A DNA stretch of 32,000 nt from Candidatus Lokiarchaeum ossiferum. Lineage in GTDB: Archaea > Asgardarchaeota > Lokiarchaeia > Sigyniarchaeales > Promethearchaeaceae. The position numbers and the translations under genes were made by a program. The stretch lies in contig CP104013.1 of assembly GCA_025839675.1 (NCBI GenBank), positions 4,710,001-4,742,000 on the forward strand, in the 5' to 3' direction. Under the pieces are notes generated by a model. It did not search any database and had not been told where the DNA came from. It saw nothing but the letters and a program-made list of their open reading frames with translations. Of this stretch, positions 1-32,000 are shown piece after piece (position 1 is the stretch's first letter; the number at the start of each line of letters is the position of its first letter).

Positions 1-1647
1 GAAATCCAAAATAAAAAATTAAAAGAAGAAGAAACTAGAAAGAGAATTGATGCTGAAGATAAACGAAAACAAGCTGAAATTGAATTTCAAAAACGAATCG
101 AATTATCCCAAAAGCTAGAAGCAAAAAAATTACAAGAGCGACAGAAAGCTTTACAAGAAGAAATTAATAAAGAAATGCATAATAAGCAAATTCATGACGA
201 ATGCCTGGAACTTCTAGAAAAAGCACGCGTTTTCGTGACTGATCAGAAAATTGAAGCAGCATTAAAAATTTATAATACAGTGATTGAAAAATATGCTTCA
301 ATTGACTATTTTGACGGGATTAGACTAACAAAAGATACTATTCTTAAGGTAGAACAAGATTTTGAAGAATTTAAGAAGCAAGAAATGTTAAAACTCAAGT
401 CTATTCAGGAAAGAAAGGAAGAAGAAGCGAGATTGGAAAAATTGATTTTAGCTGCTAAAGAAGAGTCGGAACGACAAAAGCTTGAAGAACAAAAAAGATT
501 TTTGCAAGAAGAAGTAGAAAGGGAGGAAAGAGAGCAAATTCAAGATGAAATTATTACTTTAATTGCAGATGCTGGAAATCTTGCACAAAGTAATAATTTT
601 GAAAAATCACTTGAAATCTATCAAAAAGCTTTAAAATTATTTGATAAAATTTCTTGGCCGTTAAAACATCAACAAGTAAAAAGCATCATTAATGAAGTTA
701 AATCAAAGAAAAAAACTTATGAAGAAAATCTTCGCCTTAAAAAAATCCAGAATGAAAAGTTGGAGGCTGAAAGGAAAGAATTTGAAGAGATGATGGCTCA
801 ACAAGAAAGAAAAAGAAAATCACAAGAAGAACTCGCTGAGCAGCAATCTATGGAAAGACAGATTGAGATCGCTCGTCAAAAAGAAATGGGTGATAATGCA
901 TATCGCATGTTAGAATTAGCTGAGAATTCAAGCGAGTCTCGTAAAAAATATCTTGGTTTACATTATTTTCACTATGCTCTATTTAATTTCAAGACTATTG
1001 GATGGGATCGTGAAGCAAAAACTACCAAAAAAAGGTTTATTGGTATATATAATTCTATTCAATCTCCATTAATTGATGTTAATGAACTTTTGATGAACGA
1101 AAAACTTGAAAAGGAGTTTCACATAATGAATTCTTTAACGCAAGTTATTAAATGGAAGAATAGAAACGATTTTTCCGCTGCCCAAACCGAAATTAAGACG
1201 ATCATTCATCTGGTTCAAGAATTTGGGTGGGTTAAATCCTTAAAGTTACTCCAATCATTTCAAGACCAATTGAAAATTGAAGAAAAATTGTATCTGAAAG
1301 AATTGGAATCTGAACAATCTAAACCAAGTGAAGAAAAAGCAAATAAATTAATAAAACAAGCTACATATCAAATAAAACAATTATCCTATGATAAAGGAAT
1401 TAATTTGGCTGAAGAAGCTCACGAAATGCTTGTCCAGATTGGAAGGGCGAGAGAAGCGAGAACTGTGGAGCAAGAATTGTTGAGGTGGAAATTGAAAGCG
1501 GAAAAAGCGTTACAAAAGAAAAATTCATCCGATAGATCGGAATCTCCAAAAATATCTCAATATTTAACTGATGAAGAACGAAGAAGAGCAATTATTGATG
1601 AAAGAAAGCGTAGGAGAAGAGAAGCTCGCAAAAAATTTCAGAAATAA
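1..1647 (+). CDS. 5'-truncated E/K-rich coiled-coil protein with recurring TPR-like helical hairpin modules (hypothetical)
   Basis: Frame 1 is open from base 1 with no stop before the ATG at 175, so the gene probably enters from upstream. The long ORF shows consistent codon usage. Charged heptad-like stretches alternate with modules such as NNFEKSLEIYQKALKLFDKISW and NDFSAAQTEIKTIIHLVQEFGW. Confidence 0.7.
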   Translation, partial: EIQNKKLKEEETRKRIDAEDKRKQAEIEFQKRIELSQKLEAKKLQERQKALQEEINKEMHNKQIHDECLELLEKARVFVTDQKIEAALKIYNTVIEKYASIDYFDGIRLTKDTILKVEQDFEEFKKQEMLKLKSIQERKEEEARLEKLILAAKEESERQKLEEQKRFLQEEVEREEREQIQDEIITLIADAGNLAQSNNFEKSLEIYQKALKLFDKISWPLKHQQVKSIINEVKSKKKTYEENLRLKKIQNEKLEAERKEFEEMMAQQERKRKSQEELAEQQSMERQIEIARQKEMGDNAYRMLELAENSSESRKKYLGLHYFHYALFNFKTIGWDREAKTTKKRFIGIYNSIQSPLIDVNELLMNEKLEKEFHIMNSLTQVIKWKNRNDFSAAQTEIKTIIHLVQEFGWVKSLKLLQSFQDQLKIEEKLYLKELESEQSKPSEEKANKLIKQATYQIKQLSYDKGINLAEEAHEMLVQIGRAREARTVEQELLRWKLKAEKALQKKNSSDRSESPKISQYLTDEERRRAIIDERKRRRREARKKFQK

Positions 1648-1667
1648 TTCAATTTTTTCAAATTTTT

Positions 1668-1847
1668 TTAGTTTTCCCCTTTATTTTTCCTATTTTCAAT
1701 CAATTTTTTGAGTTGAATTTCATTACGTATTAAATCTCTAACTGCAGTACGAATAGCTTCGCTTCTGTTGGGGAACAATTTTTCATTTACTAATAAATCA
1801 AGCGTTTCAATATAAGCTTCAGGTATGTAAACAGTTAACATTTTCAT
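1668..1847 (-). CDS. ribbon-helix-helix (CopG/NikR-N-terminal-like) DNA-binding protein, 59 aa
   Basis: Hand translation of the minus strand gives MKMLTVYIPEAYIETLDLLVNEKLFPNRSEAIRTAVRDLIRNEIQLKKLIENRKNKGEN. It has an N-terminal beta-strand (LTVYIPEAYIETLD) followed by the characteristic xRSEAIRxAVRDL helix of RHH regulators. It is absent from the ORF track because it is shorter than 60 aa. Confidence 0.65.
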   Translation of the reverse strand: MKMLTVYIPEAYIETLDLLVNEKLFPNRSEAIRTAVRDLIRNEIQLKKLIENRKNKGEN

Positions 1848-2005
1848 AATTCTCTAATTTTAGAAAGATTTTTATCGATTAGTAGTTTTTCATAAAATTT
1901 TAAAAAATTTCCAACCCCTTGCCCGTACACGTTACAAAATTATTATATACCGCGTAACACATAAGATACTTTGAAAATATATTTAAAAAAAATGTGATTT
2001 AAAAT

Positions 2006-2329
2006 ATGATAGAAGCACTAAAAGAACACTTAGAAAATGGAAAAGATTGGGAAAAATTGGAAACTGATATACCTGGAGTTTTTGTCGTTAAAATTCCTGG
2101 TACAAAAACACGTTCTTCTCGATTAATGGTTGAAGTTAATCCTATTAATAAACTAACTGGAACTCCAAAGAAGCGCAAAGGACTATTTATTGCCGATTTT
2201 GAAATGTATTTACAATTCCAAGAAGCCTTAATGGAAGATGAGGTTCCTGCATTGATTAAAACGCTCGAAGAAGTTAATCCAGAACCTGCTTCAAGTGCAA
2301 AAGCTAAGAAACTGAAATTGAAAAGTTAA
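2006..2329 (+). CDS. hypothetical protein (107 aa), first gene of a co-directional cluster ending in a GTPase
   Basis: ATG-initiated ORF preceded by an A/T-rich promoter-like region, with a Lys-rich C-terminus. I recognise no motif. Confidence 0.5.
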   Translation: MIEALKEHLENGKDWEKLETDIPGVFVVKIPGTKTRSSRLMVEVNPINKLTGTPKKRKGLFIADFEMYLQFQEALMEDEVPALIKTLEEVNPEPASSAKAKKLKLKS

Positions 2330-2385
2330 AAATTAAATAAAATCAATAACTCAACACTACCCAATCTTTTTTAATTATCTCATTC

Positions 2386-2946
2386 ATGGTAAATATAATG
2401 CAAGAAAAAGAGATCAAAGTTCTGTTCAATTTGAAAGAATCTCTTAAAAAAATGGTTCAGACAAAAACAGAACAAATTCAGTTAATTGAAAATGAAATTG
2501 GATCTTTAACTAAACAGTGTGATATGATTGATTATTTAATTTCGGATGGATCTTTTATTTCTGCTGCAAATTTGATAGATGCAGAAACTGCTGCGAGTGA
2601 TCATCAATCTCAATTTCAAAATTTAGAATACACTCAAAAAATTTTTTCTCCATCCAAAGAATTGTTAACCGTTTTGCAATTTCAAAATAATTCTGTGTTT
2701 ATTCGCTTTCCTAATCCTGGAATTTCGAAAATAAATCAAGAAATTTATATAAATGAATTTGTTAAACCCCATTTGGTTTCTCTAAAAAAAATTGAACATG
2801 ATTTAACTCCTAATATTACAAAAAATATTTACGATTCAGAAGAATACTTAGATTCAATCACACTATCCAATATCTCAAATTTCGAAAGCTTTGAATATAT
2901 TGTTGAGAGTATCAATGAGATATTTAAAAATCAATTTCCAAAATAA
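2386..2946 (+). CDS. hypothetical protein (186 aa)
   Basis: ORF on the same strand, 56 nt after the previous gene. The N-terminus looks like a predicted helix or coiled coil (KESLKKMVQTKTEQIQLIENEIGSLTKQ). No recognisable catalytic motif. Confidence 0.5.
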   Translation: MVNIMQEKEIKVLFNLKESLKKMVQTKTEQIQLIENEIGSLTKQCDMIDYLISDGSFISAANLIDAETAASDHQSQFQNLEYTQKIFSPSKELLTVLQFQNNSVFIRFPNPGISKINQEIYINEFVKPHLVSLKKIEHDLTPNITKNIYDSEEYLDSITLSNISNFESFEYIVESINEIFKNQFPK

Positions 2947-3025
2947 ATATCTGGAAAAAAAAATTATAACCGAAAATTTTTAGGCATTTAAGCCTAGTGG
3001 AAAATATAGTAACAAGTGAAAAGTA

Positions 3026-3865
3026 ATGGTGAAGAAAACAAAAAAAAAGGAAGCAATTTTAGTCTTTCCCAAAATCCATTCTCGATTCAATGATGAAAAA
3101 GTTGAGACTGCTTTGATGAATAAGGCGAAGGAATTGCTTGGTACTGATGAGCAAGATTTAAATTTCATTCTCCTCAGTGGTCAGTTTTATGATACCCGTG
3201 GATGGGCATATTCAGCCCTCCGTTCTTGGAGAGGGGCGATAAAACCATCAAGCTCGAAAAAAAAACCTCTATTGGATGCAACTTTCGCATGTTTGTCCGT
3301 TTATCTATCATCGCTAATCTCATTTCAAGCAGACTTTGCATTTGCTTATGATGAGATCAAAGATATATTAGTAAAAGAAGAACGAGATGATTTATGGGCA
3401 ATTATTGAAGAAAAATTACCTTTTGTGAGTTTACCTCCTGCAGAAATGTTTCCTCCAGGGCTGAAATCTCCTATCGCTCCATATTATACTCTTAGGCAAG
3501 ATGAAGACATTTTCTTAGGGGAATTGTATGGTTCTGTTTTTCTATCTAATTTTGTATCGAATTTAAAGAGTCGTTTCTTCGTTTATTTTAATTTTGAAGG
3601 AAATTCTGCTTTTGGGTATTTTAATCAGTTGCCTCCAACGAAGAATTTCGGCTTTGGAAAAACGCCGAAAACCTTTGATGATGAACCAACAACAGAGAAT
3701 ATTGTTCGTTTCATAAATGAAGAAGTTGATAACTTGAAAGATTTATTAGGGGTTTTAATTTCATGTCATAATACTTCTGTTTTAGAACAATATTTAGTTG
3801 ATGATTATGAAACTTTCTTAAATAAATTATTAGAAATTGAAGAAATTGATGAAGGAGAAGGATAA
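3026..3865 (+). CDS. hypothetical protein (279 aa), tightly coupled to the downstream small GTPase
   Basis: Its stop (3863-3865) lies 2 nt before the GTPase ATG (3868), which suggests co-translation. No family recognised by eye. Confidence 0.6.
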   Translation: MVKKTKKKEAILVFPKIHSRFNDEKVETALMNKAKELLGTDEQDLNFILLSGQFYDTRGWAYSALRSWRGAIKPSSSKKKPLLDATFACLSVYLSSLISFQADFAFAYDEIKDILVKEERDDLWAIIEEKLPFVSLPPAEMFPPGLKSPIAPYYTLRQDEDIFLGELYGSVFLSNFVSNLKSRFFVYFNFEGNSAFGYFNQLPPTKNFGFGKTPKTFDDEPTTENIVRFINEEVDNLKDLLGVLISCHNTSVLEQYLVDDYETFLNKLLEIEEIDEGEG

Positions 3866-3867
3866 AA

Positions 3868-4482
3868 ATGACAAATTTAGGCTTATTAGGTGCAGTTTCA
3901 GTTGGAAAAACCACTATACTGCGATTATTTGTAAAATATTTGAAAACTAAAAAAATATCTGATGTCAAAGGTGGAAAAAGTTGTACGGTCGTGAAAACAG
4001 ACTTTTCTGGTGAAGCCGTCCTTGATCCAGAAACTGGTGTTAAAGAAACCAAAACAATTCATCCAAACCGGGTAGTATTTCGAGAGAATGAATTGAAGAG
4101 AAATCATACATTGTTTGCTCCTGGTGGAGACAGAGGTAGGGCCGTTGTTCGCATGGGTGTCATTACGATTTCACGGATTGCGAAACAAATCATTGCGGTA
4201 TTTGATTGTAGCCGTCCAATTAAAGATCAGTTCCAATTCTTCCGAGATGTCCGCTTTTTCCCAAAAGGAATATTTGTGTGTTTTAATAAATATGATTTGG
4301 TACCAGAAGCGGATCGGGAAAAAACAATAGAAAACATGAAAACTGAAATTGTTGCTTTCTTTGCTAAGCGTAAAATTACCGTTAAAGAGTTTCATATTGT
4401 ATGTGCAGAAAGCATTGATGGTATGGAATCATTTAATGATGCAGCTGCAGAAATGATCTTAAAAATTGCAACCAACATTTAA
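3868..4482 (+). CDS. atypical small GTPase (Ras superfamily; MglA-like G3 motif)
   Basis: G1 P-loop is GAVSVGKTT. G4 is FNKYDL (NKxD). G5-like is VCAES. G3 reads LFAPGGD instead of DxxGQ, so it has no Asp and no catalytic Gln; this recalls the TVPGQ of the MglA family. A long insert separates G1 from G3. Confidence 0.75.
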   Translation: MTNLGLLGAVSVGKTTILRLFVKYLKTKKISDVKGGKSCTVVKTDFSGEAVLDPETGVKETKTIHPNRVVFRENELKRNHTLFAPGGDRGRAVVRMGVITISRIAKQIIAVFDCSRPIKDQFQFFRDVRFFPKGIFVCFNKYDLVPEADREKTIENMKTEIVAFFAKRKITVKEFHIVCAESIDGMESFNDAAAEMILKIATNI

Positions 4483-4491
4483 TTCATTCTT

Positions 4492-5589
4492 TTAAACCCT
4501 CTCTTTTTTTTGTAATTCTCTCATCTCTGTTATTATGAGATCAAAGATTTTTTGAACTAAAGCGGGATTCAATGTGTATTTCTGTGCCAAATTTGCATAT
4601 TTGGTTAAAATTTCTTTTTCTCTTTCCGGTTGATAAATTGGAATTTGATTTTCTCTTTTGAATTCAATTAGAGAAGGCACTAAACTCATTCTTGTTGCTA
4701 ATAAATCAATGATATCTTCATCCACGCAAGAAATTTGGTGGCGAATTTCTGATAAATTTAAGGTAGTGCCAGTAATAATTTTTCGCTCAACTTCTAAGAT
4801 AGGTTTAATCTGATTAATCAACTCCGAAAATTGTGCTATATCAAGTGATTGAGGTCCATCACTCATTGCCACCTCTGGATTTTGGTGTACTTCAATAATT
4901 AATCCATCTGAATTGCTTGCTATTGCAGCTTTGCACGCTGGGGTGATTAATTCTCGATTCCCTGTTGCATGGCTCGGATCTACAATTATAGGGAGGTGCG
5001 TTCTCATTTTGATCAAAGGAATAATTGATAAATCCAAAGTATTTCTGGTTATTGTTTCAAAAGTTCTGATACCTCGTTCACACAAGATGATGTTTTCATT
5101 CCCTTCAGTCATCAAATACTCTGCAGAGTTCAACCATTCTTCAATTGTTGCAGACATACCTCTTTTCAATATTATGGGGTTGTTGATCTTTGCCAATTCT
5201 TTGAGTAATTCAAAATTTTGCATGTTACGTGCCCCAACCTGCAGAATATCGGCATGCTGAGATGTCGTTTTGACATCTCGAGGATCCATTACTTCTGTAA
5301 TTGTTGGGATTTTTAGTTCTTCCCCTAAATCTCTAATTATTGTTAAAGCTTCTTGTCCTAAACCTTGGAAGGAATATGGGGATGTTCGCGGTTTGTACGC
5401 TGATCCGCGAATTAAATTTGCACCAGATTTTTTAACAGCGATTGCTGTTTCGAAGTACTGATCTCGATTCTCGACTGCACAAGGTCCTGCTGCAATTGCG
5501 AAAAATTTTCCACCAATTTTCACATTTTTTACTGTGATAATAGTATCCTTTTTTTTATAATCTCGACTGTACCGCATAATTTTTGACAT
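4492..5589 (-). CDS. 3-deoxy-7-phosphoheptulonate (DAHP) synthase, type I-beta, with C-terminal chorismate mutase (AroQ) domain
   Basis: Motifs of the KDO8PS-like DAHPS class are present: AAGPCAVE, GSAYKPRTSPYSFQGLG, LQVGARNMQNF, ILKRG, VDPSHATG, GLIIEVH. The C-terminal ~90 aa (nt ~4495..4767; LSEIRHQISCVDEDIIDLLATRMSLVPSLIEFKRENQIPIYQPEREKEIL) look like an AroQ chorismate mutase helix bundle. Confidence 0.9.
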   Translation of the reverse strand: MSKIMRYSRDYKKKDTIITVKNVKIGGKFFAIAAGPCAVENRDQYFETAIAVKKSGANLIRGSAYKPRTSPYSFQGLGQEALTIIRDLGEELKIPTITEVMDPRDVKTTSQHADILQVGARNMQNFELLKELAKINNPIILKRGMSATIEEWLNSAEYLMTEGNENIILCERGIRTFETITRNTLDLSIIPLIKMRTHLPIIVDPSHATGNRELITPACKAAIASNSDGLIIEVHQNPEVAMSDGPQSLDIAQFSELINQIKPILEVERKIITGTTLNLSEIRHQISCVDEDIIDLLATRMSLVPSLIEFKRENQIPIYQPEREKEILTKYANLAQKYTLNPALVQKIFDLIITEMRELQKKERV

Positions 5590-5654
5590 GCTTAAATATG
5601 CTCCACAATTGAATTATATGAACACCCAAAGAAAATATTTAGGATTTATCTTAT

Positions 5655-6293
5655 ATGAAAATTTTACCCTTGAATTCATTTTGTAAAATGAAGATTGAAA
5701 ATAATATTCCTCGAGAATTTTTTGATGCAATAATTGCTATTTTTGCTCTTTATCCCTTCTCAGAAAAAGTAACATTTTCTCTTGAATTCATTCCAAATTC
5801 TTCAAAAGAAAAAGAATTTCTTCAATTAATAAAAAAAATGGGTGTGGAATTTATAGATAATGCTCATTCGGGAGAATTCTCCCTAAGCGGAGGTACTTTT
5901 TTAGATGGCCTGCAGATTGATTGTAATATTTACTCAAAGTTTCTTCCGATCTTAATAGTGATTGGAGTATTTTGTAATTATGATTCTCGGTTTTACAATT
6001 TGAAAAAAATTTCAGATGAAGAACGGAAAATTATTGAAGATCTTTTAAAAATATTACAATCTATGGGGGTACAATATGCTATTACTCAAGATTCCGTTTT
6101 TTTACAAGGTCCTCAACAAATAATTGGATTCAAACAAGAAAACGTTAATAATTTAAGTATTGCAAAATCCCTTGTTGTGGCTGGTTTGTACGCCCGGACG
6201 TCTTCAGAAATAAAGGTTGTGTCTAGTTTGCAAGAAAAATTTAATTCATTTACCACTTATCTTGCTGATTTTATATGTGAATTTAATAATTAG
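5655..6293 (+). CDS. hypothetical protein with weak resemblance to one lobe of an EPSP synthase/MurA-fold enzyme (212 aa)
   Basis: LQIDCNIYSKFLPILIVIGVF resembles the GDxSSAxxFLxAAxI segment of EPSP synthases. NNLSIAKSLVVAGLYARTSSEIKV resembles DHRIAMAxAVAGLxAxGxTxI. It is only about half the length of a real EPSP synthase. It sits divergently from the DAHPS-CM gene. Confidence 0.35.
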   Translation: MKILPLNSFCKMKIENNIPREFFDAIIAIFALYPFSEKVTFSLEFIPNSSKEKEFLQLIKKMGVEFIDNAHSGEFSLSGGTFLDGLQIDCNIYSKFLPILIVIGVFCNYDSRFYNLKKISDEERKIIEDLLKILQSMGVQYAITQDSVFLQGPQQIIGFKQENVNNLSIAKSLVVAGLYARTSSEIKVVSSLQEKFNSFTTYLADFICEFNN

Positions 6294-6321
6294 GAGAAAA
6301 TAGTAATAAAAAAAAAATTTT

Positions 6322-7548
6322 TTAAGTTCGAATCCTTCTTGGGTTGTAATGGAGAGTCAATTCACTATTTGTGACAACTACGCTTTTAATCATTTTGCAT
6401 TCTTTCTGAATTTTTTCATATTTCATTTTAACTGCATCAATTTTAGCTTGATCCTCCTTCTTTTCCGCTTTCCGAATTAATTTTAAGTATTTTCCCTTTT
6501 TCTTAAGTGCCTTATAGATATGTTTGTATTTTGTATCAAGATCATCTAAGAATTTGATTAAAATTCCAAACAAGATAAGAATTCTTCGAAAGACTACGGA
6601 TCGATTTAATTCTTCAAACTCCTTTTCCCCGCGGAATCGAATTGTAATTTTTCCACCAATATTTAACTTGCGATCATCGATTTCTGCAACTCTTTGATTT
6701 GTTTCTGAATTATAAACAAAGAAATCTTTACCTGGTGTAAATCTCCTTCCTTTTATTCTGAAAGTGGTTAGTTCTCCCGTTTTTGGATTTGGGATTGTAA
6801 ACATATACCTATCCCCGATAATTGTATGAGTGCGCATTAAACCTACCCGATAATTATAGCCTGGAAGGTTAATAAAGAAGAAGGGCCTGGCTTTTCCTCT
6901 ATTTTCTCCCATCATTCCATTTGTACTATTTATTATACTCTCTTCAAGTGTTCCTCGCCATCTTCCAGCATGCCCTTTTTTCTTTTTGTCGCGTTTTAAT
7001 TCCGAGAAGGTTTTAATGACTAATCTTCTTAGCAATTTTGCATACTTATCAGGATCATAGTCTTGGCTTAATTTTTGAGCCTGTTTTACAATTATCGAAT
7101 TTTCATCACTTGGATCCCAAAATGATTTGTTAATGCCCAAGACTTCTTTATATTCTAGTATTTTCTTTTCCCGCTTTCGTTCCTTTAAAGGTTTTGTTAA
7201 ATCTTCTGGAGAATACCCAAAAAAGGTGATATCACCTTTTACTTCCATACTTGCAGTAAATTGACGGCTTTGAGCTCGATATTGGTCTTGTTGTCGAATA
7301 CCCATTGTGGCGGTATGCATTTGCGTTTTCCATAGATCAATTTCTATGCGTTTATACCATTCACGACTCATTTGGATTGCTTCTTTTTCTCCATCAATAT
7401 CTTCTGGTGAAAAATCATCCATATTTAATGATTCATCTTCTTCCGAGCCAATTTCAAGTTCTTGTAATGAATCTTTTACCTCATCAAGATCGGTGAAATT
7501 TTCATCGTCCAATTCTTCATCATATTCATCTTTTTCTTCTTCCGACAT
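6322..7548 (-). CDS. hypothetical protein: acidic N-terminal tail plus possible tubby-C/LURP-one/scramblase-like beta-barrel segment
   Basis: 408-aa ORF. The N-terminal 60 aa are D/E-rich. TFRIKGRRFTPGKDFFVYNSETNQRVAEIDDRKLNIGGKITIRF follows the repeated F-x-I-K-x-K-x-F-S-x-G-x-x-F-x-V-x-D pattern of the DUF567/LURP family and is followed by a hydrophobic helix, VVFRRILILFGILIKFL. The CDS itself is solid; the fold assignment is tentative. Confidence 0.4.
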   Translation of the reverse strand: MSEEEKDEYDEELDDENFTDLDEVKDSLQELEIGSEEDESLNMDDFSPEDIDGEKEAIQMSREWYKRIEIDLWKTQMHTATMGIRQQDQYRAQSRQFTASMEVKGDITFFGYSPEDLTKPLKERKREKKILEYKEVLGINKSFWDPSDENSIIVKQAQKLSQDYDPDKYAKLLRRLVIKTFSELKRDKKKKGHAGRWRGTLEESIINSTNGMMGENRGKARPFFFINLPGYNYRVGLMRTHTIIGDRYMFTIPNPKTGELTTFRIKGRRFTPGKDFFVYNSETNQRVAEIDDRKLNIGGKITIRFRGEKEFEELNRSVVFRRILILFGILIKFLDDLDTKYKHIYKALKKKGKYLKLIRKAEKKEDQAKIDAVKMKYEKIQKECKMIKSVVVTNSELTLHYNPRRIRT

Positions 7549-7780
7549 TTTTTGATCTCAACTTAATATTTTTCTATTAGATACTACTCTTCATTTTGTA
7601 AATGGAAAATATAAATATATTGGAACTTTTTCAACCTCTAGGAGATTTACCCAGACAAAAATGACTTGTTATTTTTCCAATAAATTGTGGATGAATCTTT
7701 GTGAATCTGGAATTTCATTGGCTATTTTTCCCAAAAATGCCATAAAATCAAAAAAAATTAAAATGATGGTGATTTTTTCA

Positions 7781-7807
7781 TCTTATATATTTATTAAAAT
7801 ATATAGG
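7781..7807 (+). promoter_or_regulatory. candidate archaeal TATA/BRE promoter of the eL18-uL13-uS9-rpo3 operon
   Basis: tcttatatatttattaaaatatatagg lies 9-35 nt upstream of the eL18 ATG (7816). The TATA-like ttatatat sits about 26-33 nt before the ATG, which fits a leaderless or short-leader transcript. Confidence 0.35.
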
Positions 7808-7815
7808 TTTTTCAA

Positions 7816-8172
7816 ATGACTAATAAAGTTACAGGGCCGAGCAATGTGCAAAAACGCATGTTAGCTCGCAAGTTATGGCAAACTAAACGCCGAATTTGGC
7901 GTGATGTTTCTAAACGACTTATGGCTCCCCAGAAAAATCGAGTCGAGGTTAACTTGGCGAAATTAAATCTTGCAACATCCAAGGATGACGTTGTTGTCAT
8001 TCCAGGAAAAGTCTTGTCTGTTGGTAATATGACCAAGGCAATCACCGTTGCTTGCTACGCCATCTCATCCTCAGCTGCGAAAAAGTTGGAAGAGTCTGGA
8101 AGTAAACGAATCTCTATTGAAGATTTGCTCAAGCAAAATCCTTCTGGTAGTGGAGTTAAAATAATTGTATAG
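7816..8172 (+). CDS. rpl18e: 50S ribosomal protein L18e (eL18)
   Basis: The 118-aa product (GPSNVQKRMLARKLWQTKRRIWRDVSKRL...VVVIPGKVL...AKKLEESG) is typical of archaeal L18e. It is the first gene of a ribosomal operon. Confidence 0.9.
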   Translation: MTNKVTGPSNVQKRMLARKLWQTKRRIWRDVSKRLMAPQKNRVEVNLAKLNLATSKDDVVVIPGKVLSVGNMTKAITVACYAISSSAAKKLEESGSKRISIEDLLKQNPSGSGVKIIV

Positions 8173-8182
8173 GGTGAAAAAA

Positions 8183-8662
8183 ATGGCAGATAAAATTAAT
8201 TGGAAAATATTAGATGGTTCTGATTTAATCATGGGTCGATTATGCTCTCAAGTTGCAAAACTTGTTTTGTTAGGCGAGCATGTTTTGATTACAAACGCCA
8301 AAGATGTTGTTATCAGCGGTAGACGTAATGAAATTCTTGAAAAATATGTTCATTTGCGACATATAAGAAATTTATCCAATCCTCGAAGAGGACCATTCCA
8401 TTCAAGCCGACCAGATACTTTCTTACGACAAAAAGTTAAAGCTATGCTCCCAAAGAATGCTCGTGGTCATGAAGCTTTAAAACGATTACATGTGTATATT
8501 ACAGCAATTCCAGTAGTAAAAGCTGAAAAATATGCTAATCAAGAACCAATTGTTTTTGCAAATGCATCGGCAGAACGTCTCCGATCTAAATATATTACAG
8601 TTGAAGATGTATGTAATAATATGGGCTGGACCCGAAAACGTGGTCCTGGACAATCCGCATAG
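8183..8662 (+). CDS. rpl13: 50S ribosomal protein L13 (uL13)
   Basis: ILDGSDLIMGRLCSQVAKLVLLGEHVLITNAKDVVISG and MLPKNARG are uL13 signatures. I prefer the ATG at 8183, which follows GGTGA and lies after the L18e stop, over the TTG at 8165 in the ORF track. Confidence 0.9.
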   Translation: MADKINWKILDGSDLIMGRLCSQVAKLVLLGEHVLITNAKDVVISGRRNEILEKYVHLRHIRNLSNPRRGPFHSSRPDTFLRQKVKAMLPKNARGHEALKRLHVYITAIPVVKAEKYANQEPIVFANASAERLRSKYITVEDVCNNMGWTRKRGPGQSA

Positions 8663-8681
8663 GAGATATTAGGTGAAAATC

Positions 8682-9083
8682 ATGAAAATCATTCAAACAA
8701 GTGGAAAACGTAAAAGAGCGATTGCACGAGCAACTGTTCGTGAAGGTACTGGAGTTATTCGAATCAATGGGATTCCAGTGAATAAATTAACTCCTGATCT
8801 CGCTCGAATGAAAATTGAAGAATTATTAATTATCGTCCACGATGAAAAATTAGCTACTGTTAATATCGATGTTAAAGTTGAAGGCGGTGGCGCTTTAGGT
8901 CAAATTGATGCTGCTCGAATTGCTTTGAGTCGAGCTATTACTCAATTCTTAAAGAAGAAAACCGTTGTGAAAAACATCAAGGCATATGATCGAAGTATGC
9001 TTTCTGGTGATTCCCGACAAGTTGAAACTAAACATTGGGGTGGACGAAAAGCCCGAAAACGTTTCCAAAAATCCTATCGTTAA
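8682..9083 (+). CDS. rps9: 30S ribosomal protein S9 (uS9)
   Basis: GKRKRAIARATVREGTGVIRINGIP and the C-terminal GGRKARKRFQKSYR are classical uS9 sequences. I prefer the ATG at 8682, preceded by AGGTGA; the GTG at 8673 is an alternative. Confidence 0.9.
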   Translation: MKIIQTSGKRKRAIARATVREGTGVIRINGIPVNKLTPDLARMKIEELLIIVHDEKLATVNIDVKVEGGGALGQIDAARIALSRAITQFLKKKTVVKNIKAYDRSMLSGDSRQVETKHWGGRKARKRFQKSYR

Positions 9084-9132
9084 GATAGAATCCTTATTTT
9101 TTTTTATAGTTATTCCCACCGAGTTGATCCCC

Positions 9133-9996
9133 GTGAAAATTGACGTTTTTGAAAGAATTCAAAATAAAAACTTAGATATTGTTCGTTTTGTGTTAGATGG
9201 TGTTGGTGTCGAGCTTGCAAATGCCTTTCGCAGGATAGTTTTAACTGACGTTCCAAGTATGGCGATTACAGAAGTCCTTTTTATTGAAAATGATAGTGTT
9301 CTTTATGATGAGATGATTGCTCATCGGTTAGGATTAATCCCCATCACATCAGATTTAAAAAATTATAATCTACCTGAAGAATGTTCCTGCGGCGGTCAAG
9401 GGTGCACTTTGTGTCAAGCCCAACTTATGGCTGAAGTTCATGCTGACAACGGTGAACGGACTGTATATTCTGGTGATTTAGAATCAATGGATCCAAAGAT
9501 TCATCCTGTCAATGGTGATTTTATAATCGGAAAGTTAGGAAAGAAATCTTCTTTGGTATTTGAAGCCTATGCTCAACTTGGACGTGGTAAAGAACACGCT
9601 AAATTCCAACCTGTTTGCTCCATCGGATACAAATATTATCCTGATGTTGTGATTGATAATTCGTTATTTTCCTCAGAAGAAGAAATTGATGAAGTAATTA
9701 AAAAAGATCACACGCAATTATTCCAAAAAGTTGATGGAAAATTGGTCTTACCTGAAAATTATTGGCAAGGTCCAGATTTTACTGGATCTTGTGAAAAATA
9801 TTGCCCACCTGGTGCGGTTAAAGTGAACTATGTACCAAATAAATTTGTGTTTACCGTTGAAGGTTCGGGTGCAGTACCCTTAAAAGAAATTTTTGCCAAA
9901 GCTGTTGAAGTATTTCTTGAAAAAGTGGATGAATTTGAAGATCAATTAAGCAATATTCAAATTACCCAAAAAGTTATCGCAAAATATGAGAATTAA
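9133..9996 (+). CDS. rpoD: DNA-directed RNA polymerase subunit D (Rpo3)
   Basis: ELANAFRRIVLTDVPSMAITEVLFIENDSVLYDEMIAHRLGLIP is the conserved subunit D/RPB3 N-terminus. Cys clusters are present (CSCGGQGCTLC; CEKYCPPG). The start is uncertain between TTG 9124 and GTG 9133; the track start at 8986 overlaps the S9 gene. Confidence 0.85.
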   Translation: MKIDVFERIQNKNLDIVRFVLDGVGVELANAFRRIVLTDVPSMAITEVLFIENDSVLYDEMIAHRLGLIPITSDLKNYNLPEECSCGGQGCTLCQAQLMAEVHADNGERTVYSGDLESMDPKIHPVNGDFIIGKLGKKSSLVFEAYAQLGRGKEHAKFQPVCSIGYKYYPDVVIDNSLFSSEEEIDEVIKKDHTQLFQKVDGKLVLPENYWQGPDFTGSCEKYCPPGAVKVNYVPNKFVFTVEGSGAVPLKEIFAKAVEVFLEKVDEFEDQLSNIQITQKVIAKYEN

Positions 9997-10018
9997 TTTT
10001 TTTTCTCTTGTCTTTTTC
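9997..10018 (+). terminator. oligo-T transcription termination signal after rpo3
   Basis: A T8 run starts immediately after the TAA stop and is followed by a second T-rich stretch (ttttttttctcttgtcttttt). Archaeal RNAP terminates at oligo-T tracts. Confidence 0.35.
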
Positions 10019-10238
10019 TAAACTACCCCTTATTTCATTTATTCATTTTTGGCTCCATCAAGAAAGAAATGATCTTTGAGAGTATCAAATTTAAAATATA
10101 ATTTTAACAAAATCGTTGCCTTAAGGAATGGACCATGGGCATTTTTTCCCGCTTTTCCATTCTTTGATTGCCATTGGTTTCATTGCAGAAAGTATTTAAA
10201 TAAAGCGGTATGAAATTAATGCTAGAGAGTGCATTTTT

Positions 10239-11549
10239 ATGAATTTAATGAATGACATAGAAACTAGCGATCCCAAAATATCTGATATGATTTTGCGGGA
10301 ATTGAAACGTCAAGAAGAAGGTGTTGAATTAATCCCTTCCGAGAATTATACTTATCGATCTGTTATGCAAGCAGCTGGAAGTGTGTTCACAAACAAATAT
10401 AGTGAAGGATACCCTCATAAAAGATATTATGGAGGTAACGAGATTGTTGATGAATTGGAAACACTCGCCATAGAACGTGCAAAAAAATTATTCGGGTGTG
10501 AACATGCTAATGTGCAACCATACTCTGGATCACCTGCGAATCAAGCCGTCTATTTTGCTTTATTAAATTTGAAGGATAAATTCTTGGGATTTAATTTGAC
10601 ATCCGGAGGGCATTTAACCCATGGAAGCCATGTAAATTTCTCAGGCAAGAATTATACTTGTGTGAGTTATGATGTAGATCCCAAAACTGAAATGTTGGAT
10701 ATGGAAGTTGTCCGTAAAATCGCAATAAAAGAAAAACCAAAAATGATTATTTCTGGATTGACAGCCTATCCTCGAAAAATTGATTTTAAGGCATTTCAAG
10801 AAATAGCAGAAGAAGTTGATGCATATCACATGGCAGATATTTCTCATATTGCGGGATTAGTCGCAGGAGGTGTTCATCAAAGTCCTATTCCTTATGCCGA
10901 TGTTGTGACTACTACCACCCACAAAAGTTTACGTGGTCCACGTGGAGCTATAATTATGTGCAAGACAGAAGATCGTCTTCATGATTTATATCATGCAAAT
11001 TCTAAGAAAAATCTTGCTCAATTAATTGATTCGGCGGTGTTTCCTGGATTGCAAGGGGGTCCTCATGACAACGTGAATGCTGCAAAAGCTGTAGCATTTA
11101 ACGAAGCTTTAAAACCAGAATTTAAAACTTATGCAACCCAAGTTGTGAAAAATGCCAAAGCCTTGGCGGAAGAATTGATGGCTTTAGACATAAAATTAGT
11201 ATCTAATGGAACCGATAATCATTTAATCTTAATTGACATGCGTCCCGATGGGTTAACGGGTGAGGGTAAATTGATTCAAAACGCATTAGATGCGGCCGGA
11301 ATTACTGTGAATAAAAATACTGTGCCTTATGAGCCTTCAACTCCCTTTAATCCTTCTGGAATGCGGCTGGGGACTCCAGCAGTCACATCCCGAGGAATGA
11401 AAGAATCAGAAATGAAAGTAATCGCGGCTGGAATTGCAAAAGTTATTAAATCAAAAGGTGATAAAACCGTTTCTGCCAATGTTCATAAAGATATTCTTGA
11501 ATTGACTGCAAAATTTCCCTTATATCCGGGAATGTCTATTTTAAAATAG
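10239..11549 (+). CDS. glyA: serine hydroxymethyltransferase
   Basis: Matches SHMT along the full length: LIPSENYTYRSVMQAAGSVFTNKYSEGYPHKRYYGG, and the PLP-lysine motif TTTTHKSLRGPRG. Confidence 0.95.
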   Translation: MNLMNDIETSDPKISDMILRELKRQEEGVELIPSENYTYRSVMQAAGSVFTNKYSEGYPHKRYYGGNEIVDELETLAIERAKKLFGCEHANVQPYSGSPANQAVYFALLNLKDKFLGFNLTSGGHLTHGSHVNFSGKNYTCVSYDVDPKTEMLDMEVVRKIAIKEKPKMIISGLTAYPRKIDFKAFQEIAEEVDAYHMADISHIAGLVAGGVHQSPIPYADVVTTTTHKSLRGPRGAIIMCKTEDRLHDLYHANSKKNLAQLIDSAVFPGLQGGPHDNVNAAKAVAFNEALKPEFKTYATQVVKNAKALAEELMALDIKLVSNGTDNHLILIDMRPDGLTGEGKLIQNALDAAGITVNKNTVPYEPSTPFNPSGMRLGTPAVTSRGMKESEMKVIAAGIAKVIKSKGDKTVSANVHKDILELTAKFPLYPGMSILK

Positions 11550-11555
11550 TTTAAC

Positions 11556-11575
11556 TTTTTTTTATTATCTTTTTT
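11556..11575 (+). terminator. oligo-T termination signal after glyA
   Basis: T8 and T6 runs lie within 30 nt after the glyA stop, in a convergent intergenic region. Confidence 0.35.
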
Positions 11576-11665
11576 ATTATACAAAGAAAATACTATATTC
11601 ATCAAAGAGATATTACTCAATAAAACGGGTAAGAAAAGGTATAAAAAAATAGAATAAGAAAATTA

Positions 11666-12871
11666 TTATTTCTTATTATTGGCCGCATCTTCTAAGAAGG
11701 CACGGGCTTCAAAGATATTCAATTTGACACCTTTCTTGATTTTAACTTGAGCGTCCTCAAGGGTCATCTTGTGAATTTCTTTCTTAATTTTCTTCTTGTT
11801 TTGGTATTGAGCTTTTCGGGTAATACGCTTTTGTCGATTTAATTTTTGACTGGATTCAATCAAACGCTGGTGGTAGATGTCAGCAATATATCGATTTTCG
11901 TTCAATTCTCTTTGTAATCCCCGTTTTTCATTTCGTAACTCATCCATTTCTTTGGAAACATCTAAGTATAATAAATGGTAATTTTGAGATTCTTCAGCGG
12001 TTTCTCGAAGGGTATCATTGGTTTGTTTTAAATCTTCACGGTAAGATCGAATGTTATCAATTTGATCTTTGAATTGTTTTGGTTTTTGATTTTCTTTCAA
12101 CAATTCTTGTAATTGTCGTTCCAATTTATCAATTTCATCAACGATTTGATTTTCTTCTTTTAATTCTAAATCTTCAGTCTCAATCTTCTTTTCTAATTGA
12201 TCGATTCGTCGCCGTAATCGACTAATTTGGGTTCCCACGCCCTTTCGCTTCTTAGGATCATCAGATTTACGTGCTTCTGATTTAGCATCCTTTAACGAAT
12301 TGCGGGAATCATTAAGATTTTCAGAGATGTTATTTTTAGATTTTTTAATATCTTGAACCTTTTTATTTAAGGTATCGCGTTTATTGCGATAGTCAAGAGC
12401 TTGAGTACGAACGTTGGAAATTTCAATTTGGATTTTTTTTATCTTATTAATTAATTCCCGTGTTTCGTTATTATGAGCATCACGTTTTGCTTTTAATTCG
12501 CCAACATCGTCGATACGTTCAACTTCTTGGACGATCTTTTTAAGTTTAGGCGATTTACTGAGATCAATCTTTGGTTGTTTTCTCTTTTTCTTACCTTTTT
12601 TACCCTTTTTATCTGCTGTACTTTCTTTTTCCTTAGGTTCTTTTACAGCTTCAGGTTTTTCATCGTCTTCATCTTCTTTTTCTTCTTCGTCGTCTCCGTC
12701 GTCTTCTTCATCGTCATCTTCTAAGACGTCATCAACTTCATCATCAAGAGTTTCTTGGTCAACGTCTTCTTTAACTTCGTCATCTTCGGAAACGTCTTCA
12801 ACAACTTCAGATTCTTCTTCAGAAGGAGCTTCTACTTCTTCAGCTTCTTCTTTTTTCTTTTTACTAACCAT
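11666..12871 (-). CDS. coiled-coil protein with extremely acidic N-terminus and Lys-rich patch (resembles the uncharacterised archaeal coiled-coil family, COG1340-like)
   Basis: 401-aa ORF. Residues 1-75 are almost pure D/E, followed by KKGKKGKKKRKQPK and then about 280 aa of heptad-like sequence. The C-terminal KIKKGVKLNIFEARAFLE resembles the tail of archaeal COG1340 proteins as I remember them. Confidence 0.55.
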   Translation of the reverse strand: MVSKKKKEEAEEVEAPSEEESEVVEDVSEDDEVKEDVDQETLDDEVDDVLEDDDEEDDGDDEEEKEDEDDEKPEAVKEPKEKESTADKKGKKGKKKRKQPKIDLSKSPKLKKIVQEVERIDDVGELKAKRDAHNNETRELINKIKKIQIEISNVRTQALDYRNKRDTLNKKVQDIKKSKNNISENLNDSRNSLKDAKSEARKSDDPKKRKGVGTQISRLRRRIDQLEKKIETEDLELKEENQIVDEIDKLERQLQELLKENQKPKQFKDQIDNIRSYREDLKQTNDTLRETAEESQNYHLLYLDVSKEMDELRNEKRGLQRELNENRYIADIYHQRLIESSQKLNRQKRITRKAQYQNKKKIKKEIHKMTLEDAQVKIKKGVKLNIFEARAFLEDAANNKK

Positions 12872-13032
12872 TTATTTAGGCACCCAAAATAACCATGATT
12901 CATTATGGTTTCTGACAATTTATTTCTCTCACAACAAAAATTTTATGAAAAAAGAGTTGTAAGATCAAGAAATTTTAGTCGAAGAAAGCCTTTTAAGTTT
13001 TCGATTTTTTCTCAAGGGCTTAAGTAAAATTT

Positions 13033-14484
13033 ATGATTTTTGCTACTTTACACCTTTTAATGACAGTTATACAAGATGGTGATTTGATCTTCATTGTTCA
13101 CGATAAACGGAGACAATGGGTGAGAAAAGTCCAGGCTAAACAGCAATTTCATTGCGATAGGGGATTTCTACGTTATGATGATATCATTGGAAAACCTTTC
13201 GGAGAAACTTTTTTACTCCAACCTAATAACCATAAAGTTGCATTATTAAATCCATTACCTGGTGATATCATTTCACACATGAAACGTCAAAGCCAGATTA
13301 TTTATCCTGAAGATATTGGATTAATTTTAACTTCTAGCGGTATTCATCTAGGTTCCAAAGTGATTGAAGCTGGAACTGGGAGTGGAACTGTGAGTAGTGT
13401 TCTGGGAATGTTTTGCGGAAAAACAGGAAAGGTAAATACCTTTGATATTCGGGAGATTGCTTTAGATCAAGCCCGAAAAAATATTGCTCAGATGGGGGCT
13501 GATGGTGTGGTTTCTGCTCAATTTGGTAATATTATTGAAGATAATTTTGAATTCTCGAATATTGATTTTGCTATGTTAGATCTTGCTACTACATGGTTAG
13601 CTGTTCCAAAAGTGCTTCCATATCTGTCTGATAATGCTCGAATTTGCTTATTTAGTCCCACTCTTGAACAAGTAAAGAAAAATAATCAAGTTTTAGGCGA
13701 ATATAATTTCAATAATATAATAACCATTGAAATGATGAAGCGAACTTTTCAAGTGAAACCAAATGCAACCCGTCCTCACGGAAGAATGATTGGACATACC
13801 GGATACCTAACATTTGCCAATCGAGATACAAATTCCTTATATTCTTCTGCCTTTTCTGAATATATAACTCCTGAAAATCTTGGAAATTTATTTGTGTATG
13901 GGGGGATTGTTCCAGGGATTAAATTGTTAGTTGTGAGTTCTGAAAAATCTTCATTGGTAGAATTAATAAAATATTATTTTAAAGAAGGTGTTGAGTTCAT
14001 TAAAATTCCTAAGACTTATCCTCCAAACGAAGTATCAACATTCATTAAATCGGCTTGTAAGGTGTTTTCTACAAACTCCTTTAATAGCATTTTGATTGAT
14101 AATCTTTCTTTACCTGATTTAGTATCTGTTTTGCACCCCCTATTGCTTCCAGGGGGGGCGATGTGTGCTCTAAGTGCTTACGTTGAAAATATGAAAATGA
14201 TCTTTGATCAATTAATGGAGCTAAAATATTTTGAATTAACATCCTCAGAATTGATTAAACGGCAAATTCTTGTTGAAAACGATGGGTCTTCAACTCACTC
14301 TTCTCTATTACCAAGTACCGGTTATATAACTGTGGGAAGAAAAGTGATCGATAAACATCCCTATAAAGCAAAACCTGTTCCAAAAAATGAGTTTGTAGAT
14401 ATTGCAGTTGAAGTTGGCCTCAATCTAAAAGAAACGTTACCTGAAGAAAAAGAAAAGGTTGATTACGCCAATTTACGTGAATAG
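13033..14484 (+). CDS. trmI: tRNA (adenine-N1)-methyltransferase TrmI/Gcd14 family, fused to a second TrmI-like domain with a degenerate SAM motif
   Basis: The N-terminal half has the Gcd14 beta-domain, SAM motif I VIEAGTGSGTVS and the C-terminal GHTGYLTFANR. Residues ~279-437 repeat the same layout (PENLGNLFVYGGIVPGIKLLVVSSEKSS ... STGYITVGRK) without the GxGxG loop. The start may be the ATG at 13060. Confidence 0.8.
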   Translation: MIFATLHLLMTVIQDGDLIFIVHDKRRQWVRKVQAKQQFHCDRGFLRYDDIIGKPFGETFLLQPNNHKVALLNPLPGDIISHMKRQSQIIYPEDIGLILTSSGIHLGSKVIEAGTGSGTVSSVLGMFCGKTGKVNTFDIREIALDQARKNIAQMGADGVVSAQFGNIIEDNFEFSNIDFAMLDLATTWLAVPKVLPYLSDNARICLFSPTLEQVKKNNQVLGEYNFNNIITIEMMKRTFQVKPNATRPHGRMIGHTGYLTFANRDTNSLYSSAFSEYITPENLGNLFVYGGIVPGIKLLVVSSEKSSLVELIKYYFKEGVEFIKIPKTYPPNEVSTFIKSACKVFSTNSFNSILIDNLSLPDLVSVLHPLLLPGGAMCALSAYVENMKMIFDQLMELKYFELTSSELIKRQILVENDGSSTHSSLLPSTGYITVGRKVIDKHPYKAKPVPKNEFVDIAVEVGLNLKETLPEEKEKVDYANLRE

Positions 14485-16233
14485 TGAGAATTGTTGAGAC
14501 AATCCGCAATACGGGCAAATATCCCATTCATTTGAAATCAATTGGTGGCATTTACGGCATTTTTTTATTTTAATATCTCCACATTGAGGGCAGATTTCAA
14601 AATCCGTTTTTAAATCATAGCCACAATTATTGCATTGATAATCTGCTTTATATCCCCAGTTTGGATTTATTTTTAAGATTGAAGAATTTGATTTGGAGGA
14701 CAACTTTTTATTAAAATTTTGTATTTTTTGATGTCCAAAAGTTGTTATTGAAATAAATTGCGACGATCCACTTTTATAACGAAGAGGATCAGATACAGAA
14801 ATAAGTCCAAACTCCTCAGCATAGTCAACAATATTCTGCATTTTCATATTTAGGTCATTTAACGATTGGGATGGAAATAATTTAAGCAACGATTTTTCAA
14901 ACATCTGTGATTTAAGAGCATATTTTTGAGATCTGGAACTGATACCATGTAAAAAATCACGGATGATATCATGATTTAGAAATTTGGCTATCATGAATTT
15001 TCGAAAGATTTTTGGTGATGTAAGGGACATAAATTCTTCAGAAATTGAGAAGGATTGAATTTTATGATAGCATTTTGGAACCCATTTGTACCATGTGTTG
15101 ATTTGATTTTTAAATGAAATTGTTGCTTCTAACTGTCCTTCAAGTCCTGAAGCTGATGAAAAATGGGGTATAATTAAACCCCATTGAATTCCATCTATCA
15201 AAGCTTTTGCAATTATTTCTTCAGAGAGATCCACGAAAATTTTCAGTTTTCTGGGTGAATCTATTTGGTTTTTAGCGGAGAGAGCATGAATTACACTATA
15301 AAATGTGTTGTAGGATACAAATGGAAGCCACAAATGAGATTTTGATTTTATTTGATCCCAAAAGATTGTTTCCTCTAAAGATCTTTGGGCAAATCGTTCT
15401 AATTCTGGGATTTGAGAGGGTTCAAGAGGAGGTTGAGCATTCCACATATTTATAATCATGGCTGTTGAACTGAAATTCTTAGATATAGTGATTGTATCTT
15501 GGATATCTGGGTGGGATTGTAGAAAAGAATCTTCCCTATCTCGACGTTTTATTGGATCGGGGGTTGCTATGATTGCTATTGAAGATTCAAATTGCATATC
15601 ATCTGAATATAGAGTATTGGGTTTCAAGATTTCTTGATCGAGTTCAAAGTTATTCTCTATATTCTTACTTGTAATACGAGTAACCTTCGTTTGTGATATT
15701 TTTTTTATTGTTGGAGTTGGTATCTTACTTTGAGCAATAATTGGATGTTGATTAATTGCTTGAGATTTTGGATTTGATTTCAAAGCTGAAGATTGAAGTG
15801 CTTGTTCCCTCAGTTTTCGTTCAAAAAGTTTCTTTTCTTCTTCAGCTTGTTTTTTAAGACGGAGAATTTCATTATCTTTTTGTTGTTCAGCAATTTTTTG
15901 TTTCTTTCGCTCTTCTTTTAATAATGTAAGTTCTTCTTCTTGCTTTTTTTTAAGAGCTTCCTTTTTTTTAAGTTCACTATCTTTTACTTCTCTCTGTTTT
16001 CGTTGCAATTTTTCCATTTCTCGCTGTAAAAGATCGCGTTCTTCCTGTTTTCGTTTTTCTTCTCTTTGTCTTTGTTTTTCTAAGTACGATTGTTGAGGAT
16101 CTACTCCTGCCTGAATCTCTTTATCTCTCTGATTTTTATCTTTTTCTTTACGATCACGTTCTGCAGTTGCATTTTGGCGTTGTTTGGCTCTCCTTCGTGC
16201 CAGTTCCAACGCCCTTTTTCGAGCATCTGACAT
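14473..16233 (-). CDS. hypothetical protein: N-terminal R/K/E coiled coil, central globular region, C-terminal double zinc ribbon
   Basis: 586-aa ORF. The C-terminus, CNNCGYDLKTDFEICPQCG...CRKCHQLISNEWDICPYCG, contains four CxxC pairs. Its 3' end overlaps the convergent trmI by 12 nt. Confidence 0.7.
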   Translation of the reverse strand: MSDARKRALELARRRAKQRQNATAERDRKEKDKNQRDKEIQAGVDPQQSYLEKQRQREEKRKQEERDLLQREMEKLQRKQREVKDSELKKKEALKKKQEEELTLLKEERKKQKIAEQQKDNEILRLKKQAEEEKKLFERKLREQALQSSALKSNPKSQAINQHPIIAQSKIPTPTIKKISQTKVTRITSKNIENNFELDQEILKPNTLYSDDMQFESSIAIIATPDPIKRRDREDSFLQSHPDIQDTITISKNFSSTAMIINMWNAQPPLEPSQIPELERFAQRSLEETIFWDQIKSKSHLWLPFVSYNTFYSVIHALSAKNQIDSPRKLKIFVDLSEEIIAKALIDGIQWGLIIPHFSSASGLEGQLEATISFKNQINTWYKWVPKCYHKIQSFSISEEFMSLTSPKIFRKFMIAKFLNHDIIRDFLHGISSRSQKYALKSQMFEKSLLKLFPSQSLNDLNMKMQNIVDYAEEFGLISVSDPLRYKSGSSQFISITTFGHQKIQNFNKKLSSKSNSSILKINPNWGYKADYQCNNCGYDLKTDFEICPQCGDIKIKKCRKCHQLISNEWDICPYCGLSQQFSLFT

Positions 16234-16359
16234 TTGATTACTCTTCCTCTATCATTATATCTCTCAACAAGCTGTAAGGGAAAAATTTCCTATTTGGATT
16301 TAATTTTTTAAAAAGATCGCAAAAAAAATAGATTAAAGAAAATCCAACAAGAAATAACA

Positions 16360-17826
16360 TTACTCTTCCTTGAGTAAATTTGCCTCTTTTAATTTTTCTT
16401 TTAATGTGGAGATTTCTTTCATTCGTTCTTCTCTCATGCGAGAATGTTCTGCAAGTTCTTGTTCATCAATTTTTGCGAGCACTATCCCTTCACCCACGAT
16501 TTTACTCATTAATTCTTCCACAACATCCAATTTACCTTTCAAAGCGCTCAGTTCTTTCAAGCGTTTCGCTTGTTCGTCTTTATGTGCTTTGATCTCATTT
16601 TCATCAATTTTCGTTAATTGGATTCCTTCTTTAACTGAATGCATAAGTTCTTCAGCAACCGCCATATGTGTTTTAAGATGATCCATTTCATTGGCTCGTT
16701 TAAATTTCAATGCCTGCATCTCTTGAAATTCTTCGGGAGGTATTTCTTTTAATGCCGGTGCTTGCTGGATTTCAGCCATCAAAGAAGCGGTCACATCAAA
16801 TTTTGCTAACAATTTTTGCTTAATTGCTTCAATATCCTTAATTCGGGCTTGTTTTTCTAATTGGATGTTCTTCTTCACTTCTTCTGAAACAGGCTTCAAA
16901 CTCGCCTTTTTCATTTCAGTAAATAAATCTTGCATTTGGTTTAGTTCTTTTTTAAGACCCGTGACCTCTTCTAACTTCGAAGTTTTTTCACTCTCAATTT
17001 TTTTTAAGTAATTAGAAGCGATCTGGAATTTTGAGAGTAATTCTTCTTGTAATAAACTTTGATCCATGGGTTTTAATTTTAATTCTTTAGAAATATCACT
17101 GATCAGATTCGTTGCCAGTTCAATTTTACTTCTCAACTGCGACACATCAGCAAGACGTTTTTGTTTTTCTTGTTGATATGCTTCCAATTCTTGCTCGTCA
17201 ATTTTTTTGAGACTGATTTTACCTGATCCAATTTCATTAAGAATACTTCCAAAAGAATTTAGGTGCTCAGTTGCTTTAATAAATTCTGCTTTCCTTTGTT
17301 CCTTTTGTTGTTCTCTCTTCGCTTTTTCCGATTCTGGTGGAGGATGCAAATTGGTTGTTCCTTCTTTAATTTCATCCAATATATTTCCAAAGGTGATTAA
17401 TTGATTATTTGCTTTTTGAAGAAGTTCGATCCGTTCTTTTTTATCTTGTTCATATTTTTCCTTGTCTTCTACAGGAACCTTTGCAAGATGCGGACTTTCC
17501 TTAATTTCATCTAATAATTTTGTGGTTGAAGAAATGTTTTCTTGTAAGGTTTCGAGTTCTGCCAATCTTTTTTGTTTTTCAAACTCGTAAGCCTTTCTAT
17601 CTTCTTCTGGAATCGCAGCGAGCTTAACATTACCGCTGGTGAGTTCTTCCATCATGCTTTGAGCATTTTCATATAGTTGCTTTACTTCTCTAATCTTTTT
17701 CATGCGTTCTTGACGATTTAAATTTATTTCAGCAATCTCTTCATTACTCAATTTTTTCAATTCTTTTCCAGCATGAATTTCTTCATGAAGATCCGTAATT
17801 TCTTTCTTTTCCTCTTCATTTGTCAT
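16360..17826 (-). CDS. tandem-repeat protein with ten WH2/beta-thymosin-like motifs (candidate actin-monomer-binding protein)
   Basis: The 488-aa ORF is built of ~45-aa repeats. Each contains hydrophobic-x-x-(E/D)-I-x-x-G-x-x-L-K-K-(I/V/L), for example SILNEIGSGKISLKKIDEQE, KLLDEIKESPHLAKVPVED and ELMHSVKEGIQLTKIDENE. The CDS is certain; the functional call is inference from motif resemblance. Confidence 0.5.
   Translation of the reverse strand: MTNEEEKKEITDLHEEIHAGKELKKLSNEEIAEINLNRQERMKKIREVKQLYENAQSMMEELTSGNVKLAAIPEEDRKAYEFEKQKRLAELETLQENISSTTKLLDEIKESPHLAKVPVEDKEKYEQDKKERIELLQKANNQLITFGNILDEIKEGTTNLHPPPESEKAKREQQKEQRKAEFIKATEHLNSFGSILNEIGSGKISLKKIDEQELEAYQQEKQKRLADVSQLRSKIELATNLISDISKELKLKPMDQSLLQEELLSKFQIASNYLKKIESEKTSKLEEVTGLKKELNQMQDLFTEMKKASLKPVSEEVKKNIQLEKQARIKDIEAIKQKLLAKFDVTASLMAEIQQAPALKEIPPEEFQEMQALKFKRANEMDHLKTHMAVAEELMHSVKEGIQLTKIDENEIKAHKDEQAKRLKELSALKGKLDVVEELMSKIVGEGIVLAKIDEQELAEHSRMREERMKEISTLKEKLKEANLLKEE
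16453..17802 (-). repeat. intragenic tandem repeat, ten units with a period of ~135-138 nt (one spacing 177 nt, one 147 nt)
   Basis: Motif centres fall at residues 17, 62, 107, 152, 198, 244, 303, 352, 397 and 443 of the encoded protein. The repeats are diverged at the nucleotide level but conserved as a peptide motif. Confidence 0.75.
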
Positions 17827-17991
17827 AGGTGTTTCACTATTATTGTTTTTATCTATGCTTGATTTAGTGTTTTGAACTTAAATGCTTTCTTTTGGTAAGA
17901 ACAATAGATTAATTATTAGAAAATTTTGCACAACTTGAATGAATAAAACTGAAAATTTTAAGAATAAAAGAAAAAGAAATGAGATTGACAC

Positions 17992-18639
17992 TTATTTATT
18001 ACGTTTTCCAAATATTTTTGTACCCACTCTTACCATTGTTGCTCCAAATTGTATCGCTTCTTGAAAATCTGAGCTCATGCCCATTGAAAGTTCCGTGAGA
18101 TGATATGCGTCTTTATATTTTAAAAAAAGCGACTGCATTTTTTGAAAATAAGGTCGGGGTTCCTCACCGTAAGGTGGGATGCACATAAATCCTAATAATT
18201 TAAGATGGGGGCAATTAATTATGAAATCCATCAGTTTTTGGACTGATCGGTACGAAATTCCATGTTTCTGTGGTTCTTCGCCTATATTAATTTCTATTAA
18301 AACTGACAGGGTTTTTTGAAATTCTCCCGCTGCTGTGTTTAATTTTTGGGCTAACTTCATTGAATCCACTGATTGTACCATATTAAAATATTGGGCTGCT
18401 AACTGTGCTTTATTTGATTGCAAATGGCCTATAAAATGCCATTGAATATCTGGTAAATGAGAAGCATTTTGGATTTTTGGAACTGCATCTTGAATATAAT
18501 TTTCTCCAAAAATACGTTGGCCGTATTGATATGCTTCTTCTATCATTTCTAACGGCTTAGTTTTTGATACTGCAACCAATTTCACCGTAGAAGGAATGTT
18601 CAGTGATTGAATTTTCTTACCAATATCATCTGTGGGCAT
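17992..18639 (-). CDS. yggS: YggS/PLPHP-family pyridoxal-phosphate homeostasis protein
   Basis: VAVSKTKP carries the PLP lysine. FGENYIQDA, WHFIGHLQSNK, LSMGMSSDF and VRVGTKIFG are the conserved blocks of COG0325. Confidence 0.85.
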   Translation of the reverse strand: MPTDDIGKKIQSLNIPSTVKLVAVSKTKPLEMIEEAYQYGQRIFGENYIQDAVPKIQNASHLPDIQWHFIGHLQSNKAQLAAQYFNMVQSVDSMKLAQKLNTAAGEFQKTLSVLIEINIGEEPQKHGISYRSVQKLMDFIINCPHLKLLGFMCIPPYGEEPRPYFQKMQSLFLKYKDAYHLTELSMGMSSDFQEAIQFGATMVRVGTKIFGKRNK

Positions 18640-18768
18640 TGTTTAAGAAAATCCATCACGAAACAAAAATGTATTCAAATTCTAAGAAAAATCTTGTCAA
18701 ATGCTGATAATTGAGAATTATCATAAAAGGATTGAAAAAAATAGAAAAATGGAAAATATGAAACTTTT

Positions 18769-20412
18769 TTACATCATACCTGGTGGCATACCGCCACCCA
18801 TGCCGCCCATACCACCTGGTGGACCGCCGGCACTTGCTTTTGCTTTTATCATATCATCGATACGTAGGATCATAACTGCTAATTCTGTTGCTGATTTGAT
18901 GATGTTGTCAATATTCGCAACAGGTTCAATCACTCCTGCTTCTCGATTATCAATAACTTTGCCTTGATAGATTTCTAATCCATAAAATTCGTTACCTGGT
19001 TTAGAATGGGCAGTACGAAGTTCAGCTATGATGTTAATTGGATCTAAGCCGGCATTTTCAGATAGAGTAATTGGAATTATTTCTAAGGCTCGAGCAAATG
19101 TTTCAATGGCAATTTGTTCTTTTCCAGTTTGTTTGCTCGCAATGTTCAATAATCTTTGGCTTAATTCCATTTCTACGGCTCCGCCTCCACCAACAACTGC
19201 TGATCGGTCATAAATTGATGCAACAACGCAAAGTGCGTCATGCATGGTGCGTTCTGCTTCATCTAATCCTTGACTTACTCCTGCTCGTAATAGCATTGAG
19301 ACAGCTTTTGCATGATTACAACCAGAGATAAAACATAAATCATCTCCTGCTACTTTTTTGAATTCAACAACTTTTGCAGTTCCTAAATCACTTGGAGTCA
19401 TTGCTTCAATATTTTCAATAATTTTACCTCCAATAGCTTTTTGCAATTTTGATAAATCGGTTTTAGTCACACTTTTTATTGCAACAATACCTTCTTTTTG
19501 TAGGAAATGGCTGGCTCCATCATCAATTCCTTTTTGGTTAATTATCACATTGGCCCCAATTGCTTTCAATTTAGTTGCAAAGTTTTTTAAGATAGATTCT
19601 TCCTGATCTAAGAACCCTTGAATTTGGCTGGGATCGGCAATGCGTAAATCTGTTGAGAATTCGGTTTTTTTAATTTCAAAGGATTGAGCAACTAATGCAA
19701 TTTTGGCATCATGCACTACTTTTGGCATCATTTGGTGAGTGGCTTCTTTTTCTAAAATGATTCCATCAATGATTTCGGACTCCTTTAAGGATTTTCCTTT
19801 TTTCTTTACAATCATGATATCCTTGACTTGTCTCATATTATTTTTGTCCGATTTAACTTTAGCAAAGGCTTCTACGGCCAATTCAGCAAAGAATTCTTTA
19901 TTTCCACTAATTCCTTTTGAATTCATGGTAGTTATGGCAATTTTTTTTAAGATTTCTTTATCAGTATCGGGATCGATTTTCATTGCGATTTCCTTAAGCA
20001 CTTCACGCGCTGTTTTTCCTGCTAAATTAAACCCTCGGGATACCACACTTGGGTGAATGCCTTGAGACATCAATTCATTCGCAACAGTTAATAATTGACC
20101 TGCAATAATAACGCTGCTTGTAGTTCCATCTCCAACATTTTCATCTTGAGATTTGGAAATGGCTACAGCCATCTTTGCACCAGGATGTTGCACATCTAAA
20201 TTATCCAAAATTGTGGCTCCATCATTAGTGACTGTGATATCGCCTAATGAATCAACTAACATTTTATCCATTCCCCGTGGACCGAGGGTGGATTTAACTG
20301 CTTCTGCTACCGCTTGGATTGCCAAGATATTCTTGGCTCGTGCGTCATTTCCTTGCGATCGTTCTGATCCTTCCCTAAGGATCAAAATTGGTGTTCCTCC
20401 GAGCATTGACAT
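18769..20412 (-). CDS. ths: thermosome subunit (group II chaperonin)
   Basis: LGPRGMDKMLVDSLGDITVTNDGATIL, GDGTTS and VVGGGGAVE are present, as is the C-terminal GGMGGMGGGMPPGMM tail typical of thermosomes/CCT. Confidence 0.95.
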   Translation of the reverse strand: MSMLGGTPILILREGSERSQGNDARAKNILAIQAVAEAVKSTLGPRGMDKMLVDSLGDITVTNDGATILDNLDVQHPGAKMAVAISKSQDENVGDGTTSSVIIAGQLLTVANELMSQGIHPSVVSRGFNLAGKTAREVLKEIAMKIDPDTDKEILKKIAITTMNSKGISGNKEFFAELAVEAFAKVKSDKNNMRQVKDIMIVKKKGKSLKESEIIDGIILEKEATHQMMPKVVHDAKIALVAQSFEIKKTEFSTDLRIADPSQIQGFLDQEESILKNFATKLKAIGANVIINQKGIDDGASHFLQKEGIVAIKSVTKTDLSKLQKAIGGKIIENIEAMTPSDLGTAKVVEFKKVAGDDLCFISGCNHAKAVSMLLRAGVSQGLDEAERTMHDALCVVASIYDRSAVVGGGGAVEMELSQRLLNIASKQTGKEQIAIETFARALEIIPITLSENAGLDPINIIAELRTAHSKPGNEFYGLEIYQGKVIDNREAGVIEPVANIDNIIKSATELAVMILRIDDMIKAKASAGGPPGGMGGMGGGMPPGMM

Positions 20413-20437
20413 GATTTTTCACTTAGTTCGTTAAAAT

Positions 20438-20457
20438 CCAGTCATCAGAGTGACTGG
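20438..20457. promoter_or_regulatory. perfect 7-bp inverted repeat (CCAGTCA-N6-TGACTGG) upstream of the thermosome start
   Basis: ccagtcatcagagtgactgg lies 26-45 nt upstream of the thermosome ATG (20412) and downstream of a TATA-like ctttaaaatttt on the same strand. GTGAC/GTCAC pentamers recur at 20478-82 and 20517-21. Confidence 0.2.
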
Positions 20458-20595
20458 GGTTTAGTATGGAAGTCTAAGTCACCAAAAATTTTAAAGTTTT
20501 TTTTTGGGATTTTGGAGTGACAATAATTGGACTTTGATAATTTGAATAACTCTCCCCCCATTTTTTAGTTACAATCTAGTTTCGTGATCTCAACA

Positions 20596-21183
20596 ATGGA
20601 AAAACATTATCATCCACATCATAAAAAACACGCTGAAATGCCTCATTCCGAATTTCTCGGATCATTGATTGCCTTTCTCGTTGTTGTTATTGTAATGAAC
20701 GGAATATTTCCGTATGACCCTTGGTTTGCTGTTTTGCCTCAAGTAATTCTTGCGTTTATCATGGTGAAAAATGGAATACTATATATCCAATCCCGCGATG
20801 CACGCCGAGATTTTGTCTATACTACCACTCAAGACGATTTATGGCACATTTGGCTGGCGGCTATCATTGTAAATATAGTAATGTCGGCGATATTCCATGG
20901 AAGTTGGATTGGGCGAATCCCAACAACTGTCTTAAATATCAAAGCGATTGAAATTACCATTACATATATTGCTGCTCAAAAACAGCGCAAAAATGCGACA
21001 TTATACACCCAACGATATGTGTCCCCTGTTGCTCAACCAGTTGCAACCGTTCACAACACAACTTCTGGTGCTTATGTCACCTTGTCAACTCCATCTGATG
21101 TGGCTCAATTCTGCCCTATCTGTGGTGAAAAACATGAAGCGGACTATAAATTCTGTGCCAGTTGCGGTGCATCATTATATTAA
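20596..21183 (+). CDS. multi-TM membrane protein with C-terminal zinc ribbon
   Basis: The N-terminus is His-rich (HYHPHHKKH). At least four hydrophobic segments are present, and the C-terminus is FCPICGEKHEADYKFCASCG. I prefer the ATG at 20596 over the GTG at 20584. Confidence 0.6.
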   Translation: MEKHYHPHHKKHAEMPHSEFLGSLIAFLVVVIVMNGIFPYDPWFAVLPQVILAFIMVKNGILYIQSRDARRDFVYTTTQDDLWHIWLAAIIVNIVMSAIFHGSWIGRIPTTVLNIKAIEITITYIAAQKQRKNATLYTQRYVSPVAQPVATVHNTTSGAYVTLSTPSDVAQFCPICGEKHEADYKFCASCGASLY

Positions 21184-21320
21184 TCTTTTTTTAGAATAAA
21201 TCTAGATGATATGTTCCCCAAAAACAAAAAACCCCTCTTGTTTTTTTTTCTTCCCTTCGATCAGACTTTTTAATAGAAATGATTGAAGGGTAAAATGTTT
21301 TCCACAATTAGTCGATAAAA

Positions 21321-22061
21321 ATGTCAACTCAAACCAACCAAAATCCAAATTCAGACCAGTTCGAGGTTAAAATGTACAACCTTGGGGTGGCGATGAAAGA
21401 CTTCCAGAATTTTTATTGGACCGGAATCCTCCTTTTCTGGTTGTTCGTCCCGCTGATTATTTTATTTGTAAAATATGTGAAATATTTAATTGCCTTAAAT
21501 GAAGTTAAAGGAACAACTCCCGATCAAGACTTTCATAAAGGGTTTATCCTACTGATTGTGAGTATTCTCTCTTCCTTTATTATAACTTCTGCAATTGGAG
21601 ATTCTCGATGGTCTTTTTCAGGTATTATTGGCATAGTCCTTACGTATTTAGCGTATCAATCCTTCCAGCAATGGTCCGCGAGATTATCTCAACAATCCCA
21701 ATCGCCCAATCATGTTCAATTACGCGAAGGTTTTCACGACATCCAAATTGCCAATTTATTCTGTATTATATTTATTGGGATATTTATGATTCCTGGGGCT
21801 TTTGGAAAAACCGCAGATGCGTTGCTAGCAGAATATAGTGGAGTGATTCAAAAAAATTTTTATTCAAATTCCAAACCCTTAAATCAAATCTATGGACATC
21901 AAGAATATGTTGCCCCTACTTCTACTGACACAACATTTACTCCTTCTATTTCACAAACTAAATCAATTCCAATTTCTAAAGAAAAATTTTGTCCCTTCTG
22001 TGGGAATCGGCAAAATTCTGATGTGAAATTTTGTGCTTCATGCGGAAATCAAATGGAATAA
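21321..22061 (+). CDS. multi-TM membrane protein with C-terminal zinc ribbon
   Basis: Hydrophobic segments are followed by a Ser/Thr-rich linker and FCPFCGNRQNSDVKFCASCG. Confidence 0.6.
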   Translation: MSTQTNQNPNSDQFEVKMYNLGVAMKDFQNFYWTGILLFWLFVPLIILFVKYVKYLIALNEVKGTTPDQDFHKGFILLIVSILSSFIITSAIGDSRWSFSGIIGIVLTYLAYQSFQQWSARLSQQSQSPNHVQLREGFHDIQIANLFCIIFIGIFMIPGAFGKTADALLAEYSGVIQKNFYSNSKPLNQIYGHQEYVAPTSTDTTFTPSISQTKSIPISKEKFCPFCGNRQNSDVKFCASCGNQME

Positions 22062-22240
22062 TCGTGCTTTAATTTTAGCATAATACTCTTTTTTTTCTTT
22101 CATGCACTTTCTATTTCTTTTTATTTAAAGCCTTAATTACTTCTTTCTTCACAGAAACATGTAGTACAATTCTTTTCCCTACATACTTGATTAGTTTCCC
22201 TACATAACAGATTTTTAATAGAAGCGACATTTTTCAAAAG

Positions 22241-23572
22241 ATGGGTCACATTTCTAATAGTTACTTGGACTTACAAAAACGTCTCGATAAGTCACCACAA
22301 ACTGCCCCCATATCAGAATCCTTATTTAAAATTTTGGAAATTTTATTTAGCGAAGAAGAAGCGACTTTAGTCTCAAAGCTTCCAATTAAACCTTTTGATT
22401 TGGCAACAGCGGTAAAAATTTGGAAAATTTCAGAAGAAAAGGCTAAAGAAATCCTCTTTGAGTTAGCCGAAAAGGCTTTAGTTCTTGATTTTATTAGTGG
22501 GGATAAAATGATGTTCAGCTTGGCGCCTCCAATGGCAGGATTCTTTGAATTTTCTTTAATGCGTACCGATGGTAAATTTGATAGAAAGATTTTATCTGAG
22601 TTATATCATCAATATCTCAATGTTGAGGATGATTTTGTTCCAACTCTATTTGGGTTGGAGGTTCCTATAGATAGAGTTTTTGTGCATGAAGATACAATTC
22701 AAGATACCGATAAAAGCATTATTTTAGATTATGAAAAAGCAAGCGAAGTGATTGATACTGCAACGTGTATTACTGTAGGCACATGTTATTGTCGCCATAA
22801 AATGGAACATTTGGGAAAAGCATGTGATAATCCTCAAGAAGTCTGTCTTACGTTTAATAATGTCGCCGCCAGTTTATCCCGCCATGGTGTCGCCAAAGAA
22901 ATATCTAAGGATGAAGCCCATGCCATTTTGGATCGGGTGAGAAAACTCGGACTTGTGCAGGTGGGTGATAACCGTCAAGCTGGAGTCTCTTGGATTTGTA
23001 ATTGCTGTGGTTGTTGTTGTGAAGCGTTACTTGGATATAAACGATTGGGTTATAGTTCCAATATTCAAAGTAATTTTGAAGCTAAAATTGATATAGATGA
23101 ATGCACTGCATGTGGTATTTGTGTCCAGAAATGTCCTGTTGATGCTATGGACATGATTGAAACAGCTGATGGATTATCAAAAGCGCAAGTGAATTATGAT
23201 CGCTGTATCGGCTGTGGTGTATGTGCTCGGTTTTGCCCTTCGGAAGCGATCAGTATTGTTCGTCGGAAAGAGCTCAATTTCACACCTGTTGATGATTTTG
23301 AGCGATATATCATTAATGCAATTGAAACTGGTAAGCTCCCAAACTTAGTGTTTGATAATTTTAACCTCTGGAGTCACAAAATCTTGCGCCGCTTAATGAA
23401 GATTTATATTAAGCTTCCCAAAGTGAAAAGATCCTTGGTGGAAGATCAATTACAATCTCGGTATCTGAAAAAAATGGTCCACTTGTATAAAAAATATAAT
23501 AAAGGAAAGTTGGATGATTTCGATTTAGAGAATTATACTCATCCTGAATTGTCCTCAAATAAACAGAAATAA
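22241..23572 (+). CDS. Fe-S protein with 2x[4Fe-4S] ferredoxin domain and additional Cys-rich cluster
   Basis: CTACGICVQKCP and CIGCGVCARFCP are two classical CxxCxxCxxxCP motifs. Upstream Cys-rich segments are CYCRHKMEHLGKAC and WICNCCGCCCE. Confidence 0.75.
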   Translation: MGHISNSYLDLQKRLDKSPQTAPISESLFKILEILFSEEEATLVSKLPIKPFDLATAVKIWKISEEKAKEILFELAEKALVLDFISGDKMMFSLAPPMAGFFEFSLMRTDGKFDRKILSELYHQYLNVEDDFVPTLFGLEVPIDRVFVHEDTIQDTDKSIILDYEKASEVIDTATCITVGTCYCRHKMEHLGKACDNPQEVCLTFNNVAASLSRHGVAKEISKDEAHAILDRVRKLGLVQVGDNRQAGVSWICNCCGCCCEALLGYKRLGYSSNIQSNFEAKIDIDECTACGICVQKCPVDAMDMIETADGLSKAQVNYDRCIGCGVCARFCPSEAISIVRRKELNFTPVDDFERYIINAIETGKLPNLVFDNFNLWSHKILRRLMKIYIKLPKVKRSLVEDQLQSRYLKKMVHLYKKYNKGKLDDFDLENYTHPELSSNKQK

Positions 23573-23860
23573 ATCCTTATCAAAATTGGTTTGGTAAAAT
23601 CTATTTTTTCTATTCTTTTATTATCATTTTGAGATATTTGAGTCTTTTAGTCATTCAATTGGTTCTTAACAATTTTTCCTTCAAAACTATTTTATAGATT
23701 GCATTCTCGTAATGTATCCTACTTTTTCGGTAGTTTTTTTTACTCGCATTTGTCTTACTAATTTGGAGGATTGTATATCGTTTTTTAAGAATCGAAAAGA
23801 AATGAAAGAAAGTTGATAAAAAATCGAATAGATAAAAATGAAGTTGAAGATGAAAGAAAT

Positions 23861-24196
23861 ATGAATGGAAAAACAGTGTTTAAGGCTGATCGACAATTGG
23901 ATCCAGAACTCGATTATGCTTTTGAAAAAATGATCCAAAAAATTAGTTTTGAAGCGAAAATTTCTCCCCAACTCCTCCGAAAATATGGCGGCGAAGCATT
24001 TAAGGATTGGGAATCTAAAACAGGAAAACCTATATCGTCTTTGAATGCGATGAAACCTGAAGATCGCAGTTCCAATATCTATGCCATTTTAGATAAATTT
24101 AGGCATTCATTAGAGCATATAGTCCCTTCGGTAAGAAAAATGGATAAAACAATGTGCATTGCTTCTGTGTCCATGGAGATCATGTTTGGATCCTAG
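23861..24196 (+). CDS. hypothetical protein (~111 aa from the first ATG)
   Basis: The ORF is open from the TTG at 23813, and the first ATG is at 23861. The composition is moderately complex. No motif recognised. Confidence 0.35.
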   Translation: MNGKTVFKADRQLDPELDYAFEKMIQKISFEAKISPQLLRKYGGEAFKDWESKTGKPISSLNAMKPEDRSSNIYAILDKFRHSLEHIVPSVRKMDKTMCIASVSMEIMFGS

Positions 24197-24379
24197 ATGA
24201 AGAGTTTGAGGTTGTATCTACTAATCCTTTTTTACCCCATCTTTCTGTTTTTAAGCTCATTTGCTTCCTTCAGATTTCGAAAATTAATGAGTCATATTTG
24301 GGAGAAGAAATTGAGAATTGAAAAATAAATTTAAAAGTTAGAGTAAAAAAACCAAAGAAATTCGTGTGCTGCTTTCACA

Positions 24380-25288
24380 TTACCTCAGTTTTTGGCCGCA
24401 TGTAGAACAAAAACTGGATTCTTTATCTATCAAAGTCGCTCCACAAAACTTACATTTGTCCGATACTCTATCCACCTCATTTATTGTGGTTGGGGTGTGA
24501 AAGTTAGTGGGGGTACTAAAAGTCTGGGTGTTGGATGGAGCTGCTTGATAGGTTGGTGCTCCATAGGATGAATTTGAAGTTTGGTTGAAAACAGGTTCTA
24601 CTTGGATGGAAGGTGCTGATGGCATAAGATTTGAAGCCACAATTTCATCTCCAATTTTCATTAGTCCAAATCCCCAGATAATTTGTCCAAGAAATCGTAG
24701 AATTGGGCCAAAAATTCCTGGAATAAACACAAATCCGTTAATTAAGCTTACTGTAAAAGCGAAAATAGATCCGATCTTCATTATTAGGAAGAAATTTTTC
24801 GTGCTATCTTTTAATGGGTTTTTATCTGTTTGGGAGGGGATTAATTGAATCCATTTTTCTAAAATAAATACTATCGCAATAAATAATCCTAATTTTATTG
24901 ATGCTCCAATAAACGGAATTAAATCTCCAAACACAACTAAGATAATATTTATTATTTCAAACCAAAATATCTTCTTAAGATTTGAATCCATTGTGATGTT
25001 TGCTAAATTATTCAATTTGGATAAATAAATTCCTAAGAATACTAAAATGACTATAAACCCAATGATTAGCAAAATAATGTATAAAAATGAACTCATTAAT
25101 TCTGCTCCTGATATATTAGTCATTGCTTCTGGATCGTTAGCGTCAATTGTTTGAAAAACCGATGAAGCCATTCCTATTATGGCAATCATTTGAAATATGG
25201 ACCAAATCATTCTGGCTATCCCATATCTCTTCGTCATTTTGCCAAATTCAGTAAATGGATTTGGCCGATAAAAATTCGGTGTGGACAT
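24380..25288 (-). CDS. multi-TM membrane protein with C-terminal zinc ribbon
   Basis: At least six hydrophobic segments are followed by a low-complexity S/T/P/Q linker and CKFCGATLIDKESSFCSTCG. Confidence 0.65.
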   Translation of the reverse strand: MSTPNFYRPNPFTEFGKMTKRYGIARMIWSIFQMIAIIGMASSVFQTIDANDPEAMTNISGAELMSSFLYIILLIIGFIVILVFLGIYLSKLNNLANITMDSNLKKIFWFEIINIILVVFGDLIPFIGASIKLGLFIAIVFILEKWIQLIPSQTDKNPLKDSTKNFFLIMKIGSIFAFTVSLINGFVFIPGIFGPILRFLGQIIWGFGLMKIGDEIVASNLMPSAPSIQVEPVFNQTSNSSYGAPTYQAAPSNTQTFSTPTNFHTPTTINEVDRVSDKCKFCGATLIDKESSFCSTCGQKLR

Positions 25289-25491
25289 TTTATTTTCTCC
25301 TAACGAATGTAGGATTTAAGTGAAATAAATACCTTTTGTTTCCAATTAAAATAGAATTTTCAACGATATTAGAGTGGCATTATCTCGAAAAAATTGTTCA
25401 TTTCACTGTGAATGGGAAATTAATTAAAAACATTTAGAGCATCTTTGTATCTTTTAGTTGCTTGCTCGATAATTTAACAAAAGAATTATTT

Positions 25492-25860
25492 TTAGTTAAG
25501 AAGTAAGTTCGCAGTTGCTCGATTTAAGGCAATAGGTACATTTTTGATCACACAGATTCGTATCAATGTTTGAATATCATGTTCATGTCCGTGTGGAGAC
25601 CTCGCATCTATAAAAAATATTACTTTATTCACTTTTTCTTCCAAAATTTTTGCCGCCAAGAGGATATCTCCTCCATCAGGTCCATGACCAAATCCATTAA
25701 CTTTCAATTCTAGTACATTATAGAGTAACTTTGCTGTGTGTTCAGTTCCAATTAATTCATATTTTTCCAAACACTCTTTTTTGCTTTTTGCCCATTCTAA
25801 GAGGTTATTCTTAGTTTTATCATGAGCTACTAACGCAATTGTTTTTTTTGTATTATTCAT
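25492..25860 (-). CDS. mgsA: methylglyoxal synthase-like protein
   Basis: IALVAHDKTK, GPDGGDILLAAKI, IFFID...PHGHEHDIQTLIRIC and VPIALNRATA parallel the MGS blocks (ALVAHD, GPxGGDQQ, FFxDP..PHxxDV, VPxAxN). I prefer the ATG at 25860 over the TTG at 25866. Confidence 0.7.
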   Translation of the reverse strand: MNNTKKTIALVAHDKTKNNLLEWAKSKKECLEKYELIGTEHTAKLLYNVLELKVNGFGHGPDGGDILLAAKILEEKVNKVIFFIDARSPHGHEHDIQTLIRICVIKNVPIALNRATANLLLN

Positions 25861-26151
25861 ACTCAAATTTAGTAAAGTTGCAAAAAAATTATTGTTTCTC
25901 CATCAGAATAATAAGGTATCTAACGGAAAAATTTGCATTTCACATATCTCCGCTTTCCTTAGTCTTTCTATAAAATAATATGACCTTTATCATTTTTCTT
26001 GATTTTAACAATTAAAGTAAAATTGTTATCCCTTAATTTCGCCCAAAATATAAATATGTTTTAATAGAGACAAGATCGGAAAAAAATATGAAATATAAGT
26101 TCAAAACAGAGTTTAATCCCTAAATCGAACCTTTTTTTATTCCATAAAAAA

Positions 26152-26736
26152 CTATAACGATAAACTTGTGTTATTCAGATTACAATTCAAAATTTTCAAA
26201 TTTTCTTGTTTCTTTATGAAAAAATGGGAATCCTGTTCTAAAGATTCAATTTTTCTAATCAAAGCTTCCTCAAATTCTGAAACTCCTTCCCCAGATCGTG
26301 CCGACATTTCAAAATATTCCATTTTGTGCTGATTACATATATCCAATACATCTTCCTTCGTAATACATTTTTTAACACTATCTATTTTATTTGCAATTAA
26401 AAATATATGGGCTGGAGGATCGTTTTTTGGAATCATAGAGATCCAAGATTTTATATCTTTGAGTGAATGAATCCATTCACAAGAATAAACAAAGATAACT
26501 ATTTTAGCTCCCTTTATATATGAGTCTTGAATAAAACGAAATCGCTCTTGTCCACCTAAATCCCATAATGCTGCAATACGTTTTTCATTTTTAGACTTTT
26601 TAAATTCATGTAGATCTATTCCCGGTGTCATTTTTGGAGGATTAAATTTATCCAATTTTTTAGCTAAGAGGTGGCATATGGTAGTCTTTCCGACTGCGCC
26701 ACTGCCTCCTACAACAATTTTGATCGGTTGTTTCAT
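26152..26736 (-). CDS. Ras/Rab-like small GTPase
   Basis: All five G motifs are canonical: G1 GGSGAVGKTT, G2 TPGID, G3 WDLGGQERF, G4 ANKID, G5 MSARSGEGV. There is no C-terminal prenylation box. Confidence 0.85.
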   Translation of the reverse strand: MKQPIKIVVGGSGAVGKTTICHLLAKKLDKFNPPKMTPGIDLHEFKKSKNEKRIAALWDLGGQERFRFIQDSYIKGAKIVIFVYSCEWIHSLKDIKSWISMIPKNDPPAHIFLIANKIDSVKKCITKEDVLDICNQHKMEYFEMSARSGEGVSEFEEALIRKIESLEQDSHFFIKKQENLKILNCNLNNTSLSL

Positions 26737-26779
26737 AATAATCAGTTTTTTAAGCTTAATTTGCTATCTCAATAAGAAA

Positions 26780-27121
26780 TTATCGTTGACAATATACATG
26801 TAATAGGTTTGAATTGTACAAAATGAAGGGTGTAATGAAAACTTGATTACCTTCAAGAAATTCAACGTGTCTACAATTTAGTTTATTATCTAAATATGCG
26901 ATCAGGGTATGAATCTCAATTTTCCCTTCACTATTATCTGCACAATGCATCAAAAAAATCGGAAAGGGGAAATTTTCAACATTTTCTACCATAGATTTAT
27001 TTATCTCAATCTTTTTTGTTTCGTTACACTTTTTGCAAGGTATTAAAACAGTTGTTGATTTTCCTTTCTTTTGATTTTTTAGAAAAGTTTCAATTTCTTC
27101 AACTTTATCTGATTCTAGCAT
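26780..27121 (-). CDS. hypothetical small Cys-containing protein (113 aa) immediately upstream of the Rab-like GTPase
   Basis: ATG-initiated ORF ending 43 nt upstream of the GTPase on the same strand. It contains a CKKC knuckle plus additional Cys and His residues. No family recognised. Confidence 0.5.
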   Translation of the reverse strand: MLESDKVEEIETFLKNQKKGKSTTVLIPCKKCNETKKIEINKSMVENVENFPFPIFLMHCADNSEGKIEIHTLIAYLDNKLNCRHVEFLEGNQVFITPFILYNSNLLHVYCQR

Positions 27122-27526
27122 TTAATTTCTTTAATTCGAACAGATCTAATTACAATTCTTATTATGGTTATTATGGTAACATTGGGAAAATTCAAAAATC
27201 AATAAAAATCCAAATTACAATGTGATCCATATGGACCAGCCATGAGCAGTATGATTCACAAGATCGGAAGTTAAAATTTTACCTAAATAATTTTTGTTAT
27301 ACTTATTTATAACTAATACATCAGAATCTGTTGGCTTCATTTGGAAGGTTCTTTTTTTTTTTATACCATATGAAGAATGGGGGACAATTCAGTTATTATT
27401 ATGGATCTATAGACTTGTAAAACTATCTATAGGGTGCAGATATTAATTCGATCTTGCATAGGTTATAATATTTACCATATTGGTGGCGTTAATCTGATTT
27501 GTAAGATAATAACATATTAGAGAACT

Positions 27527-29377
27527 ATGAAACGAAAAAACATAGTATTCATGACCACATTAATGTTGGTTTTAATGATGGTAGGAAGTATCGATACAGG
27601 ACGTGCTCAAACCACTCCACTCATCTCCGATACACAAAGTTTGGTTGTTGATGGTAGTACGACTGTTCAACCCATTGCTTCCAAAGCCGCTGAAGTATTT
27701 ATGACCTATTTTCCAGGTTATACAATTACTGTGAAAGGTACAGGTTCTGGAACAGGTATTGCTTCATTAATTGCTGGAACATGTGATATTGCAATGGCAT
27801 CTCGTAGCATCAAATCTTCTGAAATCACAAGTTTAGAGACCGCAGGTGGTTCAAGTGTTGAACATGTCCTTGCAGCGGATGGAATTGGAATCATTGTCCA
27901 CCCTGACAATCCTTTAACTGGATTAACCATGGATGAACTTCATGATATTTTCAATGGTTCCATTTCCAATTGGAATGAAGTAGGAGATGGAAGCCATTCA
28001 GGAGAAATCACCGTTGTCAACCGAGAAACTACTTCTGGAACTTATGGATTCTTCAAAGACACAGTCCTTGATGATGATACTTTCCGAGAAGATGCTCAAA
28101 TTGTTGAGAAAAATTCCAATGGTGCCGTTCATGATGCTGTTGCATCGATACCTTCTGCAATTGGGTATGTTGGTTTAGGATACATTGATGAAGATGTTCA
28201 AAATATGGAATTAGATGGTGTTGCTGCCAGTACAGCGACAGTTGCAGATGAAACTTATTCAATTGCACGAAATTTATATTTCTATACCAATGGCACCCCT
28301 GCAGAAGATAGCTTCGCAGCATTATTTATTCAGTTCATTATGAGCCCTATTGGACAAGCTATTGTAGAAGGTGAAAAATTTGTTCCTGTAGCAGAAGTTG
28401 GATTAATTCCTGGAAATGGATTCTCTGGGTCAATTGTTGTTGATGGTAGCACTACTGTCCAGCCAATCGTATCTAAATCAGCTGAAATTTTCATGGGTAT
28501 GTATGACGGATTTACAATTACCGTGAAAGGTACAGGCTCTGGAACAGGTATCGCTTCATTAATTGCTGGAACATGTGATATTGCTATGGCATCTCGTAGC
28601 ATTAAATCTTCTGAAATCACGAGTTTAGAAACCGCAGGTGGTTCAAGTGTTGAACACATCCTTGCAGCTGATGGGATTGGAATCATTGTCCACCCTGACA
28701 ATCCTTTAACTGGATTAACCATGGATGAACTTCATGATATTTTCAATGGTTCCATTTCCAATTGGAATGAAGTAGGAGATGGAAGCCATTCTGGAGAAAT
28801 AACCGTTGTTAATCGAGAAACTACTTCTGGAACCTATGGGTTCTTCAAAGACACAGTCCTTGAAGATGATACCTTCAGAGAAGATGCTCAAATTGTTGAG
28901 AAAAATTCTAATGGAGCCGTTCATGATGCTGTTGCCTCCATACCTTCTGCAATTGGATATGTTGGTTTAGGATACATTGATGATGATGTTCAAAATATGG
29001 AATTAGATGGAGTTGCTGCCAGTTCAGCGACAGTAGCAGATGAAACTTATTCAATTGCTCGAAATTTATATTTCTATACTAATGGCACCCCTGCGGAAGA
29101 TAGCCTCGCAGCATTATTTATTCAGTTTATTATGAGTCCTATTGGACAAGCTATTGTAGAAGGTGAAAAATTTGTTGCTGTTGCAGAAGTTGGATTAATT
29201 CCAACAATCCCAGAAGAAGGCACTACTACTACTAAGACTGATACAGAAACTGATACAGATACAGGATTAGAAACAATTGATGTAAGTAATATTCCAGGGT
29301 TCACACCATACTTCTTAGTTGCAATTGCCAGCATTACTGTTGGCGGATTAATGTTTAGAAAACGGTCTCTGAAATAA
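27527..29377 (+). CDS. pstS: phosphate-binding protein PstS, internally duplicated (two complete PBP domains), with signal peptide, Thr-rich linker and PGF-CTERM-like anchor
   Basis: The N-terminus is a signal-like MKRKNIVFMTTLMLVLMMVG. GSTTVQPI...GTGSGTGI...VNRETTSGTYGFF occurs twice. The tail is TTTTKTDTETDTDTG...IPGFTPYFLVAIASITVGGLMFRKRSLK. pstCA and pstB follow. Confidence 0.9.
   Translation: MKRKNIVFMTTLMLVLMMVGSIDTGRAQTTPLISDTQSLVVDGSTTVQPIASKAAEVFMTYFPGYTITVKGTGSGTGIASLIAGTCDIAMASRSIKSSEITSLETAGGSSVEHVLAADGIGIIVHPDNPLTGLTMDELHDIFNGSISNWNEVGDGSHSGEITVVNRETTSGTYGFFKDTVLDDDTFREDAQIVEKNSNGAVHDAVASIPSAIGYVGLGYIDEDVQNMELDGVAASTATVADETYSIARNLYFYTNGTPAEDSFAALFIQFIMSPIGQAIVEGEKFVPVAEVGLIPGNGFSGSIVVDGSTTVQPIVSKSAEIFMGMYDGFTITVKGTGSGTGIASLIAGTCDIAMASRSIKSSEITSLETAGGSSVEHILAADGIGIIVHPDNPLTGLTMDELHDIFNGSISNWNEVGDGSHSGEITVVNRETTSGTYGFFKDTVLEDDTFREDAQIVEKNSNGAVHDAVASIPSAIGYVGLGYIDDDVQNMELDGVAASSATVADETYSIARNLYFYTNGTPAEDSLAALFIQFIMSPIGQAIVEGEKFVAVAEVGLIPTIPEEGTTTTKTDTETDTDTGLETIDVSNIPGFTPYFLVAIASITVGGLMFRKRSLK
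27641..28410 (+). repeat. copy 1 of a 770-bp intragenic direct repeat (first PstS domain)
   Basis: Aligns colinearly with 28433..29202 at an offset of 792 nt (264 codons). It includes a 116-nt block (27884..27999) identical to 28676..28791. Confidence 0.9.
28433..29202 (+). repeat. copy 2 of the 770-bp intragenic direct repeat (second PstS domain)
   Basis: See copy 1. Divergence is concentrated in the first ~90 nt. The rest differs mostly at synonymous positions, judged by eye. Confidence 0.9.
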
Positions 29378-29425
29378 GATTTCTATTTTTTTTTAATTTT
29401 TAAACAAATCCTTTTGGGGAAAACA

Positions 29426-31591
29426 ATGTCAATCACAAAAATTCAAGGTCCAAAATCAACTATTCAAGATTTGGTTCCTAATCACACATTCTTAATGAAA
29501 AAAGAATTATTCATTGATAAAATCATAAAAAATATTCTCATCATTGCTGCTTTCTTTTCTACATTTGTTGTTTTTGCACAAATTATCTTTTTTTTTAACG
29601 AAGCTTCAGGAACATTTCAAGAAATTCCCGCATCTGAATTTATTTTTAGTACACGATGGAGAATCGATTTAGATACTGAGGCAAATACGAGTTATGGTTC
29701 AGTTCCTTTAATCTATGGATCATTAGCAACTACCTTACTTGCTATGTTAATTGCTGTTCCAGTAGGGGTTTCAACAGCAATATTTATATCCGAAATGGCA
29801 CCGACCAAAATTAAAGATTTTATCAAGGGTTCTGTAGAAGTTTTAGCTGGAATTCCATCTATAGTCTGGGGGTCTCTGGGAATGACAGTATTAAATCCAT
29901 TAATAATTAACTTATTTAATCGACCTATGGGTGATTCATGGTTATCTGGCTCCGTTATCCTTTCAATAATGGCCCTTCCAACAATCGTTAGCGTTTCGGA
30001 AGATGCAATAGAATCAGTTCCGATCTCATTTCGAGAAGCATCATTAGGAGTTGGAGCGAATAAATGGCATACTATTTCAAATGTAGTATTACCAAGTGCT
30101 TCTTCTGGAATAACAACTGCAATCATTTTAGGAATTGGAAGAGCTATTGGGGAAACTATGGCCATTTTGTTAATAACAGGTGCAAATCCGATTGTCCCGG
30201 ACCCTCTTAATAATATTTGGAGTCCAATTAGCACAATAACTGCAACCATCGCCAAAGAATTCCCAGAAACTGTTTTTAGAGGGACCCACTACAAATCTTT
30301 AATATCCTTGGCAATTATACTATTCATCATAGTTATAGTTATCAACACAACTGCAGAATTTATCCTATCAAGGATTCAACTCAAATTTAATCCAAAAACA
30401 CAAGTAAATTATGAACAAAAACTTAACGATATACAAAAAAATTGCAAAGTAGGGAAACAAACAGCTAAAAATAGGTGGGAAACGCAATTTGTTACATTAC
30501 AATGCAAATTTCAACTTTGGAAAGAACGAAATTCATTTCGATTTTCAAAAATAAAGCATTTTTGGAATAAATACAATAAATATCTTGGAATTTTAATCTT
30601 GACTCTTTTTGTATATGCAATGGCGATTAATTTCACCACTTGGTGGGGCGCTCTAATATTTATAATACTTATGGGTTTTTGTATCTATATATTTTCTGAT
30701 CGATTGAATATCAAATCAAAACAATCAGTTGCTTTTACACTTATTCGATTAACGGTTATTTTGGTTATCGCAGTATTATCATTTGTTGTGGGATATATTG
30801 TTTACCACGGTCTTCCATACATGACTCGAAGTTTTCTTCTAGAATTTCCAAGTGATATTGGGCGTGATGGAGGGATTTTACCGGCAATTATTGGAACTTT
30901 ACTTCTGACTGTTGGATCAGTAATTGTTGCGGTTCCATTAGGAGTATTAGCAGGAATTTATCTTTCAGAATATGCGAAGGACACACCTTTAACTCGTTTT
31001 ATTCGCACAGGAATTGATATTTTAAATGGTACGCCAAGTATAGTATTTGGATTATTCGGATGGGTTTTCTTTATTTACTTTATCGGAGTGAATTTCTATG
31101 AGCCGATGCGAAGACCTACATTACTAGCAGGAATCTTGACATTATCACTTATGATATTACCAACGATAATACGAACTACGGAAGAATCTGTGAAGTCAAT
31201 TCCACAAAATATTAGAGAAGGAAGTTATGCATTAGGTGCCACTAAATGGAAAACCATCAATAAAACCGTTATGAAACCTGCATCTCCAGGCATCATCACA
31301 GGAATTATCTTAAGTATGGGGAGATCTGCGGGTGAAACTGCTCCAATAATGTTCACTGCTGCTACATTAATTGTCTATGCCATGCCAGATACTTTCTTAG
31401 GGGTTTTGCTTAGCCCCACTATGTCGTTATCATACCATCTCTATGCATTAAGATCATTTATACCGGGACAAAGCCAAAGAGCAGATGCAACAACTTTTGT
31501 TCTTCTTATATTAGTGCTATTCCTTTATCTGATCGCTATGTTCATTCGTTCCAAAATTAAAAAACAAAATAAAACAAATTTCCACTATTAA
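29426..31591 (+). CDS. pstCA: fused phosphate ABC transporter permease PstC-PstA
   Basis: Two permease halves each carry an EAA-type loop: EASLGVGANKWHTISNVVLPSASSG in the PstC-like half and EGSYALGATKWKTINKTVMKPASPG in the PstA-like half. A basic cytoplasmic linker joins them at about residues 320-390. I prefer the ATG at 29426 over the TTG at 29414. Confidence 0.85.
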   Translation: MSITKIQGPKSTIQDLVPNHTFLMKKELFIDKIIKNILIIAAFFSTFVVFAQIIFFFNEASGTFQEIPASEFIFSTRWRIDLDTEANTSYGSVPLIYGSLATTLLAMLIAVPVGVSTAIFISEMAPTKIKDFIKGSVEVLAGIPSIVWGSLGMTVLNPLIINLFNRPMGDSWLSGSVILSIMALPTIVSVSEDAIESVPISFREASLGVGANKWHTISNVVLPSASSGITTAIILGIGRAIGETMAILLITGANPIVPDPLNNIWSPISTITATIAKEFPETVFRGTHYKSLISLAIILFIIVIVINTTAEFILSRIQLKFNPKTQVNYEQKLNDIQKNCKVGKQTAKNRWETQFVTLQCKFQLWKERNSFRFSKIKHFWNKYNKYLGILILTLFVYAMAINFTTWWGALIFIILMGFCIYIFSDRLNIKSKQSVAFTLIRLTVILVIAVLSFVVGYIVYHGLPYMTRSFLLEFPSDIGRDGGILPAIIGTLLLTVGSVIVAVPLGVLAGIYLSEYAKDTPLTRFIRTGIDILNGTPSIVFGLFGWVFFIYFIGVNFYEPMRRPTLLAGILTLSLMILPTIIRTTEESVKSIPQNIREGSYALGATKWKTINKTVMKPASPGIITGIILSMGRSAGETAPIMFTAATLIVYAMPDTFLGVLLSPTMSLSYHLYALRSFIPGQSQRADATTFVLLILVLFLYLIAMFIRSKIKKQNKTNFHY

Positions 31592-31635
31592 TTTTTTAAA
31601 TTTAAAAAAAAATATCATATAAACAAGTGATCTCT

Positions 31636-32000
31636 ATGAGTAAAGTCGATATTGAAACGCAAAATAATGATAAAAATCATTCTGATAATATTAAAGTAAG
31701 CGTTGAGACCAAGTTCTCGATTAAAGCTACTTCTGATAATGATTTAATATTCCGAACGGAGAATTTAGATCTATTTTATGGGGATAAACAAGCCCTCTCA
31801 GAAATTTCGTTTGAAATTCAAGAGAAAAAAGTTACAGCTCTAATCGGGCCATCTGGATGCGGAAAATCTACCCTTATTCGTTGTTTTAATCGAATGAATG
31901 ATGTTATTGACAGTTGTAAGATCAAAGGAAAAATTTTCTATCATGAAGAAGATATCTTTAGACCAAAACTGTCAGTTACGGATTTGCGCACTAATGTTGG
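31636..32000 (+). CDS. pstB: phosphate ABC transporter ATP-binding protein PstB (3'-truncated by the window end)
   Basis: [46 protein letters not shown] contains the Walker A motif and the PstB-typical context. It has a ~40-aa N-terminal extension. Confidence 0.9.

Follow-up and report, generated by a model that had tools for sequence, protein, structure and literature searches.

The gene at positions 16360..17826 on the reverse strand of the window (the whole 32,000-nucleotide stretch of Candidatus Lokiarchaeum ossiferum B36 DNA analysed here) probably encodes a putative multivalent Lokiactin-binding protein, serving as a monomer buffer and delivery factor or as a nucleator. The open reading frame proposed in the first-pass annotation exists, begins with ATG and specifies a product of 488 aa (56.45 kDa), and an identical 488-aa gene is called in GenBank CP163304.1. 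All ten motif strings quoted in that annotation, together with the EQELEAYQQEKQKR segment, occur in the translation at the centres it had assigned to them. Glutamate, lysine and leucine account for 82, 71 and 58 of the 488 residues, respectively (43% E+K+L).

The protein had been described as ten repeats of about 45 residues, and this description holds for the ten motif cores, nine of which lie in robust full repeats; unit 6 is degenerate. The ten units align with the consensus xLxxEIxxxxxLKKIxEEE..EKxxRxxExxxLK. Each unit was scored with a leave-one-out HMM and compared with 500 shuffles of its own composition. Nine units obtained 17-56 bits (z = 8-37), scores reached by 0/500 shuffles, whereas unit 6 obtained 2.4 bits, was equalled by 53/500 shuffles and was therefore not significant as a repeat. 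With its 60 aa, unit 6 could be aligned only by allowing a 15-residue insert. Of the WH2 signature, an amphipathic helix (hydrophobic residues at i, i+1 and i+4) with L-[KR]-[KR]-[VTI] about 5-7 residues further on, the helix part was present in 10/10 units. The first-pass annotation had also placed an LKK-type motif in every unit, but only units 1 and 5 have a full LKK[LI]; units 3, 6, 7, 8, 9 and 10 retain a single basic residue, and the position is degenerate in units 2 (LAAI) and 4 (LHPP). There was no DNA-level tandem repeat in the gene, so the array is old, and a recent DNA-level duplication was ruled out as its origin.

Scoring of the units with a eukaryote-type WH2 reference HMM against 1000 shuffles divided them into groups (all coordinates are on the reverse strand). 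Four units stood clearly above the shuffles: unit 1 (17677..17811; aa 6-50; core DLHEEIHAGKELKKL with full LKK; leave-one-out 17.4 bits, 0/500; WH2 reference 15.1 bits, 0/1000; predicted helix break at aa 20-27), unit 3 (17404..17538; aa 97-141; core KLLDEIKESPHLAKV; leave-one-out 30.2 bits; WH2 reference 8.2 bits, 2/1000), unit 8 (16669..16803; aa 342-386; core SLMAEIQQAPALKEI; leave-one-out 16.9 bits; WH2 reference 10.1 bits, 0/1000) and unit 9 (16534..16668; aa 387-431; core ELMHSVKEGIQLTKI; leave-one-out 33.9 bits; WH2 reference 7.1 bits, 5/1000). Marginal results were obtained for unit 4 (17266..17403; aa 142-187; core NILDEIKEGTTNLHPP with its degenerate LKK; leave-one-out 19.6 bits; WH2 reference 9/1000), for unit 5 (17128..17265; aa 188-233; core SILNEIGSGKISLKKI), which is the best repeat copy (leave-one-out 56.2 bits) and holds the best stretch for Pfam WH2 (aa 196-213), and for unit 7 (16804..16947; aa 294-341; core DLFTEMKKASLKPV; leave-one-out 22.4 bits; WH2 reference 35/1000). 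The LKPV of unit 7 is also found in P0010, a Pfam-verified WH2 array. Not above the shuffles were unit 2 (17539..17676; aa 51-96; core SMMEELTSGNVKLAAI, lacking the basic pair; leave-one-out 36.0 bits, 0/500), unit 6 (16948..17127; aa 234-293; motif core NLISDISKELKLKPM, second half divergent) and unit 10 (16363..16533; aa 432-488; core ELMSKIVGEGIVLAKI followed by a C-terminal helix; leave-one-out 38.1 bits), the last of which is strongly conserved in orthologues. Only about 4-7 units look WH2-like when taken one by one.

The similarity to WH2 is significant and specific to residue order. In a search of all PDB sequences with the unit profile, the top match was the N-WASP tandem WH2 chain 3m3n_W (E=2e-5), with its three WH2 motifs all in register; this chain is an engineered three-WH2 construct, and the score is the sum of three weak matches. 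A 120-sequence profile of a family of small relatives found the same chain at E=5.6e-7 and also listed N-WASP 2vcp_D and MIM 2d1k_C. Reversed and column-shuffled unit profiles gave no WH2 match in the PDB (best E 0.59 and 2.2, respectively), so the resemblance is better than shuffled E/K-rich helical sequence provides. In hhalign comparison with verified WH2 motifs the probability was 87% (controls 0.1-0.2%), and 81% in another hhalign comparison. An exhaustive search of 1.84 billion (1.84e9) proteins with the unit profile returned only 31 matches. These took in members of the small family and a profilin joined to one conserved unit, along with two WH2 arrays verified by Pfam, P0010 (E=1e-10; Pfam WH2 5.2e-25) and P0023 (Pfam WH2 2.3e-16). 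The repeat profile alone was sensitive enough: phmmer with the whole protein found no match among PDB sequences, and a first word-indexed homologue search recovered a single relative, the others requiring the exhaustive profile search. The WH2 match claimed in the first-pass annotation therefore stands as an order-specific profile similarity with clean controls, but not for units 2, 6 and 10 and not at Pfam level, where the profile search it had suggested missed the threshold: the whole protein scored 11.3 bits against Pfam WH2 (PF02205; E=0.3), below the 23.1-bit gathering threshold, and single units gave no match. Since the motif is short, convergence and common descent are inseparable here.

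The units are homologous to a family of single-unit proteins of about 50 aa that is widespread in Asgard archaea (470 members), as well as to a unit fused to profilin. Comparison of the window units (A2) with the single-unit family (A7) by hhalign gave 97.9% and E=4.6e-13 over 46 columns, comprising the core and the EKKKRxEEL helix, and the unit profile reached the small proteins at E 1e-5 to 1e-3 in the search of 1.84e9 proteins. One member, P0029, scores 23.7 bits and so exceeds the gathering threshold of 23.1 bits for Pfam WH2; only 9/120 members match Pfam WH2 at E<=0.1. The fusion is represented by the conserved family P0031, in which a profilin-like domain is followed by one C-terminal unit and then by a further conserved domain of about 50 residues; the top fold matches of the profilin-like domain are the Odin and Loki profilins (E=9e-7, TM 0.79). 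Promethearchaeum syntrophicum MK-D1 has a collinear ten-unit orthologue, unit number and order being kept across genera. The relatives come from actin-containing Asgard lineages. No description of such a WH2-like family was found in the literature, which was consulted mostly without subscription journals, so that an earlier description is possible.

Conservation between genera is concentrated in the motif cores (0.46 vs 0.35 for the linkers, p=0.0017), with signature positions reaching up to 0.86. The most conserved block of the protein is a central insert (16957..17043, reverse strand; aa 262-290; ELLSKFQIASNYLKKIESEKTSKLEEVTG), which is not a WH2-like unit; it shows 63% identity to cross-genus orthologues, against 40% overall, and dense invariant columns in the alignment (A6). 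The insert may be a dimerisation or partner site. The AF2 model, built on an alignment of only 5 sequences, has no compact fold (pTM 0.16, pLDDT 57) and consists of 12 long helices separated by regular short breaks with a period of about 45 residues; a compact helical-repeat (solenoid) fold was considered and found unsupported at this pTM and alignment depth. The predicted helix breaks, which are of low confidence, coincide exactly with all GxxLKKx segments. The continuous helices are predicted to be much longer than in canonical WH2 arrays, where helices are short and linkers flexible, and the C-helix of one unit runs on into the N-helix of the next.

The association with actin is supported by published proteomic data. 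In a Lokiactin co-immunoprecipitation from L. ossiferum B35, performed with formaldehyde crosslinking, an IgG control and three cultures (preprint 10.1101/2025.11.30.690169, Supp. Table 2), the orthologue of the window protein is GNAMCCOK_04085 (56.41 kDa), which we mapped by the ID offset and the masses of five consecutive genes. This protein was among the top proteins of the experiment, with log2(actin/IgG)=4.53 (2^4.5-fold), adjusted p=0.0021, 44 peptides, 366 spectra and 70.5% coverage (10.1101/2025.11.30.690169). Its enrichment is as strong as that of the Lokiactin bait, the corresponding values being 4.44 for Lokiactin and 3.97 for 2DGel1 (10.1101/2025.11.30.690169). The authors of the co-immunoprecipitation did not remark on it. 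GNAMCCOK_04085 was also quantified in 16/16 proteome columns, with a mean log2 intensity of 19.2 vs 21.7 for actin (10.1101/2025.11.30.690169), from which the protein would be roughly one fifth as abundant as actin, as far as LFQ intensities permit such an estimate. The protein is thus expressed and co-precipitates with Lokiactin after crosslinking; because formaldehyde was used, this indicates proximity to or association with Lokiactin rather than direct binding. The measurement agrees with the actin association that the first-pass annotation had anticipated.

By analogy with known actin-binding modules, we infer direct contact with actin, a binding site on it, a stoichiometry and an effect on polymerisation. 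Each unit would open with a short amphipathic helix (hydrophobic-L-x-x-E-I), be interrupted at G or P before an extended L-K/x-K/x-I/V segment with an acidic patch, and close with a conserved charged helix (E-K-x-K-R-x-x-E-L). As in WH2 and beta-thymosin, the amphipathic helix may occupy the hydrophobic cleft at the barbed face of actin, between subdomains 1 and 3, and the LKK segment may extend up along the actin surface. For the C-helix, two roles can be envisaged: a thymosin-like contact with the same actin subunit, or that of a rigid spacer, about 35 Angstrom long, before the next unit begins. A molecule offering up to ten sites might hold a string of actin monomers, which it would buffer and deliver and, if the affinities permit, possibly use to seed filaments. 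Counted against this explanation were the sub-threshold Pfam WH2 score, the failure of units 2, 6 and 10 to exceed shuffles, the lack of an actin link in the neighbourhoods and the long continuous helices of the predicted model.

It is conceivable, although we consider it unlikely, that the protein is a purely sequestering one, in which every unit acts like thymosin beta-4, its N-helix capping the barbed face and its C-helix the pointed face, so that unpolymerisable monomers would be stored with neither nucleation nor delivery. N-helix, LKK and C-helix do fall within about 45 residues, as in beta-thymosin, and a protein with ten sites at about one fifth of the abundance of actin, on the rough LFQ estimate, could suffice for the actin pool. 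The thymosin beta-4 tail of 3m3n_W is reached by one alignment, but the gain is only about 3 bits, and Thymosin (PF01290) gave no match at E<=10 to the whole protein or to the units; the resemblance to a thymosin tail noted in the first-pass annotation was not borne out. The predicted continuity of the C-helix with the next N-helix would also hinder wrapping around a single monomer.

We give somewhat less weight still to a filament side-binder, stabiliser or ruler, whose helices of about 36 residues would lie along F-actin with one unit per subunit, like nebulin repeats or tropomyosin; Lokiactin filaments would be stabilised, bundled or measured, and no monomer would be bound through its barbed-face cleft. 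The regularly broken helices of the AF2 model and the conservation of unit number and order across genera are in keeping with such a role, the crosslinked co-immunoprecipitation fits filament decoration equally well, and Lokiactin filaments are abundant in L. ossiferum (10.1101/2025.11.30.690169). However, the part of the unit that is best conserved and statistically WH2-like is the helix-break-LKK core and not the long helix, and a unit that also occurs as a single protein of about 50 aa and fused to profilin, itself a binder of monomers, is more in line with monomer binding. WH2-type cleft binding, in known structures, competes with the longitudinal contact of the actin filament. The same competition is stated for arcadin-2 (PMC5173319) and likewise argues against side-binding. 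A generic E/K-rich helical or coiled-coil protein with a function outside the actin system (such as that of a structural scaffold, or of a partner for nucleic acids or chaperones), its WH2 likeness fortuitous and its co-immunoprecipitation due to indirect crosslinking or antibody cross-reaction, would suit the 43% E+K+L, the unmet Pfam thresholds, the weak matches of the small family to the unrelated E/K-rich families DUF3006 (49/120) and Phlebovirus_NSM (40/120) and of its profile to archaeal EF-1beta (E=0.041), and the thermosome subunit gene two genes away, but it is very improbable, as reversed, column-shuffled and residue-shuffled controls of the same composition remove every WH2 signal, a profile matching 31 of 1.84e9 proteins is no general coiled-coil attractor, the unit is fused to profilin, the protein is enriched over the IgG control as strongly as the bait (44 peptides, three cultures), and MK-D1 does not share the thermosome linkage.

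The gene lies among housekeeping genes (thermosome, YggS, TrmI, SHMT and ribosomal proteins) and the GC content is even over the window, in agreement with the earlier view that this is not an obviously foreign island. No conserved link to actin, profilin or gelsolin was seen in the neighbourhoods of the window gene, its MK-D1 orthologue and three small-family loci, which had housekeeping neighbours only. A thermosome or actin-folding cofactor, an idea derived from gene proximity, was rejected since MK-D1 does not preserve this gene order.

Among known organisms, the Asgard archaea are the nearest relatives of eukaryotes. Given the co-precipitation with Lokiactin, the putative actin-binding module probably predates eukaryotes. 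A wider reading, which we put forward tentatively and at somewhat less than even weight, is that a module of WH2/beta-thymosin type arose in Asgard archaea before eukaryotes as a third class of regulator beside profilin and gelsolin, that it exists in three forms (the single-unit protein of about 50 aa in Loki-, Hod-, Hermod- and Sigynarchaeota, the profilin fusion, and the ten-unit array in the genera Lokiarchaeum and Promethearchaeum), that with the ten-unit protein archaea have their first actin nucleator or polyvalent carrier of monomers, and that eukaryotic WH2 descends from this module. The known Asgard actin regulators are profilins and gelsolins only, with no nucleator or WH2-type protein reported (PMC12050087; 10.1101/2025.11.30.690169). 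If the stand-alone WH2-like family is genuine, the origin of a widely used eukaryotic actin-binding module would be pushed back before eukaryogenesis, and a missing piece of the control of Lokiactin assembly would be supplied in cells that have actin-filled protrusions and crawl. The proposal is directly testable, as the organism is cultured, an MK-D1 orthologue, a Lokiactin antibody, proteomes and a co-immunoprecipitation data set exist, the protein is abundant and soluble-looking, and single units are peptide-sized.

Compared with eukaryotic WH2 (PF02205; N-WASP, WAVE, WIP and MIM), the Loki units share the amphipathic helix (LLxxI), the G-containing turn, L-K-K-V/I and the acidic stretch, with motifs in register, helix breaks predicted at the same place and actin association, here by crosslinked co-immunoprecipitation. 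They differ in that the protein remains below the Pfam threshold, the basic pair has frequently shrunk to a single K or disappeared (units 2 and 4), the last position holds I/V instead of V/T, and a conserved charged helix (EKxKRxxEL) foreign to WH2 comes after every motif; nor does the protein have the proline-rich neighbours usual in the WASP family. The multi-repeat beta-thymosin/WH2 proteins ciboulot, tetrathymosin and actobindin (PMC5173319) are likewise built from tandem units alone; a unit spans about 40-45 residues and runs from an N-helix through an LKK-type motif to a C-terminal helix, and the expected role is in monomer binding or delivery. In contrast to them, the Loki protein has no PF01290 match, ten units rather than 2-4, a C-helix that is family-specific in sequence and predicted to be continuous with the next N-helix, and a conserved non-repeat insert in mid-protein (aa 262-290). 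Spire, Cordon-bleu and VopL/VopF have 3-4 motifs, short flexible or proline-rich linkers, and accessory or dimerisation domains. Like these, the Loki protein has a series of WH2-type motifs along which actin monomers could be lined up, but its motifs number ten, its linkers are conserved and helical (about 25 residues), and no accessory Pfam domain was recognised in it.

Closer to hand, a WH2-like LKKT motif of Asgard two-domain gelsolins contacts actin in crystal structures (Akil et al., 2020, 2022; PMC7444086, PMC9433394), so the actin surface used by LKK-type segments is conserved. This motif is the only WH2-type element so far described in Asgard archaea (PMC7444086, PMC9433394, 10.1101/2025.11.30.690169); it amounts to four residues (LRRV, LKHV, LVDV or LKDV) between two gelsolin domains and lacks the WH2 amphipathic helix, whereas the Loki protein is a stand-alone array with a helix and LKK per unit and without a gelsolin domain. 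Arcadin-2 of Pyrobaculum sequesters monomers and docks a short helix in the hydrophobic groove of an archaeal actin, without WH2 sequence similarity and in an orientation reverse to that of thymosin (PMC5173319); it is crenarchaeal, has a single site and is encoded next to crenactin, while the Loki gene is unlinked to an actin gene. Finally, in a trypanosomatid profilin that carries a WH2-like insertion, a single polypeptide provides both the profilin and a WH2-like helix, and each of them contacts actin (PMC10907219). The Leishmania protein parallels the Asgard fusion P0031 in joining profilin to a WH2-like unit, but in Leishmania the insertion lies inside the profilin fold, and in P0031 the unit forms a separate C-terminal module accompanied by the further conserved domain of about 50 residues.

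The array gene lies on the reverse strand at 16360-17826 as an open reading frame of 488 codons with an ATG start, and an identical 488-aa gene is annotated in GenBank CP163304.1, the genome of the cultured Asgard archaeon Ca. Lokiarchaeum ossiferum strain B36. The motif strings quoted in the first-pass annotation were all found at their positions in a protein rich in glutamate (82/488), lysine (71/488) and leucine (58/488), whose ten aligned units gave the consensus xLxxEIxxxxxLKKIxEEE..EKxxRxxExxxLK. Each unit in turn was left out of an HMM built from the other nine, and the HMM was then scored on that unit and on its 500 residue shuffles (leave-one-out). Nine units reached 17-56 bits (z = 8-37; 0/500 shuffles each), whereas unit 6 (aa 234-293), in which the motif core is retained and the remainder replaced by different sequence, scored 2.4 bits and was equalled or exceeded by 53/500 shuffles. 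The proposed ten-repeat array therefore stood for nine units, and unit 6 was indistinct from shuffles. No tandem repeat was found in the array at the DNA level, which argues that the array is ancient.

The same annotation had expected WH2- and beta-thymosin-like motifs. Formal Pfam tests of the whole protein failed for both families: WH2 ranked third (E=0.3; 11.3 bits against a cutoff of 23.1), Thymosin gave no match, and single units gave no match to WH2. A unit profile of 45 positions combined ten units of the window protein with ten of its 68%-identical orthologue P0001, 20 in all, and was compared blind with every one of the 177,635 distinct sequences in the PDB. It ranked first 3m3n_W, an N-WASP tandem-WH2 construct (E=2e-5), whose three WH2 motifs were all in register with profile positions 8-24, and another N-WASP WH2 chain ranked third. 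Reversed and column-shuffled profiles gave best E values of 0.59 and 2.2, with actin-binding motifs absent from their matches; thus the claimed WH2 resemblance goes beyond E/K-rich composition.

When 1.84 billion representative proteins were searched exhaustively by HMMER with the unit profile, just 31 matched at E<=1e-3, and therefore the profile does not draw in E/K-rich coiled coils generally. Two of the matched proteins, P0010 (E=1e-10) and P0023, were hit several times each over the core only (profile positions 6-25), and both are bona fide WH2 arrays according to Pfam (E=5.2e-25 and 2.3e-16, respectively); P0023 has an acidic, tryptophan-containing C-terminus, resembling the VCA region of the WASP family. 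With hhalign, the unit profile aligned in register with eleven Pfam- or PDB-verified WH2 motifs (86.6% probability, E=4.5e-6; reversed control 0.2%, shuffled 0.1%), a result with some selection bias because the archaeal profile itself had found this reference set. When an HMM of the verified motifs was scored on single units, with 1000 shuffles as null, units 1, 3, 8 and 9 were reached by just 0-5/1000 shuffles, units 4, 5 and 7 were marginal (9-35/1000), and units 2, 6 and 10 were no better than the 1000 shuffles, while the whole protein scored 14.0 bits against 6.5 for the highest shuffle. On these scores the WH2 likeness, as read from sequence, is real for the array and unevenly spread over it, below formal Pfam membership.

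Proteins of Promethearchaeota MAGs (P0002, P0003) and one of Promethearchaeum syntrophicum MK-D1, which is in culture (locus L004 7887-9326, 479 aa, 42% identity), are collinear ten-unit orthologues. In P0001 (522 aa; contig 2.4 kb) the last 40 residues form an unrelated hydrophobic tail, GTFAQGRLISISFEKTGETLHFFQPYFFYKLF..., probably a frameshift or assembly artefact. About 20 of the unit-profile matches were 42-74-aa proteins with one unit each, and a profile of these single units found 470 proteins at E<=1e-3, all annotated as hypothetical and lacking Pfam domains. Wherever the source name was informative they came from Asgard archaea (Loki-/Promethearchaeota, Hodarchaeota, Hermodarchaeota, Sigynarchaeota), with the exception of one 'Bathyarchaeota' bin. 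Their invariant I, G, L and K coincide with WH2 signature positions, and hhalign joined them to the window units at 97.9% (E=4.6e-13) over 46 columns, the whole unit; on this alignment the two are homologous throughout. The single-unit profile (120 sequences) also had N-WASP tandem WH2 as its top PDB match (E=5.6e-7), followed by N-WASP 2vcp_D (0.013) and a MIM WH2 peptide (0.21). Its sole non-WH2 match aligned over the full core was archaeal EF-1beta (1gh8_A residues 22-42, LKKEIQERIPEGTELHKIDEE, E=0.041), probably by chance. One family member, P0029, exceeds the Pfam WH2 threshold; only 9/120 members gave WH2 at E<=0.1, and unrelated E/K-rich Pfam families matched weakly in more of the 120 than WH2 did. 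In two Asgard lineages (L013 5001-5162, L015 5001-5156) the small gene stands in a shared order of acetyltransferase, single-unit gene, Pelota and radical-SAM, a conserved synteny that is uninformative on function.

Independent evidence for an actin-related role came from P0031 (302 aa), of a conserved family of ~34 proteins, since in this family the unit is fused to profilin, a known actin-monomer binder. An N-terminal profilin-like domain (Pfam Profilin E=2.5e-4, under threshold) is followed by one conserved unit, LMKGLIDFFKKGGKLEKPDEFDIKRREKERKQRMEELEKVL, and a conserved ~50-residue tail. The AF2 model of P0031 has the secondary-structure order of profilin, and its five top PDB fold matches were Odin and Loki profilins (5zza_P, E=9.2e-7, TM 0.79), with Roadblock folds lower. 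AAR2 and GPP34 homologues lie on the P0031 contig, as in Asgard genomes. The tail (..TDYIYDDFHLLRVKHKI..EFQ..LDLKI.KKL), at the C-terminal ~50 residues of the family alignment (locus L008 10001-10909), forms a further conserved domain, for which a Pfam search gave no match. A eukaryotic parallel to this fusion is trypanosomatid profilin, which carries a WH2-like insertion (PMC10907219).

The neighbours of the array gene are housekeeping genes and GC content is uniform over the whole window, in agreement with the earlier view that it does not sit in a foreign island. Its downstream neighbour (14473-16233, reverse strand; UYP47765.1 in strain B35) encodes a 586-aa protein (68.6 kDa, pI 9.4) that is K/E/R-rich at its N-terminus and has a double zinc ribbon at its C-terminus (Pfam DZR 7.5e-8). 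The gene runs at its 3' end 12 bases into the convergent TrmI gene, and it is not beside the ten-unit orthologue gene in MK-D1. Two adjacent forward-strand genes (20584-21183, 21321-22061) encode proteins with a single C-terminal zinc ribbon, making three zinc-ribbon proteins within 8 kb. A Ras-family small GTPase (Pfam Ras 7.5e-26, Arf 2.7e-13) is encoded at 26152-26736 on the reverse strand; such GTPases are typical Asgard eukaryotic signature proteins. A 212-aa forward-strand ORF (5655-6293) matches EPSP synthase over the C-terminal third alone (profile positions 267-414 of 417), which could mean that the gene is truncated or its start miscalled, and adjoins a DAHP synthase-chorismate mutase fusion (4492-5589, reverse strand).

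A Lokiactin-antibody co-IP from L. ossiferum B35 has been published, the text of which mentions only Lokiactin, an Arf GTPase, a profilin and gelsolins (10.1101/2025.11.30.690169). Its Supplementary Table 2 was mapped via Table 3 by the GNAMCCOK-to-UYP offset, constant at 43681-43683 in the region, so that UYP47765.1 is GNAMCCOK_04084. Listed masses follow the window gene order (04081, 47.75 kDa against 47.78 for SHMT; 04082, 47.31 against 47.34 for orf401; 04085, 56.41 against 56.45 for the window protein), and by offset, masses and gene order GNAMCCOK_04085 is the B35 counterpart. It was recovered with 44 peptides, 70.5% coverage and 366 spectra, and its enrichment (log2(actin/IgG)=4.53, adjusted p=0.0021) placed it fourth once contaminants were set aside, ahead of Lokiactin (4.44) and 2DGel1 (3.97). 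Because cells were formaldehyde-crosslinked before lysis (10.1101/2025.11.30.690169), this shows association and not necessarily direct contact. The protein was quantified in 16/16 proteome columns (mean log2 19.2 against 21.7 for actin), by a rough estimate about one-fifth of actin abundance, and on that estimate its ten units together could equal the actin pool. The 'CoIP Lokiactin' sheet also lists GNAMCCOK_00333 (37.5 kDa, log2 9.2), GNAMCCOK_02751 (67 kDa, 7.7), GNAMCCOK_04250 (20.6 kDa, 91.7% coverage, 5.1) and GNAMCCOK_03085 (4.41 kDa, 87% coverage, 2.66), all strongly enriched and absent from the authors' discussion (10.1101/2025.11.30.690169); a low-mass protein among them could be the L. 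ossiferum single-unit WH2-like protein.

An AF2 model built from five orthologues had no compact fold (mean pLDDT 57, pTM 0.16), with twelve ~36-residue helices separated by 5-10-residue low-confidence breaks that fall on every GxxLKKx segment; the predicted order of helix, break and extended LKK is the WH2 layout. Across genera (40% identity overall), motif cores were more conserved than linkers (0.46 against 0.35, permutation p=0.0017), with signature L/E/L positions up to 0.86. The most conserved block was a mid-array non-repeat insert (aa 262-290; 16957-17043, reverse strand; ELLSKFQIASNYLKKIESEKTSKLEEVTG; 0.63 against 40% overall), possibly a site for dimerisation or for binding a partner.

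Considered together, these results best support a multivalent protein that binds Lokiactin, each unit of which would engage a single actin subunit as WH2 and beta-thymosin domains do. The array would in this way carry monomers in a row and would serve to buffer them, to deliver them or to seed nucleation. The rival of a filament side-binder or ruler can be set beside the predicted long helices on one side and the WH2 register of the cores on the other; that of a pure sequesterer, beside the rough parity of units with the actin pool and the missing Thymosin match. A fortuitous WH2 resemblance with indirect co-IP draws on the crosslinking and the failed Pfam tests, and it faces the control profiles and the profilin fusion.

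For Asgard archaea, the searchable literature, which includes few subscription journals, gives profilins and gelsolins as actin regulators and, as WH2-type elements, only four LKKT-like residues that lie between gelsolin domains; it yielded no account of a WH2- or thymosin-like family that stands alone. The window protein would work most like the multi-repeat beta-thymosin/WH2 proteins, from which unit number, linker type and a family-specific C-helix set it apart. In the model, the amphipathic helix runs on without a break from the C-helix of the preceding unit, whereas canonical WH2 arrays have flexible linkers.
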